A stretch of 64,000 nucleotides of DNA. Source: an uncultured Roseibium sp. (lineage in GTDB: Bacteria > Pseudomonadota > Alphaproteobacteria > Rhizobiales > Stappiaceae). The stretch spans positions 242,692 through 306,691 of the forward strand of contig NZ_CANMFD010000001.1 of the NCBI RefSeq assembly GCF_947496995.1, read 5' to 3'. Under the pieces are notes generated by a model. The model searched no databases and was not told the DNA's origin. It worked only from the letters and a program-made list of their open reading frames with translations. A program made the translations under genes and the position numbers. This document shows, piece after piece, positions 1 to 64,000 of the stretch (positions within the stretch are counted from its first letter, which is position 1; each line of letters begins with the position of its first letter).

Positions 1-104
1 AGAAGATCATTCCGGCCGATCCCCTGGAGTTGCCGAAAGTTGCAGGTTCCCGGCTCGTGGATGTGAAGGAAGGCCCGGTTGCACCGCTTCTTGTGGCGGA
101 GTAA
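1..104 (+). CDS. 3' end of an unidentified CDS entering from upstream (…KIIPADPLELPKVAGSRLVDVKEGPVAPLLVAE*)
   Basis: Frame 3 is open from the window edge to TAA at 102-104. 33 aa is too short to assign a family. Confidence 0.3.
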   Translation, partial: KIIPADPLELPKVAGSRLVDVKEGPVAPLLVAE

Positions 105-144
105 CGCGCTAAAAGCTCCGGATGGTCACGACCGTTCGGTGATC

Positions 145-1326
145 TCAGACAACATTTCTTTCAAGGATCGGCCTTTGCGCCGCGAGGCGCTCGATCGACA
201 GGGGCGACAGATCCAGGGTCTGATAGGCGCCTGTCGCGATCAGCTCCGCCAGGCCCCGGCCGACGGCCGGTGACTGCTGCAATCCGTGGCCGGAAAAACC
301 CAGCGCCAGATAGAAGCCTTTCAGGCCGGGGACTGCGCCGATGAAAGCGTTGTGGTCGAAAAGGTTCATGTCGTAGCTGCCGGCCCAGGAAGGCCCCGGG
401 CGGATGGCCTCGAAAGCCGGCACACGCGCGGCAAGGGCCGGCCAGATATGCTCTTCGAAGAGGCTATGGTCGACCTCGAAATCGGAACAATCCGGATCCC
501 GGTCCTCAGGCGGAGCCGATCCGCAGATATAGCCCGCTCCTTCCGGGCGCACATAGGTGCCTGTCGGATCGATCAGCAGCGGAAAATGGTCGAGTTTCTC
601 CCGGCAGTCGAAGGTGAAGACGCAGCGCTTGCGCGGCACGACCGGAACCTCCAGCCCTGCCTGCCTGCAGATCTCCGTGCCCCCGGCCGCCCCCGCGCAA
701 TTCACGACGACCGGTGCCGTCAATGTGTCTCCGTTCGACAACTTTATCCGCCAGTCCCCGCCGCCGGCAGCGTCCACCGAGGCTTGCGCAGCGATATACT
801 CTACACCGAGGGCGCGGGCTTTTTTCCGGAAGGCCTGCATCAGGCCGTAGCCGTCGAACCAGCCCTCTCCGGTCAGTCCGTGACAACCGGCGGCGAGGTC
901 CGAGACGTCCAGCCAGGGGAATTTTCGCTTGAGCCCGGCGGAATCGAAAAATCCGATATCCGCGCCAAGCTTTTGCTGCAGCCGGTGGTTCTCTTCAAGG
1001 ATGTCCACCTTGTCCGGCGTTGCCAGAAACAGGTAGCCGCCCTCGTGCAGGTCGATCGCGGGGCGCTCCGCGTTCACTTCGAGCCTCGCGCCGATCTCCC
1101 TCAGGAACCGGATACCGTACAGCGAGATTTCAATGTTGATGGCCGTGGAGAACTGCTGGCGGATGGACGCCGCCGATCGGGCAGAAGCGCAGGTCTCATA
1201 CGCAGGATCGGCTTCAACGACAAGGATGCGGCCGGTAAAATCCTTTCGCCCGGCAAGGTGACAGGCAACGGAGGAGCCCATGACGGCTCCGCCAATGACA
1301 ACGACATCCGCAGTCCGCTCTGCCAT
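145..1326 (-). CDS. FAD-dependent oxidoreductase (DAO / FOXRED1-like family)
   Basis: 393 aa ORF with an N-terminal Rossmann dinucleotide motif VVVIGGAVMGSSVACHLA. C-terminal GFSGHGLQQSPAVG is typical of the DAO family. Substrate unknown. Confidence 0.85.
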   Translation of the reverse strand: MAERTADVVVIGGAVMGSSVACHLAGRKDFTGRILVVEADPAYETCASARSAASIRQQFSTAINIEISLYGIRFLREIGARLEVNAERPAIDLHEGGYLFLATPDKVDILEENHRLQQKLGADIGFFDSAGLKRKFPWLDVSDLAAGCHGLTGEGWFDGYGLMQAFRKKARALGVEYIAAQASVDAAGGGDWRIKLSNGDTLTAPVVVNCAGAAGGTEICRQAGLEVPVVPRKRCVFTFDCREKLDHFPLLIDPTGTYVRPEGAGYICGSAPPEDRDPDCSDFEVDHSLFEEHIWPALAARVPAFEAIRPGPSWAGSYDMNLFDHNAFIGAVPGLKGFYLALGFSGHGLQQSPAVGRGLAELIATGAYQTLDLSPLSIERLAAQRPILERNVV

Positions 1327-1424
1327 GCAGCCTCCGTGGCCAGCCCGCGTTCAGGAGAACGCCGATAAAGGAGGGCGGACGGACATCAGGTCCGCCCGCC
1401 GGGTGTTCCGGATCCGAAGCCGGA

Positions 1425-2642
1425 TCAGAAGAAAGCCTGCAGGCCGGTCTGGGCGCGTCCGAGGATCAGCGCATGGACGTCATGCGTGCCTTCGTAGGTG
1501 TTGACGGTTTCCAGATTCTGGGAGTGGCGCATGACATGATATTCTTCCTGGATGCCGTTGCCGCCGTGCATGTCACGAGCCTGCCGGGCAATATCCAGCG
1601 CCTTGCCGCAATTGTTGCGCTTGATCAGCGAAATCATTTCCGGCGAAGCCTCGCCTGCGTCGAAGAGCTGGCCGACACGGAGTGCCGCCTGCAGTCCGAG
1701 CGTGATCTCGGTCTGCATGTCGGCAAGCTTCTTCTGGAAAAGCTGTGTCTGCGCCAGCGGGCGTCCGAACTGTTCGCGGTCGAGACCGTACTGGCGGGCG
1801 CGCATCCAGCAGTCCTCCGCCGCGCCCATGGAGCCCCATGAAATGCCATAACGGGCGCGGTTGAGACAGCCGAACGGCCCCTTGAGACCGGAAACATTCG
1901 GCAGCAGCGCATCCTCGCCCACCTCGACGCGGTCCATGACGATTTCGCCGGTGATCGAGGCACGCAGGGAAAGCTTGCCGCCGATCTTCGGGGCGCTGAG
2001 GCCCTTCATGCCTTTTTCCAGCACGAAGCCGCGAATGGCGCCGTCATGGGCTTCCGATTTCGCCCAGACCACGAATACATCGGCGATCGGCGAGTTGGAG
2101 ATCCACATTTTCGAACCGGTCAGCCTGTAGCCGCCGTCGATCTTTTCCGCACGGGTGCGCATTCCGGCCGGGTCGGAGCCCGCATCCGGTTCGGTCAGGC
2201 CGAAACAGCCGACGAATTCTCCGGAGGCCAGTTTCGGCAGGTATTTCTGCCGCTGCTCCTCGGAGCCGTAGGCATAGATCGGATACATCACCAGCGAGGA
2301 TTGAACGCTCATCATCGAGCGGTAGCCGCTGTCGACGCGCTCGATTTCCCGGGCAACGACGCCGTAGGCGACATAGGAAGCGCCCGCACAACCGTACTCC
2401 TCCGGAAGCGTGACGCCCAGCAGGCCGAGCGCCCCCATTTCGTTGAAGATTTCCCGGTCGGTCTTCTCCTCGCGGTAGGCCTCGATAATGCGCGGCTGCA
2501 GCTTTTCCTGCGCATACGCCCGGGCAGTGTCCTGAATGAGCTGCTCGTCTTCCTTGAGCTGATCACGCAGGTGAAACGGGTCCTGCCAGTCGAATGTGCC
2601 GCCGCCGGAGGGCGAGGATTTAACGTGTGCCGAAGCGTTCAT
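1425..2642 (-). CDS. gcdH: glutaryl-CoA dehydrogenase
   Basis: 405 aa acyl-CoA dehydrogenase. Strings [43 protein letters not shown] and [14 protein letters not shown] match the GCDH subfamily as I recognise it. A divergent LysR regulator lies alongside. Confidence 0.9.
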
Positions 2643-2798
2643 GAGTCTCTCCCGGGCCGGTTGCCTCAGCCCATCTCTGTCGGCCTGTCATCAGCCGGGG
2701 TCATTCTTTATTCTCCAGTCTTGCCGTAATTTCATTTGCGGAAAAGCGAAAGCTGCTCCATCATTCATGACAAAATGGAATGAAGTGGAGGAGAGTTC

Positions 2799-3722
2799 GT
2801 GCGACGTGCCTTTGTCCCGCCAGCGGACACCCTGATCGCTTTCGAATGCGCCGCCCGGCATTTGAGCTTCACCCGGGCAGCAGAGGAACTTCATCTGACG
2901 CAAGGGGCGGTGTCCAAGCAGGTGCGCCATCTGGAGGACCGTCTCGGCGTCGAGCTGTTCCGACGTGTGCGTCAGCGCATTGTGCTGACCGATGCAGGCC
3001 GTATCTATCTGCACGACATCCGTGGCGCGCTGGAACAGATGACCTCCGCGACGCGGCAGGTGATGTCCTATGCCGGCAGCGCCGATGTTCTGAATCTGGC
3101 CGTGCTGCCGACTTTCGGGACCCGCTGGCTGGCGCCGCGTCTGGCGGATTTTGCCCGCCGTCATCCGGACGCCGGATTGAACCTGAGTGTTCGTCTGCAG
3201 CCCTTCGATTTCGAGGAGGAGCCGTTCGACGGGGCCATTCATCACGGCGATCCGGTCTGGGCCGGAGCCATTGCGGAACGATTGTTCGACGAGGAAGTTA
3301 TTCCTGTAGCCTCGCGCGCTTTCAGGGACAGACACGAGATCCGCACGCCGGCTGATCTGGCGCGTGTTCCGCGCCTGCAGCTGGCAACCCGGCCTCTTGC
3401 CTGGCGCCACTGGTTCGATCTGGCGGGCGTCGAAACGGACACGGCGTTCCAGGGCGCGCGGTTCGAGCAGTTCGTGATGATCTCGGAGGCTGCGATCCAT
3501 CACGCGGGCGCGGCGTTGATCCCGCGGTTCTTCGTTGAAACCGAACTGGCCTCGGGACGCCTCGTGCGCCTGTTTGACCTGTCGCTGGACCAGCAGACAG
3601 CCTATTATTTCGTTTATCCGGAGGGGCGGACCATCCGGCCCGTGGTGGCGGCCTTTCGGAAGTGGCTTATGGAAGAGGCCAGAATGGCCCGGGCAGATCG
3701 CGAAGCCATGCTGCCGGGGTGA
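2799..3722 (+). CDS. LysR-family transcriptional regulator (GcdR/GcvA-like)
   Basis: N-terminal HTH motif FECAARHLSFTRAAEELHLTQGAVSKQVRHLE, followed by a LysR substrate-binding domain. Divergent from gcdH. Confidence 0.9.
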   Translation: MRRAFVPPADTLIAFECAARHLSFTRAAEELHLTQGAVSKQVRHLEDRLGVELFRRVRQRIVLTDAGRIYLHDIRGALEQMTSATRQVMSYAGSADVLNLAVLPTFGTRWLAPRLADFARRHPDAGLNLSVRLQPFDFEEEPFDGAIHHGDPVWAGAIAERLFDEEVIPVASRAFRDRHEIRTPADLARVPRLQLATRPLAWRHWFDLAGVETDTAFQGARFEQFVMISEAAIHHAGAALIPRFFVETELASGRLVRLFDLSLDQQTAYYFVYPEGRTIRPVVAAFRKWLMEEARMARADREAMLPG

Positions 3723-4696
3723 TCGATCTGGAAGTGAAAGAACGTCCGCTGTTCATCCGAGCGCGGGACTTTCCAAGGGAGAAGCAATTGGACAAGCAGC
3801 ATCTGCGCCTGATCCTCAACGGCAAGTCGGCGGGCCGGGACGATGTGCGTGAGGCCGTGAACGAGGTGCGGTCCATGGGACACGAAGTGTCCGTTCGCAC
3901 CACCTATGAGCCCGGCGACATTCCCCGTCTCGTCAGGGAGGCCCTGAGCGATCACGCAAGCGAACGGATCGACACGCTTGTGAGCGGCGGCGGCGACGGC
4001 ACCTTGAACGAGGTGGTCGATGCGACGCTTCATGAACTGGCCGAGGATGAAAAGCCGCCATTCGCCTTCGCGGTGCTTCCGCTCGGCACCGCCAATGATT
4101 TTGCCGGCCAGATAGATCTGGATGCCGACGACATTCTGTCCTGCCTGCGCTTTGCCGCGCGTGCCGAAGCCAAGCCCACGGACATCGGCAAGGTCAACGG
4201 CTGCGTGTTCGTGAACATGGCCACCGGAGGTTTCGGGACCCGCGTGACGTCAGAAACCGATCCGAACCTCAAGAAGGTTCTGGGCGGGGCCGCCTATCTG
4301 TTCACAGGCCTGCAGCGCTTTTCCGAACTGGCGGCCTGTGAAGCCCGGATCGAGGCCGAGGATTTCACCTGGGAAGGTGCATTCCTGGCCCTTGCCGTCG
4401 GCAACGGGCAGCGCGCCGGAGGCGGTATCCGGCTGTGTCCCCACGCCAAACTCGACGACGGCTTCCTCGACCTGACCATCCTGCCTTTCCCCACCTCAGG
4501 CCGGGCGATCGACCTGTTGACCATGCTGCTGGACAGCGGCGCGGAAGGTCTGAACAACGCCCTTATTCAAAAGAAGGTGCGCAACGTCACCATCCAGACC
4601 GAGGACAGCGTGCAGTTCAATCTGGACGGCGAGCCGATGAACGGCCAGTCCTGGGAAATCGGCATCAGGCACCACCAGATCAACCTGCGGCGCTGA
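3719..4696 (+). CDS. YegS/DAGK-family lipid kinase
   Basis: Contains LILNGKSAG, the SGGGDGTLNEVV signature and LPLGTANDF. The start is uncertain. GTG at 3719 overlaps the LysR stop (GTGA); alternatives are GTG 3734 or ATG 3662. Confidence 0.75.
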   Translation: MIDLEVKERPLFIRARDFPREKQLDKQHLRLILNGKSAGRDDVREAVNEVRSMGHEVSVRTTYEPGDIPRLVREALSDHASERIDTLVSGGGDGTLNEVVDATLHELAEDEKPPFAFAVLPLGTANDFAGQIDLDADDILSCLRFAARAEAKPTDIGKVNGCVFVNMATGGFGTRVTSETDPNLKKVLGGAAYLFTGLQRFSELAACEARIEAEDFTWEGAFLALAVGNGQRAGGGIRLCPHAKLDDGFLDLTILPFPTSGRAIDLLTMLLDSGAEGLNNALIQKKVRNVTIQTEDSVQFNLDGEPMNGQSWEIGIRHHQINLRR

Positions 4697-4728
4697 CGCG
4701 GATCCCTCTGTCTGTTTCACCCGCCCGC

Positions 4729-5520
4729 CTATTTTGCCCGTTTCAGCCAGCCGTCGGGTGCCGCCGATATCAGCAGCTTGTTGTTGATGCTCTGGTCGAT
4801 TGAAAATTCCGGATGCGATTTCAGAAACTCGTGAACAGCTGTCTTGGCATTGTTGCCTGGCGCCCACGGCCGGTCCGGAAAAGTGCCTTCCGGCAGATCC
4901 TCAATCACCGTATCGAAGACGAGACAATAGCTGTCTTTCGTAGCCAATCCGGCATAGGCATTCAACTCGGCCAGCACATGGTCATGGGTGTGATTGCTGT
5001 CGAGGCACACCAGGACGCGCTTGTAGTTTCCGGCATATTCGGCCACCCGCTGGATCATCGCGTCTTCAATGGAGGATCCTTCGAACATGTCGATCTTGGA
5101 CGACATGGGATGGGCCTCGATCACCTCCCTGTTATGCGACCTGATGTCGATATCGATTCCGAGTACGCGCCTTTTGACGGCTTTGGGATCGACGACACCG
5201 CCGGTTTCAACCGCCTCGCAATAATCCAGCATCGCCAGCAGCGAGGCGCTCATGATCAGCGAACCGCCATGTGCGATCCCTGTCTCGATGATCAGATCCG
5301 GTTTGGTCGCCCAGACGATTTCCTGGAAGACGACCATGTCCGTCGGGAGCTGTATGATTGGCCGACCGCCCCAAGCGAAATTGTACATGTATTTTTCGTC
5401 GAAGGCGGTCTTCATCCAGTCGCGGGAAAGGGTCTTCCACTCTTCCTGTCCGGCATAGCCGGAAATCCGGGTTTCCCGCTCGCTCTCGAATTCTGTGACC
5501 GGATTGTTGTTGTTGTTCAT
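4729..5520 (-). CDS. CmcI ('cephalosporin hydroxylase') family SAM-dependent methyltransferase, probable sugar O-methyltransferase
   Basis: 263 aa with WGGRPIIQLPTDMVVFQEIVW..KPDLIIETGIAHGGS, typical of the CmcI family. Last gene of the CDP-sugar operon. Its start overlaps the upstream stop (ATGA at 5517-5520). Confidence 0.8.
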   Translation of the reverse strand: MNNNNNPVTEFESERETRISGYAGQEEWKTLSRDWMKTAFDEKYMYNFAWGGRPIIQLPTDMVVFQEIVWATKPDLIIETGIAHGGSLIMSASLLAMLDYCEAVETGGVVDPKAVKRRVLGIDIDIRSHNREVIEAHPMSSKIDMFEGSSIEDAMIQRVAEYAGNYKRVLVCLDSNHTHDHVLAELNAYAGLATKDSYCLVFDTVIEDLPEGTFPDRPWAPGNNAKTAVHEFLKSHPEFSIDQSINNKLLISAAPDGWLKRAK

Positions 5521-6344
5521 TGTTCAACTCCTGAATAGGTCGGGCCGTTGCCCGCCATGCGTAGCAGCGAAGGCAGGTCCTCGATGAGTTTTCTTGGCGA
5601 GAAATCAAACTCGCTCTGAAGTCTGGCGATGTTGATCGCGGGAAAGGCTCTGCATGCGCCACCGGGCCGGAAGGAGCACGAATAGCCTTCCTGCTTGAGT
5701 GTGCGGGCAATGTCGCCGTGACGGGTCTGCGTGCAGCTGGCGATATTGTAGATCCGCTGCCGGCCCGATTGCGCGATCCTCTCGGCCATCGCCACGACGT
5801 CTTCGACGGAAACATAGTCCTTTGAAGATCCGGCGGATTCCAGAATCTCCGCACGTCCCGCCGTTAGCAGATCCCGCAAAAGGGATCCGAGGAAAGTGCT
5901 CTGGCTCTGGTCCGGTCCGTAAACATTCGACAGACGGACAACGCGAACCCCCGGCGTAGCAAGGCAAAGTGCCTCGCCCAGCATTTTCGAAAGGTCATAG
6001 GTCGTGTCGGCCGACGGCGTCACGCCGATCGGGGCGTCTTCCGCGGTCTCTTCGCATCCGCTGGCCTGGCCGTAGATCCGGGTGCTCGAAAAATACAGGA
6101 ACGACTCAAACGACGTCGTTTCCAGCAGCCTTGCCAGAAGACCCGCATGGGCCTCCACCGTTGCGAGAGGGTATTTCCTGAAATTGCCGGTCATACCGAT
6201 GCAGTAAAAGACATGGCCCAGATCGCCTGCGAGCGTTGCCAGCTCCGCCCGTCCCGGCATTGTCACGTCATAGCTCTTCCCCCGAAGATGCCGGACGATA
6301 TTTCGGCCGATGAATCCGCTCGCGCCTAAAACAGTAGCCTTCAT
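5517..6344 (-). CDS. NAD(P)-dependent epimerase/dehydratase-family SDR (probable NDP-4-ketohexose reductase)
   Basis: Start chosen at MKATVLGASGFIGRNIV (Rossmann GxxGxxG). The longer 323 aa ORF adds an Arg-rich, non-protein-like extension. ATGA overlaps occur at both ends. Confidence 0.8.
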   Translation of the reverse strand: MKATVLGASGFIGRNIVRHLRGKSYDVTMPGRAELATLAGDLGHVFYCIGMTGNFRKYPLATVEAHAGLLARLLETTSFESFLYFSSTRIYGQASGCEETAEDAPIGVTPSADTTYDLSKMLGEALCLATPGVRVVRLSNVYGPDQSQSTFLGSLLRDLLTAGRAEILESAGSSKDYVSVEDVVAMAERIAQSGRQRIYNIASCTQTRHGDIARTLKQEGYSCSFRPGGACRAFPAINIARLQSEFDFSPRKLIEDLPSLLRMAGNGPTYSGVEQ

Positions 6345-6832
6345 GTCCTCGTTCCGATTGTGCGCATCGGATTGCCAGTGACGATCGTATAGGCCGCAAC
6401 GGTGCCCCTGACGACGGTTCCCGCCCCAATCACACATCCGCTGTTGACGACGGCGCCGTCGAGAAACACGCAGTTCGCACCGATCCATACATCGTCGCCG
6501 ATCGTAATGCCGCCCCGGCTCGGCTGAAAGCCCTGCTCGACAATCAGTCGGCTCCGGTCCGCAAAGGCATGATTGACCGGGGCGAACGTGCAGTTGGCCG
6601 CGATGGCGACATTGTCGCCGATCCTGAGGCCATGGCCGGAATAAATCACACAGCCGGAATTGAGGGTGACATTCTCGCCGATCTCGACGTCACCGGAGCC
6701 TCCGGCTGGTTTGATCTTCACGAAACTGTCAACTGTGGAACGGGCGCCGATCCGTATGACCGAGCCGCGCACGCTGTCTTCGATATCGGCCAGTTTCGAT
6801 ATTCGGGCTGTCGGGTCGATCTCTAGGGTCAT
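6341..6832 (-). CDS. left-handed beta-helix (hexapeptide repeat) acyl/acetyltransferase
   Basis: Repeated [LIV]G-x4 hexapeptides (IGENVTLNSGCVI, IGDNVAIAANCT, IGDDVWIGANCVFLDGAVVNSGCVIGAGTVV). Start taken at MTLEIDP. Confidence 0.8.
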   Translation of the reverse strand: MTLEIDPTARISKLADIEDSVRGSVIRIGARSTVDSFVKIKPAGGSGDVEIGENVTLNSGCVIYSGHGLRIGDNVAIAANCTFAPVNHAFADRSRLIVEQGFQPSRGGITIGDDVWIGANCVFLDGAVVNSGCVIGAGTVVRGTVAAYTIVTGNPMRTIGTRT

Positions 6833-6931
6833 GGGACGGTGTTGCCAGTTTCTTTCAGGAGGTCTGTGTCTGTCGCAGCAGCATGCCGGAAGTCCGCGCC
6901 CTGTCAAAGGCGCTTGCCGCAAACCGGTGCG

Positions 6932-8173
6932 TCAGGGGCTGCCTTCAAGCACCCGGACTTCGGGAATAAAGGTGACGAACCTGGTGCCGGAGGCGGCAAG
7001 ATCCGCGTTCTGCTTTTTGATTTCCTCCGCGATGTTCCACGGCAGTATGATCAGATAGTCCGGCCGCCGGTCTTTCAGCGCCTCCGGCGGCAGGACCGGA
7101 ATGTGACTGCCCGGCAGGAACTTTCCCTGTTTTGCCGGTGCCCCGTCGCAGACGAATGGCAGCAGATCAGGTCTGACGCCCGCAAAGTTCAAAAGCGTGT
7201 TGCCTTTTGCGGCCGCTCCGTAACCGGCCACGGTCCTGCCGTCCCGTTTGGCGTCCAGCAGAAAACCCAGGAACTGGTTTTTCACCCGTTCCGCGCGCTG
7301 CTGGAAAGAGGCGTAGAATTCCGGTGTTTCCATGCCCCGCCGCCGTTCTTCCGACAGCACGTTCGCAACCGCGCTGCTTTCCGCATGCGGGGCGTCCTCG
7401 AGGCAGCCATAGACCCTCAGGCTGCCGCCATGTGTCGGCAACTCTTCGACATCGAAGACCCTGAGGCCCGCGGCGGCAAAGATGCGGGAAACGGTTCCAA
7501 GGGCAAGATAGGAAAAATGCTCGTGATAGACCGTGTCGAACTGGCAGAATTCCACCAGACGCATGAGATGCGGAAATTCCAGTGTCACAACGCCGGAAGG
7601 TTTCAACAACTGGGCGAGGCCGCGGGTGAAATCGTTGATATCCGGAACATGGGCATAGACATTGTTGCCGATGACTAGGTCGGCCTGCTTTCCGCTGGCT
7701 GCGAGCTCTTTGGCAAGAGCCGCACCGAAGAATTCACGCATCACCGGAACGCCGAGAGCTTCCGCCGCCGTGGCAGTGGAAGCGGTCGGCTCGATGCCGA
7801 GACAGGGGATGCCGTCCGCGACGAAATTCTTCAGGAGGTAGCCGTCGTTCGAAGCGGTCTCAACCACTAAGCTGTTGTCGTCAAGGCCCAGCCGCGCGGT
7901 GATCTTGCGGCAATAGTCGGCCGCATGCGCCAGCCAGCTTTTCGAGGTTGACGAGAAATAGGCATAGTCCTTGTCGAACAGGCTGCCGGCGTCGGTATAG
8001 TCCTGTGTCTGCACCAGAAAACATCCGTCGCAGACCATCAGGCGCAGCGGATAGGTCAGTTCCGGTGCCGAGAGATCCTCTTCCGCAAGATAGGCGTTCG
8101 ACGGCGGTGCATAGCCGAGGTCGAGGAATTGCCGGGTCAGGTCGCGTCCGCAATGACGGCAGGTCTGGTTCAT
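6932..8173 (-). CDS. NDP-hexose C-methyltransferase (TylC3 class; zinc-ribbon + class I MTase + C-terminal C-methyltransferase domain)
   Basis: 413 aa. N-terminal Cys4 motif (CRHCG…CDGC). SAM motif VVETASNDGYLL. Overall architecture is that of sugar C3-methyltransferases. Confidence 0.75.
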   Translation of the reverse strand: MNQTCRHCGRDLTRQFLDLGYAPPSNAYLAEEDLSAPELTYPLRLMVCDGCFLVQTQDYTDAGSLFDKDYAYFSSTSKSWLAHAADYCRKITARLGLDDNSLVVETASNDGYLLKNFVADGIPCLGIEPTASTATAAEALGVPVMREFFGAALAKELAASGKQADLVIGNNVYAHVPDINDFTRGLAQLLKPSGVVTLEFPHLMRLVEFCQFDTVYHEHFSYLALGTVSRIFAAAGLRVFDVEELPTHGGSLRVYGCLEDAPHAESSAVANVLSEERRRGMETPEFYASFQQRAERVKNQFLGFLLDAKRDGRTVAGYGAAAKGNTLLNFAGVRPDLLPFVCDGAPAKQGKFLPGSHIPVLPPEALKDRRPDYLIILPWNIAEEIKKQNADLAASGTRFVTFIPEVRVLEGSP

Positions 8174-8715
8174 GAAATCGGGTCCACATTCTTCAGGGGC
8201 GGCAGGGTTCGGTCACGTTCGGAAAGCGTGCCGATTTCCAGAGGCCAGGCGATGGCGACGTCCGGATCTGCGTGATGCAATCCGCCTTCATTTTCGGGGC
8301 TGTAGCTGTCCGAGTGGAAATACAGCAGCTCCGCATTCGGTGTCAGTGTCTGGAAGCCATGCGCGCACCCGGCAGGAATGTAGATCATCTCTCCACCTTC
8401 CGAACTGAGCGTCACCGAAGTCCATTGCCCGAAGGTTTCGGAGCCCTTGCGAAGATCGACGATGACATCGAAGACAGCGCCTTGCATGCATTTCACCAGT
8501 TTTGCATCCGCTTTCGGCGGCCGCTGGAAATGCATGCCGCGCAGGGTGCCCTTCTCAGCGCTGTAAGACACGTTGCACTGTTCCCAGGTCCCGGCCAGTC
8601 CATGCCGCTGGAACTCTTCACGGCAGAACATCCGGGCAAAAAAGCCCCGGCTGTCGCCCCTGCGCTCCAGGCCAACCTGATAGGCGCCGGCAAGGGAAAG
8701 AGGCGTGAACTTCAT
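8170..8715 (-). CDS. RmlC-like cupin, NDP-4-keto-6-deoxyhexose 3,5- (or 5-) epimerase family
   Basis: Start at MKFTPL. Contains GDSRGFF, LRGMHFQ, KLVKCMQGAVFDVIVDLR and GCAHGFQTL, as in RfbC/RmlC. ATGA overlaps on both sides. Confidence 0.8.
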   Translation of the reverse strand: MKFTPLSLAGAYQVGLERRGDSRGFFARMFCREEFQRHGLAGTWEQCNVSYSAEKGTLRGMHFQRPPKADAKLVKCMQGAVFDVIVDLRKGSETFGQWTSVTLSSEGGEMIYIPAGCAHGFQTLTPNAELLYFHSDSYSPENEGGLHHADPDVAIAWPLEIGTLSERDRTLPPLKNVDPIS

Positions 8716-9764
8716 CTGTCGGCCTCGAAAGTGGCGATCTGGTCGCGGGTAACCTGAAGTGGGTCGGCGCCTTCCGCAACCTGGCGGTACCAGGTGACCG
8801 TTTTTTCGATCGCGTTCGCGAACCGCCAGGCAGGCGCCCAGCCGAGGTCGCAGCGTGCCTTGTCGATCGACAGCGAAAGACGGCCGGCTTCGTGGACGGC
8901 ATGCGCGTCGGACGCGTCGGTCCATTTGCCGGGCCAGTGTTGCAGGATGGTATCGGCCAGGTCCCGAACGGAAAACACATCGGCCGGCTCGGGGCCGAAA
9001 TTATATCCGCACTGGAACCGCGCATCTGCCGCCAAATGCACGCGTTCGGCCAGAGTGAGATAACCCTCGAGCGGATCGAGCACATGCTGCCAGGGACGGA
9101 TCGAGGCGGGATTGCGGATTTCTGCCGGATTTCCGGCTTGCAGGGAGCGGATGATATCGGGAACCAGACGATCCTCCGCCCAATCCCCACCACCGATGAC
9201 ATTGCCCGCCCGGGCCGTTGCTATCTTCAAACCGCCGCCGCCGAAGGACCGGCGCCAGCTGGCGGACACGAGTTCGGTGGCTGCCTTGGAGGCCGAATAC
9301 GGATCGTATCCGCCGAGCGGATCGTTCTCGCGGTAGGCATACGCCCATTCGTGGTTTTCATAGACCTTGTCGGTGGTCACGACGATGACCGTCACCGGTC
9401 GATCCAGCCTGTGCAGCGCGTCCAGAAGATGAACGGTGCCCATCACATTGGTCGCCCAGTTTCCGACCGGATCCTTGTAGGAACGGCGGACCAGGGACTG
9501 GGCCGCAAGATGAAGAACGATTTCCGGCCGGGTCGCGGCAACTTCCTTCTGCAGCGCATCCGCATCGCGGATGTCGAGAAGGGCGTTTCTCATCCGGGTG
9601 TCCAGTTTCAGGCCGGCATATAGGCTGCTGTCTCCCTCGGCGGGAAGCGCGATGCCGGAAACCTCGGCACCCCGTCCGATCAGCAGTTCGCTCAACCAGG
9701 CTCCCTTGAAACCCGTATGCCCGGTCAGGAGAACCTTTCTGTCTTGCCAGAAGCTCATCGCCAT
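8712..9764 (-). CDS. rfbG: CDP-glucose 4,6-dehydratase
   Basis: 350 aa. LLTGHTGFKGAWLSELL with YSASK catalytic motif. Directly downstream of the cytidylyltransferase. Confidence 0.88.
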   Translation of the reverse strand: MAMSFWQDRKVLLTGHTGFKGAWLSELLIGRGAEVSGIALPAEGDSSLYAGLKLDTRMRNALLDIRDADALQKEVAATRPEIVLHLAAQSLVRRSYKDPVGNWATNVMGTVHLLDALHRLDRPVTVIVVTTDKVYENHEWAYAYRENDPLGGYDPYSASKAATELVSASWRRSFGGGGLKIATARAGNVIGGGDWAEDRLVPDIIRSLQAGNPAEIRNPASIRPWQHVLDPLEGYLTLAERVHLAADARFQCGYNFGPEPADVFSVRDLADTILQHWPGKWTDASDAHAVHEAGRLSLSIDKARCDLGWAPAWRFANAIEKTVTWYRQVAEGADPLQVTRDQIATFEADR

Positions 9765-10529
9765 CTACCAGATCTTCCAGGGCGCTGTTCCGGACTGCCA
9801 TAGATTTTCAAGCTGGTTCTTGTCGCGCAGCGTGTCCATGGCGGCCCAATAGCCTTCATGCCGGAAAACGCCCAGTTGACCGTCCTTCGCAAGACCTTCC
9901 AGAGGGCCCGCTTCCCAGGGAATATCGTCGCCGACGATACGCGAGAGGACGGAAGGCTCGCAAACGAAATAGCCACCATTGATCCACTGGCCGTCGCCAA
10001 GGGGCTTTTCAAGGAAGTTGACCACACGGCCATCCGATATTTCCAGAGATCCGTAGCGTCCCGGCGGCTGAATGGCGGTCACGGTCGCTTCAAGGCCGCT
10101 GGTCTTGTGTTGCGCGACCAGCCGGTCGACCCGGATGTCGGCGACGCCGTCCCCGTAGGTGAGGCAGAACGTGTCATCGATATAATCCGCCACCCGCTTG
10201 ATGCGCCCGCCCGTCATCGTGCTTTCGCCGGTATCGACCAGCGTGACCTTCCAGGGTTCCGCCTGACGGCGATGCACTTCCATGCGGTTCTCGTCCATGT
10301 GGAAGGTGACGTCCGACATATGCAGGAAATAGTTGGCGAAATACTCCTTGATCACATAGCCTTTGTAGCCGCAGCAGATGACGAATTCGGTGATCCCGTT
10401 GGCCGCGTAGATCTTCATGATGTGCCAGAGAATGGGCCGTCCGCCGATCTCGATCATGGGTTTGGGTTTGAGATGCGATTCCTCGCTGATGCGGGTTCCC
10501 AATCCACCGGCCAGAATAACTGCTTTCAT
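9765..10529 (-). CDS. rfbF: glucose-1-phosphate cytidylyltransferase
   Basis: [41 protein letters not shown] matches RfbF/DdhA closely as I recognise it. Confidence 0.9.
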
Positions 10530-10626
10530 TTTTATACACCGTCAAAGGACTGAAACAAGCACGCCGGCCCGGTTATTGTTTGCGACGTATCTATCAAGGT
10601 AGGTACCGGCTGCAAACAGGTTTGGC

Positions 10627-11505
10627 TCACTTTCTGAGTCTCATGGCTTTCAGAAAATGATCTTCCAGATCGTAGCGGGTCTTTATCCTCGAGTCGCGCC
10701 AGAGCCTCCGGAACAGTTTTATCCGGGTGCGCAGCGAAACGTCCGGCAGCTTGTGGACGACCTTGTAGCAGCCAATCGTGTAGTTCAGCCGCTGCTGCAG
10801 TTTGCCAAGGAAGGTTTTCGCGCCGTATTTTTCGAACGATCCCGAGCCCTCGACAAAGATGAACTCGGCATCCTCGGCCCAGACAGCCAGATCGCGCATC
10901 ACGAATTCCGCAACCACATAGGATGCGACGCACCAGGCATGCGGATATTCGCTCCAGCGCCGGATGAGTATATCCGCGCCGCCCTCGGCACGGCAGAGCC
11001 CGTAGCACCATTCCGAAGGATAGGCGAGGCTGCGCGGCACAACGCCTCCAGCGAGTGACTCGGTATATCCGAAAATGATCGGGTCGGGCCGCAAAACGCG
11101 TTCGACGTCGCCATTGACCCTTCTGACGGTCGGAGCGGCGAGCAGCTTGTCCGGATTGTCATCCAGCGCTTTCACCAGCTCGGACAGGAAGTTCGCGCTC
11201 GACAGGTCATCGCAGGCGCGCAGGCAGAAATAATCCGCGTGCTCCTTGCCGTATTTCATGCAGAAAATGAAATTCTTCACCGCGGAAAGATGCTCGTCCT
11301 GCGTCAGCACCTCGAAGCGGGGATCCTTTTCGCAATAGGCCCGCGCAATCTCCGCGGTTCCGTCCGTCGACTTGTTATCGACGATGATTGCCCGGAAGTC
11401 CGTGAAGTCCTGATTGGCGATGCAATCGAGGCTTTCCCGCATGGTTTTTTCGCCGTTGTAGATGGGAAACAGGACTAGGACTTTGGGTTTGCTCAACGGT
11501 TCCAT
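10627..11505 (-). CDS. family 2 glycosyltransferase
   Basis: VLVLFPIYNGEKTMRESLDCIANQDFTDFRAIIVDNKSTDGT is a classic GT2 N-terminus. Confidence 0.85.
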   Translation of the reverse strand: MEPLSKPKVLVLFPIYNGEKTMRESLDCIANQDFTDFRAIIVDNKSTDGTAEIARAYCEKDPRFEVLTQDEHLSAVKNFIFCMKYGKEHADYFCLRACDDLSSANFLSELVKALDDNPDKLLAAPTVRRVNGDVERVLRPDPIIFGYTESLAGGVVPRSLAYPSEWCYGLCRAEGGADILIRRWSEYPHAWCVASYVVAEFVMRDLAVWAEDAEFIFVEGSGSFEKYGAKTFLGKLQQRLNYTIGCYKVVHKLPDVSLRTRIKLFRRLWRDSRIKTRYDLEDHFLKAMRLRK

Positions 11506-11771
11506 CCGTAATTCGTCGTCTGGCGATACAGCCGCAGCGATCCCGATTCAGGAAAAGCGTGCTGTTAATTAGACTCGCTGACTTGTGCGGTCAACGAAAC
11601 GCGAAATAGCGCGGCCGAGCTGACCCGGCTTCCCGTTTGAAAATTGGACAGGCTCTGCGCTTTCCGATAAGGCACCACCGGGTCGGTCGCCGCGATGAGA
11701 TACTCGAGTTAAAGTGTTCCGGATTTGCAGTCGCGTTCCGGGAGGCGGGGCCAGATGGTAGCACGGAAAGC

Positions 11772-12512
11772 ATGGACGAATATCAGCTCAGGAATTTTCT
11801 CAAGTTCGCACCCGCGCGGCTAGGGCTGACGCCCAGGAAACACCTCTTCATCCATATTCCCAAAAATGGCGGGATGGCCATTCGCGAAGCTCCCCAGCTC
11901 CAGGGAAAACTGGTGCTCGCCAACCGCAGGCGCCTCAAAAGCAAGGCCTATGCGGATGGGCTCAAAAGCCACATGGAGCAAAAAGGCACTAACCCCGGAT
12001 ATGAACACGCCAGGTTGAGGGATGTTGACCTTTCGGTCCGCAAGGCCACAAAACCTTTCGCGATCGTGCGTAATCCATGGTCTCGCACGGTCTCAAGGTT
12101 CAAGTTTGCGCTGCAGACGCGGAAATATTCCGGTTTGGCGCCGGACTTTTCGAAAGAGGAATTCGAAAAATTTCTGGAAGAGCGTCACCAATGGGGCGCT
12201 GAGCCGTATTTCTGGCACCGTGCGGTCGGAGGTTGGTATCCGCAGGAGGACTATGTGCTGGACGAGCACAATGAAGTTGCCGTTGATGTCCTGCGCCAGG
12301 AGCGGCTCGGCGTAGAACTGAAAGACTATTTGAACTTCGAAAGTGAGCTGGAAAGACGCAATATCAGCAAGGCCTCCCGCGCGGACTACCGGGACATCTA
12401 TAGCCCCCGGACGATTCGCATCGTCGCCGACTGGTACGCAGCGGATATCGAGCGCTTCGGTTTCGATTTCGACACACCGGCGTCGAAGAACACGTATTTT
12501 TCGGACAATTGA
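11772..12512 (+). CDS. sulfotransferase (Sulfotransfer_2-like)
   Basis: LFIHIPKNGG is a 5'-PSB-like loop and AIVRNPWSRTVSRF a 3'-PB-like motif. Start taken at MDEYQL (ATG 11772). The upstream ORF extension looks non-coding. Confidence 0.65.
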   Translation: MDEYQLRNFLKFAPARLGLTPRKHLFIHIPKNGGMAIREAPQLQGKLVLANRRRLKSKAYADGLKSHMEQKGTNPGYEHARLRDVDLSVRKATKPFAIVRNPWSRTVSRFKFALQTRKYSGLAPDFSKEEFEKFLEERHQWGAEPYFWHRAVGGWYPQEDYVLDEHNEVAVDVLRQERLGVELKDYLNFESELERRNISKASRADYRDIYSPRTIRIVADWYAADIERFGFDFDTPASKNTYFSDN

Positions 12513-12544
12513 AACCAGGTGAAGGCAGAACGTTGGTGAACCAG

Positions 12545-13681
12545 ATGAGCGAGCGGTTGAGGGATGCGTTCGGCACGCCGATCGCTGACAGTTTGAAGCT
12601 GCCCGCGGATGGAGTGATCGCGGTGATCCTCGCTTATAACGAGGCGCTCCGGTTTCCGTATTTCCTGGAGCACTACCGGGCGTTGGGCGTTCGTCATTTC
12701 ATCGTCATTGACAACAATTCAACGGACGGAACGGACGCCTTGCTGGCGAACCAGTCCGACGTCAGCGTCATCCCGACGAAAAAGCCCTACAAGGACCACA
12801 AGTCCGAATGGCGGCAATTGCTTTGCGACCGGTACCTTGAGGATCGCTGGGTTCTCTTTCCCGATGTGGACGAGCTTTTCGTCTATCCGGGATGGCCGGA
12901 TCTTCCGGTCGGAAGTCTCGCGGCCTATCTGGACGAAGGCGGGTTCAGGGCGCTCTTCTGTCCGATGGTGGACATGTATCCGCAAGGCCCGCTGAAGGAG
13001 CTTTCCTACCGGGCGGGCGAGAGTTTCCTTAAAACATGCCCTTGGTTCGATGCCGAGGGTTACCGCTACAATCCGCTGAAGGGCAGTCACGCCAAGCGCT
13101 ACAGGACGCCTGAAAGGCACGTCTTCGGCGGCACGCGCGAGCGGTTGTTCCACCAGGCCGCCAAACGGCCGAAGACCCTTCTCGATAAGCTGCTGCTGTC
13201 GACACTCTTCTCGCTTCGCGCCACCGCGCCTCAAGGTGGGGTTGGCAGGAAGCTCGATCATCTGCTGTTCAAGCCGGTCAAGAACGCTCTCCCAAGCCCG
13301 GCGGCCGTGCAGAGCAAGATCCCTCTGCTCAAATGGGAGAAAGGTTACAGGTTTTCCGGTGGTGTCCACGGCATCGACAGGCAGATCGCGGTTGCCCCCG
13401 ATTGGGGCGCCCTGTTGCACTTCAAATATCTCGACGACTTCGAAAGCAAAGTTTCCGAAGCCCTTGAGCGCAAGCAGCACACCGACAATGCGGGGCATTA
13501 TGTCGATTACAATGCCCAGATGAGCAGATTGCTCAATGAAGGGCTGCATTATTCCGGCAGTGCCTTGTTTTCCGGTACTCAATCGCTTATCGACTGTGGC
13601 CTGATGCGGGAGAGCAGTGGCTTCCGGCGCTGGATGGCGGAAAATTCGAGCGGTGCCGATCAGGACAGCTCAAAGCCGTAG
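12545..13681 (+). CDS. glycosyltransferase (GT2-like, Glyco_tranf_2_4 type)
   Basis: VIAVILAYNEALRFPYFLEHYRALGVRHFIVIDNNSTDGT … FPDVDELF. An alternative TTG start at 12509 would overlap the sulfotransferase stop (TTGA). Confidence 0.7.
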   Translation: MSERLRDAFGTPIADSLKLPADGVIAVILAYNEALRFPYFLEHYRALGVRHFIVIDNNSTDGTDALLANQSDVSVIPTKKPYKDHKSEWRQLLCDRYLEDRWVLFPDVDELFVYPGWPDLPVGSLAAYLDEGGFRALFCPMVDMYPQGPLKELSYRAGESFLKTCPWFDAEGYRYNPLKGSHAKRYRTPERHVFGGTRERLFHQAAKRPKTLLDKLLLSTLFSLRATAPQGGVGRKLDHLLFKPVKNALPSPAAVQSKIPLLKWEKGYRFSGGVHGIDRQIAVAPDWGALLHFKYLDDFESKVSEALERKQHTDNAGHYVDYNAQMSRLLNEGLHYSGSALFSGTQSLIDCGLMRESSGFRRWMAENSSGADQDSSKP

Positions 13682-13799
13682 CAAGTGTGACTGTTCAGGT
13701 TTCATCTCAACCTCTGCATTGAAATTCAATCAGATAACGGTCGTAGCGCCGCGACGGGCCCGATGCCCGGATGCTCCGAGTCGGTTTCTGAAACAGGGA

Positions 13800-14507
13800 A
13801 TGACCCATATGCTCGGACATTTCGGACGCCGGCTCGCCTACAAGGTCAGGCGGAAACTCGCGCCGAAAACAATCAAGCTTAACGGCATCACGCTCACCGC
13901 AGACCTGCAGGACGTTCCCAAGGGTATCCGCAAGCAGCTCTACCAGAAGAACTACGAGAGTCAGGAATTTCTTCTGGTGCGCGAGGCCCTGATGCCGGCG
14001 GACCGGGTTCTGGAAGTCGGGGCGGGGATCGGCTTTATCGGCATTGCCTGTGCCCGCATATGCGGGCAGGACAACATCCTGTCCTATGAACCCAACCCGG
14101 CCATGAAGCCCGTCATCGAAAAGAACTATGCTCTCAACGGCATGCGGCCGAATTTGCGCAGCAAGGTTCTGGCGACAGCGCCGGGCGAAGTCGAGTTCTT
14201 TTTTGACGAAGAGGTGCTGTCGTCCTCGCTGATCGACCGCAAGCATGGCTGTGCCACACGCGTGGCCGCCGACGCGATTTCCGAAGTGATTGAAAACTAC
14301 AAGCCTTCGGCTCTTGTCATGGATGTGGAAGGCGCGGAGATCGATCTGCTCAGAAGCTGCAATCTGCGCAAGATAAACAAGATCATCATCGAGATGCATC
14401 CGCACGTCGTCGGCGCGGACAAGATCGAGGACCTTTGCGGGTTCCTGGATGAGAGTGGTTTTTCGATCGTAAGGCGCATCGGCAAGAGCTATTATTTCTC
14501 AAGGTGA
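13800..14507 (+). CDS. FkbM-family methyltransferase
   Basis: VLEVGAGIGFIG (SAM motif I) and VMDVEGAEIDLL, characteristic of the FkbM family. Start at MTHMLG. Confidence 0.75.
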   Translation: MTHMLGHFGRRLAYKVRRKLAPKTIKLNGITLTADLQDVPKGIRKQLYQKNYESQEFLLVREALMPADRVLEVGAGIGFIGIACARICGQDNILSYEPNPAMKPVIEKNYALNGMRPNLRSKVLATAPGEVEFFFDEEVLSSSLIDRKHGCATRVAADAISEVIENYKPSALVMDVEGAEIDLLRSCNLRKINKIIIEMHPHVVGADKIEDLCGFLDESGFSIVRRIGKSYYFSR

Positions 14508-14548
14508 TGGACTGAGTCCCTACCCTGGACCGATCGATCCTGAAGCCG

Positions 14549-15613
14549 TTAGCGCGAAACGCCCTGCCTGAATAGTTTCAGGTACGAATCCGCGATGGCG
14601 TCTTCGGAATAATTGCCTTGGAGAAACGCGCGCGCGTTGGCCGCAAGGTCCTTTCCAAGGTTTTCCGTCTCCAGAATCCTGAGAACGGAAGCGGCCAGTC
14701 CATCGGCATTGCCGCAGGGTGACAGCAGTCCTGTGTTTCCGTCTTCAATCAGCCAGCTCGGGCCGGGGGAGGCCGTTGCGACAACGGGCAGGCCCGCGTT
14801 CCAGCCTTCCAGGACGACGTTACCGAGCGGCTCCGCGTCGGTCGGGCACAGCAGAATGTCGGCGGCCTTCAGGAAGGGCGCGGGGTCGCGCTGCCAGCCC
14901 AGGAAATGAACGCGTTTTTCGATACCTCTGGTTTTTGCCAGCGCTTTCATGTCGTCCATAAGGTCGCCGTCACCGATCAGCCAGGCATGCACATGCTCCG
15001 GCAGGCGCGCCACTGCCTGGATGGCCAGGTCGAAGCGTTTGCGCTCGACAAAGCGACCCAGGTGGATCAGCACGGTGGCATCTTCCGGGGTGTTGTAATC
15101 CGCGCGTTTGACCGGTTTGAGATCTTCCGGCAGCGGATCGACGAAATTGCTGATCATATGCGCCCTGTCCGCGGGCCAGCCCATCTCGACCGCCTGCCGG
15201 ATAATCTCCGGCGTGTTGCCAATCAGGTCCTCGACATTGCCGTAGGTGTGAAAGCCGTCCGGCCAGTCGCCGAGACGCAGGAAGGTACGCATCGACGGGC
15301 CAGGTTTCGGCATCCATTTGCTTGCCGGGCTCATCCAACCCAGCGTGGTGGTGGCGCCGAAGGCGCGGATCTGCCGGGAAATGCTCCAGCGGACGAAATG
15401 GCGCTTCAGATGGGAACGGCTGAACCTGATCTCCCGCACGTCGCAATGCCGGGCCAGTTCGTCCCGCCAGGGCCGGTCCTTGCGGATGAAGGCAACCTGT
15501 TCGACGCCCCGGCGCGCAAGGGCACCCGCAAGGCGTACGAAAAAACGCTCCGCGCCTCCGTCGACACCCAGATGAATATGAGCGAGTTTTCCCGGCTTGC
15601 CGTCAGTGGCCAT
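14549..15613 (-). CDS. GT-B glycosyltransferase (family 4 / group 1)
   Basis: C-terminal GDG..…FLGW…AADILLCPTDAEPLGNVVLEGWNAGLPVVAT…GNTGLL carries the E-x7-E signature region. Confidence 0.85.
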   Translation of the reverse strand: MATDGKPGKLAHIHLGVDGGAERFFVRLAGALARRGVEQVAFIRKDRPWRDELARHCDVREIRFSRSHLKRHFVRWSISRQIRAFGATTTLGWMSPASKWMPKPGPSMRTFLRLGDWPDGFHTYGNVEDLIGNTPEIIRQAVEMGWPADRAHMISNFVDPLPEDLKPVKRADYNTPEDATVLIHLGRFVERKRFDLAIQAVARLPEHVHAWLIGDGDLMDDMKALAKTRGIEKRVHFLGWQRDPAPFLKAADILLCPTDAEPLGNVVLEGWNAGLPVVATASPGPSWLIEDGNTGLLSPCGNADGLAASVLRILETENLGKDLAANARAFLQGNYSEDAIADSYLKLFRQGVSR

Positions 15614-16553
15614 CGATCACGTCGTAGTAGTTATGGGCCCGGCCGAAGAGGCCGCGCAGGTTTCCCGATCCCTTCATCAGACGGATCAGGCCGTAATAGA
15701 ACAGCTTTTCGCCCCGTTTGCGGGCAAAGGGTTTGATCACGAACCCGATAACCGTCGCCAGCAGCCCGAAAAACATCCGCCGTGTGCTCTTGGGGATGAA
15801 ATGCAGCGCGGCCTTCAGCCGGCCTTCGCGCAACACCATGTTGAAGGCGCCCGAGGTTGCCGCCATGTGCATGCGGCTCAACAGTCTGCCGGTGGTAACG
15901 CGCGACGCCGGGATATCCTCTTCCACGAAAGCGTCGTCCACCCAGATCATCTTCGCGCCGGCCGCATGGGTGCGGCGGAAAAAGTCGATGTCCTCGCTGC
16001 CGAAGGTCAGGCGCTCGTCGAAACGCAGGCCCAACCCGTTTTTCGAGATGATCCGGGCACTCAACAGGATGTTGTTGGTCGGCGCCTCGGTGATCACCGT
16101 GCCCGTGGGGCGGGATTTCAGGAGCTGGGATTTCCACCAGTGCGGCGCGGGCTTTTCATAGATCCGCCGCACGGGCCCGTTCGCGACCTCGGCTTGGTGC
16201 TGTGTGCAGGCCGTCAGAAGCTTTTCGATCCAGTCCGGTTCGGCGCGCTCGTCGTCGTCGATCAGCGCGACCCAGTCCGGATCGTGTTCCAGCGCTGCTT
16301 CCAGGGCGGTGTTGCGGGCAAAGGGAATGCCCCTGCGGCTTTCATGATGGAAGAATACCGGCAGCGATAGCCGGGCTTTCAGCTCATCGGCGGCCTTGCC
16401 CGTGAAATGCGGCTGCGGATCGTTTTCGACAACGACGATGGACAGCTCGGAATTCTCCGGCTGGATCAGATTGTCGAGGCTTTCAAGGCAGGACTGCAGC
16501 ATTTTCGGCCGCTGCGCCGTGCAAACGGCAATGACCAGTTTCTGGGTCATCAA
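15603..16553 (-). CDS. family 2 glycosyltransferase
   Basis: VIAVCTAQRPKMLQSCLESL…IVVVENDP…LIDDDE (DxD). Overlaps the downstream GT4 gene by 11 nt. Confidence 0.8.
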   Translation of the reverse strand: MMTQKLVIAVCTAQRPKMLQSCLESLDNLIQPENSELSIVVVENDPQPHFTGKAADELKARLSLPVFFHHESRRGIPFARNTALEAALEHDPDWVALIDDDERAEPDWIEKLLTACTQHQAEVANGPVRRIYEKPAPHWWKSQLLKSRPTGTVITEAPTNNILLSARIISKNGLGLRFDERLTFGSEDIDFFRRTHAAGAKMIWVDDAFVEEDIPASRVTTGRLLSRMHMAATSGAFNMVLREGRLKAALHFIPKSTRRMFFGLLATVIGFVIKPFARKRGEKLFYYGLIRLMKGSGNLRGLFGRAHNYYDVIDGH

Positions 16554-16730
16554 GGGGTCTCGGTCTCTTCATTCTGCTGCGGATCGGATCGGGACCGGTT
16601 TGGCGCAAGACCGGCGCGCTGTCAAAGGGTTTCACGGAAAGGGACCTTTCCACGGCATGGCAGCCGCGCTACGGTCCGTGTCTCACCCTTTAAAGGTCTG
16701 CGCAAGCAGCCGTGTTCTGGGAGGAAACAC

Positions 16731-18353
16731 ATGAAGGGAATGATGATGCACCGTCCGCTGAAAATCGCGGACCTGATCACGTTCGCAGCAGAAAAATATC
16801 CCTCGGGCGAAATCGTCTCCGTGCGCACGGAAGGCGATATTCACCGTACGACCTACCGGCAGACAGCCAAGCGCATCGCCCGGCTCGCGCACGGGCTGAA
16901 GGCGCTTGGCGTGAAGGAGGGCGACAGGATCGCAACGCTTGCCTGGAACGGCTACCGGCATTTTGAACTCTACTACGCGATTTCCGGTATTGGCGCGGTC
17001 TGCCATACGATCAACCCCCGCCTGTCGGCGGCGGAGATGACGTATATCGTCAACCACGCGGGGGACAGCCTGCTTTTCTGCGATCTCACCTTCGTTCCAA
17101 TTCTTGAAAAACTGCGTCCGCAGCTGCCGGACAATCTCCGCATCATCATCATGGCCGATCCCGGCCATATGCCGGAGACTTCTCTGCAGGATGTGTCGTG
17201 CTACGAAGATATTCTCGAAGGCCAGCCGGAGGAGATCGACTGGCCGGATCTGCCGGAAGATCAGGCGGCGGGGCTCTGCTACACCTCCGGGACCACCGGC
17301 CATCCCAAGGGCACGCTCTATTCGCATCGTTCAACGGTGCTGCATGCCCTCAGCATGTGCGTGACCATTCCCGATGCACTTCGAGAAGGCAGGCGGATCC
17401 TGCCGGTCGTGCCGCTGTTTCATGTCAACGCCTGGGGCTTGCCTTACGGCGCGCCGCTTTCGGGCGCCAGCCTGATCTTTCCGGGTGGAGCGCTGAACGG
17501 CACAAGCCTGTTCGAGCTGATGGACAGCGAGAAAGTCTATTCCGCCTGGGGCGTGCCGACCGTCTGGATCGGACTGATGGCGGAAATCAACCGGCGCGGC
17601 CGGCTGCCGGAAGGTTTCGGCGACGTCGTCATCGGCGGCTCCGCCGCACCGCGCTCGCTGATCGAGGCCTTCGAGACGAAAGGGGTCAATGTCTGTCATG
17701 CGTGGGGCATGACCGAGATGAGCCCGCTCGGAACCCAGTGCAACCTGTCGCCGGACCTGGCTGGCCTTCCTCTTGAAAAGCGCATCGACCGCAAACAGTC
17801 CCAGGGCCGCCGGATATTCGGCGTCGATATGAAAATCGTAGACGACGCCGGCAACCGTCTCCAGCATGACGGCAAGACACCCGGGCATCTCCATGTGCGC
17901 GGCAACATGGTCACCTCCGGCTACTACGAAAACCCCGAAGCCTCGAAGCCGGCCTTTGACCAAGATGGCTGGTTCTGCACCGGCGATATCGCGTCCATCG
18001 ATCCCGACGGCTTTCTGACCATTACCGACCGGTCCAAGGACCTGATCAAATCGGGTGGGGAATGGATCAGTTCGCTGGCTCTGGAAAACATCGTCATGTC
18101 CCATCCGGGCGTCGCCAATTGCGCTGTGATCGCCGTGTCCGACGCCAAATGGGATGAACGCCCGCTGTTGGTGGTGCAGGCGAAGGACGATGAGGAACCG
18201 CCCAAGGAAGACCTCCTGAATCTGCTGGCGGAGCATGTCGCCAGGTGGCAATTGCCGGATGACGTCGTCTATGTGGATGCGCTGCCGCTGACGGCGACCG
18301 GCAAGGTGTCCAAGCTGACCTTGAGAAAAGAATTTACAGGGACGTCCGCATGA
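16731..18353 (+). CDS. acyl-CoA synthetase (AMP-binding, medium/long-chain type)
   Basis: Start at ATG 16731 behind GGGAGGA. Contains the YTSGTTGHPKG AMP-binding motif, GMTEMSP and GEWISS. The 648 aa ORF in the track carries a spurious N-terminal extension. Confidence 0.88.
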   Translation: MKGMMMHRPLKIADLITFAAEKYPSGEIVSVRTEGDIHRTTYRQTAKRIARLAHGLKALGVKEGDRIATLAWNGYRHFELYYAISGIGAVCHTINPRLSAAEMTYIVNHAGDSLLFCDLTFVPILEKLRPQLPDNLRIIIMADPGHMPETSLQDVSCYEDILEGQPEEIDWPDLPEDQAAGLCYTSGTTGHPKGTLYSHRSTVLHALSMCVTIPDALREGRRILPVVPLFHVNAWGLPYGAPLSGASLIFPGGALNGTSLFELMDSEKVYSAWGVPTVWIGLMAEINRRGRLPEGFGDVVIGGSAAPRSLIEAFETKGVNVCHAWGMTEMSPLGTQCNLSPDLAGLPLEKRIDRKQSQGRRIFGVDMKIVDDAGNRLQHDGKTPGHLHVRGNMVTSGYYENPEASKPAFDQDGWFCTGDIASIDPDGFLTITDRSKDLIKSGGEWISSLALENIVMSHPGVANCAVIAVSDAKWDERPLLVVQAKDDEEPPKEDLLNLLAEHVARWQLPDDVVYVDALPLTATGKVSKLTLRKEFTGTSA

Positions 18354-19186
18354 CGACACAAAGCATGACGCCGGACAATCTGTTCGGCCTTTCGGGCAAG
18401 ACCGCGCTGGTGACCGGCGGAGCGACGGGCATCGGCAGAATGGCTGCCGAGGGCCTTGTGGCCGCGGGCGCCCGGGTCCTGATATGCAGCCGCAAGGAAG
18501 ACGCCTGCAAAACCGCCGCGGATGAATTGAATGCCCTCGGCCATGAGGGAAAAGCGGAAGGCTTCGGCGGCGATGTCGCCAGCGAAGAGGGAATTGCCGC
18601 GCTGGTCGAGGGTGTCGGCGGCCGCTGCGATCGCCTCGATATTCTGATGAACAATGCCGGGACCAGTTGGGGCATGCCGCTCGGCGAATTTCCCTATGCC
18701 GCCTGGGATAGGGTGATGCGTGTCAACGTCACCGGGCTTTTCCAGCTGACCCAGGGACTTTTGCCGCTGCTTGAGCGGGCGGCAAGCGATGACGATCCCG
18801 CACGGGTGGTCAATGTCGGCTCGGTGATGGGCGAAACGCCGCATGGTGACAGGGCTTACAGTTATGCAGCCTCCAAGGCCGCCGTGCACCACCTCACCCG
18901 GATACTCGCCAGCGAACTCGCGCAAAGACGCATCACGGTCAATGCGTTGGCCCCCGGGCCGTTCGTCAGCAAGATGACCGCCTTCGCCACCGCGGACGAG
19001 GAAGTCCGCTCCCGGGTCGGAGCACAGGTGCCGCTCGGCCGTGTCGGGCGGCCGGAGGACATTGCTGCCGCGATGCAGTTTCTCTGTGGACGCGGCGGCG
19101 CCTATGTCACCGGCGCGATCCTGCCGCTTAGCGGCGGGATCAATGTCGAAACCGGGCCGGACCTGTTCCAGGAAGCCTATGAGTGA
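18350..19186 (+). CDS. SDR-family oxidoreductase
   Basis: LVTGGATGIGR, NNAG and the YSYAASKAAV (YxxxK) motif. ATGA overlap with the synthetase gene. Confidence 0.88.
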   Translation: MTTQSMTPDNLFGLSGKTALVTGGATGIGRMAAEGLVAAGARVLICSRKEDACKTAADELNALGHEGKAEGFGGDVASEEGIAALVEGVGGRCDRLDILMNNAGTSWGMPLGEFPYAAWDRVMRVNVTGLFQLTQGLLPLLERAASDDDPARVVNVGSVMGETPHGDRAYSYAASKAAVHHLTRILASELAQRRITVNALAPGPFVSKMTAFATADEEVRSRVGAQVPLGRVGRPEDIAAAMQFLCGRGGAYVTGAILPLSGGINVETGPDLFQEAYE

Positions 19187-19295
19187 GCGCACATGCCGCA
19201 ATCCGGATGCCGTGTCTGTGTGAAAATGCATGCCCGCCGGGATCCGGGGATGCGGCAAAGATTCTTTTTGAAGGGACAAGCACTTGGGAGAAAAC

Positions 19296-20531
19296 ATGGA
19301 TCTGGGTATTTCGGACAGGGTGCGCCCGCTTGTCGAAAAGGTCCGGCATATGGTCGAGACCGAGATCGCACCGCTGGATGTCGAATTTCACCATGAGGTG
19401 GGCCGTCATCCCTCCGGGGACCGCTTCCAGCTGACAGATAGGCAAGTGGAAATTCTCGATGGGTTGAAGGCGAAGGCCAGGGAACGCGGCCTGTGGAATT
19501 TCTGGCTGACCGGCAGCGAACACGGCTACGGACTGACAACCGTCGAATACGCCTATCTTGCGGAGGAAATGGGCAAGGTCGGCATCGCAGCGGAGATTTT
19601 CAACTGTAACGCGCCGGACACCGGCAACATGGAAGTGCTGGAACGCTATGGCACCGAGGCCCACAAGCAGCGCTGGCTGAAGCCTCTGCTCGAGGGGGAG
19701 ATCCGCTCCGCCTATCTGATGACCGAACCCGACGTTGCCTCGTCCGACGCCACGAACATTTCCCTGACTGCGGTCAGGGACGGCGGAGACTGGGTTCTTA
19801 ACGGCGAGAAATGGTGGTCGAGCGGGGCGGGCGACCCGCGCTGCAAGCTCTATATCGTCATGGCCCTGACGGATCCGCAGGCACACAAGCACAGCCGTCA
19901 TTCCATGTTCCTGCTGCCGGCGGGCACGGAGGGGATAGAGGTTCTGCGGCCGATGCAGGTCTTCGGGTCGGACGATGCCCCGCACGGCCACATGCATATC
20001 CGCTTCACCGATGTCCGCGTGCCGCAAGAGGATCTGGTCCTGGGCGAGGGCCGGGGCTTTGAAGTGGCGCAGGGCCGGCTCGGCCCCGGCCGCATCCACC
20101 ATTGCATGCGCGCCATCGGCCAGGCGGAAAAGGCGCTTGAGATCCTGTGCGCGCGAGCATTGAGCCGGGAAGCCTTCGGAAGGAAGCTTGCCGAGCTGGG
20201 GGGCAATTACGACATCATCGCCAATGCACGCATGGAAATCGAGATGGCCAGGCTGCTGTGTCTGAAGGCCGCCTGGGTGATGGACACGCAGGGAACCCGC
20301 GCAGCCCAGCCCTGGATCAGCCAGATCAAGGTGGTGGCGCCGCTGATGGCGCTGAAAATCGTTGACGAGGCGATGCAGCTTCACGGCGCGGGCGGCATCA
20401 GCCAGGACTTCCCGCTGGCGGCCATGTGGACGAATTTGCGCACGCTCCGTTTTGTCGACGGGCCGGATGCGGTGCACCGCCGCCAGGTGGCCCGCATGGA
20501 GCTGCGCAAATATGCAAATTCCGAGACCTGA
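19296..20531 (+). CDS. acyl-CoA dehydrogenase, ACAD10/ACAD11/FadE2-like clade
   Basis: ATG 19296 follows GGGAGA. Contains LMTEPDVASSDATNI, GEKWWSSGAGDPRC and LRFVDGPDAVHRRQVAR. Followed 3 nt later by a kinase gene. Confidence 0.85.
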   Translation: MDLGISDRVRPLVEKVRHMVETEIAPLDVEFHHEVGRHPSGDRFQLTDRQVEILDGLKAKARERGLWNFWLTGSEHGYGLTTVEYAYLAEEMGKVGIAAEIFNCNAPDTGNMEVLERYGTEAHKQRWLKPLLEGEIRSAYLMTEPDVASSDATNISLTAVRDGGDWVLNGEKWWSSGAGDPRCKLYIVMALTDPQAHKHSRHSMFLLPAGTEGIEVLRPMQVFGSDDAPHGHMHIRFTDVRVPQEDLVLGEGRGFEVAQGRLGPGRIHHCMRAIGQAEKALEILCARALSREAFGRKLAELGGNYDIIANARMEIEMARLLCLKAAWVMDTQGTRAAQPWISQIKVVAPLMALKIVDEAMQLHGAGGISQDFPLAAMWTNLRTLRFVDGPDAVHRRQVARMELRKYANSET

Positions 20532-20533
20532 CC

Positions 20534-21565
20534 ATGACAGCAGGCGCGGTGGATCCGGACCTTGAGGCTCTCGGTACCTGGCTCGAAGGGCACTTGCCCG
20601 GGTTCCGTGGCCCGCTGCGGGCGGAAAAGTTCGATCGAGGCCAGTCCAATCCGACCTACAGGTTGCGCGCGGCATCCGGCGACTACGTCCTGCGCCGCAA
20701 GCCTCCCGGCGTGCTGCTGAAGTCCGCCCATGCTGTCGAGCGGGAGTTCCGGGTGCAAAAGGCGCTGGCCAGGTCGGACGTTCCTGTCGCCCGCATGCAT
20801 GTCCTGTGCGAGGACGAAAGCGTCATCGGCTCCGCCTTTTACGTGATGGGCCTGGTTCAGGGCCGCAACTTCGAAGATCCGCGTCTTCCGGACATCGGTT
20901 TTGAGATGCGTGCTGCCATCTATGAGGAGATGAACCGCGTTCTTGCGGCCATTCACAGCGTGGATCTGCAGGCGCGCAGCCTGTCGGATTTCGGACCTGC
21001 GGGCAACTATTACCGACGGCAGATTGATCGCTGGACCAAACAGTACCGGGCGAGCGAAACCGGAGAGATTGCGGCCATGGACGACCTGATCGCCTGGCTG
21101 GATGCCAATGTCCCGGAAGAGGATGGCATGCGGACCCTGGTTCACGGCGATTACCGCATCGACAATCTGCTCTTTGCCGAAAATGGCCCGGCCTGCGTTG
21201 CCGTTCTCGACTGGGAACTTTCAACCATCGGCCATCCCTTCGCCGATCTCGCAGCGCTGATCATGCAGTGGCGTCTCCCGCCCGGTTCGGAGGGACGCGG
21301 CCTCGCCGGGGTCGACCGGAAAGCGCTGGGCCTTCCGGAGGACGAAGCCTTCATCGACAGCTACTGCGCCCGCACGGGTCTTCCCGGTATTCCGGATTTC
21401 GGCTTCTATCTCGCCTTCTGTTTCTTCCGCATGGGCGCGATCCTCCAGGGGGTCGGAAAGCGCGCGCTCGACGGCAATGCCTCCAATCCGGAGCAGGGCC
21501 TTCGCCTCGCGGCCGCCGTTCCGCGGTATGCAGCGGGGGGGCTGGAAGCTGCGAAAAAGGTCTAG
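20534..21565 (+). CDS. APH-like phosphotransferase (ACAD10/11-associated kinase; LvaA-like)
   Basis: GQSNPTYRL, YVLRRKPPG and the catalytic loop HGDYRIDNLLF followed by VLDWELS. Start at MTAGAV (ATG 20534). Confidence 0.85.
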   Translation: MTAGAVDPDLEALGTWLEGHLPGFRGPLRAEKFDRGQSNPTYRLRAASGDYVLRRKPPGVLLKSAHAVEREFRVQKALARSDVPVARMHVLCEDESVIGSAFYVMGLVQGRNFEDPRLPDIGFEMRAAIYEEMNRVLAAIHSVDLQARSLSDFGPAGNYYRRQIDRWTKQYRASETGEIAAMDDLIAWLDANVPEEDGMRTLVHGDYRIDNLLFAENGPACVAVLDWELSTIGHPFADLAALIMQWRLPPGSEGRGLAGVDRKALGLPEDEAFIDSYCARTGLPGIPDFGFYLAFCFFRMGAILQGVGKRALDGNASNPEQGLRLAAAVPRYAAGGLEAAKKV

Positions 21566-21787
21566 CCGCGGGCATGCCTTTAAGAACAGGCGCGATCAGA
21601 AATCCGCCGAGTATCTCTGAACAAGTCGGCGATGAAGATCCGGAGAACATTGTTTGTCCGTCTTGCCATGGCTTGACCATGGCATCCATGCCGTTTCGGT
21701 ACCACGAGTTCCAGTCCGGCCTGAAATCCCTCGCACCGGTAATGCATGGCACAGAGATGAGAACCGCCGGGAAGGAATTTGCGCCTG

Positions 21788-23965
21788 TCACCCCCTGTTG
21801 TTCATATCCGCGAAGTTCTCGCCGCTTTCGGCCATCTTGCGAAGCAGGTCCGGGACGCGCCAGTAGTAGGAATCCTCCACCGCGTAGGCCTCGATCCGGC
21901 GCACCAGTTCGCTGGCGCCGATAAGGTCGGCGGTGTGCATCGGGCCGCCACGGAAGCGTGGGAAGCCGTAGCCGAAGAGGAACACCGCGTCGATATCGAT
22001 GGGCCGCAGAGCGATGCCTTCTTCCAGAACGCGGGTCGCCTCCAGGATCATGGCGGTCATGAAACGGCTGACGATCTCGTCGGAGGTGAAACCGCGCGGC
22101 GTGATCCCTGCCTTGGCGCGTTCCTCGCCGATGATCTCGAGCGCGGCCGGATTGGGGCGGCTGCCCTCCGCATCGTAGATATAGAATCCCTGGCCGCTCT
22201 TGCGGCCGAACCAGCCGTTTTCGCACAGCCGGTCGGCAATCGGGATATAGCGCTCTTCCGCAGGACGCGTGGCCGCGCGGCGTTTGTTGGCCGCCCAGCT
22301 GATGTCGAGGCCGGCAAGATCGGCCACCTGGTAAGGGCCCATTGCAAAGCCGAAACCGGTCATCGCCCGGTCGATCTCTTCCGGCGATGCGCCGTCCATC
22401 ATCATGTAGTCTGCAGACTTCTTGTAGAAGGTCATGATGCGGTTGCCGATGAAGCCGTCGCAGACGCCGGAGCGAACGGCGATCTTCTTCAAGGCCTTGG
22501 CAAGCGCAAAGCCCGTCGCGACCGTCTCTGCGCTGGTCTTCTCCGCCACAACGACTTCCAGAAGCCGCATCACATGCGCAGGAGAAAAGAAATGCAGGCC
22601 GATGACGTCTTCCGGCCGGTTCGTCATCGCCGCGATCTCGTTGATATCGAGATAGGATGTGTTGGACGCCAGCACGGCGCCGGGTTTGGCGATCCTGTCG
22701 AGGGTTTCGAAGATCTCGCGTTTGACGCTCATCTCCTCGAACACCGCCTCGATGATCAGGTCCGACTGTGACAGGGCGGCAAGATCGGTTGACGTCACGA
22801 GTTTCGACGCGAGGATCGCCTCGCGTCCGTCCGGCGAGAGTTTGCCGCGCTTCACGGCGCCATCCAGATTGCGGCTGATAGCAGCCGTGCCGCGATCCAG
22901 TCCTGCCTGATCCCGTTCGCTCAAGGTGACCGGAAAACCGGCCAGCAGCGCCGCCGTCGCGATGCCGGAACCCATGGTTCCTCCGCCGATCACGCCAATG
23001 GACGCGATGTCCCTGGGCTTTACGCCTGCTTCCGGGATCTTGGCAACAGCCCGTTCGGCGAAAAACGCGTGGATCAGGCCCGCGCGCTGGGGGCTATCCA
23101 TACACGCGTCATAAAGACGGCGTTCTTCCTTCAGGCCTTCGGCAATGGGCAGCCTGCTCGCCTCGACGGCGTCCACGCATTTGTGCGGCGAATAAAGAAG
23201 GGGCTGGGATTTTGCGAGCTTCTCCCGCATCGCCTGGAGAGCGGTATCGTCCGGCACCACGGTCAGGTCCCCGGTCTTGCGCACCTTCAGCTTGCCGTCG
23301 ATCAGGTCCTGCGCCGCCTGCAGCGCGGCCTCGCGCGGATCAGCCTCGCTCAGCCTGTCGACAAGGCCGAATTCCAGGGCATCCTGCGCGCTGACCTGCT
23401 TGCCGCTGGTGATCATGTCGAGAGCTGCCGGTATGCCCGCCAGCCGTGGCGCTCTCTGGGTTCCGCCGGCGCCGGGCAGAATCCCGAGCGTTACTTCCGG
23501 AAAGCCGACTTTCGTGCCTTTGAGGGCGACGCGGGCGTGGCAGGAAAGCGCGACCTCGAAACCGCCGCCAAGCGTCGTGCCATGAAGAACGCAGGCGATG
23601 GGTTTGCCCGAATTCTCCAGAAAATTACAGACCTCCGGCAGCCACGGGTCGAGCGGCGGCTTGCCGAATTCCCTGATGTCGGCACCGGCAATGAATGTCC
23701 GCCCCTTCGCGTAGAGCCCGATGGCCGCGATATCCGTGTCGTCCTGCAGGCGTTCGACCGCCTGACACAGGCCCGTGCGCAGGGCATGAGAGGCGGCATT
23801 CACCGGTGGATTGTCTAGCGCGACAAGCGCGACCGGCCCTTGCCGTTCAATGGACACGACTTCGTTGACAGCGATCTCGCCGGCTTCGGGACCGGCTTCA
23901 GGAATTGTCTGCATTTTGGTCTCCCACGACCGCTTCGCACGAGCGGTTTCGCCGTCGAGTGTCAT
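21788..23965 (-). CDS. bifunctional enoyl-CoA hydratase / 3-hydroxyacyl-CoA dehydrogenase (FadJ/FadB-like)
   Basis: N-terminal crotonase domain (LDNPPVNA…GADIREF). Central NAD-binding motif IGVIGGGTMGSGIA. Alternative start at ATG 23914. Confidence 0.88.
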   Translation of the reverse strand: MTLDGETARAKRSWETKMQTIPEAGPEAGEIAVNEVVSIERQGPVALVALDNPPVNAASHALRTGLCQAVERLQDDTDIAAIGLYAKGRTFIAGADIREFGKPPLDPWLPEVCNFLENSGKPIACVLHGTTLGGGFEVALSCHARVALKGTKVGFPEVTLGILPGAGGTQRAPRLAGIPAALDMITSGKQVSAQDALEFGLVDRLSEADPREAALQAAQDLIDGKLKVRKTGDLTVVPDDTALQAMREKLAKSQPLLYSPHKCVDAVEASRLPIAEGLKEERRLYDACMDSPQRAGLIHAFFAERAVAKIPEAGVKPRDIASIGVIGGGTMGSGIATAALLAGFPVTLSERDQAGLDRGTAAISRNLDGAVKRGKLSPDGREAILASKLVTSTDLAALSQSDLIIEAVFEEMSVKREIFETLDRIAKPGAVLASNTSYLDINEIAAMTNRPEDVIGLHFFSPAHVMRLLEVVVAEKTSAETVATGFALAKALKKIAVRSGVCDGFIGNRIMTFYKKSADYMMMDGASPEEIDRAMTGFGFAMGPYQVADLAGLDISWAANKRRAATRPAEERYIPIADRLCENGWFGRKSGQGFYIYDAEGSRPNPAALEIIGEERAKAGITPRGFTSDEIVSRFMTAMILEATRVLEEGIALRPIDIDAVFLFGYGFPRFRGGPMHTADLIGASELVRRIEAYAVEDSYYWRVPDLLRKMAESGENFADMNNRG

Positions 23966-24025
23966 TTCCGCCCCCGACTTGTCAAGCGAACCCGCCGCCG
24001 GGAAACCGTCTCGAAGGCTTCGCCG

Positions 24026-24490
24026 TCAGCGAGCAGGAGATGATTTGGGAGAAAAACTGCACCGGTCGGGTTTCAGGTCGATGAGCGGTGTGCCGTCCAG
24101 GCAATCGAGGCCGCGAACGATCAGGTTCGCTCCCTCGACCGAGACCAGCCTGGCGATGACGGTTCCGATCGGATTCGGCCTCACGGGAGACCGCAGGGCG
24201 AAGGTGCCGGAGGTTCCCTCGCTGTGGCCTGGATTCTGGATCACCAGGTCGCGCCGGGACTTGTCGAGCCAGTAGAGCACTTCGACGCGCTCGAATTTTT
24301 CAATGCCCTTGAGCGCCTGGTCCCAGGGTTCGAATATCTCGATCCGGCATTCCGGCCCGTCGATCTTGCCCTGATGCGGACATGCCTTCCTGTCGGTCCA
24401 GGGCGTGTGTATGCGCCCGATGAATTGCAGCCGGGCATCGTCGGGATCCGGGGTCGACACGGAAATTTCATGCGGACGGATATCGCTCAT
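24026..24490 (-). CDS. trmO: tRNA (m6t6A37) methyltransferase TrmO / TsaA (YaeB, UPF0066) family
   Basis: 154 aa. IGRIHTPW, FALRSPVRPNPIG and LDGTPLIDLKP are typical of the TsaA family. Confidence 0.8.
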   Translation of the reverse strand: MSDIRPHEISVSTPDPDDARLQFIGRIHTPWTDRKACPHQGKIDGPECRIEIFEPWDQALKGIEKFERVEVLYWLDKSRRDLVIQNPGHSEGTSGTFALRSPVRPNPIGTVIARLVSVEGANLIVRGLDCLDGTPLIDLKPDRCSFSPKSSPAR

Positions 24491-24935
24491 GCTTGCAAGG
24501 TCCTGTGATTGCTGTTTGCCTCAACTATACGCATGCGATCTGAGTTCACACCCTAGAACCTGTTTCCTTTCACGCCGGAGCACAAGATACCCGCCCCGGC
24601 GAACCTTTTGTAGCAGGAGGTGCCGGTCCGGAATTGTTTTGTGACGATTCCGGACAACTGGAACAAGAAATTATAAGCTATGCTCTTTGTGTAGTTCGCC
24701 GATGTGCAGGGCTCTCGGGGTCTCTGCTCATGGACGAAGCCAGATAAAAGGCGCAGACGCATCTAGATCGGTCAACGTAACTGCTTTTGCTGAAAGCTGG
24801 TTGATTTAGGGATACTTCCTTCCGGGAAAAGTTATTTCTTTCTCCGGAGCCTTTGTCTTGAGTAGAAATCTCGCCATTCAGCTACGCTGCAAAATATTAA
24901 TTCGCCTCCTGATCAAAAAATATTCATTTTTTTTC

Positions 24936-24971
24936 AATGCCCCCTTTCAATGCGGTGGCATTTTTGTTTTT
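24936..24971 (+). terminator. intrinsic-terminator-like hairpin plus T-run inside the leader of the ABC importer
   Basis: AATGCCCCC / GGTGGCATT stem (8 pairs, 1 mismatch) with loop TTTCAATGC, followed by TTTGTTTTT. No + strand CDS lies upstream. Confidence 0.4.
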
Positions 24972-25076
24972 CTATGCGAGTTCGTGTCACTCGATAGCTC
25001 CAAGGGGACGATCGTCACCTGAGGGTTATTGGCTGCGCTTCTAATAATAATGAACGAAACCGGACTTGGGGACAAA

Positions 25077-26171
25077 ATGGCGAACACACGGGGCGCTGCT
25101 GTTAAGTATGACGGCGTTCAAAAGAGCTATGACGGGGAAACCCTTGTCGTAAAGAACCTCAATCTCGACATCCCACCTGGCGAATTCCTGACCATGCTCG
25201 GGCCGTCGGGATCCGGAAAAACCACCTGCCTGATGATGCTGGCGGGTTTTGAACCGGCGACCCATGGCGAGATCTTTCTCAACGATCGACCGATCAACAA
25301 TGTGCCACCGCACAAGCGCGGTATCGGCATGGTCTTTCAGAACTACGCCCTGTTTCCGCATATGACGGTGGCCGAAAACCTGGCGTTTCCGCTTCAGGTT
25401 CGCGGTGTCGGCAAGGCCGATCAGAGCGAGAAAGTCCAGCGGGCGCTGGAGATGGTCGAACTCGGCGCATTCGGCAACCGCCGTCCGGCGCAACTGTCCG
25501 GTGGTCAGCAGCAGCGCGTCGCCGTGGCCCGCGCACTGGTTTTCGACCCTGAACTCGTGCTGATGGACGAACCGCTGGGCGCGCTCGACAAGCAGCTGCG
25601 CGAGCAGATGCAGTATGAAATCAAGCACATTCACGAGAATCTCGGCGTTACGGTGGTCTATGTCACCCACGACCAGACAGAGGCTCTGACCATGTCCGAC
25701 CGGGTGGCCGTATTCAATGACGGCATCATCCAGCAGCTGTCGACGCCGGACGACCTGTACGAGGATCCTCAGAACTCGTTCGTCGCCCAGTTCATCGGCG
25801 AGAACAACAAGCTGAACGGCAAGGTGATCGGGGTTCAGGGGGAAGAATGCCTCGTTGAACTCGATGACGGCACTCAACTCAAGGCGGACAGGGTGAACGT
25901 GTCCGCTGTCGGCGACAAGACGACCGTGTCGCTGCGGCCGGAAAGAGTTGAATTCGACACCAATACTTCGATGGACAATCTGGTCAATGGCCAGATTGAG
26001 GAGCTCATTTATCTCGGCGACCACATTCGCGTTCGCATGAACGTGGCCGGCAATAAAGAGTTCATCGTCAAGGTTCGCAACCGCGGAGAGAAGCGCAAGC
26101 TGAATGTCGGCGAGACAGTCCAGGTGGGCTGGGCGCTGAACGACTGCAAGGCACTCGACGCTGTTGTCTGA
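25077..26171 (+). CDS. ABC transporter ATP-binding protein (PotA/spermidine-putrescine-type)
   Basis: Walker A GPSGSGKTT, signature LSGGQQQRVAVARAL, Walker B LVLMDEP, and a C-terminal TOBE-like domain. Confidence 0.9.
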   Translation: MANTRGAAVKYDGVQKSYDGETLVVKNLNLDIPPGEFLTMLGPSGSGKTTCLMMLAGFEPATHGEIFLNDRPINNVPPHKRGIGMVFQNYALFPHMTVAENLAFPLQVRGVGKADQSEKVQRALEMVELGAFGNRRPAQLSGGQQQRVAVARALVFDPELVLMDEPLGALDKQLREQMQYEIKHIHENLGVTVVYVTHDQTEALTMSDRVAVFNDGIIQQLSTPDDLYEDPQNSFVAQFIGENNKLNGKVIGVQGEECLVELDDGTQLKADRVNVSAVGDKTTVSLRPERVEFDTNTSMDNLVNGQIEELIYLGDHIRVRMNVAGNKEFIVKVRNRGEKRKLNVGETVQVGWALNDCKALDAVV

Positions 26172-26255
26172 AATCGCCCGGCGGCCGGTTTCCGGCCGTC
26201 AGCGACCAAAACGGAAGAGCATCCGTTAAAATCCTAAAAGAGGGAGCTAGAATCC

Positions 26256-27356
26256 ATGAAGCTCAAAACTGTAATTCTTGCAGGCACCGCACTGGCATTC
26301 GCCGGCAGCGCTGCTGTTGCTGAAGACATGACCCTGGTCTCCTGGGGCGGCGCTTATCAGGCGTCCCAGAAGGCTGCCTACGCGGATCCCTACGTCGCGG
26401 ACCATCCGGACGTGACCATCATCTGGGACGAGTCCTCCGCTGAAGCCGTTGCGAAACTGCGCGCAATGAACGAAGCCGGCAACATCACCTGGGACCTGGT
26501 TGATGTTGTTGCTTCCGATGCCATTCGTCTGTGCGACGAAGGTCTGGCAATGGAAATCGATCCGGACACCGACCTTGCTGCTGCTCCGGACGGCACTTCG
26601 GCGGCTGACGATTTCGGCGACCTGCTGGTCTCCGAGTGCTTCATTCCGCAGATTGTCTACTCCACCACCTTCGGCTACCGCTCCGACGTTGCGGACTGGG
26701 GCGGCAAGGAGCCGGACGACATTTGCGACGTTTTCGATCTGGAAGCATTCCCGGGCAAACGCGCCCTGGAAAAGCGTCCGATCAACAACATGGAATGGGC
26801 GCTGCTGTGTGACGGCGTTGCAAAGGAAGACGTCTATGACGTTCTGGAGACCGATGAAGGTCTTGACCGTGCCTTTGCCAAGCTCGACACCATCAAGGAC
26901 AGCGTCGTCTGGTGGTCCGCAGGTGCGGAAACGCCGCAGCTTCTGGCTGACAGCGAAGTCGTCATCGGCTCCACCTACAACGGCCGCCTGTTTGCCCTGA
27001 TCGAAGAGCAGAAGCAGCCGGTCAAGATGCTGTGGGACGCCCAGGTGTTCGACCTTGACGGCTGGATCATCCCGGCCGGTCTTCCGGAAGATCGCCTTGC
27101 CGCAGTGAAGGACTTCGTCAAATTCGCCACCGACACTCAGCGTCTGGCGGATCAGGCGAAGTACATCTCCTACGGCCCGGCCCGCAAGTCGTCCGCTCCG
27201 CTGGTCGGCAAGCACGCCGATCTCGGCATCGACATGGCACCGCATATGCCGACCGATCCGAACAACGCCAAGAACACCTTCCTGTATAACTACGAATGGT
27301 GGGCGGATTACCGCGACGACATCGACGCCAAATTCCAGGCGTGGCTGTCCCAGTAA
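26256..27356 (+). CDS. ABC transporter periplasmic substrate-binding protein (PotD/PotF-like, SBP family 1)
   Basis: Signal peptide MKLKTVILAGTALAFAGSAAVA, then the SWGGAYQ motif typical of this SBP group. Confidence 0.85.
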   Translation: MKLKTVILAGTALAFAGSAAVAEDMTLVSWGGAYQASQKAAYADPYVADHPDVTIIWDESSAEAVAKLRAMNEAGNITWDLVDVVASDAIRLCDEGLAMEIDPDTDLAAAPDGTSAADDFGDLLVSECFIPQIVYSTTFGYRSDVADWGGKEPDDICDVFDLEAFPGKRALEKRPINNMEWALLCDGVAKEDVYDVLETDEGLDRAFAKLDTIKDSVVWWSAGAETPQLLADSEVVIGSTYNGRLFALIEEQKQPVKMLWDAQVFDLDGWIIPAGLPEDRLAAVKDFVKFATDTQRLADQAKYISYGPARKSSAPLVGKHADLGIDMAPHMPTDPNNAKNTFLYNYEWWADYRDDIDAKFQAWLSQ

Positions 27357-27427
27357 GCCTTTGCGGCTCCGGTCCGGGTGGGCAATGCCCACCCGGATCT
27401 TCAAATTGATTTGCGGAAGACTGTTTC

Positions 27428-28693
27428 ATGAGCGATACCACAGCCGGTCAGGTTCTCACCACCAAGGACGGAAAGCCTCTCAAGGCCGCCCTTGCAAGGG
27501 CGTTGCGCCGGGAAAAACTGCGTTCCCTGGCCTTGATCGCGCCGTTGCTCATCTTCGTGCTGCTGACCTTTGTCGCACCGATCGTGGACATGCTGTTCCG
27601 CTCCGTTGAAAACAGCATCGTCGAGGATACGCTTCCCAGGACCGTCGTCGCCCTGCGTGAGTGGGACCCGGCGTCCGGACAGGTCCCGGACGAGGAAGTC
27701 TTTGCCGCTCTTTACGGAGATCTGGTGGTCGCCGTTGAGGAAAAGAAACATACCCGCCTCGGCTCCCGGCTGAACTACGAGGAAAGCGGTATTTCCAGCC
27801 TGTTCCGCAAGACCGGACGGCGCGTCAACCGCATGGACGAGGCCGGTCCGTTCAAGGAACAGTTCATTGACGCCGACGACAAGTGGGACGAGATCGGCAC
27901 TTGGCAGGTGCTGCGGCAATTCTCACCGCCTTATACCGACGGGTATTTTCTGAACGCCTTCGACGCGCAAAGGACGGCCGATGGTATCGAGTTGAAGCCG
28001 GAGGACGAGCGGATCTACATGCTCCTGTTCGGCAGAACCCTGTTCCTGTCGATCGTGATCACCGTTTCCTGTCTGCTGCTCGGCTATCCGATTGCATTTC
28101 TGCTCGCGGCGTTACCGCTGCGCAGTTCCAATCTTCTGATGATCCTCGTGCTGCTGCCCTTCTGGACCAGTCTCCTGGTCCGCACATCCGCATGGAAAGT
28201 GCTGTTGCAGCAACAGGGGGTGATCAACGACTTCCTGGTCTGGACCGGTCTGATCAGTGACGCGAGCCGTCTGGTGATGATCAACAACCAGACCGGCACG
28301 ATCATCGCCATGACGCATATCCTTCTGCCCTTCATGATCCTGCCGCTCTATTCGGTGATGAAAACCATCTCGCCGACATATGTGCGCGCAGCCAAGAGCC
28401 TTGGGGCCAATGACTGGACGGCGTTCTGGCGGGTCTATTTCCCGCAATCCGTGCCGGGGATCGGGGCGGGCGCGGTGCTCGTCTTCATCCTGTCAATCGG
28501 CTACTACATCACGCCGGAACTTGTGGGCGGCACATCGGGCATCTTCATCTCGAACCGGATCGCCTATCACATATCCTCGTCGCTGAACTGGGGACTGGCA
28601 GCCGCTCTGGGTACACTGCTCCTCGTCGCCGTGATGGTTCTCTTTGTTGTCTACGACAAGATCGTCGGCATCGATAACGTGAAACTGGGCTAG
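27428..28693 (+). CDS. ABC transporter permease (PotB-like, with N-terminal extension)
   Basis: Multiple hydrophobic helices. EAA-type loop AAKSLGANDWTAFWRVYFP. Confidence 0.85.
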   Translation: MSDTTAGQVLTTKDGKPLKAALARALRREKLRSLALIAPLLIFVLLTFVAPIVDMLFRSVENSIVEDTLPRTVVALREWDPASGQVPDEEVFAALYGDLVVAVEEKKHTRLGSRLNYEESGISSLFRKTGRRVNRMDEAGPFKEQFIDADDKWDEIGTWQVLRQFSPPYTDGYFLNAFDAQRTADGIELKPEDERIYMLLFGRTLFLSIVITVSCLLLGYPIAFLLAALPLRSSNLLMILVLLPFWTSLLVRTSAWKVLLQQQGVINDFLVWTGLISDASRLVMINNQTGTIIAMTHILLPFMILPLYSVMKTISPTYVRAAKSLGANDWTAFWRVYFPQSVPGIGAGAVLVFILSIGYYITPELVGGTSGIFISNRIAYHISSSLNWGLAAALGTLLLVAVMVLFVVYDKIVGIDNVKLG

Positions 28694-28702
28694 GTCACGA
28701 TT

Positions 28703-29557
28703 ATGAGCGCACTTCCCCCCTATGCGTCCCCGTTGCAGCGGACCTGGTACTATTCCTTCCGGGTGATCTGCGGACTGATCTTCTTCTTCCTGATCTTTCC
28801 GATCCTGGTGATCCTGCCGCTGAGCTTCAATGCGCAGGATTTCTTCACCTTCACCAAGGAAATGCTGGCGCTTAACCCGGCCGGCTATTCCTTCAAGCAC
28901 TATCAGGACTTCTTCACCAATCCGGACTGGCAGCAGGCCCTGACCAACTCGGTGATGATCGCGCCAGTGGCGACGCTGCTGGCGACGTCCTTCGGAACCA
29001 TCGCCGCGGTTGGCCTGTCCCAGTCCCATGTGCCCTACAAGCCGGCCATCATGGCCGTGTTGATCTCGCCGATGATCGTGCCGCTGATCATTTCCGCCGC
29101 CGGCATGTATTTCTTCTATTCGCGCATCGGGCTGCAGGGCACCTACTGGGGTGTCGTGCTGGCCCACGCCGCACTCGGCACCCCCTTCGTGATCATCACG
29201 GTGACGGCAACGCTGGTCGGCTTCGACCGATCCCTGGTTCGAGCCTCGGCAAGCCTGGGCGCCAACCCGGTCACCACCTTCTTCAAGGTGCAGATGCCGC
29301 TGATCGTCCCGGGTGTCGTCTCCGGCGCCCTGTTCGCCTTCATCACCTCCTTCGACGAAGTGGTGGTCGTCCTGTTCCTGGGCTCGGCCGGGCAGAAGAC
29401 ACTGCCCTGGCAGATGTTCACCGGGCTGCGCGAACAGATTTCACCGACCATCCTTGCAGTGGCATCGCTGATGGTGGCGATCTCGATCGTCCTTCTGACC
29501 GTACTGGAGATGCTGCGCCGCAGGTCGGAACGGCTGAGGGGACTTACGCCGGGCTGA
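28703..29557 (+). CDS. ABC transporter permease (PotC-like)
   Basis: Six predicted TM helices. EAA loop ASASLGANPVTTFFKVQMP. Confidence 0.85.
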   Translation: MSALPPYASPLQRTWYYSFRVICGLIFFFLIFPILVILPLSFNAQDFFTFTKEMLALNPAGYSFKHYQDFFTNPDWQQALTNSVMIAPVATLLATSFGTIAAVGLSQSHVPYKPAIMAVLISPMIVPLIISAAGMYFFYSRIGLQGTYWGVVLAHAALGTPFVIITVTATLVGFDRSLVRASASLGANPVTTFFKVQMPLIVPGVVSGALFAFITSFDEVVVVLFLGSAGQKTLPWQMFTGLREQISPTILAVASLMVAISIVLLTVLEMLRRRSERLRGLTPG

Positions 29558-29679
29558 TCCGGCAAGGAGCCGCGACCGGCTCCGCTGCATTCCACAGGAG
29601 CCGGTGGCGGAACGCCAGCCACCGGGGGACGGGTCCGAAGGACTTTCCCGGCAGCAGACAATCTGATTACGGGCCTGGC

Positions 29680-29720
29680 GGGCCGGCTTCTTTTTCGGAA
29701 GCCGGCCCGTTTTGCGTTTC
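29680..29720 (+). terminator. rho-independent terminator after the ABC importer operon
   Basis: Perfect 11-bp stem GGGCCGGCTTC / GAAGCCGGCCC (29680-29690 / 29698-29708), followed by GTTTTGCGTTT. Confidence 0.7.
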
Positions 29721-29809
29721 AGGCCCGAAAACCGGAAGCCGGAACCCTGGGAACCGGCAACGCCAAAAGCAACCCGGGTCGGGGACCCGAAGGAAAAAGG
29801 AGAACTTCC

Positions 29810-31033
29810 ATGAGTGACGACATGATCCGCATCTACGAGATGAACAATGGAGAAAAGGCTTTCTCACCGTTCTCGCCCTCGGAGATGGACCGCCGGCAGA
29901 CAGGGCTCAGAACGCTCATGGCGAAGCGGGAAATCGACGCCTGCCTGTTCACCTCCTATCACAACATCTGTTACTACTCCGGCTTCCTCTATTGCTACTT
30001 CGGCCGCAAATACGGCTTCCTCGTTACCCCGGAAAACGCGACCTCCATTGCCGCCGGCATCGACGGCGGCCAGCCCTGGCGCCGGACGCATGGCGACACG
30101 GTCATCTATACGGACTGGCGGCGAGACAATTATTTCCATGCCATCCAGTCACTGCTGGCGATGCCGAACCCGTCAGTCAAACGGATCGGTATCGAGTTCG
30201 ATCACGTCTCTCTCGATCTCCTGAAGCAGCTTGAAGCGGCGCTGCCGGGTGTCGAGCTCGTGGATATCGCCGCGGACGCCATGGCGCAGCGCACGATCAA
30301 GAGCGCGGAGGAGCATGTGCTGATCCGCGAAGGCGCACGCATATGCGATGTTGGAGGAGCCGCCCTTGTGGAGGCCGTCGCGGCCGGCGTTCCTGAACAC
30401 GAAGTGGCGATGGCCTCAACCAACGCCATGATCCGCGAGATCGCCGGATCGTTCCCTTTCGTGGAATTGATGGACACCTGGACCTGGTTCCAGTCGGGCA
30501 TCAACACGGACGGTGCGCACAACCCGGTCACCAACAAGAAGGTCGAGTCCGGCGACATTCTCAGCCTCAACTGCTTTCCGATGATCTTCGGCTATTACAC
30601 GGCTCTGGAGCGCACCCTCTTTTGCGATCACGTCCCGGACGCGCATCTGCGGCTGTGGGAAGTCAATTGCCATGTGCATCGCGAGGGCCTGAAGCTGATC
30701 CGGCCGGGCGCCCGGTGCCGCGATATTGCGGCAGAACTCAACGACATCTACCGCAGCCATGATCTTCTGAAATACCGCAGCTTCGGCTACGGACATTCCT
30801 TCGGCGTTCTCAGCCACTACTACGGCCGCGAGGCCTCGGTGGAACTGCGCGAGGATGTCGATACGGTGCTTGAACCGGGTATGGTGGTCTCCATGGAACC
30901 GATGATCATGGTCCCGGAAGGCCAGGCAGGCGCAGGTGGCTACCGCGAGCACGACATCCTGATCGTGACGGAAACCAGCGCTGAAAACATAACCGGTTTT
31001 CCGTTCGGTCCGGAGCACAACATCGTCGGCTAG
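29810..31033 (+). CDS. creatinase (creatine amidinohydrolase), M24 family
   Basis: Near-collinear with Pseudomonas putida creatinase as I recall it. Shared strings: FTSYHNI.YYS.FLYC.FGR, DGGQPWRR, YTDW.RDNYF, MDTWTWFQSGINTDGAHNPVT, SLNCFPMI.GYYTALERTLF, FGYGHSFG.LSHYYGREA and EPGMVVSMEPMIM.PEG..GAGGYREHDILIV. Confidence 0.88.
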   Translation: MSDDMIRIYEMNNGEKAFSPFSPSEMDRRQTGLRTLMAKREIDACLFTSYHNICYYSGFLYCYFGRKYGFLVTPENATSIAAGIDGGQPWRRTHGDTVIYTDWRRDNYFHAIQSLLAMPNPSVKRIGIEFDHVSLDLLKQLEAALPGVELVDIAADAMAQRTIKSAEEHVLIREGARICDVGGAALVEAVAAGVPEHEVAMASTNAMIREIAGSFPFVELMDTWTWFQSGINTDGAHNPVTNKKVESGDILSLNCFPMIFGYYTALERTLFCDHVPDAHLRLWEVNCHVHREGLKLIRPGARCRDIAAELNDIYRSHDLLKYRSFGYGHSFGVLSHYYGREASVELREDVDTVLEPGMVVSMEPMIMVPEGQAGAGGYREHDILIVTETSAENITGFPFGPEHNIVG

Positions 31034-31462
31034 AGCGTCGCGTTCAAACGGATAGATGGATTCGGGAAGACGCTCGCGGCAGCACTAGCATTGCGATGCG
31101 TTCGAGCGATTTCCTGAATTCAATTTAGCGCGACATGCTCTGGAAAAACGCCGGCGTGTCATGACGGCTCATTCGCAGATGTCTGCGGCGCAATGGACGT
31201 CCGCCGCAGGATCTGCCGGGCTTCCGCCCCCGACGGGGCTCGCGTATCTGTCCTGCCGGACCCGGGCATGACAGGGCAAGTCAAAGATGAAATCCCGCTC
31301 TCGTGCCGCTAGTGAAAGAAATCGGCGCGAGCGTTGCTGTTGATAATTCTTTGGAAATAGGCGACACCGTATTGTTAAATACACTTATTATCGATGACAC
31401 GTATGATAACGGCTGAATTTCCAGGTTCATCGTAAAACCGTATCTCACCGCATCGGGGTACG

Positions 31463-32011
31463 ATGGACTACGCCAACGGGGGAATAGAAATGCCTGAACC
31501 TTCTGAAGTCTCGTTGCCGGGCTCGGATTTGCCGCAGATGCTTCAGATGGATTTGGATATCGGGGATTTTTGCTCGAACTGGGCGCATTGCGATCTTCTT
31601 TCCGCATATCTCGCCCGGATGGTCAGTCACAACCGCCTCGATTCACTCCTGTTTTCAAATCTTTATTCCTCCGCGCTGAACGAATTGCTGGAAACCGTTT
31701 TCAGGGTTCACGGCAAGTCGGGCAAGCTGGAATGCTCGGTCCGGCGGCAGGGTGGTCTGGACCGGATCGAACTGGTTTTTCCGGCGGACGAAGACACGTT
31801 CCGGGTTTACAGCGAAGCGATCGACAAGCTGTCCGGCAAGGATGCGGAAAAGCTGTATCTGGAAGCGTTGTTTACCGAGGACGAACCGGACGCAAGTCTG
31901 GGACTTCTGGAACTCGGTGTCGATTACGGCGCCAGGCTTGCCATCGACCGGGCCGGCGACGGCCGGATGTGTCTGGTCGCCGAACTCACGCTTGAGGACG
32001 AAAACGAATGA
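31463..32011 (+). CDS. degenerate GHKL (SiaB/RsbW-like, 'slr1658-type') paralogue, probable pseudokinase
   Basis: Alignable by eye with 35571-36116 but lacks the N-box Asn and the Gly-rich lid. An alternative start at ATG 31490 has a better SD (GGGGGA). Stop overlaps the next gene (ATGA). Confidence 0.6.
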   Translation: MDYANGGIEMPEPSEVSLPGSDLPQMLQMDLDIGDFCSNWAHCDLLSAYLARMVSHNRLDSLLFSNLYSSALNELLETVFRVHGKSGKLECSVRRQGGLDRIELVFPADEDTFRVYSEAIDKLSGKDAEKLYLEALFTEDEPDASLGLLELGVDYGARLAIDRAGDGRMCLVAELTLEDENE

Positions 32012-33186
32012 TTGCGGAAAATTCCACCCAGGCGTTTCAGTGGACCTATAACGAAAACGATCAGGAGTTCGCCCTGCACGGCAGCCTCCGCCCGCAGAAG
32101 GCGGAAGAGCTGAGCAACTGCATTTCGGCGCTCGATCAGTCTGTTTCCAACGTCAGCGGCAAATTCTACGTGAATGTCCGCCGCCTGGTGCGCATGAACA
32201 ATGTCGCCTTCCATGCCATCGCCTGCAAGATCCTGGATCTGGTGCGCGGTCGCAGCGACCTCGACGTCCATGTGACCACGTCGAGCGTTGTTGGCTGGGC
32301 AACGCGAAAGTTCGCGGTCCTGGAAACCATGTCCGACAAGATCACGGTGAGCGAATACGACAGCGAGTTCTACCCGGGTCAGTCCTTTGTCGAGGATAGT
32401 GAATTCATCCACGTCCTGCGCACCCAGACGAAATTGACGTGGAAGCATGAAAAGGACCTGCTGCGACAGCACGGCCTGAAGCCCGGCATGCAGGTTGCCG
32501 ACATCTGCTGCGGGATCGGTGATTTCGCGGTCCTTTTGCAGAAGGAATTCAGCCCGGACCGGCTGGTCGCGCTGGATCATTCCAAATCGAGCCTCGATTA
32601 TGCGCGTCAGGTTGCCGCGGACTTCGGCATCAAGGGGATCGACTATGTTTTCGGCGATGCGGCCGACATGCTGCTGGAGGACAATCAGTTCGATTTCGTC
32701 ACCTGCAGGCATTCCCTCCAGGTTTTCGACCGACCCGAACTGATCCTCAAGGAACTCTTCCGGATCTGCAAACCGGGCGGCCGGATCTACGTCACCAACG
32801 AGAAGAACTCCCATTGCCTGGGCGAGCCGCGCGGCGAGTCGATCCAGTGGACCTACAACGAGGTCGCCAAGCTCTGGCATCATTTCGACATGGACATCGA
32901 GATCGGCCCGAAAAGCCGGCGCTTGCTGATCGAAGGCGGCTTCGAGGATGTGACCATCGGCTCCTTCATGGTCACCAGCACCGATGGTGACCCGCAGGGC
33001 TTCGCCGATATCATTGCCTCGTGGAAGAACCTCTTCGCCGGCAAGATGGCAAGCGAGCGCGGTGACGATGCGGCTTTTGTCGAGCGTTTCGCCAAGGGAT
33101 TTGACGACCACATCTTTGCGGCGCTTCACCCCAAGGGATATGCCGGATGGCCGATCTGGGTGGCCTCGGGGCGCAAGCCGCTATGA
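32008..33186 (+). CDS. fusion protein: N-terminal STAS/SiaC-like ('slr1659-type') domain + class I SAM-dependent methyltransferase
   Basis: Residues ~1-115 are paralogous to the 112 aa protein at 36148-36486. MTase motifs present: VADICCGIGDF, ALDHS, FDFVTCRHSL, KPGGRIYV. Confidence 0.7.
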   Translation: MIAENSTQAFQWTYNENDQEFALHGSLRPQKAEELSNCISALDQSVSNVSGKFYVNVRRLVRMNNVAFHAIACKILDLVRGRSDLDVHVTTSSVVGWATRKFAVLETMSDKITVSEYDSEFYPGQSFVEDSEFIHVLRTQTKLTWKHEKDLLRQHGLKPGMQVADICCGIGDFAVLLQKEFSPDRLVALDHSKSSLDYARQVAADFGIKGIDYVFGDAADMLLEDNQFDFVTCRHSLQVFDRPELILKELFRICKPGGRIYVTNEKNSHCLGEPRGESIQWTYNEVAKLWHHFDMDIEIGPKSRRLLIEGGFEDVTIGSFMVTSTDGDPQGFADIIASWKNLFAGKMASERGDDAAFVERFAKGFDDHIFAALHPKGYAGWPIWVASGRKPL

Positions 33187-35567
33187 CGACACCGGCTACC
33201 ACTTCGCCGAGCGAAAAGCAGATCGGCCGCTTTTCGCTGCGCAGCTTCCGCGCCAAGTTCATGCTGGTCGTGGGCGCCGCGGTTCTGTTCGACCTCGCGC
33301 TTGCAGGCGGCATCGGCATCTGGAACGTCCAGCGGCTGTCTAAGGACGCCACCCAGCAGGTCGGTGACGGTCTCACCACGGCGACCGAGGAATATCTCCA
33401 GACCTATATCGACACGACGGCGTTCCGGGCCGATCTGCTGATCGAGCGGGTGCACTCGGAACTCGCGACGCTCGCCACCACCATGCAGACGCTGATCGAT
33501 CATCCTGAAATCCAGGAAGCGGTCGGCGATACCGTGACCGGCAGCCCGGATTTTTCCTCGCCTCTGGCTTATGACGCCAACGGTGGATGGGCCCAGAACG
33601 AGGCCGGCGTGCCCTCGGCCGTCAGCGTCTGGGGATACCTGCTCGACGAAAACAGGCAACCGGTGCCCAAAGCCGCCGAAGAGCTGAAAAAGAGTGCCTT
33701 CCTCAGCCTCGTCGGCCCTTCGATGATGTCGACGGGCGCGCCCAAGCTGCAAATCTATTATGTCGGCCCGAAAGACGCCTCGATCATGCGGGCGACCCCT
33801 TATTCCGAACAGGCGCAGACGTTCGATCTGCTCTATCCGGGACACAACGAAGGCCCGAACTTCTGGGACTTCTTTTTCCCCGGCGTCTATGAAGGCTGGC
33901 AGGCATGGATCGCGGACCCGTCCTCGAAGCCGGTGGACTCCAACATCGTCACCACGGCGCCCTATGTGGACGCGATCACCGGCGAACTGATCGTCAGCTT
34001 CTTTCATCCGCTATGGTCGAGCGACCGCAAGGACCTGGCCGGCATGGTGGCGGTCGACATCACCCTTGAACAGCTCACATCGCTGGTCGAGAGTCTTGAA
34101 ATTTCCGAGACCGGCTTCGGCTTCCTGGCCATGTCCGACGGCAATGTGGTGGCGACCAACTCCATAGGCGAGGAAACCCTGGGTCTCGTTTCCACCGATG
34201 TCAGCGGTCAGGGCGTCACCGGGGTCAACCGGAACCTGAAGGAAAGCAGCCAGGCCGCGATTGCCTCGCTTGAGCTCAATGCGACCCATGAAACGGTCAT
34301 CGAGCATATCTTCCTCGATCAGGGCGGCGAGGAAGTGCCCTATCTTCTCGTGCTCAAGCAGCTCAATCCCACCAACCTGTGGGACGGGGCGGGGATCACC
34401 GGTGAAACGATGACCCTCGGGTTCGTCGTCTCGGAGCGGGAAATCTACCAGTCCCTGATCGACGCGACCGACAATATCTCCGCCGCAACGACGCGCATCC
34501 TGAACTATCAGATCATCGCTTTCTTCTTCAGCATCGTGGTGGTCTTCCTGGCTGTCTACGCGATCTCCGGTCGTATCACCAAAGGCCTGTCGCGGCTGGC
34601 AGATGCTGCCAGGGCGTTGCAGAACAAGGACTATTCCGTCCGCGTCGAGATCCCCACCCGTGACGAAGTGGCGGCGGTGGGCCTGGCGTTCAATCGCATG
34701 GCGGAAGAGATCAGCTATCATACCGAGAACCTGGAAAACCTGGTCGAGGAACGCACCAAAAAGCTGGAGACCGCCAACAGCGAGATCGTCGCGCTGAATG
34801 CACGCCTGAAGTCCGAAAACAGCAGGCTGGGCGCCGAGCTCGACATCGCCAAGCGTATTCAGGAGATGGTGCTTCCGCGCCTCAGCGAGCTGGAAATCAT
34901 CCCGCAGATCGAGATCGCCGCCTTCATGGAGCCGGCGGACGAGGTCGGCGGAGACTATTACGACGTTCTGTTCGACGGCGAGCACATCAAGGTCGGTATC
35001 GGCGACGTGACCGGTCACGGGCTGGAAAGCGGCGTCCTGATGCTGATGGTCCAGTCTGTCGCCCTGGCGCTGCAGGAAAAGGGTGACAGGGATCCTGTCG
35101 CCTTTCTCGATGTCCTGAACCGGGCGGTCTTCAAGAACATCACCAGGACCCGCTCCGACAAGCACCTGACGCTGGCCTTTGTCGATTATCACGAAGGCAA
35201 GGTGACCTTGTCCGGCCAGCACGAAGAGGTTCTGATCATTCGCGCGAACGGCGAAACGGAACGCATCGACACCATCGATCTCGGCTTCCCGGTCGGTCTT
35301 GAAGAGGACATCTCACCCTTCGTCGCCACCCTGGACATGCCCTTCGGGCCGGAGGATGTTCTCATCCTGCACACGGACGGCATCACCGAAGCGGAAAACG
35401 ACAAGGGCGAGATGTTCGGCATCGATCGGCTCAGCGAGAGTGCACATGAAAACCGGCTGAAATCGGCGAAGGGTATTGCGGAAGCGGTCATACTTGATGT
35501 CAAGTCGCATATTGGCGGGCATAAGGTATTCGATGACATCACACTTGTCGTACTGAAGCATAGGTAG
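33183..35567 (+). CDS. membrane sensor PP2C/SpoIIE phosphatase (TM - Cache-like periplasmic domain - TM - HAMP - coiled coil - PP2C), SiaA/RsbU-like
   Basis: TM1 FMLVVGAAVLFDLALAGGIGIW and TM2 IIAFFFSIVVVFLAVYAI. HAMP region (GLSRLADAARALQNKDYSVRVEI…EVAAVGLAFNRMAEE). PP2C motifs GGDYYD, IGDVTGHG and LHTDGITE. Start at ATG 33183 overlaps the upstream stop. Confidence 0.85.
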   Translation: MTTPATTSPSEKQIGRFSLRSFRAKFMLVVGAAVLFDLALAGGIGIWNVQRLSKDATQQVGDGLTTATEEYLQTYIDTTAFRADLLIERVHSELATLATTMQTLIDHPEIQEAVGDTVTGSPDFSSPLAYDANGGWAQNEAGVPSAVSVWGYLLDENRQPVPKAAEELKKSAFLSLVGPSMMSTGAPKLQIYYVGPKDASIMRATPYSEQAQTFDLLYPGHNEGPNFWDFFFPGVYEGWQAWIADPSSKPVDSNIVTTAPYVDAITGELIVSFFHPLWSSDRKDLAGMVAVDITLEQLTSLVESLEISETGFGFLAMSDGNVVATNSIGEETLGLVSTDVSGQGVTGVNRNLKESSQAAIASLELNATHETVIEHIFLDQGGEEVPYLLVLKQLNPTNLWDGAGITGETMTLGFVVSEREIYQSLIDATDNISAATTRILNYQIIAFFFSIVVVFLAVYAISGRITKGLSRLADAARALQNKDYSVRVEIPTRDEVAAVGLAFNRMAEEISYHTENLENLVEERTKKLETANSEIVALNARLKSENSRLGAELDIAKRIQEMVLPRLSELEIIPQIEIAAFMEPADEVGGDYYDVLFDGEHIKVGIGDVTGHGLESGVLMLMVQSVALALQEKGDRDPVAFLDVLNRAVFKNITRTRSDKHLTLAFVDYHEGKVTLSGQHEEVLIIRANGETERIDTIDLGFPVGLEEDISPFVATLDMPFGPEDVLILHTDGITEAENDKGEMFGIDRLSESAHENRLKSAKGIAEAVILDVKSHIGGHKVFDDITLVVLKHR

Positions 35568-35570
35568 GGT

Positions 35571-36116
35571 ATGGTCGAGGATTACGGAAATACGGCTGCA
35601 GTCAACGGCGCCGATGCCAGGCGCTTTGCCCTCAAGCTGATGGCGGAGCCACTGGAGTTGAGCTGGCATCATTGCGGTGTCACCTCCGATTTCTTCGGCG
35701 AGTATTTCAGCCGCGCCTGCGACGGCAGCGTGGATGCTGTGGACGCCCGCCACAGCATCAGCTACATGATCAACGAGATCCTGGAAAACGCCATCAAGTT
35801 CCGCAAAGGCGGCAATATCGACATCACCGGCAGCCTGGAGGACGGGACGTTCGAACTCCTGATCAGGAACCGGATCGATGCGGGCACGGCGGAAAGCTTC
35901 AAGGCACACCTTGCGCAACTGCTCGAGCGTGAGCCGGGCGAGCTGTTGCTGGAGCGCATCGAGGAAAATGCTCTCAATCCGGACTCGACCGGTTCGGGAC
36001 TTGGAATCCTCACGCTCATGAGCGATTACGAAGCCAAATTGGGCTGGTCTTTCGCCTCCGAGCATGTAAGTGAAGGCGTAGAGTTGACGACCTATGCGTC
36101 TTTGCGACTTTCCTGA
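35571..36116 (+). CDS. GHKL-type serine/threonine kinase / anti-sigma-factor-like protein (SiaB/RsbW-like, 'slr1658-type')
   Basis: 181 aa. N-box NEILENAIKF and G-box DSTGSGLGILTL. Starts 3 nt after the phosphatase stop. Confidence 0.7.
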   Translation: MVEDYGNTAAVNGADARRFALKLMAEPLELSWHHCGVTSDFFGEYFSRACDGSVDAVDARHSISYMINEILENAIKFRKGGNIDITGSLEDGTFELLIRNRIDAGTAESFKAHLAQLLEREPGELLLERIEENALNPDSTGSGLGILTLMSDYEAKLGWSFASEHVSEGVELTTYASLRLS

Positions 36117-36147
36117 TCGCTGAAATATTCCAAAGGAAGACACCACA

Positions 36148-36486
36148 ATGGAAATCAGCACGAACGATTACCGCGTTTGGACTGAAGGTTCGACCATCCA
36201 CTATGAAGGTACGATGCGGCTCTCCGGCACGGATGCCTACGCGCCGATCCTGGAAGCCATGAATTCCATTCTGGCCGCCAAGCCGGAACTCATCACGCTT
36301 GACCTGACTAGCCTGCAGTTTCTCAACAGCTCGGGCATCAACCTGCTTGCCAAATTCACCATCGAAATCAGGAAGCAGCCGGAAGTCGGCGTCCGGGTTC
36401 TCGGGTCGAAGTCGATCCCCTGGCAATCGAAATCCCTCCGTAACCTGCAGCGTCTGCACCCCGCCCTGGAACTGACGATTTCCTGA
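36148..36486 (+). CDS. small STAS/SiaC-like partner-switching protein ('slr1659-type')
   Basis: 112 aa. LITLDLTSLQFLNSSGINLL resembles the phospho-acceptor loop of anti-anti-sigma factors and SiaC. SD AAGGAAG lies upstream. Confidence 0.65.
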   Translation: MEISTNDYRVWTEGSTIHYEGTMRLSGTDAYAPILEAMNSILAAKPELITLDLTSLQFLNSSGINLLAKFTIEIRKQPEVGVRVLGSKSIPWQSKSLRNLQRLHPALELTIS

Positions 36487-36684
36487 CCGCAATGCGGTCA
36501 GCCGCCTGAAGGTATCCGGGTGAATTTCCGCCTGGAAAGCCCGCTGCGGTTCGATGTTTTCCGGTGTGCAGCCATGCTGCAGGCGCGGCGCGCCCCGCCG
36601 CTCCGCTGATCTCCGCGCATTTTCCCTAAAGTTGGAACGGATCTTCACTTCAGGCGTTTGCCCCGCAACAGCGGGGTATATCGC

Positions 36685-37644
36685 ATGGAATTTTCTGAAG
36701 AGAACAGGCAGGAGCTGCCGGAGCCGTCTGGCGCCCGGTCCACACGTCGCGTCGGCGTCGAAATCGAATTCGGCGGACTGACCGCGATTGAAGCAGCCGA
36801 AGTCGTCGTTGCGCAGCTTGGGGGCGATATCGAGAAGATCGACAGGCACCGCTACCGTCTCGTTGGTACGGCGCTGGGAGACTTCAAGGTCGAGCTCGAC
36901 AGCAAATACGTGCACAGCGAGGACGACGCCTCGGACCTGGAACGCAAGGTCCGCAGCTTTGCCGGTGATCTGACAGGACCGATCGTTCCGACCGAGTTGG
37001 TCACCGATCCTTTGCCGGTTTCCCGGATCGGGGAAATCGACGCGCTGCTTGACCGCCTCGTCGCAGCCGGGGCGCTCGGCACGCAGCAGCTTCATCTGGC
37101 CTGCGGGCTGCATCTCAATGTCGAGTGGAACGACCGGGATATCCTGCCCATCTTGCGTATCCTGCAGGCCTACCTGATCAGTTCGCCTGACCTCCGCCGT
37201 GAGATTGCGCCCGATCCGATGAGGACACTGCTGCCGTTTATCGGTCACTTTCCGGAGGACTATCAGGACAAGGTTCTGGCCCCGGACTACCAACCGGATT
37301 TCAAGCGCTTTGTCGTCGATTACTGCCGCGCCAACCCGTCGAAGAACCGCGAGCTGGACCTGTTGCCGCTGCTCGCTTCGATTGATGAGGACACCGTCGC
37401 GGAAGCGCTCGGTCACCCGCCGGAGGCCGTGCGCCCCGCGTTCCACTACCGTCTGCCCAACGCCTCCCTTGGCGAGAGCAACTGGTCGATCGAAAAGGAA
37501 TGGGATCGCTGGTTGTCCGTGGAGGCGCTGGCAGTGGATGAGGACAGGCTCAAGGCCGCTCTGTCCGCACGAAAAATGCCCGACACCAAACAGGAAGAGA
37601 CGGGGACCTTTACCCGGATACTCAAGCGGGTGATCGGCAAATGA
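36685..37644 (+). CDS. Amidoligase_2-family (glutamine-synthetase-fold) COOH-NH2 ligase, substrate unknown
   Basis: The N-terminal RRVGVEIEFGG strand motif and size (~320 aa) fit the putative amidoligase family. Start chosen at MEFSEENR (ATG 36685). Confidence 0.55.
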   Translation: MEFSEENRQELPEPSGARSTRRVGVEIEFGGLTAIEAAEVVVAQLGGDIEKIDRHRYRLVGTALGDFKVELDSKYVHSEDDASDLERKVRSFAGDLTGPIVPTELVTDPLPVSRIGEIDALLDRLVAAGALGTQQLHLACGLHLNVEWNDRDILPILRILQAYLISSPDLRREIAPDPMRTLLPFIGHFPEDYQDKVLAPDYQPDFKRFVVDYCRANPSKNRELDLLPLLASIDEDTVAEALGHPPEAVRPAFHYRLPNASLGESNWSIEKEWDRWLSVEALAVDEDRLKAALSARKMPDTKQEETGTFTRILKRVIGK

Positions 37645-38354
37645 AACCGCTGATCGGAGTTTCCACATCCGCGCGCGGCGGCTGGCGGTCCTTTCTGGCG
37701 ATCCGCTTTGCGCTCTGGCGCGCCGGGGCGACCGCAAGGCGCATCACCGCCGGAAAACCATATGATCTGAACGAGCTTGACGGCATCATCGCCGGCGGCG
37801 GCGATGATATTTCCGCGACGCTCTACGGTGGCAGCCTGATACCGGACGTCCGGCTCGATCCGGAACGCGATGCGCTCGAAACTAAGCTCATCCGGTCGGC
37901 GGTCAGCCGCGGGTTGCCCGTTCTGGGCATCTGCCGCGGCGCGCAGATGATCAATGTGTCGCTTGGCGGAAATCTCCATGCCGACGTTTGGGAAGCGTTC
38001 AAGAGCGCGCCCGAAATACGCACTGTGCTGCCGCGCAAGCGGATCACAGTGTCGAAAGACTCATGGCTCGACACGATTCTGGAGTGTGACGGCTGCCGTG
38101 TGAATGCCTTGCACCACCAGTCGGTGGACTCTCTCGGAGAGGGGTTGAGAGTGAGCGCCACAGATGACTACGGCATCATTCAGGCCATCGAGTCGGTCTC
38201 CCGCCCGCAGATACTTGGCGTCCAGTGGCACCCCGAACTGATGCCCTTCACGCGCAATCAACTCGGGCTGTTCACCTGGCTCGCCGACACCGCCAGAAAC
38301 CGCGAAACGAAAACAGAGCATTTCATGCCCGGATTTGAGCGCCAGGCCGGGTGA
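37641..38354 (+). CDS. peptidase C26 / class I glutamine-amidotransferase-like gamma-glutamyl hydrolase (PuuD-like)
   Basis: PVLGICRGAQMINV (nucleophile Cys), NALHHQS and VQWHPE (His/Glu of the triad). ATGA overlap with the amidoligase gene. Confidence 0.8.
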   Translation: MKPLIGVSTSARGGWRSFLAIRFALWRAGATARRITAGKPYDLNELDGIIAGGGDDISATLYGGSLIPDVRLDPERDALETKLIRSAVSRGLPVLGICRGAQMINVSLGGNLHADVWEAFKSAPEIRTVLPRKRITVSKDSWLDTILECDGCRVNALHHQSVDSLGEGLRVSATDDYGIIQAIESVSRPQILGVQWHPELMPFTRNQLGLFTWLADTARNRETKTEHFMPGFERQAG

Positions 38355-38414
38355 AGCTAGAGAGCGCTGGCAAGCTGGAGCTGATCTGGCCACATGGGCG
38401 CACGGCAAACAGTC

Positions 38415-39551
38415 CTACACGACATGAACAGCAAGCGGCCCGAAGCCGTTGAAGCCGACCGAGGCATAGGTCGACGTGTAGGCGCCGGTTCCCTCGATCA
38501 GGACGTCGTCGCCGATCTGCAAATTGTGCGGCAGACGGCAGGGTCTTTGTTCGTAAAGCACATCGGCTGAATCGCAGGTCGGTCCCGCGAGAATATACGG
38601 GACCGTTGCCGTGTTTCCGTATCTGGTCGTCAGCGGATAGCGGATAGCCTCGTCCATGGTTTCCGCCAAACCGCCGAACTTGCCGATGTCGAGGTAAACC
38701 CATTGCAGCGGGTCTCCTGGGGATTTACTGGAAATTAGCACGACTTCGGACCTTATGGTGCCGGCATTGCCGACGAGACCGCGGCCCGGTTCGATCACCG
38801 TGTCGGGAAGCGCGTTGCCGAAATGGGCTCTCAGGGCGCGCCGGATTTCCCGGCCGTAATCGCCCGGTCCGGGAACGTCGCTCAGATACCGCGCCGGAAA
38901 GCCGCCGCCCAGATTGAGGCACCTGATCAGGACGCCTTCGTCGGCCAGCGTCTGAACCACTTTCGCTGCCTGTTCCAGGCTGCGCTGCCAGGCGGCCGGA
39001 TCGGTCTGCTGGGAACCGACATGAAAGGACAGGCCGCAGGGATCGAGACCGCGTTGCCGGGCAAGATGCATGACGCAGATCGCGACGTAAGGATCGCAGC
39101 CGAATTTTCGCGACAACGGCCATTCGGCGCCGGCCCCGTCGGTCAATAGCCGGCAAAACACCTGAGAGCCGGGGGCGGCGCGGGCGATCTTTTCGACTTC
39201 CGCCGGGCAATCGACCGCGAATTGCCGAACACCCATACGGTACGCCTGCGCGATGTCGCGTTCTTTCTTGATGGTGTTGCCATAGGAAATGTCGCAGGCG
39301 GCAGCTCCCGCCTCCAGAACCATGTTCACCTCGGCAACGGAAGCGACATCGAACGAGGCTCCGAGCCCGACAAGCAACTCCAGGATCTCGGGCGCGGGAT
39401 TGGCTTTGACCGCATAGTGGATTCTGGTTTGCGGCAGGGACCGCTGCAGCGCGCGGTAGGTCTTCCGGACGATCTCCAGATCAACGACAAGGCATGGCCC
39501 GTCGGCGAGGTCGCGGCGGTCCAGAAAATTGAGAATCTTTTTCGTGGTCAT
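38415..39551 (-). CDS. ornithine (lysine/ornithine) decarboxylase, alanine-racemase-fold PLP enzyme
   Basis: IHYAVKANP (PLP Lys), FDVAS, LNLGGGFP, and AGPTCDSAD near the C-terminus. Confidence 0.85.
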   Translation of the reverse strand: MTTKKILNFLDRRDLADGPCLVVDLEIVRKTYRALQRSLPQTRIHYAVKANPAPEILELLVGLGASFDVASVAEVNMVLEAGAAACDISYGNTIKKERDIAQAYRMGVRQFAVDCPAEVEKIARAAPGSQVFCRLLTDGAGAEWPLSRKFGCDPYVAICVMHLARQRGLDPCGLSFHVGSQQTDPAAWQRSLEQAAKVVQTLADEGVLIRCLNLGGGFPARYLSDVPGPGDYGREIRRALRAHFGNALPDTVIEPGRGLVGNAGTIRSEVVLISSKSPGDPLQWVYLDIGKFGGLAETMDEAIRYPLTTRYGNTATVPYILAGPTCDSADVLYEQRPCRLPHNLQIGDDVLIEGTGAYTSTYASVGFNGFGPLAVHVV

Positions 39552-39655
39552 TCGAATCTCCTCCGGTTCGGAAAGCCTGTTTGCAGGCTGCGCGCGTCTC
39601 CCTCGATTGTTCGGGCACCCCTTGAACGGCAGCGGTGCCGGCTGGTTCTTTCCGG

Positions 39656-40963
39656 TCAGCGGTCGTTCAGATGATCGAAAAAGGTCGTGCCCCGGTAGTC
39701 CTTGCGGAAGAGGCCAAGATCGCCGAGCGCCGGAACGACCTGTTCCAGGAACAACCGCACCGACTCCACCGATCCGCCCGGGAAGGCTACAAAACCGTCG
39801 ATGGCTCCCCCGGTCGCCCAGTCCTTGATCGCGGCCACCGCATCGGCTGGCGTACCCACAACCAGCCAGTGGGCGGAGCCGATGACTTCCGGTCGCCGAA
39901 GCAGGTCTTCAACGGTCGGCTCATCCCGCTCGATCATGCGCCGCAGCAGCTGGGAATGGGTCCGGCTGCGCACCTTTTCCGGCGGTGGCGGCAGATCCGA
40001 CGCGGTCACATTCCTGCCGGTCGGCCAGTCGGACAGGTCCAGTCCCGTCATCTCCAGCACCGTGGCGAAGGCCCGCTGGCGGCTCATGCGCGCGTTCGTC
40101 TCGGCAAAGAGATCCTGCGCTTCGGCCTGTGTCGGGGCCAGGTAAAGGCTCAGGCCCGGCAGGACGCGGATGTCGTCTCCGTGCCGTCCCTGTGCCTCGG
40201 CGCGGCTGCGCAGGTCGGAGCGCAGGTCGATGGCGGCGGCCATGTCCGGTGTCGAGGCAAAGATCGCGTCGGCCACCGAGGAGGCGAAAGCCCGACCGGC
40301 ATCCGAGGCGCCTGCCTGTACCAGCGGGATCGGGGCCTTGTCATAGCGCGGCAGGTTGAGCGGTCCCTTGACGCTGAAAAAAGCCCCCTGATGATCGACC
40401 GCCTTGACCTCGTCCGGGTCGGCAAAACGGCCGCTCGCCTTGTCCAGCTTCAGGGCATCCTGCGGGAAACTCGCCCAGAGTTGGCGGACGACTTCGGTGA
40501 ACTCGGCTGCCCTTGCATAGCGGTCTTCCGGACTGGGCATTTCGGTGAGCCCGAAATTGCCGTTGCCGTCCAGCGCCGTGACGATATTCCAGCCCGCGCG
40601 GCCGTTGCTTAGCCAGTTCAGCGACTGGATCTGTCGGGCAACGATATAAGGCGGGAAGAAGGTCGTCGACGCGGTCGAAAGCAGCCCGATCCTCGAGGTC
40701 TCGCGGGCAATCGAAGCCAGCAGCAGCGTTGGATCCAGGCTGGCAAACCCCGTCCCCGACGCCAGCAGGTCCGTGTTCAGAAAAAGCGAATCCGGCAAGA
40801 AGGCAAAGTCGAGTTTCGCCCGCTCGGCGCGTTGTGCGATGTCGAGATAAAAGTCACTGCCGTAAAGGCCTTCCACGCCGCTGTCCGGACGCCGCCAGGC
40901 GTCGCCGCTGAGCCATGTCGGGGCGAGCGACATGCCAATATGCAATTTTTTCGAGAGGGTCAT
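39656..40963 (-). CDS. LLM-class flavin-dependent monooxygenase (NtaA/SnaA/DszA subfamily)
   Basis: 435 aa. HIGMSLAPTW, AERAKLDFAFLPD, LNWLSNGRAGWNIVT. Confidence 0.8.
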   Translation of the reverse strand: MTLSKKLHIGMSLAPTWLSGDAWRRPDSGVEGLYGSDFYLDIAQRAERAKLDFAFLPDSLFLNTDLLASGTGFASLDPTLLLASIARETSRIGLLSTASTTFFPPYIVARQIQSLNWLSNGRAGWNIVTALDGNGNFGLTEMPSPEDRYARAAEFTEVVRQLWASFPQDALKLDKASGRFADPDEVKAVDHQGAFFSVKGPLNLPRYDKAPIPLVQAGASDAGRAFASSVADAIFASTPDMAAAIDLRSDLRSRAEAQGRHGDDIRVLPGLSLYLAPTQAEAQDLFAETNARMSRQRAFATVLEMTGLDLSDWPTGRNVTASDLPPPPEKVRSRTHSQLLRRMIERDEPTVEDLLRRPEVIGSAHWLVVGTPADAVAAIKDWATGGAIDGFVAFPGGSVESVRLFLEQVVPALGDLGLFRKDYRGTTFFDHLNDR

Positions 40964-41051
40964 CTCATCCGCTCATGACTGGATTGAAAAACGAGTTGGG
41001 AGCTTGCTTTGGGTTTGCTGGCTCGTTTCGGATAGTATAAAGACTTCTGCA

Positions 41052-41861
41052 ATGCAGAAGGTCAAGAGGTCGATTTTGCTCGAGACACGGCACGTAACCG
41101 CAGCTTATGGAAAACTGGAAGTGCTGAGCGATGTGTCCGTGCTCTTCCGGAAGGGCCGGCTGACGGCGGTCGCCGGGCCGAATGGCTGCGGCAAGTCCAG
41201 CCTGCTGAAAGCCATCATGGGGTTTCTGCCTGTCAGTGGTGGCGAGATCGTCCTGGAAGGCGAACAGGTGGCGCGGATCGGCCGGAAAAAGCTTGCCCGC
41301 CGCATCGCCTATCTGCCGCAGGACTGTTTCTGCCCGGACTATATGACCCTTGGCGAATTGATCGAGCTGGCAGGCTATTCCCGCTACGGGCTGGCCGGTG
41401 GGCCTTCCGAGCGAGACCGCGCGCTTTACCGGGAGGTGCTCGAAACGGTCGGATTGAGCGACAGGGCGGGATTTCCCGTCAACAAGCTTTCAGGCGGTCA
41501 GCGCCAGCGCGCCTGGATTGCCATGGTGCTGGCCCAGGACACGGATATCGTCCTTCTGGATGAACCGGTGAACCATCTCGACATGAAGTATCAATTCGCC
41601 GTTCTTGAACTGATCAGGGAACTGACCGAGATCCACGGAAAGACCGTCGTCGCGGTGCTGCACGACCTCAACCTGACCACCACCTTCGCCGACGACGTTG
41701 TCCTGATGCGCTCGGGCAGATGCGTGACGTCCGGGCCGGTTGCCGAGACGGTGACCACCGGCAACATCGAACGGGTTTTCGATCTCCGGACCCAGATTTT
41801 TCCAAGGGATGGACGCCTCGTCTGCTTTCCGGAGCGCGCGGGACACGCAGCGGTCTCCTGA
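41052..41861 (+). CDS. iron-siderophore ABC transporter ATP-binding protein (FecE/FepC-like)
   Basis: Walker A GPNGCGKSS, signature LSGGQRQRAWIAMVLA, Walker B IVLLDEP. Start at ATG 41052. Confidence 0.88.
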   Translation: MQKVKRSILLETRHVTAAYGKLEVLSDVSVLFRKGRLTAVAGPNGCGKSSLLKAIMGFLPVSGGEIVLEGEQVARIGRKKLARRIAYLPQDCFCPDYMTLGELIELAGYSRYGLAGGPSERDRALYREVLETVGLSDRAGFPVNKLSGGQRQRAWIAMVLAQDTDIVLLDEPVNHLDMKYQFAVLELIRELTEIHGKTVVAVLHDLNLTTTFADDVVLMRSGRCVTSGPVAETVTTGNIERVFDLRTQIFPRDGRLVCFPERAGHAAVS

Positions 41862-42874
41862 TGGAAAGGCGCACAGTCTTCCTGCTTGCGGTTCTTCCCC
41901 TGTTGCTGGTCGCGCTCGCCCTGCATTTGCTGGTGGGCTACCGGCCAGCGGATATTCCGGGCCTCATCGGCGCGGTGCTTCGCTTCGAAGCCCAAAGCTA
42001 CGACGAGGCCGTGCTCCTGTTCCAGCGTCTGCCGCGCAGCCTGATCGCGATCTATGTCGGCAGCATCGCCGCTGCCAGCGGCTTCGTGCTGCAGAGCCTT
42101 GTGCGCAATCCTCTGGCGTCTCCGGCAACAATGGGTGTCAATGCGGGTGCCGCCCTGTTTCTCGTGGCCGGCGCGCTTGTGCTTGATATCGGACCGGCGC
42201 TGCAGGGTGTGGCCGCCCTTGCCGGGGCTCTGGCCGGCTTCGTTTGCTGCATTGCCATTGCCCGCTTTGCCGGCCGCCGCAACGATCCGCGCGGATTGTC
42301 GCTTATCCTTTCCGGAGCGCTGGTCTCCATGCTGTTTACCGGCATAACCAACGCCTTTTTGCTGTCCGACCCCGCACGGCGTTCGGAGTTTCTGAGCTGG
42401 GTGGTCGGCACAATCAATCATGCCTATATCGACAGGCTCGCCATGTTCTGGTGGGTCGGGGCGGGCGCCATCGTCGCCTTCCTCCTGCTCGCGCGGCCCC
42501 TCACGCTGATCCTGTTTGGCGCGGAAAAGGCGGCCTCGACCGGTGTCAATGTGCCCCTCGTCTCCCGCATCGCGATCCTGGCTGCCGTGCTTGGCTCCGG
42601 TTCCGTCGTCGCCGTATGCGGCCCGATCGGCTTCGTGGGACTGATCGTGCCGCATATGGTGCGCCCCTTTGTGGGCAACAATCTGGTCTTCGCGCTGCCT
42701 GCCTCGCTTGCGACGGGCGCCGTGGTCTGCCTGCTGGCGGATGTCTTCGCGCGCGAGGCTCTTTACCCCTATGTGCTGAGCACGGGCCTGGTGACGGATC
42801 TGATCGGCGGCGTCGTCTTTGTCATCATCGTCAAGCGTTTCTATCTCTCTCCTGCCAATCGGGAAGCGGCATGA
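41861..42874 (+). CDS. FecCD-family iron-siderophore ABC permease
   Basis: LPRSLIAIYVGSIAAASGFVLQSLVRNPLASPATMGVNAGAAL is typical of FecCD. Start overlaps the ATPase stop by 1 nt. Confidence 0.85.
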   Translation: MERRTVFLLAVLPLLLVALALHLLVGYRPADIPGLIGAVLRFEAQSYDEAVLLFQRLPRSLIAIYVGSIAAASGFVLQSLVRNPLASPATMGVNAGAALFLVAGALVLDIGPALQGVAALAGALAGFVCCIAIARFAGRRNDPRGLSLILSGALVSMLFTGITNAFLLSDPARRSEFLSWVVGTINHAYIDRLAMFWWVGAGAIVAFLLLARPLTLILFGAEKAASTGVNVPLVSRIAILAAVLGSGSVVAVCGPIGFVGLIVPHMVRPFVGNNLVFALPASLATGAVVCLLADVFAREALYPYVLSTGLVTDLIGGVVFVIIVKRFYLSPANREAA

Positions 42875-43938
42875 TCAGGCGCGGCACCGCGACGGACGGC
42901 AAACGGGTCCTGCGACTGGCGAACGGTCTTCAGATGCGGACCGGAAATCTCCTGGCAGGCTGCGGGCTTGCCGCAGCGGCGCTGATCCTGGCCGCCTGGT
43001 CCACAGGGCTCGGCCTGACGGATGCCGGACTTGCCGATCTGCTACGGGCGCTCACGGGCGGCTCTCTGTCCGATGCCGAAACATATGCGCTCCTGACGGT
43101 CCGGCTGCCGCGGATCCTGCTGGGCTTCATGGTCGGCTGGGCGGTGGCGCTCTCCGGTGCGCTGCTCCAGTCGATTGCGCGCAATCCACTCGCCGATCCT
43201 GGCCTTTTCGGTTTTAGCCAGGGCTCGATGATCATGATCATGCTGCTTCTGGTGATTGCACCGGTCGCGCCGAAAAGCCTGGTTGCGCTGGCAGCCGTGA
43301 CAGGCGGGCTGTGCGTTGCCGGCCTGCTGCTCTGGCTGGTCGGCGGCGAGCGGTCAAGCGGCCTTTCGATCGTGCTGTTGGGGATCGCCGTCGAGACGGT
43401 TCTGTCCTCGTTCGGCTCGCTGCTGATCCTCTACCTGCCGACGGAAACCTCGATTGCCCTGTCCGAATGGCTTGCGGGGTCTCTGTTCCAGGCCAACTGG
43501 AGCGTGATCGCGGCCTTTACGCCGCTGTTCGTGCTTGGCCTTGTCGGCAGTCTTCTCGCCGGGGGCGCGACTTCCGCCTACGACCTTGGCACGGAGATGG
43601 CGCAGGCGCTTGGCGAACCTGTCGCCAGATCGCGGCCGTTGATCCTTCTGTTCGCGGTCGTCCTGAGTGCTGCCGCGGTGACGGCTGTCGGACCTCTGGT
43701 CTTTCTGGGAGTGCTCGCGCCGCATATTGCCGGCTTTCTCTCGCCGGCCGTCGGCCGGGCCCGCTTGTTACTCTCCGGGTTGGTGGGGGGCATGCTTGTC
43801 GTTGCCGCCGACGCACTCACCCGCGGCATTGCCGGTGGCCTCCCCCTGCCGCTCGGTCTCAGTCTGACGATGGTCGGTGTTCCGCTTTTCATCATCGCGC
43901 TGCGTCTTCAGGCGTTGCGAAAACTCCAGTCTCATTGA
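42871..43938 (+). CDS. FecCD-family iron-siderophore ABC permease (second subunit)
   Basis: RLPRILLGFMVGWAVALSGALLQSIARNPLADPGLFGFSQGS. ATGA overlap with the first permease gene. Confidence 0.85.
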   Translation: MIRRGTATDGKRVLRLANGLQMRTGNLLAGCGLAAAALILAAWSTGLGLTDAGLADLLRALTGGSLSDAETYALLTVRLPRILLGFMVGWAVALSGALLQSIARNPLADPGLFGFSQGSMIMIMLLLVIAPVAPKSLVALAAVTGGLCVAGLLLWLVGGERSSGLSIVLLGIAVETVLSSFGSLLILYLPTETSIALSEWLAGSLFQANWSVIAAFTPLFVLGLVGSLLAGGATSAYDLGTEMAQALGEPVARSRPLILLFAVVLSAAAVTAVGPLVFLGVLAPHIAGFLSPAVGRARLLLSGLVGGMLVVAADALTRGIAGGLPLPLGLSLTMVGVPLFIIALRLQALRKLQSH

Positions 43939-43948
43939 AAGGTTTCTC

Positions 43949-44914
43949 ATGCGGTTTCTCGTTTCCTGCGCAGTCGCGGCCGTTCTGACGGCAAGCCCCG
44001 TTTTTGCGGCCGACCGTCTTCTCACCGACGATACCGGCCGGGAGATAACTATCCCGGACACTCCGGAACGGATCGTTGTCATGCACGAACCCCTGCTCGG
44101 CGTTCCGCTGATGGACCTTGGTCTGGAGCTTGCCGGCAGCTACGGCCGCGCGGACGACGGCGGCTTCGTGATCGCGGTGGATTTCATCGACACCGTGCTC
44201 GGCGAGGGCAAGGCCAAACCGAAGGGGTTCGGGCCGGTCGGCCAGCCGGACCTGGAAAAGTTGCGGGCGCTGGAGCCCGACCTGATCCTGGCGAGCGAAC
44301 TCGATGCAGGAAAGGTCGATCAGCTCTCGACCGTCGCTCCCGTTTATCTGCAGAATATCAGCGGCGACAAGGTGCACGGCTTTGACATTCAGGAGAACCT
44401 TGCGGCGCTGCTCGGCCGGGAGGATCTGTTTGAAGCTCGCAAGGCTGGCTATATGGAGCGTGTCGCCGAGTTGCGCGCCGCCCTGCCGGGAGATGCGGCC
44501 GGCCAGACCTATCTGCCGGTCTTCCTGACGGATCAGATCAACGTTGTCGGCGATTCTTCCGGCATGGTGCAGGCGCTGGAGGATCTTGGTTACACTCGGC
44601 TCGAGGTCGCCGAGGCGAGCACCACCTCGGCGAGCGGTGGCTCCATGATGCTGATGCCGCTCAGCGCCGAGGTGTTCGGCAGCTTGAACCCGGATATCCT
44701 TGTCCTGTTGAACAGCTATATGGACAGCAGCCGCGACGAGGCGGGCACGCGTGAAAAGCTCGACAGGATCGTCCCCGGCTGGGACCGTTTTATGAAACCC
44801 GCCCTGGAAAATCGCATTCTCTTTGTCGATCCCGCAACGGTCATCACGCCGACGGTGGCGAGTGCGGAACACATGCTGGACGCCATCGAGCACTGGAGCG
44901 GGCAGGCACAGTAG
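43949..44914 (+). CDS. periplasmic iron-siderophore binding protein (FecB/FhuD-like, cluster A SBP)
   Basis: Signal peptide MRFLVSCAVAAVLTASPVFA. Followed by TDDTGREITIPDTPERIVV, typical of this family. Confidence 0.8.
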   Translation: MRFLVSCAVAAVLTASPVFAADRLLTDDTGREITIPDTPERIVVMHEPLLGVPLMDLGLELAGSYGRADDGGFVIAVDFIDTVLGEGKAKPKGFGPVGQPDLEKLRALEPDLILASELDAGKVDQLSTVAPVYLQNISGDKVHGFDIQENLAALLGREDLFEARKAGYMERVAELRAALPGDAAGQTYLPVFLTDQINVVGDSSGMVQALEDLGYTRLEVAEASTTSASGGSMMLMPLSAEVFGSLNPDILVLLNSYMDSSRDEAGTREKLDRIVPGWDRFMKPALENRILFVDPATVITPTVASAEHMLDAIEHWSGQAQ

Positions 44915-44951
44915 CCGCCAGCTCACCGGACGTTAGAACGCCGCGCAAACA

Positions 44952-44987
44952 GACCACTTGAACCGGGTCGCCGAGGTTCGAGTGGTC
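44952..44987 (+). terminator. 13-bp stem-loop downstream of the importer operon
   Basis: GACCACTTGAACC / GGTTCGAGTGGTC (12 of 13 pairs) with a 10-nt loop. The T-tract is weak. Confidence 0.35.
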
Positions 44988-45247
44988 CTGTGTGTCTTAC
45001 GCGGACTTGCCCGAACCACACCCCAAAACGAAGGATGCCAACAGGCATTGAACAGACATTGTAAAAACATGAGTTTTTGATACAAGTTTAATTGCTCCTG
45101 ATGGGTGCGCCTGCTAATAATTGCAACTGCCATTGATCCGTTTCGAGCGATCCCGTGCGCCGCAAAGATGAACTGTCGGAAGTTCTCGCGGCCTCAGGGC
45201 TCTCGATGACGCGCAACTAGCCCCAAAATGAGTATCAGGAGACTGCA

Positions 45248-48200
45248 ATGACCGGAGGTTTCGACCGCCTGTTGACGGAAAGCGAGCTTGAGCACTTCGA
45301 CGAGATGCTCAAATCCCAGGAAGATCACAACCAGGGTGCCGGGGCAGCTGTCGGGACTTCGGACAATTGGTCTCTTGCAGATCCGCTCGGTGTTACGCAG
45401 CATCAGGAGCGGATCTGGCTGGCCCAGCAACAGGACCCTGCGCTGACATTGCGCCATGCGCTGGCCTACAGGCTGGGCGGCATTCCGGAGATCGCACGCC
45501 TCACGCGGGCCGTGGACAATGTGGTCGAAGCCTTGCCGGAGCTTTCGATGCGCTACCGCTTCAGCGATGACGGCGAGCTGGTGAAACATCAGTCCGGTGA
45601 GCGCGGCGATACTCTGGAAATCGTCAATGTCGACAGCCGGCAGGAAGCCATTGCCTTGATCATGGCACGTCAACAGGCTCCCTGGGTGTCGCAGTCCGAA
45701 CCACCCTTCAAGGTTCTGGTGATTTTCTGCCTCGACGAGGTGATCTTGAGTCTTCTCATGCATCGCATTGTCGAGGAAATCTGCACGCCGGAAGATGTCT
45801 TGAAAAATCTTGCCCGTGCCTATGACCGCAAGCCCTTCCTCCCGCCGGCTACGACCCACGCGGAGGAACTTGATCTGGCGTCTCGCGATGTTGCCCCGGT
45901 CGTCTGGCTGCGCCGGGAGGAGCCGGGTGTGGCGATTGCCGAATTCGGCGCATCCTCCCAGCTCCCCGTGGCGAGCGGACGGTATGCACACCGTTATGGC
46001 ACCGTGATCGAAACCGGGACCTTGCCGCTTCCCTCAGACCTTGCCTCTGACATTTCGGGCGCGCTCGCGTTTTTCGGAACCCGCTTTGCCAGGTTGCTCT
46101 GCAGGTTGGGCGGCCATGAGCGGATCGAAGTCAGCTTTCCGGCAAAGCCGGAAGACCGGCTGGGGGACCATTCCGTGGCGTTCGCCTCCGGGGAAAGTCT
46201 CAAGGTTCTGGTCTCTCGTGAGGCTGCGTTGCAGGAAGATGAAGCCCGGGTGATCTCGATCCTGTCCCACGCGACCGAAAACATGCAGGCAAATGAAGGG
46301 GACCCGGAGGGCGACCTGCCGAAGGTGTCGGTCAAATGGTTGACCGACCCGCATCTCTTTTTCGAGGCGCAGACCGTCACTCTGGAGCGCGTGCCGCTTC
46401 CGACCTTTGAACCGCGCCCGGACTTTGAACTTGCCATCGGCCGGGATGCGGAAGGCCGCATAATCCTGGAACTGGTCACCGGCCAGAAGATCAGCCCGCA
46501 TGCGGGCAACCTGATGCTGGATCTGTTTACACAGCAATTGAATGCAGAGAACGGAAAAGACGCTGAGGGGGAGCGACAGGTCAACCTTCCGGCGTCCATC
46601 GTCGGTGGCACGCCCCTTGCAGACCGTGCCGGAACTCCCGAAGAAGAGCAACGCGCTGATACTGCCGCTATCCAGGCAGCCATTCTGCTGGAGTTCCGCG
46701 AAGCGCTCGCCGCGCCCGACCTGAAGGCCGACGACGACTTCTTCGATTTCGGCGGCCATTCCCTGGTCGCAACCCGGATCATCGGCAGGCTTCTGCACAA
46801 TCATGGCATCGAGCTCCGCTTCAACGATCTGTTCGGCAATCCGACGGCCGCCGCGCTTGCCCGCCACGCCAGACGTGTCGAAAGCGCCAAAGAGCCGGTC
46901 GGCAACGGGCCTGGCGAGATCTCCACCGGCAACACCGACGCTGCGACCGCGCCGTTGGCCCTGGCGCAGATGTCCTTGTGGAAGATCTATTCGGCCCTCG
47001 GCTACAACGAGATTTTCAACCTGCCTTTCGCCCTGGATTTTCTCGACACCGTCGACGAAACGGTTTTCGGTGAGGCGTTTCTGGATCTCATGAAGCGCCA
47101 TGCCGGCCTCAGAACCCGGTTCTTCGAAGATGAAGAGGGGGAGGTGCTGCAGAAGGTCGTTCCCGTTTCGGAACTGGAGAACCACAAGTGGTTCTGGACA
47201 AGCGACGAGAGCACGGAGACCGACCGGCGCACCGAAGCCGGCTATTGCTTCGACCTGTCGAAGGAGCTGCCGGTCAGGTTGCGGTTCCTCAAGGATCCCG
47301 ATACGGGCCGGCAGGTGCTGTCATTCCTGTTCCAGCACCTTGCGCTCGACGAATGGTCGGTCAACTTGTTGATGGACGAACTCGTTGAGGCCTATGCAGC
47401 CAGGGCGGCCGGCTCCGAGCCGGTCTGGTCCGGGCAGCCGGCACCTTTCCACGACTTTGCGCGCAAGCAGGTTCAGGCGGGTGTCAACACCAGGCATCTC
47501 GCCTACTGGACCGACATGCTCGCCGATGCGCCCAGAGAGCTGGTCCTGTTTACCGAAGGCCCCGCACCGGCGGAGCAGCCGGACGGCGAAGGCGTTGCCG
47601 GCGGCTGGGTCGAGATGCGGCTGGAGAAGGAGATTTCCGAAGGCCTTTACGCAATCGCCCGGGAAAACAGCGCTTCCTTGTTCAACGTCGTCTACGCCGC
47701 AATTTCCGCAGCCCTGCAAAGGCTCGGCAACCTGACAGACCTGGTGATCGGCACCTCAGCGTCAGGCCGGACGGATCCGGACTATTTCGACACGATCGGA
47801 TATTTCACCACGGTGGTAGCCCATCGTGTGCGGTTCGCAGGCGAACCGACGGTCGGAACCCTGATCGGCAACGTCAAGGACATGATCAACGGATCGATGC
47901 CCTATACCGACATTCCCATCGACCTTGTGGAATCGGCGCTCGGCATGACATCCGAACGGGATCATCTTTTCGACGTGTTCATTCAGATCCACGCCCAGAA
48001 CAAGCTGAACGGCAATCTGCCGAAGCCCGATGGCGGCCGGATCGCGTTCCGACAGGTCGATCCCGACAAGCACGAATCCCACCTGGGGCTGCAGTTCGAG
48101 GTGATGGAGGAGGTGATCGACGACGACAGGGCTATCCGGGTGTTGATGAGCTACCAGTCAAGGCGTTACAGCCCGCAACAGGTGGATGCAATCCAGGCGG

Positions 48201-48277
48201 CGGTCATGGATACGTTCAGCCGGTTCTCGCAGCCCGGCGTGTCCGCAAGACCGCTGAGTGAGTTGAAGCAGGCTTGA
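45248..48277 (+). CDS. NRPS, C(degenerate)-T-C tridomain (equivalent to VibF C1-PCP-C2)
   Basis: First C-domain core motif reads MHRIVEE (45758-45778) instead of HHxxxDG. T domain is FFDFGGHSL (Ser codon 46760-46762). Second C core is QHLALDE (47333-47353). Confidence 0.85.
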   Translation: MTGGFDRLLTESELEHFDEMLKSQEDHNQGAGAAVGTSDNWSLADPLGVTQHQERIWLAQQQDPALTLRHALAYRLGGIPEIARLTRAVDNVVEALPELSMRYRFSDDGELVKHQSGERGDTLEIVNVDSRQEAIALIMARQQAPWVSQSEPPFKVLVIFCLDEVILSLLMHRIVEEICTPEDVLKNLARAYDRKPFLPPATTHAEELDLASRDVAPVVWLRREEPGVAIAEFGASSQLPVASGRYAHRYGTVIETGTLPLPSDLASDISGALAFFGTRFARLLCRLGGHERIEVSFPAKPEDRLGDHSVAFASGESLKVLVSREAALQEDEARVISILSHATENMQANEGDPEGDLPKVSVKWLTDPHLFFEAQTVTLERVPLPTFEPRPDFELAIGRDAEGRIILELVTGQKISPHAGNLMLDLFTQQLNAENGKDAEGERQVNLPASIVGGTPLADRAGTPEEEQRADTAAIQAAILLEFREALAAPDLKADDDFFDFGGHSLVATRIIGRLLHNHGIELRFNDLFGNPTAAALARHARRVESAKEPVGNGPGEISTGNTDAATAPLALAQMSLWKIYSALGYNEIFNLPFALDFLDTVDETVFGEAFLDLMKRHAGLRTRFFEDEEGEVLQKVVPVSELENHKWFWTSDESTETDRRTEAGYCFDLSKELPVRLRFLKDPDTGRQVLSFLFQHLALDEWSVNLLMDELVEAYAARAAGSEPVWSGQPAPFHDFARKQVQAGVNTRHLAYWTDMLADAPRELVLFTEGPAPAEQPDGEGVAGGWVEMRLEKEISEGLYAIARENSASLFNVVYAAISAALQRLGNLTDLVIGTSASGRTDPDYFDTIGYFTTVVAHRVRFAGEPTVGTLIGNVKDMINGSMPYTDIPIDLVESALGMTSERDHLFDVFIQIHAQNKLNGNLPKPDGGRIAFRQVDPDKHESHLGLQFEVMEEVIDDDRAIRVLMSYQSRRYSPQQVDAIQAAVMDTFSRFSQPGVSARPLSELKQA

Positions 48278-48287
48278 ACCGGTCTAC

Positions 48288-48327
48288 CGGAGCATCGCGG
48301 GTTCAGTTGAACGCGCGCGATGCTCCG
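48288..48327. terminator. 12-bp perfect inverted repeat between convergent NRPS genes (bidirectional terminator candidate)
   Basis: CGGAGCATCGCG … CGCGATGCTCCG with an inner GTTCA/TGAAC pairing. No clear U-tract. Confidence 0.4.
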
Positions 48328-48341
48328 CAAGGACAAAGCGG

Positions 48342-49736
48342 CTACATCGGGAAATGCTGCGCCACCGCTCGAAGGTGTGTGGCAGAAGGGGTTTCTTCGA
48401 CAAGGTCACCAACCGGGCGGCCGAGCATCTCTGGCTGAAGGCTTCGCGACAGAAACGACGGTAGATCTCTTCCATGCCGTTCGAATTCCTTCCTGCCTGT
48501 CAGGTCCGGATCCGCATCCAGGCTGAGGACAAGTTCCCTGCCATCGCCTTCTCCCCGGAATGTGAGATTGAAACCGTCGGCCGGTCCGCTGCCGAGAATA
48601 TGCCGCTGTGCCCGGCAGCCGTTGAAGACCGGCGAATTGAACGGCAGCACGTTAATCAGCGGTGAGAAGAAATACCGGCTTCCTTCCGAAAGTCCCTGAT
48701 CCTTCGAAATCTGCTCGATCCTGAACCGGCTGTGCCGCCTCTGTTGCCTCAGCTCCTTGGCGGACCGTTTGAGAAAATCCGCCAAAGGTTCGGACCTGTT
48801 CACCTGCATGCGGAACGGCAGGATGTTGACCAGAAGGGCCGGCATATGCGCCCCCACGCTGCCCCAGCGGCTCATGAACGGCAGCCAAAGGGTCAGTGAA
48901 TCCGAAGACCGTTCTTGTGTCTCGGGCGCCGTTGCGAACAGGTAAAGACCGGACATCAGCGTGAGCAGATCGGGCCAGCCGAGGTCGACTGCTGCCGCGG
49001 CGGCCTGAAGTTTTGCGCTGAATTCGGACGGCAAGGGTATCCTGCTATGGAAACCGGGCTCGCCGTAGTCCTCGTCTCCCCGCTCCAGCACTTCGATACC
49101 TTCGGCCTTGCCGAAATAATCCGCCCAGTAGGCCCGGTCGGTTCGCCACTGGGCACTGTCCTGATACCGGTTTTCTTCGTCCAGAAAACTCGCGAGGGAG
49201 TGAAACGGAAGGCCGGCGTCACCCGTCCCGCAAAAATGATTGTAGAGCTGGGCGCAGCGCCGCTCGATCAGGGCAAGGCCATAGCCGTCGACAATGATAT
49301 GATGAGCGCGGATGTACCAGAAATAGCGCGCATCGCCGATCCGGTAGAGCGCATGGGCCGACAGCTTGTCGCTCCTGAGGTCGAGTTTTGCATTCAGGTC
49401 CTGTTCCATCAGCTCGATTGCGGCGGTCGGCGGACCATCCTCGCCTCTCAAATCGATGACCTGCAGCTCCGGCACGAGATCCGGATCGCAGATCTGCATC
49501 GGCGCTTCGCCTTGTTTTTCGGTGCGGAATCTCGCGGACAGGATTTCGGCTTCCCTGATGGTTTGGTCTATCGCGCGTTTCAGCGCGGCTTCATCCACGT
49601 CTCCTTCGATTTCAACATAATGTGCCACCGTTGAAACGGGCTGGTCGGGCTGGAAAGTGAATTCCTCCCAGAAATCGAGTTGCGGCAGGGTCAGCGGCAT
49701 CCAGTCGCCGTCGGGGTTGATGTCCGGCATGAACAA
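48342..49736 (-). CDS. stand-alone condensation enzyme (VibH-like amide synthase)
   Basis: 464 aa. PLTLPQLDFW N-terminus. Intact core motif AHHIIVDGYG. Strong SD AAGGAGG before the ATG. Confidence 0.85.
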   Translation of the reverse strand: MFMPDINPDGDWMPLTLPQLDFWEEFTFQPDQPVSTVAHYVEIEGDVDEAALKRAIDQTIREAEILSARFRTEKQGEAPMQICDPDLVPELQVIDLRGEDGPPTAAIELMEQDLNAKLDLRSDKLSAHALYRIGDARYFWYIRAHHIIVDGYGLALIERRCAQLYNHFCGTGDAGLPFHSLASFLDEENRYQDSAQWRTDRAYWADYFGKAEGIEVLERGDEDYGEPGFHSRIPLPSEFSAKLQAAAAAVDLGWPDLLTLMSGLYLFATAPETQERSSDSLTLWLPFMSRWGSVGAHMPALLVNILPFRMQVNRSEPLADFLKRSAKELRQQRRHSRFRIEQISKDQGLSEGSRYFFSPLINVLPFNSPVFNGCRAQRHILGSGPADGFNLTFRGEGDGRELVLSLDADPDLTGRKEFERHGRDLPSFLSRSLQPEMLGRPVGDLVEETPSATHLRAVAQHFPM

Positions 49737-49814
49737 TCCTCCTTGAAATCAGTGCGGATACGGACAGCGCCTGTCCGTCCTTCTTGAACACTCAGCGTCT
49801 CGTCGCGGCCCGGC

Positions 49815-52800
49815 TCAAAGTGTGGCCACAAGCTTTTGCACCTGGTCGGCGTTGCGGCATTGCAGAAGCTGTCTGGGGAGAATCTCGACACCGAATTCCG
49901 CGTTTATCCGGGTCGAGATCGATTTGAGATGCGACGGCAGAAGACCTATCGACAGGAAGTCGGTGGAACCGTCCACGGGGCCGCATTGCCTGTTGCCGAC
50001 AACGCCCAGATAGATATCGAGGACACGGCGGCTTTCCGGCTCCGATTGTGGTTGCTGCTGCGATGGCCGCCTGGCGGCCGGGGTCTCGGCAAAGAAGCTC
50101 CGCGCCTTTCGTCGGTCCGGCTTGCCGTTGGCTGAGAGCGGAATGCTGTCCACCCTCAGGAGCCGCGAAGGAACATGCGATTCCTGCAGATGCTGCCGTG
50201 CAAAGTTGCGCAGGTCCGCATCCGTAAGGCTGCTCCCGGCCACCGGTTCGTAGAGCGCCCCCAGTTCGGTCTCGCCGCTTCGCTCATTGCCCAGATCCGT
50301 CAGCAGGATCCGCGAGATCTCAGGATGTTTCACCAGTTCGTTCTCGACGTCAGGGATCGAAATCCGGACGCCGCGCACCTTGATGTAGCCCTGGACACGG
50401 CTGTCGAACAGAATGATGCCGTCGCGGCCGTACTTGCCCCGATCTCCCGACCGGAAAGCGCGAACACTCCGGCCGTGTTGATCCTCTATGGTGACGAAGT
50501 CATGCTGATGCAGCACGCCGTCCTCCAGGTATCCGAGTGCTGTGCTCACGCCACTGGAATGGATACGGCCGACCACGCCGGGCGGGCAGTGTTCACCGTG
50601 TTCGTTGAGGATGAAGTAGCTGTTGGCCGGCAGGGGGCGGCCATAGGGGATGTTGCCGGTATCCTCCGGGCCGATCCGGTGCCAGATGCTCCAGATTGTG
50701 GTTTCGGTCGGTCCACCGATCGAGCTCAGCCGCGTTCCGGGATTGGTTTTGCGCAACTCCGCGATCACCGCAGGCTTCAGATAGTCACCGCCCTGATTGA
50801 TCAGCCGCAAGGTTTTGAGTTCGTCCCCTTGCCGGCAGGAGAGCAGCATTTCGAAGATCGTCGGTACGGAGGACCAGATGGTCACGCCGTGTTCGGCGAC
50901 AAGCTGGTTCCAGCGCAAGGCGTCCTTCTCCTCACCCTGAACCGGCTGAACCAGCGTGGCTCCGGCGGTAAGACAGCCGAAGACCTCGTAGACCGACATG
51001 TCGTGATAGAGCGGACTGACGGAGATGAAGACGTCGTCGGATGTGATGTTCCATTCCGCATTTGTGCTGCCGACGACGTTGTCCGTAGACCTGTTGGACA
51101 GGACGACGCATTTCGGCTTTCCCGTCGTGCCGGAGGTGTAGAGATAATAGGCCGCTTGCGTGCTGGCCGAGAGGTCCTCAAGCGGCTGGGTCAGGGCAAG
51201 CGGGTCTTGGGTGGCCTCTGCGCCCAGCACGGTTTCGGCGCTGATGACCTCGTGGCCTTCCACGGGTGTGGACCCGATGACCAGATCCGGCTTGCAGTTG
51301 TCATAGAGGTATTTCAGCCGGTCCCGGGGCGCACAGGCATCGACGGGCACCCAGATGATGCCCCTCAGCGCACAGGCCAGGGCCAGCATTGTCTGTTCCG
51401 GTGAGCGCAGCAGCGACAGAACGACGATGTTGCCCTTGCCCAGCTTTCGCTCTTCCAGAAAGGTCATGGCCTTGTGCACGCCTTCGCCGAGGTCCGCATA
51501 GGAAAGACGGCGGTCGCCATAGATGAGGGCAGGGTTCGCGGGGGGCTGTTTGAACAGGTGGTCCGCGATGCGGCTCAGGTAGCCGCAGGCGACATAGTCC
51601 TCTTCCTGCGCATTGAACCGGTAGTGGCCGAAATCCAGAATGTCGCTGCTGGAAAACCGGAACTCTCCGGTCTCGCAGATGGTGGTCACGGCCTTGTCGA
51701 TTGCCGTCAGCATGTCCCGTATGACGGCCCCGTCGACCGCCTCCACGGCATAATCAAAATCGATCAGAAGCGCGCCGCCGCTGCCGGCAGACAGGCGAAT
51801 GTCGATCGCGACCTGCGGGGTCTGGGTCAGGCTGTCCTGCATTCGCACGGCATGATCGGCGGAAAGCGTCGGCCACGAAAGGCCGTTGGTAAGGACGACC
51901 GGCAAGGCGACGCCGCTGTCCGCACCGCTCCTGTCCAGCAGAAAGCGGTTGATGTCGACCCCGGAAAACGAAAGGTGCTCCAAGCCTTCCAGAACGTCCT
52001 TCTGCAGTGTCTGCGCGCGAGCCGGCAGATCGCCCGTTGGAGGCCCGTCCCATGCCACCGCGAAAAAGGTCGATTTGTTCGCGGTGGCGCTACCGGCTTG
52101 AGGTGCCGCCGGGATGCCGACATGAAGCGATCCCTCGCTGAGCCAGTGTGACAGGACTTCGAGGATCACTGCGGCCAAGGTCGTGTTCTGGAAAAGACCG
52201 TTCTTCGCACCCAGGCGGGAGAATTTCCGGAAACGGTCTCTGTCGATAACCAGTTTCTCCCGGTCATACCGGGATGTCCGGATGCTTTCCAGCGGTCGTT
52301 TCCAGGGCAGATGCGGAGCCCCTTCGTAGTCCGAAAGCTTTGTCTTCCAGTAGGCAGCATCCCGCGCGACCATGCTGCGATCCGGTGCCTTCGCGGGCTC
52401 GGTGGGGGCACTGGTTTCAGGTCGTGTGTCCTCGAACAGTTCGACCATCAGGGCTGCGATGGAAAATCCGTCCAGGATCAGGGCATCGAAGCGGAAGAAC
52501 ACCGCACAGGTGTCACCGGTCTTTTCGGCCGGGTCGGGCAGCGTGAAGGCAACGGCGCGCCAGGGAGGGCCGGTCAGGTCGAACAGCTGATGAGTGAATT
52601 CCTGTTTCAACTCGCTGATCTTGCGGTCGGCCTCCTCCAGGGACAGGCCTGACAGATCGATGCTGACGAAATCGACGGACGGGGTTTGCAGGACATGTCT
52701 TGAATAGGTCTTGCGGTCGATAACGGTGCGCAGGCTCTCGTGCCGTTCCGCCAGCAATGTCAGTCGCCGCTCCAGAAGCGACAGGTCGAAACGGCCGCGA

Positions 52801-52898
52801 TATTCGCGGAATTCCTGCATGGCCACGCCGCCAAGCGGTACATATTCGCTCCTGCCCAGGAGATAGGCGCGCTGCAGGGACGTCAGGTCGGTTTCCAT
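49815..52898 (-). CDS. NRPS, Cy-A-T (heterocyclisation, adenylation, thiolation)
   Basis: Cy core FDALILDGFS (DxxxxDxxS). A-domain motifs YLYTSGTTGKPK, GGPTETTIWS and KVRGVRI. C-terminal carrier-like DFLSIGLLPSHL. Start at METDLTSLQRAYLLGR (ATG 52898). Confidence 0.85.
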   Translation of the reverse strand: METDLTSLQRAYLLGRSEYVPLGGVAMQEFREYRGRFDLSLLERRLTLLAERHESLRTVIDRKTYSRHVLQTPSVDFVSIDLSGLSLEEADRKISELKQEFTHQLFDLTGPPWRAVAFTLPDPAEKTGDTCAVFFRFDALILDGFSIAALMVELFEDTRPETSAPTEPAKAPDRSMVARDAAYWKTKLSDYEGAPHLPWKRPLESIRTSRYDREKLVIDRDRFRKFSRLGAKNGLFQNTTLAAVILEVLSHWLSEGSLHVGIPAAPQAGSATANKSTFFAVAWDGPPTGDLPARAQTLQKDVLEGLEHLSFSGVDINRFLLDRSGADSGVALPVVLTNGLSWPTLSADHAVRMQDSLTQTPQVAIDIRLSAGSGGALLIDFDYAVEAVDGAVIRDMLTAIDKAVTTICETGEFRFSSSDILDFGHYRFNAQEEDYVACGYLSRIADHLFKQPPANPALIYGDRRLSYADLGEGVHKAMTFLEERKLGKGNIVVLSLLRSPEQTMLALACALRGIIWVPVDACAPRDRLKYLYDNCKPDLVIGSTPVEGHEVISAETVLGAEATQDPLALTQPLEDLSASTQAAYYLYTSGTTGKPKCVVLSNRSTDNVVGSTNAEWNITSDDVFISVSPLYHDMSVYEVFGCLTAGATLVQPVQGEEKDALRWNQLVAEHGVTIWSSVPTIFEMLLSCRQGDELKTLRLINQGGDYLKPAVIAELRKTNPGTRLSSIGGPTETTIWSIWHRIGPEDTGNIPYGRPLPANSYFILNEHGEHCPPGVVGRIHSSGVSTALGYLEDGVLHQHDFVTIEDQHGRSVRAFRSGDRGKYGRDGIILFDSRVQGYIKVRGVRISIPDVENELVKHPEISRILLTDLGNERSGETELGALYEPVAGSSLTDADLRNFARQHLQESHVPSRLLRVDSIPLSANGKPDRRKARSFFAETPAARRPSQQQPQSEPESRRVLDIYLGVVGNRQCGPVDGSTDFLSIGLLPSHLKSISTRINAEFGVEILPRQLLQCRNADQVQKLVATL

Positions 52899-52914
52899 GG
52901 TGTCTCCGGTGGGG

Positions 52915-54561
52915 TTATTCGGCGGGTTGGGCGTCCAGAGAGGCCCGTTTGCGTGCGTTGACAGCTTCCAGATAGGCGCGGCCAACTTTCTCGGACGCGC
53001 CGCCGGATCGCGCCTTGAGGAGGCCCGCAATCGAACCGGCTGTGCTTGCCGGGCCCATGTCGTCGAGGCTCAAGGCGGCAGCCGGGATGTAGCGGTTGAT
53101 GAACGCGATGAAGCTCGACAGGTCATCCTCCGACAGGCCGAGGTCGCGGATTTTTCCGGTCGCGTGTGTGGCCATGCCGGGCGCCAGCCGTCCCAGCAAT
53201 TCCTTCAACATGCCTTCGGTCGGGCTTTTGTGATTTTCGGCAGCATACGCCGGCGTCCGGCTGGAAAACGCCGGCCGCTCAAGTGCCGTGGGATCGGCGG
53301 CAATCTCCCTGACCAGCGCCACGTAGCTGTCGAAGGCGGCCTTGATCCAGGTTTCGGGAAGGGCGTCGTAGCGGATGTCCCAGTTTATGAGGATACCGCC
53401 GTCCATGTGCGCGACCTGGGCATCAAGAGCGACCTGGGGCCCCTGGGATACTGCCCAGGTCATCGGCCCGAAGACACGGGTTACCCGCTGCGAAAACAGA
53501 TCGCCTCCCGGCAGATCGAGACCTGAGGTGAACACGATCGGAGCTGTCTGCAGGGATCGCCGTGTCCGCGACAGATCCCGCATCACGTTCACGCCCGGAT
53601 AGGCGGAATGCGCCAGCAGATCGACCATCTGTTCCGCCAGGCTTTTGCAAAGCGACCGGAGGCTTTCATCGGGGGGCGGGGCGACCGCAAGAATGAGGAT
53701 GTTGGAAAAGTCTCCAACCGTCCGCTCGACATCCGGTGTGTAGGGCGCACGCCAGAACATTGGCACGTTGAGGCGAAATCGCTCGTCGCCCGTTGCCTTC
53801 GCGATGACCGAGGCAAACAGTCCGAGCATCAGGGCGGACGGTGTGACGCGCAGGTCGCGTGCGGCCAGTTCGAGAGACCGACGCTCCACGGACGTCAGCA
53901 TCGCTGCCAGCCGGCCGCTTCGAACCTCTCCGGAAGTGGCAATCGCCGGCAATTTCGGTTCCGGGGGCAGGTCAGCCAGACGGCTCTGCCACCAGCCTTT
54001 GTCCTCCTGCTGCTTTCGGGCGAGTTCCGCGTCGGAATTTTTTCGCTCAAGCCAGTCGAAAAAGCCCGTTTCGGCCTCTTCGGCATCGATTTCGGGCGTG
54101 TTGTAAAACCGCGCGAGGTCTTCCATCAGAAGGCAAAAACTCGGCGGGTCGATGGCCGTCATGTCCATGTCGACATGCAGCCGGCAGGTGCCGCCGGGCA
54201 GCAGACTGAGCCCGAAGGCGGAGGTTTGCCCGGCCTCGAGGTCGAGTGTCCGGCAGGTCCATTCCTGCCGCTTGCGTTCCAGGTGCCGCTCGAGCGAACC
54301 CGCCTCCAGCTCCCTCAGGTCCTCGACCTCGTAGGAAAGGCTTTCTTCTGCTTTTCCAATATCTTGCCTCCCATCTGGGGTGACGCGCATGCGCATCATG
54401 CCATGGGTTTCGTAGAGCTTCGGGATGGCTTCGCCGAGCCTCTGCGGGTCGATCGATCCACAATCGAATTCCACATAAAGATGGGCCGAGACGTTTCCGA
54501 GGAAGCCGTTGGCTTGCCGGCCCGTCCAGTAGGCTGCTTGCATGGGTGTGAGATTTTTCAT
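52915..54561 (-). CDS. stand-alone heterocyclisation (Cy) domain protein with ~100 aa carrier-like tail
   Basis: LTPMQAAYWTGR N-terminus. Cy core VDMDMTAIDPPSF (DxxxxDxxS). Start taken at ATG 54561 (MKNLTPMQ); the track ORF begins at an upstream TTG. Confidence 0.8.
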   Translation of the reverse strand: MKNLTPMQAAYWTGRQANGFLGNVSAHLYVEFDCGSIDPQRLGEAIPKLYETHGMMRMRVTPDGRQDIGKAEESLSYEVEDLRELEAGSLERHLERKRQEWTCRTLDLEAGQTSAFGLSLLPGGTCRLHVDMDMTAIDPPSFCLLMEDLARFYNTPEIDAEEAETGFFDWLERKNSDAELARKQQEDKGWWQSRLADLPPEPKLPAIATSGEVRSGRLAAMLTSVERRSLELAARDLRVTPSALMLGLFASVIAKATGDERFRLNVPMFWRAPYTPDVERTVGDFSNILILAVAPPPDESLRSLCKSLAEQMVDLLAHSAYPGVNVMRDLSRTRRSLQTAPIVFTSGLDLPGGDLFSQRVTRVFGPMTWAVSQGPQVALDAQVAHMDGGILINWDIRYDALPETWIKAAFDSYVALVREIAADPTALERPAFSSRTPAYAAENHKSPTEGMLKELLGRLAPGMATHATGKIRDLGLSEDDLSSFIAFINRYIPAAALSLDDMGPASTAGSIAGLLKARSGGASEKVGRAYLEAVNARKRASLDAQPAE

Positions 54562-54586
54562 TGCGACTTTTGGTGTTGACAAAACA

Positions 54587-54601
54587 TGAGTCTTATACTC
54601 A
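54587..54601. promoter_or_regulatory. TGAGT-N5-ACTCA palindrome (TGA-N9-TCA form) in the 80-bp divergent promoter between the Cy gene and entC
   Basis: TGAGTCTTATACTCA is centred in the 54562-54641 spacer, next to a TTGACA hexamer (54576-54581). The form matches the RirA IRO-box pattern. Confidence 0.45.
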
Positions 54602-54641
54602 GGTATTCGGACAGGTCAACCTTTTATACAGGAGATGCTCC

Positions 54642-55823
54642 ATGACAATCGGAGCGCGAGTTATGTGCCATGAAGACATGGCCATCCTGCCTGATACCAA
54701 GACAAAATTTCTGTTCACCTCAGGCGAAAATGAGCTGCATGCGGACGGGATTCGCGAGCGAATCACCGTGCCGGTCCGAAACGGAGGAGCGGCTGGAAAC
54801 TTCTTCAAGAAGGCGGTTGACGAAGCCCTGGAAAGAGCGAAATCGGCCGGACAGGAAAACCCGATCGTGGTCGGCGCCATTCCGTTCGATCTGGGAGAGG
54901 TTTCCTGCCTCTATGTGCCGGAAAACCATGCATGGCGGGTTCGTGACGCAGGTGAAAGTCTGCCGGTCAGTCAATTCGGCATGCCGGCCCTGCTCGAGCA
55001 GCGAAGCCTTCCTGACGAATCAGGGTTCAAACGCGCGGTGCGGCACGCAATCGTCAATTTCCAGCACAGCGATGTCCGCAAGGCTGTGCTCTCCGTCGTG
55101 CGGGAACTGCAGTTTGCAGGGCCGATCGATGTCGATGGACTGCTGCGAAGTCTGCGGGCGCAGAACAAGGACGGCTACCAGTTTCAGGTGCCTCTGCCTG
55201 AAGGCGGCGAGCTGATTGGTGTCAGCCCGGAACTGCTGTTGCGCAAAACCGGGAACCGGTTTGTCTCCAATCCGCTTGCCGGCTCCACGAAACGGCTGAT
55301 TGATCCCGCTGCGGACAAGGATGCCGGTGAGAGGTTGCTGATCTCCGAGAAGGACCGGTACGAGCACAGGCTGGTCGTCGAGGACATCCAGCGCATTCTC
55401 GAACCCCACTGTGCCGGGCTCGAGGTGCCGGACCATCCCTCGCTCCTCAGTACGGCAACCCTCTGGCATCTTTCGACCCGGATCGGGGGCGTGCTTGACG
55501 ACCCGTCGGTGACGGCACTGCAGCTTGCCTGCATGCTCCACCCGACTCCTGCCGTTTGCGGCTATCCGACCGAACTGGCGCACAGGCTCATCCGTTTTGT
55601 CGAACCTTTCGAACGCGGACTGTTTACCGGAATGGTCGGCTGGTGCGACGCGCAAGGCAACGGCGAATGGGTGATCACCATCCGCTGCGGCATCGTCGAG
55701 CACGAGACAATACGGCTTTTCGCCGGTGCCGGCATCGTCGAGGCATCCCAGCCGGACAGCGAATGGGCCGAGGTCCAGACCAAGCTGGGCACCATGCTCA
55801 ACGCCTGCGGCATCGCCGCCTGA
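54642..55823 (+). CDS. entC: isochorismate synthase
   Basis: ATG 54642 follows AGGAGA. Contains [10 protein letters not shown]…[10 protein letters not shown] and the C-terminal chorismate-binding GMVGW…GEWVITIRC…GAGIV. Confidence 0.88.
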
Positions 55824-55857
55824 ATTTCTGAATTCTCCAAAAAATCAGGTCTCAACA

Positions 55858-57492
55858 ATGACTATCGACTTTCATCATTGGCCTGCCGAGCTGGCCGGGC
55901 GCTACCGGGCGCGTGGCTACTGGATCGACCGGCCGCTAACGCAAATTCTGGAACAGCATCTGGAGGGAAAACCGTTCGCGCCGGCGGTGATCTGCGGCGA
56001 GCGGACGTTCAGTTACGAGCAGCTTGACCGCCTGTCCTCCAACCTTGCCGCCAGACTGGCCTCCAAGGGCATCGGGCCGGGCGATACGGCGCTCGTGCAA
56101 CTGCCGAACGTTGCCGAATTCTACATCGTTTTCTTTGCGCTGCTGAAAGTCGGCGTGGCACCGGTCAACGCGCTTTACAGCCACCGCAAGCACGAGATGA
56201 CGGCCTACGCACGGCAGATCAGACCGAGGCTTCTGGTGGCGAGCCGTCTGCACGAATTGTTCAGGACCGATGATTTCATCAAGGAGCTGCGCGTCCTGCA
56301 CGATGATCCCCTGGCGGTGCTTCTGTTGGGAGAGGATGCTCCCGGCTCCAGTCTGTCGCAGTGGCTGCAGAGCGAACCGGACGGTGTGCAACCGGAGTTT
56401 GGCCCGACGGACCCCGGCGAGGTGGCCTTTTTCCAGCTTTCCGGCGGCAGCACGGGCACGCCCAAGCTCATCCCGCGGACGCATAACGACTACGACTACA
56501 GCGTCCGGGCCAGCGCCGAGATCTGCGGATTGACGCCTGAGACGCGGTATCTGTGTGCGTTACCGGCGGCGCATAACTTTCCTCTCAGTTCTCCAGGCGC
56601 GCTTGGCGTTTTCCATGCGGGTGGCTGCGTGGTGCTGGCGCCGAGCCCGGAACCGCTTTCCTGTTTCGCGCTTGTGCGGAAGCACAGCGTGACCATGGCG
56701 GGCCTGGTACCGTCGGCCGTGAACCTCTGGCTTCAGGCGGCGCCCGATCACCGCAGCGCCCTTGAAAGCCTGGATCTGCTGCAGGTGGGAGGGGCGCATT
56801 TTCCCGAGTCTCATGCCCGGCTTGTCCCTCAGGTGCTGGGGTGCAGGCTGCAGCAGGTCTTCGGCATGGCCGAGGGGCTGGTGAACTACACACGCCTCGA
56901 CGATCCGGAAGAACGCATCTTCACCACACAGGGACGCCCGATCAGCCCTGATGACGAGATCAAGGTCGTGGACGAGGATGGACAGCCGGTTGCCGATGGT
57001 GAAGAAGGCCGGCTCGCGACGCGTGGCCCCTACACCTTCCAGGGCTACTACCGGAGCCCGGACCATAACCGCGAGGTCTTCGACGACGAGGGCTTCTACT
57101 ATTCCGGCGACCTGGTCTGCCGCACGGAAGGCGGTTACCTGAGCGTGGTCGGGCGGGTGAAGGACCAGATCAACCGGGGCGGGGAGAAGATCGCCGCCGA
57201 AGAGGTCGAAAGCCTGCTTCTGCTGCACCCGGATGTGCGCGAGGCGGCCCTGGTGGCGATACACGATCCGACTCTCGGCGAAAAAAGCTGCGCGGTGATC
57301 GTCTCCGACAATTCCTGCATCAAGCCGCTGGCACTCCGGCGTCATCTGATGTCGCTCGGCATCGCCGATTACAAGCTGCCCGACCGCTTCAGTTTCGCCG
57401 AAGCCATCCCCCTCACTGCCTTCGGCAAGCCCGACAAGAAAAAGCTGCGCGCGGACCTCGCGCAGAAATTCGCTCCCGCACTAACCGCATAA
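55858..57492 (+). CDS. entE: 2,3-dihydroxybenzoate-AMP ligase
   Basis: [16 protein letters not shown]-terminus, [21 protein letters not shown] and QVFGMAEGL, typical of EntE/DhbE/VibE. Confidence 0.9.
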
Positions 57493-57501
57493 AGGTGTGT
57501 C

Positions 57502-58368
<867 letters not shown>

Positions 58369-58387
58369 GGACAAGGGAGAGCCCGCC

Positions 58388-59143
58388 ATGTGGCAGCGTC
58401 AGTTCGGCGGTAAACGTGTGCTGGTGACCGGGGCCGCCAGCGGGATCGGCCGCCGCATCGCCGAGCGCTTTTGCGAGGCCGGTGCGGAGGTCGTCGGACT
58501 GGACCGGCAGCCAGGAGAACCGGGCCTGCCGTTCCGGCTCGTTCAGCTCGATGTCACCGATGCGGAGCAGGTGGCCGATGTCTGCAACGCGCTCAAGACC
58601 GACATTGATCGCCTGGATATCCTGGTCAATGCGGCGGGCGTTCTGAGAACCGGTGCGGCCGAAGACCTGACGCCGGAAGACTGGCAGGCCTGTTTTGCCG
58701 TCAACGCAAGCGGTCCGTTTTATCTGCTCCGGCAGTGGATCCCGGTGTTCAAGGCACAACGCGCGGGCGCCATCGTCAACATCGCGTCGAACGCGGCACA
58801 TGTGCCGCGCACCGGCATGACCGCCTACTGCGCCTCGAAGGCGGCCATGGCCAGCCTCAGTCACTGTATCGGCCTCGAACTGGCGCCTTATGGCGTCCGT
58901 TGCAATGTCGTCTCGCCGGGGTCGACGGATACGCCGATGCTCAGCAACATGGTCGGCGGCAGTGCCGGATATCAGCGGCTGGTTTCGGGCCTGCCCGACC
59001 AGTTCAAGCTCGGCATACCCCTCGCCAAGATAGCGACCAGCGACGATATCGCCGAAACGGCCCTGTTCCTTGCTTCCGATCTGGCCGGCCACATCACCCT
59101 TCAGGACATCGTGGTGGATGGAGGGGCAACCCTCGGAGCCTAG
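58388..59143 (+). CDS. entA: 2,3-dihydro-2,3-dihydroxybenzoate dehydrogenase
   Basis: SDR with VLVTGAASGIGR and YCASKAA. Position after entB. Start at ATG 58388 behind AAGGGAGAG. Confidence 0.85.
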   Translation: MWQRQFGGKRVLVTGAASGIGRRIAERFCEAGAEVVGLDRQPGEPGLPFRLVQLDVTDAEQVADVCNALKTDIDRLDILVNAAGVLRTGAAEDLTPEDWQACFAVNASGPFYLLRQWIPVFKAQRAGAIVNIASNAAHVPRTGMTAYCASKAAMASLSHCIGLELAPYGVRCNVVSPGSTDTPMLSNMVGGSAGYQRLVSGLPDQFKLGIPLAKIATSDDIAETALFLASDLAGHITLQDIVVDGGATLGA

Positions 59144-59196
59144 GGCCCCTGGCCCGCATGAAAAAAGCCCTGTGGAATTCACCCGGGCGCATTCCG

Positions 59197-59211
59197 GAAT
59201 TTCAGAAATTC
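59197..59211. promoter_or_regulatory. perfect 15-bp palindrome GAATTTC-A-GAAATTC upstream of the O-methyltransferase gene
   Basis: Seen directly. Lies 24 nt before ATG 59235, in the 91-bp gap after entA. Confidence 0.35.
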
Positions 59212-59234
59212 ATCAGCCAAAAAGGATTGCGTAA

Positions 59235-60278
59235 ATGTCCGCACCCCAAGCAGTTTCACAAGATCAGTCGGCCGCTATGCCGCCGTTCAAGCTGATGGCG
59301 CAGATCACGGCCTATCGCACGTCCCAATGTATCCGGGCCCTGGTCGAACTCGGCATTCCCGCACTTCTGGAGCAGGACGCAAGGTCGGTGGAAGACCTCG
59401 CGCAGGCAACCGGGACGCAGCCCGGTCTGCTCGACCGGCTGCTGAACCACCTCGTCAACGAGGAGGTCATCGGCAAGGATGACGAGGGCCGTTACATAGC
59501 GCTGCCTGTCACCGTCCACCTGGTGCCCGGACACCCGCGGAGCCTGAGCAACTGGGTCGCCTGTGAACTCGATCCGCTCCTGTGGCGCTCCTGGGAGAAC
59601 CTCACCGAACAGCTGCGGTCCGGAACAACGGCTTTCGACCTGGCCCACGGGTCTGCTTTTTTCGAATGGCACGCACAGGACAGCGAGGCCCAGAAGCGTT
59701 TCGACGACCAGATGAATGGCGCTTCGCGCGGCATAGGCGCCGTTGTCGTCCAGACCCTGCAGTTCGAACCGGGCACGAGGCTGACGGATGTCGGCGGAGG
59801 CAACGGCTCGTTCCTGGCCCAGACGCTGGAAAAAAATCCGGGAACCGAGGGCATCCTGTTCGAACTGCCGCGATCTTCCGAAGACTTCGACCCGTTGTTC
59901 GAGGAGATGCAGCGGCAGGGCCGGGCAACCGTTACCAACGGATCGTTTTTCGAAAGCGTTCCCGGCGGCGCGGATGTTTACCTGTTCAGCCGTGTCTTTC
60001 ACGACTTCAACGATGAGGCGGCGACGCTGATCCTGAAGAACACCAGACGCGCCCTCGCCGGAGGCGAGCGCCTGCTGCTGATCGACATGATGGCCAATGA
60101 TGCGCAGGCCGGAGCACGCGGGTCCTCGCAGGACATCTTCATGCTCACGCAGCTCGGCGGGCGGGAGCGGACGGCAGAAGAATTTTCCGGTCTTCTTGCC
60201 AAATCCGGGTTCGAGACGCTATCCGTCACACCAACGGCAAGCCCGGTCAGCATCTTGGAGTTTCGCCCGGCGGTTTGA
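59235..60278 (+). CDS. class I SAM-dependent O-methyltransferase (Methyltransf_2 / COMT-like with N-terminal winged-helix dimerisation domain)
   Basis: 347 aa. LTDVGGGNGSF SAM motif. N-terminal LVELGIPALL…VEDLA dimerisation-type segment. C-terminal DVYLFSRVFHDFNDE. Confidence 0.8.
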   Translation: MSAPQAVSQDQSAAMPPFKLMAQITAYRTSQCIRALVELGIPALLEQDARSVEDLAQATGTQPGLLDRLLNHLVNEEVIGKDDEGRYIALPVTVHLVPGHPRSLSNWVACELDPLLWRSWENLTEQLRSGTTAFDLAHGSAFFEWHAQDSEAQKRFDDQMNGASRGIGAVVVQTLQFEPGTRLTDVGGGNGSFLAQTLEKNPGTEGILFELPRSSEDFDPLFEEMQRQGRATVTNGSFFESVPGGADVYLFSRVFHDFNDEAATLILKNTRRALAGGERLLLIDMMANDAQAGARGSSQDIFMLTQLGGRERTAEEFSGLLAKSGFETLSVTPTASPVSILEFRPAV

Positions 60279-60384
60279 CACCGGGGTGCTGGTCTGTCAC
60301 GCGACGTCTGGAAACCGGGGCATGCGCTTCTTCGCCTGAAGATGTGGCCGATGGTTCGGCCACATGCAATTTGGACATGGACAC

Positions 60385-61482
60385 ATGATCGAGACCCCCT
60401 ATTACCTGATCGACAAGGCAGGCCTGCTCCGCAATCTGGAGAAGATCGCCTACGTGCGCGAACGCTCGGGCGCCAGGGCGCTTCTGGCGTTGAAGTGCTT
60501 TGCAACGTGGTGCGTGTTCGACTTCATGCGCGACTATATGGACGGAACCACCTCGTCTTCTCTGAACGAGGTCCGGCTCGGCCATGAGCGTTTCGGCAAG
60601 GAGACACATGCCTATTCGGTCGCCTATGCCGACTATGAGATCGACGAGGTGATTTCCCATGCGGACAAGATCATCTTCAATTCGATCAGCCAGCTGGAGC
60701 GGTTCGCCGGAAAGTCCGCGGGCATCGTGCGCGGGCTGCGTCTCAATCCTCAGGTGAGCTCATCCAGCTTCGATCTGGCCGATCCCGCCCGCCCGTTCTC
60801 GCGCCTTGGCGAGTGGGATGCGGCGAAGGTGGCCAAGGTCATGGACCGGATCAGCGGCTTCATGATCCACAACAACTGCGAGAATTCCGACTTCGCGCTG
60901 TTCGACAGAATGCTCACGGACATAGAGGCGAAATTCGGCGCGCTGCTGGAACAGGCCGAATGGGTCAGCCTCGGCGGAGGCATTCATTTTACCGGCGAGA
61001 ACTATCCGCTGGACCTGTTCGCTGACCGGCTGAAAGCGTTTTCGGAGAAATATGGCGTCCAGGTTTACCTGGAGCCGGGCGAAGCTGCGATCACCAACTC
61101 CACGACGCTGGAGACAACCGTGCTGGACACGCTGTTCAACGGCAAGAACCTCGCGATCGTCGATGCGTCCATCGAAGCGCATATGCTTGATCTTCTGATC
61201 TACCGCGAAAGCGCAAAGGTCGCGCCGAACACGGGCGACCACCCCTACATGATTTGCGGCAAGTCCTGCCTTGCCGGCGACATTTTCGGGGAGTTCAGCT
61301 TCCCCGAAGACCTCAAGACCGGTGACCGTGTGTCCATTCAGGATGCGGCCGGTTACACGATGGTAAAGAAGAACTGGTTCAACGGCGTGAAAATGCCGGC
61401 CATCGCGGTGAAGGAACTGGACGGGTCCATGACGTCCGTCCGCGAATTCACCTACCGGGATTACGAACAAAGTCTGTCCTGA
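60385..61482 (+). CDS. nspC: carboxynorspermidine/carboxyspermidine decarboxylase
   Basis: MIETPYYLIDKAGLLRNLE, ALKCFA (PLP Lys region), and ICGKSCLAGD near the C-terminus. An alternative ATG at 60364 lies inside a hairpin. Confidence 0.85.
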   Translation: MIETPYYLIDKAGLLRNLEKIAYVRERSGARALLALKCFATWCVFDFMRDYMDGTTSSSLNEVRLGHERFGKETHAYSVAYADYEIDEVISHADKIIFNSISQLERFAGKSAGIVRGLRLNPQVSSSSFDLADPARPFSRLGEWDAAKVAKVMDRISGFMIHNNCENSDFALFDRMLTDIEAKFGALLEQAEWVSLGGGIHFTGENYPLDLFADRLKAFSEKYGVQVYLEPGEAAITNSTTLETTVLDTLFNGKNLAIVDASIEAHMLDLLIYRESAKVAPNTGDHPYMICGKSCLAGDIFGEFSFPEDLKTGDRVSIQDAAGYTMVKKNWFNGVKMPAIAVKELDGSMTSVREFTYRDYEQSLS

Positions 61483-61529
61483 GACCTGAACCCACACCCC
61501 CTCAAGTTCCAAGGAAGGTATAGGATCAC

Positions 61530-62768
61530 ATGAGAAAAAATGTTCTCATTATCGGCGCCGGAGGTGTCGCACAGGTGGTGGCGCACAAATGCGCACAGAA
61601 CAACGATGTTCTCGGCGATATTCACATCGCCTCGCGCACCGGGTCCAAGTGCGATGACATCATCAAGTCAGTTCATGAGAAGAACGCGCTGAAACAGCCC
61701 GGTGTCCTCGAAGGGCATGAGTTGAACGCCCTCGACATTGACGCCACTGCAGAGCTGATCCGCAAGACCGGGTCCCAGATCGTCATCAATGTGGGCACCG
61801 CTTTTCTGAACATGTCGGTGCTCAGCGCCTGCCTCAAGACCGGTGCGGCCTATATCGACACGGCCATTCACGAAGAGCCGGGCAAGATCTGCGAGACTCC
61901 GCCCTGGTACGCGAACTATGAATGGAAGCGCGCCGAGGAGTGCGAAAAGGCAGGCGTGACCGCCATTCTCGGAGCCGGGTTCGACCCCGGTGTGGTCAAC
62001 GCCTATGCGCGTCTTGCCAAGGACGATTATCTCGACAAGGTCACCGAGGTCGACATTGTCGACATCAATGCGGGCAGCCACCAGCAGTATTTCGCCACCA
62101 ATTTCGATCCGGAGATCAACTTCCGCGAATTCACCGGCACGGTCTACTCCTGGCAGAAGGGAAAATGGCAGGAGAACAGCATGTTCGAGATCGGCAAGGA
62201 ATATGACCTGCCGGTCGTCGGCAAGAGCAAGGCCTATCTCTGCGGCCATGACGAGGTGCATTCCCTGTCGAAGAACATGGACGGCGCGGATGTGCGCTTC
62301 TGGATGGGGTTCGGCGAACACTATATCAACGTCTTCACCGTCCTGAAGAACATCGGCCTGCTGTCGGAAAAGCCGGTCACCACCGCGGAAGGGCTGGAAG
62401 TGGTGCCGCTGAAAGTGGTCAAGGCCTGCCTGCCGGATCCGTCGTCGCTGGCGCCCGAATACACTGGCAAGACCTGCATCGGCGACTTCGTCAAGGGCAT
62501 CAAGGACGGCAAGGAACACGAGGTGTTCATCTACAACGTTGCCGATCACAAGGAAGCTTATGAGGAAGTCGGCAGCCAGGGCATCTCCTATACGGCCGGC
62601 GTGCCGCCGGTTGCGGCAGCAATGCTGATCGCCACCGGCGAATGGGACGTGAAGAAGATGGCCAACGTGGAAGAACTGCCGCCGCATCCCTTCCTCGCCA
62701 TCCTCAACCGGATCGGCCTGCCGACCCGAATCAGGGACGCCGACGGCGACCGGGCGATCGAATTCTGA
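61530..62768 (+). CDS. carboxynorspermidine/carboxyspermidine dehydrogenase (saccharopine dehydrogenase family)
   Basis: VLIIGAGGVAQVVAHK Rossmann motif, 412 aa. Typical pairing with nspC. Confidence 0.85.
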   Translation: MRKNVLIIGAGGVAQVVAHKCAQNNDVLGDIHIASRTGSKCDDIIKSVHEKNALKQPGVLEGHELNALDIDATAELIRKTGSQIVINVGTAFLNMSVLSACLKTGAAYIDTAIHEEPGKICETPPWYANYEWKRAEECEKAGVTAILGAGFDPGVVNAYARLAKDDYLDKVTEVDIVDINAGSHQQYFATNFDPEINFREFTGTVYSWQKGKWQENSMFEIGKEYDLPVVGKSKAYLCGHDEVHSLSKNMDGADVRFWMGFGEHYINVFTVLKNIGLLSEKPVTTAEGLEVVPLKVVKACLPDPSSLAPEYTGKTCIGDFVKGIKDGKEHEVFIYNVADHKEAYEEVGSQGISYTAGVPPVAAAMLIATGEWDVKKMANVEELPPHPFLAILNRIGLPTRIRDADGDRAIEF

Positions 62769-62815
62769 TTTCCTGGTCACCTGTTCCGGCCCAGGCTGAG
62801 GGCCCTCAATAAAAA

Positions 62816-62848
62816 GCGCCTGCATACCCTTGGTATGCAGGCGCTTTT
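62816..62848. terminator. bidirectional rho-independent terminator
   Basis: Perfect 12-bp stem GCGCCTGCATAC / GTATGCAGGCGC with a 5-nt loop. Flanked by AAAAA (62811-62815) and TTTT (62845-62848), between convergent genes. Confidence 0.85.
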
Positions 62849-62869
62849 GTGTTTCAGGTTCCGCCTGTT

Positions 62870-64000
62870 CTAGAAAGTAGCCTTCGCACCGATGCCGAAC
62901 ATGCGCGGTTCCGTCATGATCGCGAAGTTGGCAACACCTGGCCGGTTTTCCATGTAGGTCGGAACACGCTCGTCGAAAATGTTGTTCACGTAGCCATAGA
63001 TCTGGAAGTGGTCGTGGACCTGGAAAGTCGCACGGGCATTGGCGATCGTATAGGGATCCACCTGAAGCGCCGGTGTGTTGAGATCGTCGGAATAATAGCC
63101 ATCGAAATGTTCGACATTCGCCGAGAGCGTCAGCCTTTCCATGACGGTCCAGTCCACTCCGGCACCGATCGTATATCCCGGGGCCTTGCTGAATTCGTTG
63201 CCTTCCACGTTGGGAAGCGTATCGAATTGCGTGATTTCGCTCTGCATCACGCCGGCGTTCGCGTTGACGCGCAGGTTGTCCAGGATCTGGTAGCTCATCG
63301 CAAGTTCAAGACCGTAGGCATGCGCCTCCTCCGCGTTCAGCGTCAGCAACTGGGTCACGCTGCTGCCCGGAAGGGTGGTCTGGAAATACCGCTGGGAGTC
63401 CTGGTAGTCCGTGTAGAACACGTTAGCCGAGACAAGCAGCGCGTCGTCCAGCAGGTTGGCGCGGCCGAAGATCTCATAGTTCCAGGACGTTTCCTCCTTG
63501 AACGGACGCGCCGTGCCGCTGAAGAAATCGAAGCCGACCCCGCCGGGGTTGAAACCGCGGTTCACCAGGCCGCCAACGGTCACGTCGGGCGTGATGTTGT
63601 AGGCAAGCGCGATCTTTGGCAGAAGCGCGTTGAAAGTCTCGTCATAATCGAAACTCACCGGCACGGCGCCCGCCGTCGTCGACTGACCTTCGCGCTTGAT
63701 CCGGTCGCTCTCGAAGCGCAGTCCGCCCGTCAGCGTCCAGGCCTCATTGATGCGGTAGTCGAGCTCGGTGAAGACACCCAGGTTGGTTTTGGAATCTTCG
63801 AAGTCCGGCGACCCGTTGTAGGGCAGCAGCAGGCTTTCATCCGAGTGGGTATAAGAGCCATAGAGACCGGCGACACCGCTGATCGTGCTGTCCGCGCTGC
63901 CGAAATTCACCAGTGTCTCGTTCGACCAGTTCTGCTGGTCGATCTTTGCGTCGCCATTGCCGACGGGATCCAGGCTGCGGTCCACATAGAGATCGGTATA
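62870..64000 (-). CDS. TonB-dependent outer-membrane receptor, C-terminal beta-barrel part (5' end beyond window)
   Basis: Alternating beta-strand pattern with terminal …FGIGAKATF (C-terminal Phe). The reading frame is open to the window edge. Confidence 0.8.
   Translation of the reverse strand, partial: YTDLYVDRSLDPVGNGDAKIDQQNWSNETLVNFGSADSTISGVAGLYGSYTHSDESLLLPYNGSPDFEDSKTNLGVFTELDYRINEAWTLTGGLRFESDRIKREGQSTTAGAVPVSFDYDETFNALLPKIALAYNITPDVTVGGLVNRGFNPGGVGFDFFSGTARPFKEETSWNYEIFGRANLLDDALLVSANVFYTDYQDSQRYFQTTLPGSSVTQLLTLNAEEAHAYGLELAMSYQILDNLRVNANAGVMQSEITQFDTLPNVEGNEFSKAPGYTIGAGVDWTVMERLTLSANVEHFDGYYSDDLNTPALQVDPYTIANARATFQVHDHFQIYGYVNNIFDERVPTYMENRPGVANFAIMTEPRMFGIGAKATF

Follow-up and report, generated by a model that had tools for sequence, protein, structure and literature searches.

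The window, a 64-kb stretch of DNA from an uncultured Roseibium sp., carries a cassette of five genes, A-B-C-D-E, all on the + strand between 31463 and 36486 (Table 1). An earlier note on this DNA had described a same-strand, five-gene layout with these coordinates and junctions, and the description is accurate: all of the open reading frames are present, and the junctions can be read directly from the sequence. To judge from their ATGA overlaps, the A-B and B-C junctions are translationally coupled, and a Shine-Dalgarno-like AAGGAAG stretch precedes the start of E. The start of A may instead lie at ATG 31490, giving a 173-aa protein, since its NCBI homologues are of that length. The inverted repeat at the stop codon of E, likewise read from the sequence, is not followed by a T tract and drew no call in the terminator scan; it is a putative feature that may mark the end of the operon or form an RNA-stabilizing hairpin. 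Promoter and terminator scans of the locus were uninformative, and comparison of the leader and intergenic regions with Rfam gave no riboswitch or known RNA, only one chance-level match.

Table 1. Features of the five-gene cassette (positions in the window)
Feature	Coordinates	Strand	Description
A	31463..32011	+	182 aa; degenerate paralogue of D (GHKL, kinase-like)
A/B junction	32008-32011	+	ATGA overlap
B N-domain	32008..32361	+	Residues 1-118; STAS-like paralogue of E with Asn at the phospho-acceptor Ser site
B C-terminal domain	32362..33186	+	Class I SAM-dependent methyltransferase with a helical/beta cap
B/C junction	33183-33186	+	ATGA overlap
C	33183..35567	+	TM1, ~390-aa periplasmic dCache-like domain, TM2, HAMP, coiled coil, PP2C/SpoIIE
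C/D junction	35568-35570	+	3-nt gap
D	35571..36116	+	181 aa; RsbW/SpoIIAB-like GHKL protein, slr1658 superfamily; presumed serine kinase of E
D/E junction	36117-36147	+	31-nt gap
E	36148..36486	+	112 aa; STAS-type antagonist, slr1659 superfamily; Ser61 the presumed phospho-acceptor
Inverted repeat	36484..36500	+	TGACCGC-AAT-GCGGTCA; begins at the E stop codon

Several genes and functions can be set aside. An anti-phage defense system is rejected, as the PADLOC match is to a generic methyltransferase domain only; the downstream Amidoligase_2 and Peptidase_C26 genes are not part of the cassette and lie next to it in R. marinum and the window alone, and the upstream creatinase and ABC transporter genes are excluded as lineage-specific flanks.

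Gene C was previously read as a sensor phosphatase with two transmembrane segments bounding a Cache-like region, followed by HAMP, coiled-coil, and PP2C segments, and both Pfam and hydropathy agree. Hydropathy peaks at about residues 24-47 and 438-466, which puts the periplasmic domain at about residues 48-437, and Pfam reports HAMP at 48.7 bits, SpoIIE/PP2C at 120 bits, and, over residues 240-331, dCache_1 at 38 bits (below the cut-off of 45). The GGDYYD and GDVTGHG motifs are invariant, which meets the criterion for a PP2C phosphatase of the SpoIIE family. The C-terminal half is SiaA-like (E = 1e-37), although its 129.9 bits do not meet the cut-off of 700 for the SiaA equivalog, NF038263.

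The D and E proteins are members of two NCBIfam superfamilies, each with a membership cut-off of 100 bits: D matches slr1658_superfam (NF047703) over its full length with 167.5 bits (E = 2e-49), and E matches slr1659_superfam (NF047705) with 143.4 bits (E = 3e-42). The earlier note had suggested slr1658/slr1659-type profiles as a check on its reading of D as a GHKL module with an N-box and a G-box and of E as a STAS-type protein; the profile assignment holds, as do both readings. Synechocystis Slr1658 and Slr1659, reportedly the subject of a study by Zer et al. in 2018 (cited in PMC7555055), resemble D and E in that the latter exceed these curated cut-offs, although D scores 101.9 bits against the slr1658_cyano equivalog (NF052618; A scores 21.5 bits) and, as the cut-off there is 200, does not belong to the cyanobacterial subfamily. 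D has an N-box (NEILENAIKF) and a G-box (GSGLG), neither of which varies in relatives, with N68, E69, E72, N73, and S142-G143-x-G145 unchanged in 78/78 loci. Pfam HATPase_c matches D weakly, at 19 bits, and comparison of the D profile with PDB sequences gave N-box matches to histidine kinases only, such that a fold search was needed to place it; the AF2 model (pLDDT 90.6) has UsfX, SpoIIAB, and RsbW as its top Foldseek matches (E = 1.5e-5 to 4e-4). The canonical DxGxG G1 box was not identified in D, and kinase activity is for this reason an inference. For E, the sole Pfam match is a weak one to STAS (19 bits), but its profile matches the STAS protein RsfB in the PDB (8ih8, E = 7e-4), with S61 aligned to the serine of the RsfB FLGSVG motif, and also matches SpoIIAA; N60-S61-S62-G63 is invariant in all 78 of 78 loci and places a phosphorylatable serine where helix 2 begins.

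The first two genes of the cassette contain second copies of these two proteins. That A is a paralogue of D, as had been supposed, is supported by BLASTP (E = 3e-6), by hhalign against the D family (95%, E = 2e-8), and by the match of A to slr1658_superfam (E = 4e-20); its 72 bits fall below the cut-off, however, and A is thus a diverged paralogue and not a member. The Mg-binding N-box asparagine is found in none of 81 loci, where Thr, Val, Ala, or Ile stands instead (Ser, Ala, or Tyr in distant loci), and A has also lost the GxG box. A is probably a kinase-dead, binding-only "pseudokinase," an inference that we draw from these degenerate motifs. NCBI names A "UbiE" in relatives, but we reject this name, as A is without any methyltransferase domain, and the kinase-like paralogue is corrected here for what is a propagated misannotation.

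The 392-aa B protein is a fusion of a STAS-like N-domain with a class I SAM methyltransferase. Plain BLASTP alone (E = 0.05) fails to show paralogy between the N-domain and E, and profiles were therefore needed: hhalign against the E family gives 97.8% with E = 1.1e-12 over 108 columns, and residues 6-113 match slr1659_superfam with E = 7e-7, although with only 29.5 bits. The AF2 topology of the N-domain is beta-beta-alpha-beta-alpha-beta-alpha-beta, as in STAS, and the proposal that the methyltransferase N-terminus is a paralogue of the 112-aa protein is upheld both by profile and by structure. Opposite N60 and S61 of E, B has N64 and N65, invariant in 81/81 loci; in distant loci the acceptor position is Ala, His, Ala, or Thr (the last in locus L089), and we infer from the degenerate motifs that the N-domain is a non-phosphorylatable STAS copy. 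The internal duplication described in the earlier note is therefore real as regards its kinase and antagonist paralogues, but the second pair is degenerate and not a working switch. Within the C-terminal domain, residues 139-266 match Methyltransf_11 (E = 1e-18), as had been expected of a class I methyltransferase fused to an E-like domain, with Methyltransf_25/31 and UbiE-type profiles also at E ~1e-18. Motif I (ADICCGIGD) and the acidic D190 at the end of strand 2 are invariant, meeting the class I criterion, and the SAM-binding residues D165, G169, G171, D190, and D217 are unchanged in 81/81 loci. A UbiE/MenG quinone methyltransferase is ruled out, the best score being 69 bits against equivalog and subfamily cut-offs of 158-420 bits.

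Methyltransferase B is the only non-signaling enzyme constantly linked to the cassette, and we lean, if only slightly, toward the view that the five genes are one partner-switching module with B, the candidate already named in the earlier note, as its output, having an active D/E pair reset by C and a binding-only pair made up of A and the B N-domain. On homology alone, D would be a kinase of the RsbW/SpoIIAB type, E its STAS substrate and antagonist, and C a sensor phosphatase in the membrane. D would phosphorylate E at Ser61, and a ligand at the periplasmic dCache-like domain would cause C to strip the phosphate from E. A, if the degenerate motifs are rightly read as those of a kinase-dead copy of D, would still bind STAS domains, and the B N-domain would be a "locked unphosphorylated" mimic; it is because the N-domain would be such a non-phosphorylatable mimic that A (or D) could grip and hold the methyltransferase through it. 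SpoIIAA S58A and RsbV S56A show stable kinase binding without release. Dephosphorylated E and the B N-domain would be competitors for A (or D), which would change the bound state of the methyltransferase and hence its activity; neither the methyl acceptor nor the direction of regulation is specified. The target would thus carry its own antagonist-like handle, and the two classical jobs of an anti-sigma kinase would be divided between paralogues, as D would reset the antagonist and A would sequester the target. An outside signal probably switches the methyltransferase on or off, but there are no experimental data, and the placing of B as the regulated output is an inference from gene context without phosphorylation, binding, or activity measurements behind it. 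An exploratory mirror-tree comparison finds that distances among B N-domains track those of A and D (r = 0.81-0.84) more closely than those of their own methyltransferase domain (r = 0.68), although these correlations do not discriminate between A and D as the partner.

Foldseek matches B to methyltransferases at E = 3e-18, the best being 3mgg, of unknown function, followed by the RiPP C-terminal methyltransferase LahSB (6uak). LahSB is a peptide carboxyl methyltransferase, which would suit a reading in which B modifies its own pathway in CheR-like feedback or adaptation, with the HAMP/coiled-coil region of C, or D or E, as substrate, and with the STAS-like domain docking on the kinase-like proteins. 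The order of dCache, TM, HAMP, and coiled coil in C is indeed MCP-like, and B and C are translationally coupled; however, the cassette has neither a CheR-type fold or domain nor a demethylase or deamidase partner, the remaining structural neighbors of B (PMT, TleD, RebM, and GtmA) are small-molecule methyltransferases, and a dedicated kinase-dead paralogue would be left unexplained. We regard such feedback as quite improbable.

The cassette occurs at 519 places among 185,579 species-representative genomes, and for gene order and neighbors we counted the 80 best species-level loci, leaving out those cut by contig ends. The A-B-C-D-E order is kept in all 80, while the flanks vary; hosts include Roseibium, Rhizobium, Mesorhizobium, and Ensifer/Sinorhizobium. 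In S. meliloti 1021 and 2011 the cassette lies on pSymB, at about 460.7-465.6 kb of NC_003078.1 and NC_020560.1. The same order is found in a Verrucomicrobiota (Chthoniobacteraceae) MAG and in two loci whose methyltransferases are only 37% and 33% identical. Conservation of the five-gene arrangement in related genomes, another check put forward in the earlier note, thus extends from Roseibium to Verrucomicrobiota; it is new here, the cassette is uncharacterized, and no description of it was found in the open-access literature searched. A lies directly upstream of B at 79/80 genome loci and at 4/5 distant loci; an ORF separates the two in locus L072, and locus L086 lacks A, which shows that A is not always needed. 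In locus L090 (methyltransferase 34% identical) the order is A-B-D-E, with C not found between B and D and the contig ending right after E.

These variants would suit an arrangement of two unrelated adjacent units without cross-talk, in which C-D-E would be a phospho-switch with an unknown target and A-B an enzyme working on its own alongside an accessory subunit, as would the scores of A and the B N-domain below the NCBIfam cut-offs, which show them to have diverged. We find this very improbable: adjacency and order persist across phyla and at 33-37% identity despite the change of flanks, an ATGA overlap couples B to C, and the homologues of A and the B N-domain in the neighboring unit are precisely its two presumed interaction partners. 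Moreover, a relative of the methyltransferase that has no N-domain (43% identity) lies in a locus without partner-switch genes.

As to targets other than B, the earlier note had reported no sigma factor or GGDEF gene at the locus, and the same is true of the whole 64-kb window, where tblastn with RpoE, SigB, and SigF (E up to 1) found no sigma-like ORF and where neither a GGDEF/EAL gene nor a second partner-switch triad was found; nor is any sigma factor conserved beside the cassette in related loci. The related loci do have other signaling neighbors: 20/80 have a same-strand GGDEF-EAL gene immediately upstream and 47/80 a second small PP2C in that position, 27 of the latter also having a canonical RsbW-like kinase and STAS protein. 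Because of these neighbors other outputs or inputs cannot be excluded, and the upstream GGDEF-EAL or second PP2C genes could be the real output or extra inputs. Loss of Slr1658 in Synechocystis changes transcription, raising pgr5 about 1000-fold, by a mechanism that is itself unknown (PMC6525291), from which it follows that members of the slr1658 superfamily can act via other partners.

The methyltransferase could instead be an input or modulator: its catalytic domain would sense SAM/SAH or substrate availability, and its non-phosphorylatable STAS-like domain would titrate D (or A) and in this way determine how far E is phosphorylated. The target of E would then be encoded elsewhere, for example a c-di-GMP enzyme, a transcription factor, or a sigma/anti-sigma pair. 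The adjacent GGDEF-EAL genes and canonical triads would fit, as would the very high conservation of E (56-99% identity), expected of a protein with several partners, and the transcriptional phenotype of the slr1658 mutant, whose downstream chain is unknown (PMC6525291, PMC7555055). Against this, no alternative target is conserved with the cassette, and 13/80 loci, the window included, have neither neighbor; the methyltransferase is conserved as strongly as E, catalytic residues included, which fits an enzyme whose activity matters; and phosphatase C already supplies a dedicated periplasmic input. We consider a role as input unlikely but still a live alternative to B as the output.

Both B. subtilis RsbU/RsbV/RsbW and P. 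aeruginosa SiaA/SiaB/SiaC use a triad of phosphatase, kinase, and antagonist, with a sigma factor or the SiaD diguanylate cyclase as the target. The cassette shares with RsbU-RsbV-RsbW and SpoIIE-SpoIIAA-SpoIIAB a PP2C phosphatase, a GHKL serine kinase or binder, and a STAS antagonist whose helix 2 starts with a conserved serine, and with the sigB operon (RsbR/S/T/X and RsbU/V/W) the presence of two paralogous kinase/STAS pairs in one locus. Unlike RsbU/V/W, it has no sigma factor, its second pair lacks the Mg-binding asparagine and the phospho-serine, its second STAS domain is fused to an enzyme, its phosphatase is a periplasmic-sensing membrane protein, and D and E fall in the separate slr1658/slr1659 superfamilies with weak HATPase_c and STAS matches in Pfam. 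The resemblance to SiaA-SiaB-SiaC-SiaD (PMC7647112, PMC8457831) lies in a membrane HAMP sensor PP2C, to which the C-terminal half of C aligns, a small kinase, a small STAS-like protein, and, on the reading proposed here, phosphorylation of the latter on one residue and an enzyme in place of a sigma factor as output. The triad had been called SiaABC/RsbUVW-like, and while its RsbW/RsbV likeness stands, that to SiaB/SiaC does not, with D scoring 16.5 bits (E = 0.0045) against SiaB_fam (NF038262, cut-off 85) and E having no SiaC/DUF1987-type match in Pfam or NCBIfam. Further, the candidate output here is a methyltransferase in place of a diguanylate cyclase, SiaD lacks any antagonist-like domain, the Sia system has no kinase-dead paralogue, and a GGDEF-EAL neighbor is confined to a minority of related loci and is absent from the window.

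Other proteins, SulP/SLC26 transporters among them (reviewed in PMC8256260), also have a STAS-type domain of their own as a regulatory handle, although the carrier here is a soluble methyltransferase, and its domain is N-terminal and a close paralogue of a free antagonist in the same operon. At the one cyanobacterial locus examined, in Kovacikia (L094), A-, B-, and C-type genes are absent, and the slr1658/slr1659 pair adjoins SulP-STAS-cNMP transporters; as these have a STAS domain of their own, the arrangement suggests a superfamily in which STAS-bearing targets recur. We also raise, as a tentative idea that we take seriously without yet leaning toward it, that the cassette represents a new class of post-translational, enzyme-controlling partner switch, in which a free STAS protein, its phosphorylation governed by a periplasmic signal, and a non-phosphorylatable STAS "decoy" within the SAM-dependent methyltransferase would compete for a dedicated kinase-dead paralogue as "anti-enzyme factor," and that more widely slr1658/slr1659 pairs may regulate STAS-bearing proteins, being methyltransferases in Alphaproteobacteria and Verrucomicrobiota and SulP in cyanobacteria.

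Partner switching is textbook sigma-factor control, and to our knowledge the outputs other than sigma factors are few, with the SiaD and HsbD cyclases and Syp as examples. If true, a methyltransferase output would extend partner switching to the direct control of a SAM-dependent enzyme, and the mechanism would also be extended by a clean division of labor in which one paralogue is an active kinase and the other, kinase-dead, does the sequestering. Hosts of the cassette include genetically tractable symbionts—Sinorhizobium meliloti (on pSymB), Mesorhizobium, Rhizobium, and Ensifer—and, if correct, the proposal would provide a testable mechanism for the uncharacterized slr1658/slr1659 superfamily, including the cyanobacterial regulator of pgr5 and of recovery from iron starvation.

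ORF calling placed the five genes of the cassette, A to E, exactly where the earlier note had put them, and direct inspection of the sequence confirmed its ATGA overlaps at the A/B and B/C junctions (32008-32011 and 33183-33186), the 3-nt spacing between C and D (before 35571), and the 31-nt spacing between D and E, with a Shine-Dalgarno-like AAGGAAG ahead of 36148. The window genome is Roseibium/Labrenzia, and its B gene shares 98% identity with its counterpart in Labrenzia sp. OB1 and 95% with the one in R. marinum. Downstream of the cassette are an Amidoligase_2 gene (36658-37644) and a Peptidase_C26/GATase (gamma-glutamyl hydrolase-like) gene (37641-38354), overlapping by 4 nt; this pair is lineage-specific, common to the window and R. 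marinum and absent at the other loci. In a single 2-kb bin (42001-44000), which overlaps a FecCD-type permease gene (41720-42874), the AT skew is strongly negative (-0.37), probably merely through the codon bias of a membrane protein.

Features of the five-gene cassette in window coordinates
Feature	Position	Strand	Remark
A	31463-32011	+	ORF, ends as in the earlier note
B	32008-33186	+	ORF, ends as in the earlier note
C	33183-35567	+	ORF, ends as in the earlier note
D	35571-36116	+	ORF, ends as in the earlier note
E	36148-36486	+	ORF, ends as in the earlier note
7-bp inverted repeat	36484-36500		starts at the E stop codon

D and E are members of the slr1658 and slr1659 superfamilies, respectively, and belong neither to the cyanobacterial slr1658 equivalog nor to the SiaB and SiaC families. 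D scores 167.5 bits as an NCBIfam 'slr1658 superfamily regulator' (curated cut-off, 100), and its AlphaFold2 model (pLDDT 90.6, from 35 homologues) most closely resembles, among PDB structures, UsfX, SpoIIAB, and RsbW, all anti-sigma-factor kinases, and after them histidine-kinase CA domains; its N-box (N68/E69/E72/N73) and S142-G143-x-G145 are kept in 78 of 78 loci, and it is a GHKL module, as proposed. E, which reaches 143 bits as an 'slr1659 superfamily regulator' (cut-off, 100), had been described as STAS/SiaC-like, and only the STAS half of that label survives: a PDB search with its family profile recovers RsfB, a STAS antagonist (E 7e-4), and E is not a SiaC family member. Ser61, in the invariant FLNSSG motif of E, aligns with the serine in the RsfB FLGSVG motif and is the counterpart of SpoIIAA Ser58; N60-S61-S62-G63 is kept in all 78 loci. 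The predicted TM/Cache-like/TM/HAMP/PP2C architecture of the sensor phosphatase C is supported by two hydrophobic stretches (residues 24-47 and 438-466) and by Pfam matches to HAMP (48.7 bits) and then SpoIIE/PP2C (120 bits), with the ~390 residues between the stretches giving a partial dCache_1 match below the Pfam cut-off (38 bits). Alignment to SiaA covers the C-terminal half of C, at 130 bits versus an equivalog cut-off of 700.

Sequence comparisons bear out the internal duplication. A matches D by BLASTP (E 3e-6) and hhalign (95%, E 2e-8, 134 columns), and the slr1658_superfam profile with an E value of 4e-20. Residues 6-113 of B match the slr1659_superfam profile (E 7e-7); plain BLASTP of this segment against E did not detect the paralogy, but hhalign did, at 90% with close homologues and at 97.8% (E 1.1e-12, 108 columns) with 15 diverse N-domains. 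Paralogues from distant relatives match one another's HMMs at 1e-10 to 1e-11, residues 10-116 of the B AF2 model have the STAS-like topology beta-beta-alpha-beta-alpha-beta-alpha-beta, and the N-domain profile weakly matches MlaB-type STAS proteins; B is thus an E paralogue fused to a methyltransferase, as the earlier note had it. The 173-aa homologues of A (P0121-P0240) are labelled 'ubiquinone biosynthesis methyltransferase UbiE' by NCBI and UniRef, a propagated misannotation, since they are slr1658-like GHKL paralogues without a methyltransferase domain.

The main new point is the degeneracy of this duplicated pair, with residues counted over 78-81 loci. A keeps N-E-x-x-E and never has Asn at the Mg-binding position, which is T (53), V (20), A (5), or I (3), or S, T, A, or Y in distant loci; the GxG box is missing. 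All 81 loci have N64-N65 in the B N-domain, Asn65 lying opposite Ser61 of E; in distant loci, the residue at this acceptor site is A, N, H, A, and, in one case, T. Judged from these residues, loss of the Mg-binding Asn and GxG box makes A look like a kinase-dead binder, and Asn65 opposite the phospho-acceptor makes the B N-domain look like a STAS domain that cannot be switched off by phosphorylation.

The catalytic part of B (residues 139-266) belongs to the class I SAM methyltransferases, matching several Pfam families at E ~1e-18, and its SAM-binding residues D165, G169, G171, D190, and D217 are invariant. Its substrate cannot be deduced, because it approaches no NCBIfam equivalog cut-off, and the structure closest to the model (pLDDT 80) is 3mgg, a methyltransferase of unknown function, followed by the RiPP C-terminal methyltransferase LahSB and then small-molecule methyltransferases.

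A pattern scan across 185,579 species-representative genomes turned up 519 places encoding B relatives, and among the best 80 of these (63-98% identical), the A-B-C-D-E order is kept on one strand in every locus not interrupted by a contig end. The cassette occurs in Roseibium, Rhizobium, Mesorhizobium, Ensifer/Sinorhizobium, Devosia, Phyllobacterium, Aestuariivirga, Parvibaculum, and Inquilinus, in a Chthoniobacteraceae (Verrucomicrobiota) MAG, and in metagenomic loci with B merely 37% and 33% identical. The arrangement thus passes the conservation check that the earlier note had called for. Strains 1021 and 2011 of the model symbiont S. meliloti carry the cassette intact on pSymB (~460.7-465.6 kb), where a GGDEF-EAL gene lies just upstream; in strain ABS7 (L092, 4909-6058), the match to the methyltransferase gene is broken in two, a possible frameshift, and the gene table omits this gene. 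Variants include one without A, in which the sensor phosphatase is duplicated with a D fragment between the copies (L086, 1822-8928), an A-B-D-E locus whose contig ends directly after E (L090), and Inquilinus limosus, in which a short 307-aa cytoplasmic PP2C replaces the membrane sensor (L083, 9311-10234). A methyltransferase relative without the N-domain (43% identity) has no partner-switch genes at its locus. Conservation, coupling, and homology speak against the alternative that two unrelated units are merely adjacent, and we think it very probable that the five genes form a single functional module.

The flanks of the best 80 loci vary by lineage. In 47 of them (L009-L040 and others), a small cytoplasmic PP2C of ~310 aa is encoded ~1 kb upstream of A and divergently from it, and in Roseibium and some Rhizobium its neighbour is a type VI secretion cluster; 27 of the 47 also have an RsbW-like HATPase_c_2 kinase and a canonical STAS protein, often beside type VI secretion genes. 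This PP2C, absent from the window, might supply the system with a second input. Another 20 (Mesorhizobium, Ensifer, and Phyllobacterium, within L041-L082) have a gene for a ~590-aa GGDEF-EAL protein immediately 5' of A in the same orientation, and two distant loci (L084 and L089) have an upstream adenylate/guanylate cyclase gene; these neighbours may link the cassette with nucleotide second messengers. The remaining 13, including the window type, have neither PP2C nor GGDEF-EAL neighbour. The reported lack of a sigma factor or GGDEF gene holds for the 64-kb window, which has no sigma-like gene, GGDEF/EAL gene, or second triad. The methyltransferase could instead be a metabolic input that titrates D, with E acting on a target encoded elsewhere, which fits the GGDEF-EAL or second-triad neighbours and the transcriptional phenotype of a Synechocystis slr1658 mutant (PMC6525291, PMC7555055).

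We give a slight preference to the methyltransferase being the regulated output. C, D, and E would then be the active phospho-switch, with D phosphorylating E at Ser61 and C stripping the phosphate once a periplasmic ligand is sensed, and A and the B N-domain would be a binding-only copy of the D/E interaction. The methyltransferase would be held by A (or D) through its STAS-like handle, and dephosphorylated E would compete for A (or D), so that the signal alters whether the methyltransferase is bound. The kinase and sequestering functions of RsbW/SpoIIAB would be split between paralogues, with the target bearing its own antagonist mimic. Specific pairing of A with the B N-domain is only tentatively suggested. 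In an exploratory mirror-tree analysis, A, the B N-domain, D, and E co-vary mutually (r 0.69-0.84, versus 0.68 for the N-domain and its own catalytic domain), and partners are not resolved. Alternatively, the methyltransferase might modify a pathway component in CheR-like feedback. A parallel in favour of the proposed switch mechanism comes from the cyanobacterium Kovacikia minuta. Its plasmid pA (L094, NZ_CP083583.1, 5558-11550) carries an slr1658/slr1659-like pair (8265-8846 and ~9001-9345) that runs into the beginning of a gene for a SulP transporter bearing STAS and cNMP-binding domains and is also divergent from another SulP-STAS-cNMP gene; methyltransferase, A, and C-type sensor phosphatase genes are all missing from this locus. 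By analogy, this hints that STAS-bearing targets may be a theme of the superfamily.

In its mode of action, the cassette would resemble the RsbU/V/W, SpoIIE/AA/AB, and SiaABCD partner switches (PMC7647112, PMC8256260), although the sigma factor of the Rsb systems and the cyclase of Sia have no counterpart in it. Neither this cassette nor a partner switch with a methyltransferase output was found in the literature searched. The cassette is widespread and uncharacterised, and it is amenable to direct testing in S. meliloti.

Follow-up and report, generated by a model that had tools for sequence, protein, structure and literature searches.

Partner switches are one of the principal pathways for Ser/Thr signalling in bacteria, and what is known about them comes mostly from the control of sigma factors. 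The stretch of uncultured Roseibium DNA analysed here (64,000 nucleotides, hereinafter the window) carries a five-gene operon, A-B-C-D-E, with all genes on the forward strand, in which a GHKL-fold protein is encoded beside a STAS-like domain not once but twice, and no sigma factor is encoded within the cassette or adjoining it (Table 1). The original prediction had regarded the upstream copy (A and the N-terminus of B) as a catalytically dead version of the downstream one (D and E). The locus raises the question of what a seemingly dead kinase and an equally dead-looking substrate, the latter fused to a methyltransferase, might be doing next to a pair that looks alive.

Table 1. Features of the five-gene cassette, in positions of the window unless given as residues.
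Feature	Position	Strand	Description
Gene A	31463..32011, start 31463 or 31490	+	Predicted kinase-dead GHKL-fold, anti-sigma-kinase-like protein
Degenerate N-box of A, NELLETVF	31679..31702	+	Thr codon (31694-31696) in place of Mg-binding Asn
Phe106 of A	31778..31780	+	Paired with G1-equivalent Asn100 of D in the hhalign register
Degenerate ATP-lid region of A, EDEPDASLGLLEL	31877..31915	+	Aligns with D lid STGSGLGILTLM
Gene B	32008..33186	+	Fusion protein, 392 aa
Pseudo-STAS (slr1659-like) domain of B	residues ~1-115, nt 32008-32352	+	N-terminal
NNVA of B	32197..32208	+	Lies where canonical STAS domains carry the phosphorylation motif (D/N)-S-S-G
Class I SAM methyltransferase domain of B	residues ~137-270	+	Follows a conserved linker; C-terminal extension beyond
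Gene C	33147..35567	+	Membrane sensor phosphatase, dCache + HAMP + PP2C (SpoIIE), 806 aa
Gene D	35571..36116	+	slr1658-superfamily GHKL protein, presumed Ser kinase, 181 aa
N-box of D, NEILENAIKF	35772-35801	+	
Asn100 of D	35868-35870	+	G1-equivalent
ATP lid of D, STGSGLGILTLM	35985-36020	+	
Gene E	36148..36486	+	slr1659-superfamily single-domain STAS-like protein, 112 aa, presumed phospho-substrate
NSSG of E	36325-36336	+	Ser61 is the predicted site

That the two pairs are paralogous is borne out by formal alignments, which reproduced all four pairings originally made by eye. BLASTP aligns the products of A and D (those starting at 31463 and 35571) over 135 residues at 22% identity (E = 3e-6), matching WAHCDLLSAYLARMVSH with WHHCGVTSDFFGEYFSR, LNELLETVFRV with INEILENAIKF, and DASLGLLEL with GSGLGILTL; hhalign of the two families returns the same register over 144 columns (96.2% probability, E = 2.5e-9). 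For the N-terminus of B and E profile methods were needed, since BLASTP found no significant alignment of the two in the correct register: comparison of 78 B N-termini with 71 E proteins by hhalign pairs RLVRMNNVAFHAIA with SLQFLNSSGINLLA over 94 columns (88.7%, E = 2.6e-6). The B orthologues were drawn from genome loci because a homologue search with the N-terminal 135 residues of B returned merely 8 proteins. Measured against the NCBIfam models typified by Synechocystis slr1658 and its companion superfamily slr1659, with curated cut-offs of 100 bits, D (167.5 bits to NF047703) and E (143.4 bits to NF047705) are bona fide members, whereas A (72.0 bits to NF047703, slr1658_superfam) and residues 6-113 of B (29.5 bits, E = 7e-7, to NF047705, slr1659_superfam) fall below the threshold as distant paralogues.

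A Pfam scan of A and a search of PDB sequences with its profile both gave no matches. Its AF2 model (pLDDT 86.9), in conjunction with Foldseek against the PDB, displays the Bergerat alpha/beta sandwich fold, with the best matches being SpoIIAB (1l0o, E = 8e-5; 1til) and SiaB (6kko, TM 0.61-0.64). The D model (pLDDT 90.5) has SpoIIAB, UsfX and RsbW at the top of its list; both models match SpoIIAB, RsbW, UsfX and the CA domains of histidine kinases, and SiaB is found with A only. Within this shared fold the elements used for nucleotide binding have been eroded in A. At the N-box, the predicted replacement of the metal-binding Asn by Thr (Thr78) is confirmed as a property of the family: Asn is absent at this position in all 121 A homologues (106 have Thr and 15 Ala) but present in 103 of 104 homologues of D. 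In the wider A clade (116 full-length proteins aligned, from the best 150 of 230 representatives at 50% identity, E <= 0.001) the same position is occupied by L, T, V, I, A or S, while the NE..E is kept; this freedom to vary points to there being no selection for metal binding. The G1-equivalent position, which in kinases of this type holds a polar residue touching adenine, is L, F or I, followed by an invariant Pro. As for the ATP lid, which had been described as lost, GSGLG is indeed absent family-wide, with D-[PA]-x-[LIV]-G in its place, but the last Gly alone of the motif is conserved (G147, near-invariant), and to that extent the claim went too far. All of these substitutions are thus traits of the family and not peculiarities of this genome, and, judging from them, A is very probably unable to bind ATP.

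D presents the opposite picture at the same elements. Its N-box, NE[LI]LENA[IV]KF, and GSGLG lid are kept in 103-104 of 104 homologues, and a profile search places the N-box in register with those of histidine kinases in the PDB, the matches being weak; a PDB search with the single D sequence returned none, and the Pfam HATPase_c match (19 bits) lies under its cut-off of 26.4. The G1-equivalent residue is Asn in 102 of 104 homologues, versus the canonical Asp. On these motifs, D is probably an active kinase for E. We infer its activity with due caution because of this Asn, and because our literature search found no biochemical assay of any slr1658-superfamily member; all that came to light on function is the phenotype of a slr1658 mutant, namely poor recovery from iron limitation and Pgr5 overexpression (PMC7555055).

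The STAS-like partners differ at the phosphosite. E has the canonical Ser, with N60-S61-S62-G63 invariant among all 71 sequences and shared by the distant cassettes; FLNSSGINLLAKF is likewise invariant across the 71, and matches to the STAS/ant_ant_sig models are weak. In B, the predicted change from Ser-Ser-Gly to Asn-Val-Ala was found in the form N64-N65-[VIL]-A67 in all 78 orthologues, none of which has a Ser/Thr at the canonical position, and in the distant cassettes the place of the phospho-Ser is taken by N, H, A or G. This NNVA aligns with the NSSG of E (by hhalign) and with the N-T68-S of SiaC, whose phosphosite T68 lies within LN-T-SS (PMC7647112). Hence, the upstream pair does stand as a degenerate copy of the downstream one: A without three nucleotide-binding elements and B without the canonical phospho-Ser. 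Of the five genes, E is the most strongly constrained (dN/dS 0.03-0.08), as would be expected of a hub contacting C, D and a third partner.

The remaining modules are those of an enzyme and a sensor. The second domain of B matches Methyltransf_11/25/31 and Ubie_methyltran in Pfam (E = 1e-18), exceeding the cut-offs for Methyltransf_11 (68 bits), Methyltransf_25 (67 bits) and Ubie_methyltran (67 bits); it is a Rossmann-like domain of the class I SAM methyltransferase type with an intact motif I (DICCGIGD), the counterpart of the GxGxG SAM motif, and the closest solved methyltransferase is 3mgg (E = 3e-17). The operon points to a regulated methylation reaction, and, as a dead copy of the substrate is fused to the enzyme itself, the switch probably controls the methyltransferase by binding alone. 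C combines SpoIIE (PF07228; 1.2e-34, 120 bits), HAMP (1e-12) and dCache_1 (1.7e-9) domains, and its phosphatase domain is of the PP2C (SpoIIE/RsbU) type with the metal-binding motifs DVTGHG, TDG and DDIT all in place.

The genes of the cassette are tightly bound together in evolution. The stop of A and the start of B overlap as ATGA, C and D are separated by 3 nt and D and E by 31 nt; C may instead start at 33183, in which case it overlaps the stop of B. The order A-B-C-D-E holds in 75 of 75 loci that extend far enough, the other 5 of the 80 loci being too short to display it in full. The cassette is also kept in distant metagenomic relatives, one of which is ordered C-D-E-A-B; even there A-B and D-E are adjacent, as in every arrangement seen. 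The five genes are strictly co-inherited and all five are under purifying selection. The degenerate A/B pair is found in all cassettes examined, from 23% to 97% identity, and the split between dead (A/B) and live (D/E) motifs persists in very distant relatives. The expectation of an ancient, co-inherited duplication is thereby upheld. The hosts are mostly Hyphomicrobiales, such as Roseibium, Rhizobium, Mesorhizobium, Shinella and Devosia. In a variant cassette, A, D and E are found with a nucleotidyl cyclase and without B; an N-terminal STAS-like domain was looked for in this cyclase and not found, a coiled coil being present instead.

Several candidate amendments to this picture were discarded. 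D seemed to be missing from one locus (L088), which proved to be an assembly frameshift and no true loss. The downstream amidoligase and peptidase C26 genes were rejected as members of the system, as the window shares them with just one relative. Nor does the cassette belong to the known defence systems, since PADLOC gave only a match to a generic methyltransferase domain (mad2). A promoter and terminator scan of the operon yielded nothing exceeding chance, and our literature search found no account of this five-gene cassette.

We propose that these genes constitute a split-function partner switch, wherein the two jobs of an anti-sigma kinase are divided between the paralogues A and D, and we assign this reading a probability of about 0.45. 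Briefly, its action might be as follows. C would sense a periplasmic ligand via its dCache and HAMP domains and dephosphorylate E~P, and D would phosphorylate E on Ser61 to reset the system. A, with the fold of D but no binding of Mg-ATP, would be a binding-only 'anti-factor'. The N-terminus of B would be a non-phosphorylatable copy of E serving as a handle, which A would clamp to control the methyltransferase domain. When C is active, dephospho-E would build up and compete with the handle for A, thereby altering methyltransferase activity. Exactly who would bind whom, and in which direction the methyltransferase would be affected, is suggested by the sequences with a little less than even odds. 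That the upstream pair may act purely by binding and that the downstream pair may compete with it, as the original prediction held, is nonetheless reasonable, given that the motif losses are fixed, that the genes are under purifying selection and that they have been co-inherited since ancient times.

Evolutionary distances co-vary at 0.77-0.83 among A, the B N-terminus, D, E and the PP2C domain, but at only 0.41-0.55 between these and the methyltransferase domain, which suggests that A is part of the switch and not of the enzyme core. Mirror-tree partial correlations (A/B N-terminus 0.61, A/E 0.61, D/B N-terminus 0.65, D/E 0.58) do not discriminate between binding partners.

These data bear on other ways in which the genes might work. 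A and B could form a constitutive heterodimer, in which A serves the methyltransferase just as a structural or allosteric subunit, while C, D and E function separately and dephospho-E binds the methyltransferase domain or some other target directly, in the manner of SiaC and SiaD, without displacing A. The translational coupling and unfailing adjacency of A and B are what such a dimer would predict, and there is precedent in SiaABCD, where the unphosphorylated STAS-like protein directly activates the output enzyme and the kinase is merely a kinase (PMC7278518). However, the cyclase variant has A without B; A consequently needs a partner besides the B handle and must be more than a methyltransferase subunit, an arrangement that fits A binding either E or the output enzyme. 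With the co-variation of A also favouring the switch components over the methyltransferase domain, we regard the heterodimer as unlikely. SpoIIAB with ADP and SpoIIAA provides the classical partner-switch example of a long-lived complex. By the same logic, a STAS domain that cannot be phosphorylated should stay bound to a kinase for a long time, and the live D could dock on the B handle as a dead-end pseudo-substrate complex holding the methyltransferase, to be freed by dephospho-E, with A as a decoy buffering free E or B. The D/B N-terminus correlation is marginally the highest, but by a difference that noise can produce, and A lies next to B, and D next to E, in all arrangements seen, the permuted one included, which makes this docking improbable in our estimate.

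Alternatively, A might be alive after all, binding nucleotide or transferring phosphate in a non-canonical way so as to phosphorylate B at another Ser/Thr. All A homologues share the N-box Glu (E74) and the NE..E motif, and T91-S92-S93 of B is equally invariant and might conceivably serve as a phosphosite in place of the canonical one; moreover, some kinase-dead anti-sigma factors, UsfX among them, are said to bind nucleotides still. Nevertheless, three independent nucleotide-binding elements are gone from A, its Asn position varies freely among hydrophobic residues across the clade, and the TSS of B aligns with a similar conserved G-S motif in E and is on that account probably structural, so that we hold a live A to be highly improbable. 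The last alternative, namely that A and the B N-terminus are functionless relics of a decaying duplication, could draw on their scores under the curated family cut-offs, but it is refuted by the conservation data and retains practically no likelihood: A is invariant at 27 columns among 45 sequences of ~50% identity, the pair is present at every level of divergence sampled, and the dN/dS of A (0.09-0.25, similar to D) signifies purifying selection and thus a functional, not a decaying, gene.

The closest precedents for a split-function switch are SiaABC and the mycobacterial RsbW1/RsbW2 split. Like our cassette, SiaABC(D) of Pseudomonas aeruginosa, a threonine-phosphorylation partner switch, unites in one operon a membrane HAMP-PP2C phosphatase, a small GHKL-like kinase and a small STAS-like phosphoprotein, and controls an enzyme instead of a sigma factor. 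The position of the phosphosite is common to both (N-T68-S in SiaC, N-S61-S in E; PMC7647112; PMC7278518), SiaB (6kko) gives the A model its highest TM-score, and the C-terminal half of C resembles SiaA. The cassette nonetheless lies outside the SiaABCD family: C scores 130 bits against the SiaA model (NF038263; cut-off 700), D scores 16.5 bits against that of SiaB (cut-off 85), and Pfam and NCBIfam scans of E gave no match to a SiaC/DUF1987 model. Further, the output in SiaABCD is a diguanylate cyclase (GGDEF), and there is no GGDEF gene here but a SAM methyltransferase; SiaABCD, for its part, has no second, degenerate kinase/STAS pair. With the SpoIIAB-SpoIIAA and RsbW-RsbV systems the cassette shares the fold of A and D, the (D/N)-S-S-G motif of E and the logic of a PP2C counter-enzyme; it differs from them in having no sigma factor, in the Asp to Asn change in the G1 box of D and in the loss of all ATP motifs from A.

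A live module paired with a dead one had been called an unusual architecture for partner switches. As a principle this was overstated, for the SigF system of Mycobacterium smegmatis (RsbW1, RsbW2, RsbW3, RsfA and RsfB) also splits binding and kinase roles between paralogues, as experiments have shown. RsfA is an antagonist that is not known to be regulated by phosphorylation. In that system RsbW1, the anti-sigma factor, and RsbW3 have no kinase activity and act by binding, RsbW2, with its N, G1 and G2 motifs intact, is the sole kinase of RsfB, and RsfA is the second antagonist (PMC7693655). Yet that system acts on a sigma factor, its genes are dispersed, none of its STAS domains is joined to an enzyme, and the similarity to our cassette is at the level of the fold only. 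The new elements here are a fixed operon of five genes and a dead STAS copy that is fused to a methyltransferase. This might then be the first partner switch with a SAM-dependent methyltransferase as output, gated by a non-phosphorylatable decoy STAS domain in the hold of a dedicated kinase-dead GHKL 'anti-factor', with a separate live kinase and phosphatase tuning a free STAS protein that vies for the same anti-factor, and with the division of labour anciently fixed and extended to nucleotidyl-cyclase outputs as well; we advance this broader claim with the odds leaning against it. If true, such a division between paralogues would define a modular family of switches based on pseudo-enzymes. 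The conserved operon ties a presumed partner switch to a methyltransferase and offers a natural experiment, in which one paralogous pair has presumably kept catalysis, the other has presumably lost it and both are selected, for a clean test of what pseudokinases and pseudo-substrates do in bacteria.

Finally, gene A calls for some attention in annotation. Its two candidate ATG codons give products of 182 aa (31463) and 173 aa (31490), and the latter is the more likely start, with 173 aa being the commonest length among the closest homologues. The misnaming of A as 'UbiE' is widespread in public databases and is corrected here.

Five tightly packed genes, here termed A to E and all on the + strand, were delineated by ORF listing and family scans: A and D encode GHKL-fold kinase-like paralogues, whereas E and the N-terminal "handle" of B are STAS-like paralogues. 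The stop of A and the start of B overlap as ATGA, and gaps of 3 nt and 31 nt separate C from D and D from E, respectively. As annotated, the first 40 nt of C lie within B (33147-33186); an alternative ATG at 33183 would give an ATGA overlap with the B stop, as at the A/B junction. Of the two possible starts of A, the one giving 173 aa yields the commonest length among its closest homologues.

Coordinates and principal features of the five genes
Gene	Position	Strand	Product
A	31463-32011	+	182 aa from ATG 31463 or 173 aa from ATG 31490
B	32008-33186	+	392 aa; methyltransferase fusion
C	33147-35567	+	806 aa; dCache, HAMP, SpoIIE-type PP2C domains
D	35571-36116	+	181 aa; slr1658_superfam, 167.5 bits
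E	36148-36486	+	112 aa; slr1659_superfam, 143 bits

D belongs to the NCBIfam slr1658 superfamily and E to slr1659, with additional weak matches to HATPase_c and SiaB (D) and to STAS (E). Their upstream paralogues score under the cut-offs of the same models: A reaches 72 bits against slr1658_superfam (cut-off 100 bits) and has no match in a Pfam scan, while residues 6-113 of B match slr1659_superfam weakly (29.5 bits). Residues about 137-270 of B form a class I SAM methyltransferase (Methyltransf_11/25, Ubie_methyltran, E about 1e-18), whose closest solved structures are generic methyltransferases. C has a SiaA-like C-terminal half with intact PP2C metal motifs. In public databases (NCBI, UniRef), A (31490-32011) and homologues including P0001, P0002, P0006 and P0015 are named "ubiquinone biosynthesis methyltransferase UbiE"; the name is wrong, as A is a GHKL-fold protein devoid of a methyltransferase domain, and it probably spread from the neighboring fusion gene.

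The paralogy of both pairs is recovered by sensitive comparisons. BLASTP aligns A with D over 135 residues (E 3e-6), in a register identical to that of the original prediction, and hhalign of the family profiles (120 homologues collected for A, 103 for D) gives 96.2% probability and E 2.5e-9 over 144 columns. The STAS pair escapes BLASTP; profiles of 78 B N-termini and 71 E proteins from genome loci align at 88.7% probability (E 2.6e-6, 94 columns), placing RLVRMNNVAFHAIA of B onto SLQFLNSSGINLLA of E. For A, the AlphaFold2 model (pLDDT 86.9, pTM 0.83) matches SpoIIAB (1l0o, 1til, 1tid), UsfX and histidine-kinase CA domains, with a TM of 0.61-0.64 to SiaB (6kko); for D (pLDDT 90.5), it matches SpoIIAB, UsfX and RsbW. 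Hence, on their predicted folds, both are anti-sigma-kinase-like GHKL proteins.

The two copies differ at nucleotide-binding and phosphorylation motifs. The D family keeps the N-box NE[LI]LENA[IV]KF and the lid GSGLG[LI]LTLM in 103-104 of 104 sequences, and Asn100, which lies where the second beta-strand ends, the site of the G1 Asp in GHKL proteins, in 102 of 104. The D profile aligns this N-box with those of histidine kinases in the PDB, thereby confirming the identity of its Asn. In the A family, NELLE is as invariant as the D N-box; yet the Mg-binding Asn is replaced by Thr (106/121) or Ala (15/121) and never retained (0/121), the G1 equivalent is Leu, Phe or Ile with an invariant Pro after it, and only the last glycine of the lid survives. 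Likewise, E carries FLNSSGINLLAKF in 71 of 71 sequences, and B has N64-N65-[VIL]-A67-F68 in all 78; the phosphosite mapped experimentally in SiaC (T68 in LLYLN-T-SSIK; PMC7647112) corresponds to Ser61 of E and Asn65 of B. Thus, A is probably a pseudo-enzyme version of D. The original observation that the upstream pair looks catalytically dead is confirmed by BLASTP, hhalign and family-wide motif counts: its four hand alignments are all upheld by hhalign, and the motif losses it described hold across the families. A and D also share a W-x-H-C motif at the start of helix 1, whose Cys is invariant in A (Cys43, 31586-31591) and occurs in 76 of the 104 D proteins (Cys35, 35673-35675); a second Cys of A, C91 (31733-31735), is near-invariant. 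RsfA is redox-regulated, and redox sensitivity via these cysteines is conceivable.

Scanning one genome for each GTDB species returned 135 relatives of A, of which 80 loci were kept; in all 75 extending far enough, A-B-C-D-E occur in constant order and orientation. The window derives from a Roseibium/Labrenzia strain; its best-matching locus is from Labrenzia sp. OB1 (96-99% protein identity), and most hosts belong to Hyphomicrobiales (Roseibium, Rhizobium, Shinella, Mesorhizobium, Devosia, Aestuariivirga, Aminobacter, Labrys), along with Parvibaculum and Elstera. A profile search run exhaustively over 1.84 billion representatives yielded 230 proteins at E <= 1e-3: the best-scoring have L, T, V, I, A or S at the Asn position, and true N-boxes (ENA) with the G1-equivalent Asn and a GLG-containing lid are confined to the weakest matches. 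The full cassette persists in the distant loci L082, L083 and L088 (23-37% identity to A; D of L088 is split by an assembly frameshift), and L085, ordered C-D-E-A-B, still has A beside B and D beside E. Throughout these distant cassettes, NSSG is always found in E, and ENA and SGLG always in D, while the critical positions are T, L, V or S in A and N, H, A or G in B. Given this retention of arrangement and motif split, the duplication is ancient and co-inherited, with the dead/live split defining the system. One cassette copy, in Aminobacter sp. UC22_36, lies on a 697 kb plasmid, indicating that it can travel on mobile replicons.

Two further loci, L086 (9001-11432) and L087 (5824-8255), present a variant in which a dead-type A, a D and an E precede a class III adenylate/guanylate cyclase, with neither the methyltransferase gene B nor the dCache-PP2C gene C. 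Cyclase genes also flank full cassettes in metagenomic loci (L083, 6546-7799; L088, 14476-15478). Together, these suggest interchangeable output enzymes. Against ten relatives from the Roseibium group, pairwise dN/dS ranges over 0.09-0.25 for A, 0.11-0.20 for D, 0.05-0.15 for B, 0.07-0.26 for C and 0.03-0.08 for E. As A is constrained as strongly as D, it is evidently functional; of the five, E shows the strongest constraint, as expected of a hub with several partners.

C, D and E robustly supply the components of a SiaABC- or RsbU/W/V-type partner switch, and the reading of A and the B handle as non-catalytic copies is likewise robust at the sequence level. We propose that A would act as a kinase-dead anti-factor holding the output enzyme, here via the decoy STAS domain built into B; dephospho-E would displace A, and the role of D would be limited to resetting E. 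We infer this role for A from the unfailing adjacency of A to B and of D to E, and from the occurrence of A without B in the A-D-E-cyclase variant. In mirror-tree analysis, A, the B N-terminus, the PP2C domain, D and E co-vary mutually (r 0.77-0.83, against 0.41-0.55 with the methyltransferase domain) to a degree that does not discriminate binding partners among them. The proposed division of labor finds a precedent in experiments on M. smegmatis, with RsbW1 as the binding protein and RsbW2 as the kinase (PMC7693655), which tempers the claim of an unusual architecture; the earlier interpretation of the dead pair is otherwise largely supported by sequence, profiles and predicted folds. The system would work like SiaABC(D) and the mycobacterial SigF network but belongs to neither. 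Our literature search found no paper describing the five-gene cassette and, for the slr1658/slr1659 superfamilies, a cyanobacterial mutant phenotype but no biochemistry. What appears new is that a partner switch combines a fixed module of pseudo-kinase and pseudo-substrate with a methyltransferase as its proposed output.

In most genomes (48 of 62 full-length loci; e.g., L042 8714-9649, L055 6482-7474 and L002 about 8877-9668, all on the - strand), a divergent gene immediately upstream of A encodes another PP2C phosphatase, this one soluble (about 310-335 aa, with a coiled coil and a SpoIIE domain), which may provide a second input to the switch; in the window, a creatinase/M24 peptidase gene (29810-31033) stands there instead. 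Directly downstream of E, Amidoligase_2 and peptidase C26/gamma-glutamyl hydrolase-like genes overlap by 4 nt (36658-38354); found only in the window and Roseibium marinum (L002), this pair was rejected as a part of the conserved cassette. Finally, the strong negative AT skew (-0.37) at 42001-44000 falls on FecCD-type ABC permease genes, whose products are hydrophobic membrane proteins, and is ordinary.

What the first reader, a model, noticed from the sequence alone, without database searches (positions are those of the whole stretch)
36685..38354. Translationally coupled Amidoligase_2-type ligase and peptidase C26 hydrolase between the partner switch and the polyamine genes
SEEN: 36685-37644 opens with RRVGVEIEFGG. 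Its stop overlaps the start of 37641-38354 (ATGA). The second protein carries the C26/GATase-I triad context (GICRGAQMINV, HHQS, WHPE). The pair follows the partner-switch genes on the same strand after a 198-nt gap. It is convergent with ornithine decarboxylase (38415-39551). ESTABLISHED: in the E. coli Puu pathway, a GS-fold ligase (PuuA) gamma-glutamylates putrescine and a C26 hydrolase (PuuD) removes the gamma-glutamyl group. The Amidoligase_2 family is a computationally defined GS-fold COOH-NH2 ligase group with almost no biochemical characterisation. INFERENCE: this pair forms a ligase and hydrolase cycle acting on a gamma-glutamyl-amine (a polyamine or siderophore precursor) or on a small peptide or protein tag. 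It would be an analogue of PuuA/PuuD built with a non-orthologous ligase.
Basis: partly seen in the sequence, partly recalled or inferred. Interest (0 to 1): 0.65.

Follow-up and report, generated by a model that had tools for sequence, protein, structure and literature searches.

The report
Stress-regulated amidoligase and gamma-glutamyl hydrolase pair
Two overlapping genes encode an ATP-dependent amide-forming enzyme and a cysteine hydrolase that cuts gamma-glutamyl amides; the pairing was first noted in 2008, its chemistry has never been tested, and here it sits behind a general-stress promoter with no conserved link to the neighbouring polyamine gene.

Summary
36685-37644 is an Amidoligase_2 protein (PF12224, 1.4e-46). 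37641-38354 is a Peptidase_C26 protein (PF07722, 3.7e-44) with a Cys98-His197-Glu199 triad. The genes overlap by ATGA.

The pair is a real, conserved unit. In 73 of 80 related genomic loci, C26 lies directly downstream. The two genes overlap by 4 nt or 1 nt in about 50 of these 73 loci. At least 35 protein clusters are natural amidoligase-C26 fusions.

No third gene is conserved. The partner switch recurs in only 1 of 80 loci, and ornithine decarboxylase in none. The polyamine or siderophore reading therefore rests on chance adjacency.

The pairing is not new. [quoted passage not shown]

Three things were added here:
- A perfect EcfG-type general-stress promoter motif (GGAAC-N16-CGTT) lies 51 nt before the start codon. 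A related motif recurs upstream in 18 of 48 alphaproteobacterial loci and 0 of 29 Halomonadaceae loci.
- Translational coupling is conserved across the family.
- Some relatives are DedA(VTT)-amidoligase fusions.

The best reading is a self-contained, stress-induced synthetase/hydrolase pair for a gamma-glutamyl amide of unknown substrate. The main rival is a glutamine-dependent amidotransferase.

It is a new member of a known but uncharacterised kind.

The parts
36634..36658 (+). ECF/EcfG-type promoter motif GGAAC-N16-CGTT (GGAACGGATCTTCACTTCAGGCGTT), 51 nt upstream of the amidoligase ATG
   Evidence: Read from the sequence and found by regex. It is one of only two hits on either strand of the 64-kb window; the other lies antisense inside a coding region. 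It is conserved in R. marinum within a roughly 85-nt block that is about 90% identical. It matches the R. etli sigma-EcfG1 consensus GGAAC-N16-CGTT (PMC3892343) and the S. melonis motif GGAAC-N17-20-GTT (PMC6599016). The relaxed motif lies upstream of the amidoligase in 18/48 alphaproteobacterial loci, against 5/430 other ORFs in the same loci.
36661..36676 (+). Stem-loop CCCCGC-AACA-GCGGGG between the -10 element and the start codon. It would lie at the 5' end of the mRNA, and its 3' arm holds the only Shine-Dalgarno-like G-run.
   Evidence: Fold of 36659-36705: -16.7 kcal/mol, z = -3.1 against shuffles. The stem and loop are identical in R. marinum. Its function has not been tested.
36685..37644 (+). 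Amidoligase_2 (PF12224) gene, 319 aa: predicted ATP-dependent carboxylate-amine ligase
   Evidence: Pfam 1.4e-46. 586 homologues in the first search and 1030 representatives at 50% identity. Invariant residues are E26, E28, E70, D72, E104, N145, R222, R250, H254 and R256, and H143 is nearly invariant. They fall on predicted strands of an AF2 model with pLDDT 85. They match the superfamily motifs listed in PMC2588565.
36754..36768 (+). Codons for G24-V25-E26-I27-E28, the GhExE signature of carboxylate-amine/ammonia ligases
   Evidence: Sequence. E26 and E28 are invariant and G24 and V25 nearly invariant in 28 homologues. The signature is defined in PMC2588565.
37641..37644 (+). ATGA start/stop overlap (translational coupling)
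   Evidence: The same 4-nt overlap occurs in 37 related loci as scored and a 1-nt overlap in 11; three further loci have an overlapping ATG under the alternative start choice.
37641..38354 (+). Peptidase_C26 / class I GATase-fold gene, 237 aa: predicted gamma-glutamyl-amide hydrolase
   Evidence: Pfam PF07722 3.7e-44, PF00117 6e-14. PDB sequence relatives are Lin1909 3fij, SpuA 7d4r and PuuD 6vtv. 35% identity to E. coli PuuD. It is below the PuuD equivalog cut-off.
37932..37934 (+). Codon of Cys98, the predicted nucleophile in GICRGAQ
   Evidence: At least 97% conserved across the 74 C26 partner proteins, with the corresponding Cys466 invariant in 34 fusion proteins.
38229..38237 (+). Codons of His197-Pro198-Glu199 (WHPE), completing the Cys-His-Glu triad
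   Evidence: At least 97% conserved across the 74 C26 partner proteins, with the corresponding H565/E567 invariant in the fusions.

Best explanation
The two genes encode one self-contained, two-part enzyme that is sometimes fused.

The amidoligase uses ATP to activate a carboxylate as an acyl-phosphate. By analogy with every characterised relative, this is most probably the gamma-carboxylate of glutamate. It then joins the carboxylate to an amine. The C26 partner uses its Cys98-His197-Glu199 triad to hydrolyse a gamma-glutamyl amide through a thioester intermediate.

Together they would make and remove a gamma-glutamyl amide on one still-unknown small-molecule substrate. That substrate could be an amine, an amino acid or a glutathione-like peptide. 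The logic resembles the bifunctional glutathionylspermidine synthetase/amidase more than the multi-step Puu pathway.

In this genome and many other Alphaproteobacteria the operon has its own EcfG-type promoter, so it is probably switched on by the general stress response. It is probably not co-transcribed with the upstream partner-switch genes.

Shown:
- the domain families and catalytic residues;
- conservation of the pair, of the coupling and of the fusions;
- absence of any other conserved partner;
- enrichment of the promoter motif.

Inferred:
- ATP dependence;
- the gamma-glutamyl nature of the bond;
- that both enzymes act on the same bond;
- stress induction.

Unknown: the substrate.
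For: - Family assignments and catalytic motifs.
- C26 lies directly downstream in 73/80 loci.
- The stop and start overlap in about 50 of those 73 loci.
- At least 35 clusters of natural amidoligase-to-C26 fusions exist, both active sites are intact in the 34 that were aligned, and an AF2 model of one fusion has pTM 0.73.
- Pairwise identities of the two proteins are correlated, r = 0.88.
- No third conserved gene among 85 non-redundant neighbours.
- The C26 part is closer in sequence and in predicted structure to the hydrolases Lin1909, PuuD and SpuA than to the glutaminase subunits of amidotransferases.
- The literature reports that the same ligase family pairs with an AIG2 gamma-glutamyl cyclotransferase in firmicutes. 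That is a second, unrelated enzyme type that cuts gamma-glutamyl amides (PMC2588565).
- Promoter: the strict motif lies 51 nt upstream and is conserved in R. marinum. The relaxed motif occurs in 18/48 alphaproteobacterial loci, 0/29 Halomonadaceae loci and upstream of 5/430 control ORFs.
Against: - No member of PF12224 has been characterised biochemically in any paper I could find.
- No solved structure is detectable by sequence or by fold.
- The GS fold itself was not confirmed independently. Foldseek puts YbdK and glutamine synthetases among its top hits only at E 0.2-1.3. hhalign against single E. coli YbdK and PuuA sequences gives a probability below 1%.
- A ligase and a hydrolase acting on the same bond, expressed 1:1 or fused, would burn ATP unless one of them is regulated. 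No such regulation is shown here.
- Seven of 80 loci have the ligase without C26.
- The promoter is a consensus match only.
Confidence: 0.45

Rival explanations
1. A two-subunit glutamine-dependent amidotransferase. C26 acts as a glutaminase and passes ammonia to the amidoligase. The amidoligase has activated a carboxylate with ATP and converts it to a carboxamide. This would be like MurT/GatD or CTP synthase, but built on a GS-type synthetase.
For: - The second protein has the class I GATase fold and triad.
- Tight 1:1 coupling and frequent fusion are the rule for amidotransferases.
- There is no third partner, so the unit is self-sufficient.
- Phage amidoligases of the same Pfam family are reported next to an unrelated class of GATase, PF13522 (PMC10580990).
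- The fusion model has a fairly confident overall arrangement, pTM 0.73.
Against: - The protein scores three times higher on the C26 hydrolase model than on the GATase model.
- Its nearest solved relatives are hydrolases that release bulky amines.
- To my knowledge, no characterised C26-family member is a glutaminase subunit, and no GS-fold ligase is known to take ammonia from a GATase.
- In firmicutes the partner is a gamma-glutamyl cyclotransferase, which is not an ammonia donor.
- No coordinates were available, so a channel could not be examined.
Confidence: 0.2
2. The pair forms the first and last steps of a Puu-like catabolic or biosynthetic route for polyamines or a siderophore precursor. 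Oxidation steps in between would be supplied by other genes.
For: - C26 is 35% identical to E. coli PuuD.
- A convergent Orn/DAP-type decarboxylase and iron-siderophore-type ABC genes lie downstream in this window.
Against: - The decarboxylase is adjacent in 0/80 related loci, including the 77%-identical R. marinum locus.
- No aldehyde dehydrogenase, amine oxidase or amine permease is enriched among neighbours.
- The C26 protein scores far below the PuuD equivalog cut-off.
- Fusing the first and last steps of a multi-step pathway would be unusual.
- The general-stress promoter does not suggest substrate-induced catabolism.
Confidence: 0.1
3. The substrate is at the membrane or in the envelope. 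The pair reversibly modifies an amine- or carboxylate-bearing lipid head group or a lipid-linked precursor.
For: - In four representative clusters a DedA/VTT membrane domain is fused to the N-terminus of the amidoligase. In both such genes whose surroundings could be read, the C26 gene still lies next to it.
- Lipid genes lie nearby in unrelated lineages. A PLD-family protein lies downstream in 8 Azospirillum-type loci. A YegS-type lipid kinase and a CDP-alcohol phosphatidyltransferase are in L091.
- MscS-type channels lie next to the pair in Halomonadaceae and in L091.
Against: - The window protein itself has no membrane domain.
- The fusions are a small minority (4 among the 150 best of 1030 representatives).
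- The lipid neighbours are lineage-specific synteny and are not enriched overall.
- DedA fusion could equally mean coupling to transport of a soluble substrate.
Confidence: 0.1
4. A peptide- or protein-tagging system, with a ligase that writes and a thiol peptidase that erases, in the manner of PafA/Dop.
For: The ligase belongs to the same superfamily as the Pup ligase PafA (PMC2588565). The partner is a cysteine amidohydrolase.
Against: - No conserved small ORF or other partner lies next to the pair.
- The authors who defined the family reached the same negative conclusion.
- There is no match in PADLOC, and the amidoligase matches no PHROG family.
Confidence: 0.05

Closest known systems
The 'new carboxylate-amine ligase' family of Iyer, Burroughs and Aravind 2008 (Biol Direct 3:45, PMC2588565), which I take to be the basis of Pfam PF12224 Amidoligase_2, with its neighbouring 'glutamine amidotransferase-like thiol peptidase'
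   Same: Same ligase family by HMM. The paper reports the same partner type in proteobacteria, and this window has it. The superfamily motifs match. This window is one more instance of that gene pair.
   Different: Nothing differs in kind. Added here are numbers for co-conservation, coupling and fusion, the lack of any third partner, the EcfG-type promoter and the DedA fusions.
E. coli PuuA/PuuD and Pseudomonas PauA/SpuA-PauD (gamma-glutamylation pathways for polyamines)
   Same: An ATP-dependent ligase predicted to share the GS fold, plus a C26 hydrolase. The C26 protein is homologous to PuuD and SpuA.
   Different: - The ligase is not a Gln-synt_C (PF00120) protein. It has no detectable sequence similarity to PuuA beyond the ExE strand.
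- No PuuB/PuuC-type oxidising steps, transporter or repressor are present.
- The genes here are coupled or fused, whereas in E. coli puuA and puuD are divergently transcribed.
- The C26 protein scores below the PuuD equivalog cut-off.
Glutathionylspermidine synthetase/amidase (E. coli Gsp); comparison from my own knowledge
   Same: An ATP-dependent amide ligase and a cysteine amidase act on the same bond in one polypeptide. This shows that a fused make-and-break pair can be physiological, with the amidase cysteine switched off by oxidation.
   Different: The folds are unrelated (ATP-grasp plus CHAP, against amidoligase plus C26). The comparison is an analogy of logic only, and nothing here tests it.
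Heteromeric class I glutamine amidotransferases such as MurT/GatD
   Same: A ligase-type synthetase gene is followed by a triad GATase-fold gene, with 1:1 coupling or fusion.
   Different: The GATase-fold partner belongs to the C26 hydrolase branch. The synthetase fold is different. No ammonia channel or glutamine dependence has been shown.
Phage amidoligase cassettes (phiEco32, LUZ24, RIO-1 type)
   Same: Same Pfam family. The structural match of the AF2 model to phage amidoligases has E 5e-5 and TM about 0.5. These cassettes are also found with glutamine-amidotransferase-type and gamma-glutamyl cyclotransferase genes.
   Different: The window protein matches no PHROG family at E <= 1e-3. The phage partner is a different class of GATase (PF13522), within larger cassettes that include ATP-grasp enzymes.

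Membership tests
Pfam PF12224 Amidoligase_2 | Score above the curated gathering threshold over the full model | tested here: met
   159.8 bits against 22; model positions 2-244 of 245.
Carboxylate-amine/ammonia ligase superfamily (GS fold), as defined in PMC2588565 | GhExE on core strand 1 | tested here: met
   G24-V25-E26-I27-E28 lies in predicted strand 22-30. E26 and E28 are invariant and G24 and V25 nearly invariant in 28 homologues.
Carboxylate-amine/ammonia ligase superfamily (GS fold), as defined in PMC2588565 | Acidic residues on strands 2 and 3; [HD]x[NH] on strand 4; conserved arginines; Ex[RK]x2D-type motif on strand 6 | tested here: met
   - E70/D72 in strand 65-71.
- E104 in strand 103-107.
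- H143-L-N145 in strand 142-147.
- R222 and R250.
- H254-Y-R256-L-P-N259 in strand 252-257.
All are invariant except H143, which is nearly invariant, and N259, which is N or D across the alignment. The strand assignment rests on an AF2 model, not on a solved structure.
Carboxylate-amine/ammonia ligase superfamily (GS fold), as defined in PMC2588565 | Significant structural or profile similarity to a solved GS-fold enzyme | tested here: inconclusive
   - Foldseek against PDB finds nothing at E <= 0.001. YbdK 1r8g ranks 3 (E 0.29). Glutamine synthetases 7v4i and 4bax and the kinase McsB also appear.
- hhalign against single YbdK and PuuA sequences gives probability below 1%, although the short aligned stretches are the ExE strand and the RP..H strand.
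- hmmscan at E <= 10 gives no GS or GCS family.
Carboxylate-amine/ammonia ligase superfamily (GS fold), as defined in PMC2588565 | ATP-dependent amide-bond formation | not testable with these tools
   Needs an enzyme assay. I found no published assay for any PF12224 member.
Peptidase C26 / class I GATase fold | HMM score above threshold, and a Cys-His-Glu triad in the GxCxGxQ and HPE contexts | tested here: met
   PF07722 151.6 bits against 20.5. C98, H197 and E199 are at least 97% conserved across the 74 partner proteins. Solved relatives are 3fij, 7d4r and 6vtv at E 3e-24 to 8e-21.
PuuD (gamma-glutamyl-GABA hydrolase) orthologue group, NCBIfam NF008471 | Score above the equivalog cut-off | tested here: not met
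   79.7 bits against a cut-off of 266. It is a C26 relative, not a PuuD orthologue.
Puu/Pau-type gamma-glutamylation pathway | GS-type (PF00120) ligase plus C26 hydrolase, with oxidase/dehydrogenase steps and an amine transporter in the same gene cluster | tested here: not met
   The ligase has no PF00120 match. No such neighbour is enriched among 85 non-redundant flanking genes. No decarboxylase is adjacent in any of the 80 loci.
Glutamine-dependent amidotransferase (heteromeric) | Triad glutaminase tightly coupled or fused to a synthetase | tested here: met
   This feature is shared with the best explanation, so it does not discriminate between the two.
Glutamine-dependent amidotransferase (heteromeric) | Glutaminase activity coupled to the synthetase through an ammonia channel | not testable with these tools
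Alphaproteobacterial sigma-EcfG general stress regulon | GGAAC-N16/17-CGTT promoter within about 100 nt of the coding sequence | tested here: met
   Window 36634-36658, 51 nt before the ATG. Conserved in R. marinum. The consensus is from PMC3892343 and PMC6599016. Enrichment is 18/48 against 5/430.
Alphaproteobacterial sigma-EcfG general stress regulon | EcfG- or PhyR-dependent, stress-induced transcription | not testable with these tools
   Needs expression data. No amidoligase or amidotransferase is mentioned in the main text of the three regulon papers I checked.

The most novel reading that the evidence does not exclude
The pair is a general-stress-induced enzyme that works at the cytoplasmic face of the membrane. 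It reversibly adds a gamma-glutamyl (or amide) group to an amine- or carboxylate-bearing lipid head group or a lipid-linked envelope precursor. That would be a previously unknown reversible membrane modification. The idea is prompted by the DedA(VTT)-amidoligase fusions and by lipid-enzyme and MscS neighbours in unrelated lineages.
Probability: 0.1. Interest if true: 0.8.

Novelty: new member of a known kind. Interest (0 to 1): 0.38.

Why it matters
PF12224 is a sizeable family: about a thousand representative clusters at 50% identity match the profile of this clade alone. I could find no assigned reaction and no solved structure for any member.

This analysis shows three things. The proteobacterial ligase-C26 pair behaves as a single, self-sufficient enzyme. 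It is very probably part of the alphaproteobacterial general stress regulon. The polyamine context in this window is incidental.

That narrows the experiment. Co-express the two proteins, or take a natural fusion, and screen glutamate plus amines against glutamine plus carboxylates. Then look for the product in stressed cells.

If the rival holds, this would be the first GS-type glutamine amidotransferase that I know of. If the membrane reading holds, it would be a new stress-induced lipid or envelope modification.

As it stands, this is a well-supported instance of a known uncharacterised module, not a discovery of a new kind.

Tried and rejected
1. Independent proof of the GS fold failed to reach significance.
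   - Foldseek of the AF2 model against PDB gave no hit at E <= 0.001.
   - A profile search of PDB sequences found nothing.
   - hhalign against E. coli YbdK and PuuA gave probability below 1%.
   - Lax hmmscan gave no GS or GCS families.
   - Only the motif-on-strand test succeeded.
2. The search for a third conserved gene found none.
   - BLAST clustering of flanking ORFs showed only clade-level synteny. The first two crude ORF callers produced antisense shadow ORFs in this high-GC DNA, so they were used only for neighbours.
   - A Pfam survey of 85 non-redundant neighbours found no family in more than 3.
3. A link to the partner switch or to dCache sensors was considered, because a dCache kinase lies upstream in Azospirillum. 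It was not pursued. It is seen in two lineages only and is not enriched.
4. The sigma-70 and terminator scans gave nothing useful. A sigma-54 reading of TGGAAC-N5-TTCAC was rejected by eye because the -12 GC is missing.
5. Defence-system and phage-family libraries: no PADLOC hit for either protein, and no PHROG hit for the ligase.
6. Literature: nine searches found no biochemical characterisation. Iyer et al. 2009 (PMC3268129) is not held. A Klebsiella CfmP paper turned out to concern an ATP-grasp enzyme.
7. The second EcfG-motif hit in the window (59962, minus strand) is antisense inside a coding region, so I treated it as chance.
8. P0306, an apparent N-terminal extension, is probably a mis-called start and not a fusion.
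Full report
**1. The observation**

The window contains ORF 36685-37644 (+), which ORF listing extends to a TTG at 36658. ORF 37641-38354 (+) overlaps it as ATGA.

- The first protein matches Pfam PF12224 Amidoligase_2 end to end: 159.8 bits against a cut-off of 22.
- The second matches PF07722 Peptidase_C26 at 151.6 bits. That is three times its score on the generic class I GATase model.
- All quoted motifs are present: RRVGVEIEFGG, GICRGAQMINV, HHQS and WHPE.
- The 198-nt upstream gap is correct.
- The convergent PLP decarboxylase at 38415-39551 is correct.

The ATG at 36685 is the likely start, for two reasons. The closest homologue aligns from it. The TTG lies inside the predicted -10 element. 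The organism is a relative of Roseibium/Stappia; the best hit is R. marinum at 77% identity.

**2. Is the pair a unit?**

A scan of one genome per species returned at least 592 related loci, and the best 80 were kept. They come from Alphaproteobacteria (Roseibium, Amorphus, Azospirillum, many Rhodospirillales, Rhodobium, Microvirga), Halomonadaceae and one Desulfobotulus.

- In 73 of 80 loci a C26 homologue lies immediately downstream on the same strand.
- As first scored, 37 of those 73 have the same 4-nt stop/start overlap and 11 have a 1-nt overlap. Three more have an overlapping ATG under the alternative start choice. Most of the rest have gaps of 18 nt or less.
- Pairwise identities of the two proteins across loci are correlated: r = 0.88 overall and 0.73 among distant pairs.
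- A search with the two proteins joined end to end found at least 35 clusters of natural fusions of about 590 aa, all in the order amidoligase then C26.
- In an alignment of 34 of these fusions both sets of catalytic residues are invariant.
- An AF2 model of one fusion has pLDDT 81 and pTM 0.73. This suggests a defined arrangement of the two domains, but no coordinates were available to inspect it.
- The C26 partners conserve C98, H197 and E199 in at least 97% of the 74 sequences.

**3. What is not part of it**

- The slr1658/slr1659/SpoIIE partner-switch genes and the methyltransferase recur only in R. marinum.
- There, a block of about 390 nt lies between them and the pair. It appears to hold a small lipoprotein-like ORF.
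- The decarboxylase recurs in none of the 80 loci.
- Clustering of flanking ORFs shows only clade-level synteny.
- Among 85 non-redundant immediate neighbours, no Pfam family occurs more than three times.
- The fusion genes also sit in unrelated housekeeping contexts.

The module is therefore self-contained. The polyamine or siderophore reading rests on an adjacency that is not conserved.

**4. The ligase**

The clade-specific profile finds 1030 representatives at 50% identity. No PDB entry matches by sequence or by fold. The AF2 model (pLDDT 85) does match predicted structures of phage amidoligases at E 5e-5 and TM about 0.5.

[quoted passage not shown] Each one is found here on a predicted strand. 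The residues are invariant in the homologue alignment, apart from H143 (nearly invariant) and N259 (N or D):

| Hallmark | In this protein |
|---|---|
| GhExE on strand 1 | G24-E28 |
| Acidic residues on strands 2 and 3 | E70/D72; E104 |
| [HD]x[NH] on strand 4 | H143-N145 |
| Two arginines | R222, R250 |
| Ex[RK]x2D-type motif on strand 6 | H254-R256-N259 |

Direct profile or fold comparison with YbdK, PuuA or glutamine synthetase stayed below significance. The GS-fold assignment is therefore supported by motifs, not by an independent match.

**5. The hydrolase**

- Its nearest solved relatives are Lin1909, SpuA and PuuD.
- It is 35% identical to E. coli PuuD.
- It scores far below the PuuD equivalog cut-off.
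- The C26 domain of the fusion model also matches these hydrolases at E 1e-13 to 1e-8, ahead of the glutaminase subunits of GMP, PABA and CTP synthases at E 3e-7 or weaker.

**6. Regulation**

The last 85 nt or so before the ATG are about 90% identical between the window and R. marinum, while the proteins are only 77% identical. This block contains two features.

- GGAAC-N16-CGTT at 36634-36658, which is the consensus of alphaproteobacterial sigma-EcfG promoters (PMC3892343; PMC6599016).
- An 8-bp stem-loop centred on 36661-36676, with -16.7 kcal/mol and z = -3.1.

The strict motif occurs only twice in the whole window. The other copy is antisense inside a gene.

| Regions scanned (relaxed motif GGAAC-N17/18-GTT, within 300 nt upstream) | Loci or ORFs with the motif |
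|---|---|
| Amidoligase in alphaproteobacterial loci | 18 of 48 |
| Amidoligase in Halomonadaceae loci (these bacteria lack EcfG, from my own knowledge) | 0 of 29 |
| Other ORFs in the same alphaproteobacterial loci | 5 of 430 |

The binomial p for 18/48 against the control rate is about 1e-22. The 18 loci fall into roughly nine or ten independent lineages, since the Azospirillum loci share ancestry.

This is a prediction from a consensus. It argues that the pair has its own stress-responsive promoter and is not read through from the partner-switch genes.

**7. Mechanism**

All characterised relatives of the ligase activate a glutamate gamma-carboxylate, according to PMC2588565. All characterised C26 enzymes that I know of cut gamma-glutamyl amides. 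In firmicutes the same ligase family is reported next to a gamma-glutamyl cyclotransferase, an unrelated enzyme with the same bond specificity.

The simplest reading is that the ligase makes a gamma-glutamyl amide and the C26 partner removes it, on one unknown substrate. The tight stoichiometric coupling and the fusions do not suit the two ends of a multi-step Puu-like route. They resemble a bifunctional synthetase/amidase such as glutathionylspermidine synthetase/amidase. That comparison is an analogy from my own knowledge and was not tested.

The main rival is a glutamine-dependent amidotransferase. It fits the coupling and fusion equally well. It fits the C26 affiliation and the cyclotransferase partner less well.

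A minority of relatives carry an N-terminal DedA/VTT membrane domain on the ligase. In the two such genes whose surroundings could be read, the C26 gene still lies next to it. Lipid enzymes and MscS channels lie nearby in several unrelated lineages. This keeps a membrane-proximal substrate open.

**8. Novelty**

[quoted passage not shown] The authors inferred a role in glutathione-like peptide synthesis rather than protein tagging (PMC2588565). From memory, the same wording is the Pfam family description.

No biochemical study turned up in nine literature searches.

The finding is therefore a correct and well-supported new member of a known but uncharacterised module. To my knowledge, the new points are the quantified coupling and fusion, the lack of any third partner, the EcfG-type promoter and the DedA fusions.

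Noticed in passing
window 36634-36676: A perfect EcfG-type promoter motif (GGAAC-N16-CGTT) is followed by a conserved stem-loop whose 3' arm holds the only Shine-Dalgarno-like G-run. This may mean 5'-end stabilisation or control of translation.
   Followed up: yes
P0216, P0238, P0272, P0304; L091:5778-7490, L093:1188-2936: These relatives have an N-terminal DedA/VTT membrane domain fused to the amidoligase. In L091-L093 the C26 gene still lies immediately downstream.
   Followed up: partly
L044:10101-12044; L091:3796-4764 and 9440-10078; L031:5562-7937; L091:2904-3815; L027:11547-11975; L093:291-824: Membrane, lipid and stress genes recur near the pair in unrelated lineages. They are a PLD-family protein (Azospirillum group), a YegS-type lipid kinase and a CDP-alcohol phosphatidyltransferase, MscS-type channels (Halomonadaceae and L091), OsmC, and a weak match to YflT. 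They are not enriched overall, so this may be synteny only.
   Followed up: partly
L003, L004, L005, L009, L013, L064, L079: Seven loci have the amidoligase but no C26 gene within 8 kb. Five form a Rhodospirillales group where the ligase is flanked by a class V aminotransferase and an EamA transporter. Whether C26 lies elsewhere in those genomes is unknown.
   Followed up: partly
window 36487-36684 versus L001:7410-8000: R. marinum has about 390 extra nt here that seem to encode a small lipoprotein-like ORF. The window keeps only what looks like the 5' remnant (around 36554-36610), so this is an indel between close relatives.
   Followed up: partly
window 36484-36500: The inverted repeat TGACCGC-AAT-GCGGTCA overlaps the stop codon of the STAS-like gene. 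It has no T-run, so it is not a canonical terminator, and it is only partly conserved in R. marinum.
   Followed up: no
window 36016-37737 (-): A 573-aa antisense ORF covers the whole amidoligase gene. It is the kind of shadow ORF common in high-GC DNA, and similar shadows appeared in the related loci. I did not treat it as a gene.
   Followed up: partly
window 33147-35567 and L017:5996-7876, L086:4950-6644: A dCache_1 sensor protein lies upstream on the same strand both here (dCache-HAMP-SpoIIE phosphatase) and in Azospirillum (dCache histidine kinase). This is seen in two lineages only and could be coincidence.
   Followed up: partly
P0158 (378 aa): A relative of the C26 protein (54% identity) is fused to a PF08327 domain rather than to an amidoligase.
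   Followed up: no
window 59938-59962 (-): This is the second strict GGAAC-N17-CGTT hit in the window. It lies antisense inside a 347-aa ORF at 59235-60278 (+), and I took it to be a chance match.
   Followed up: yes
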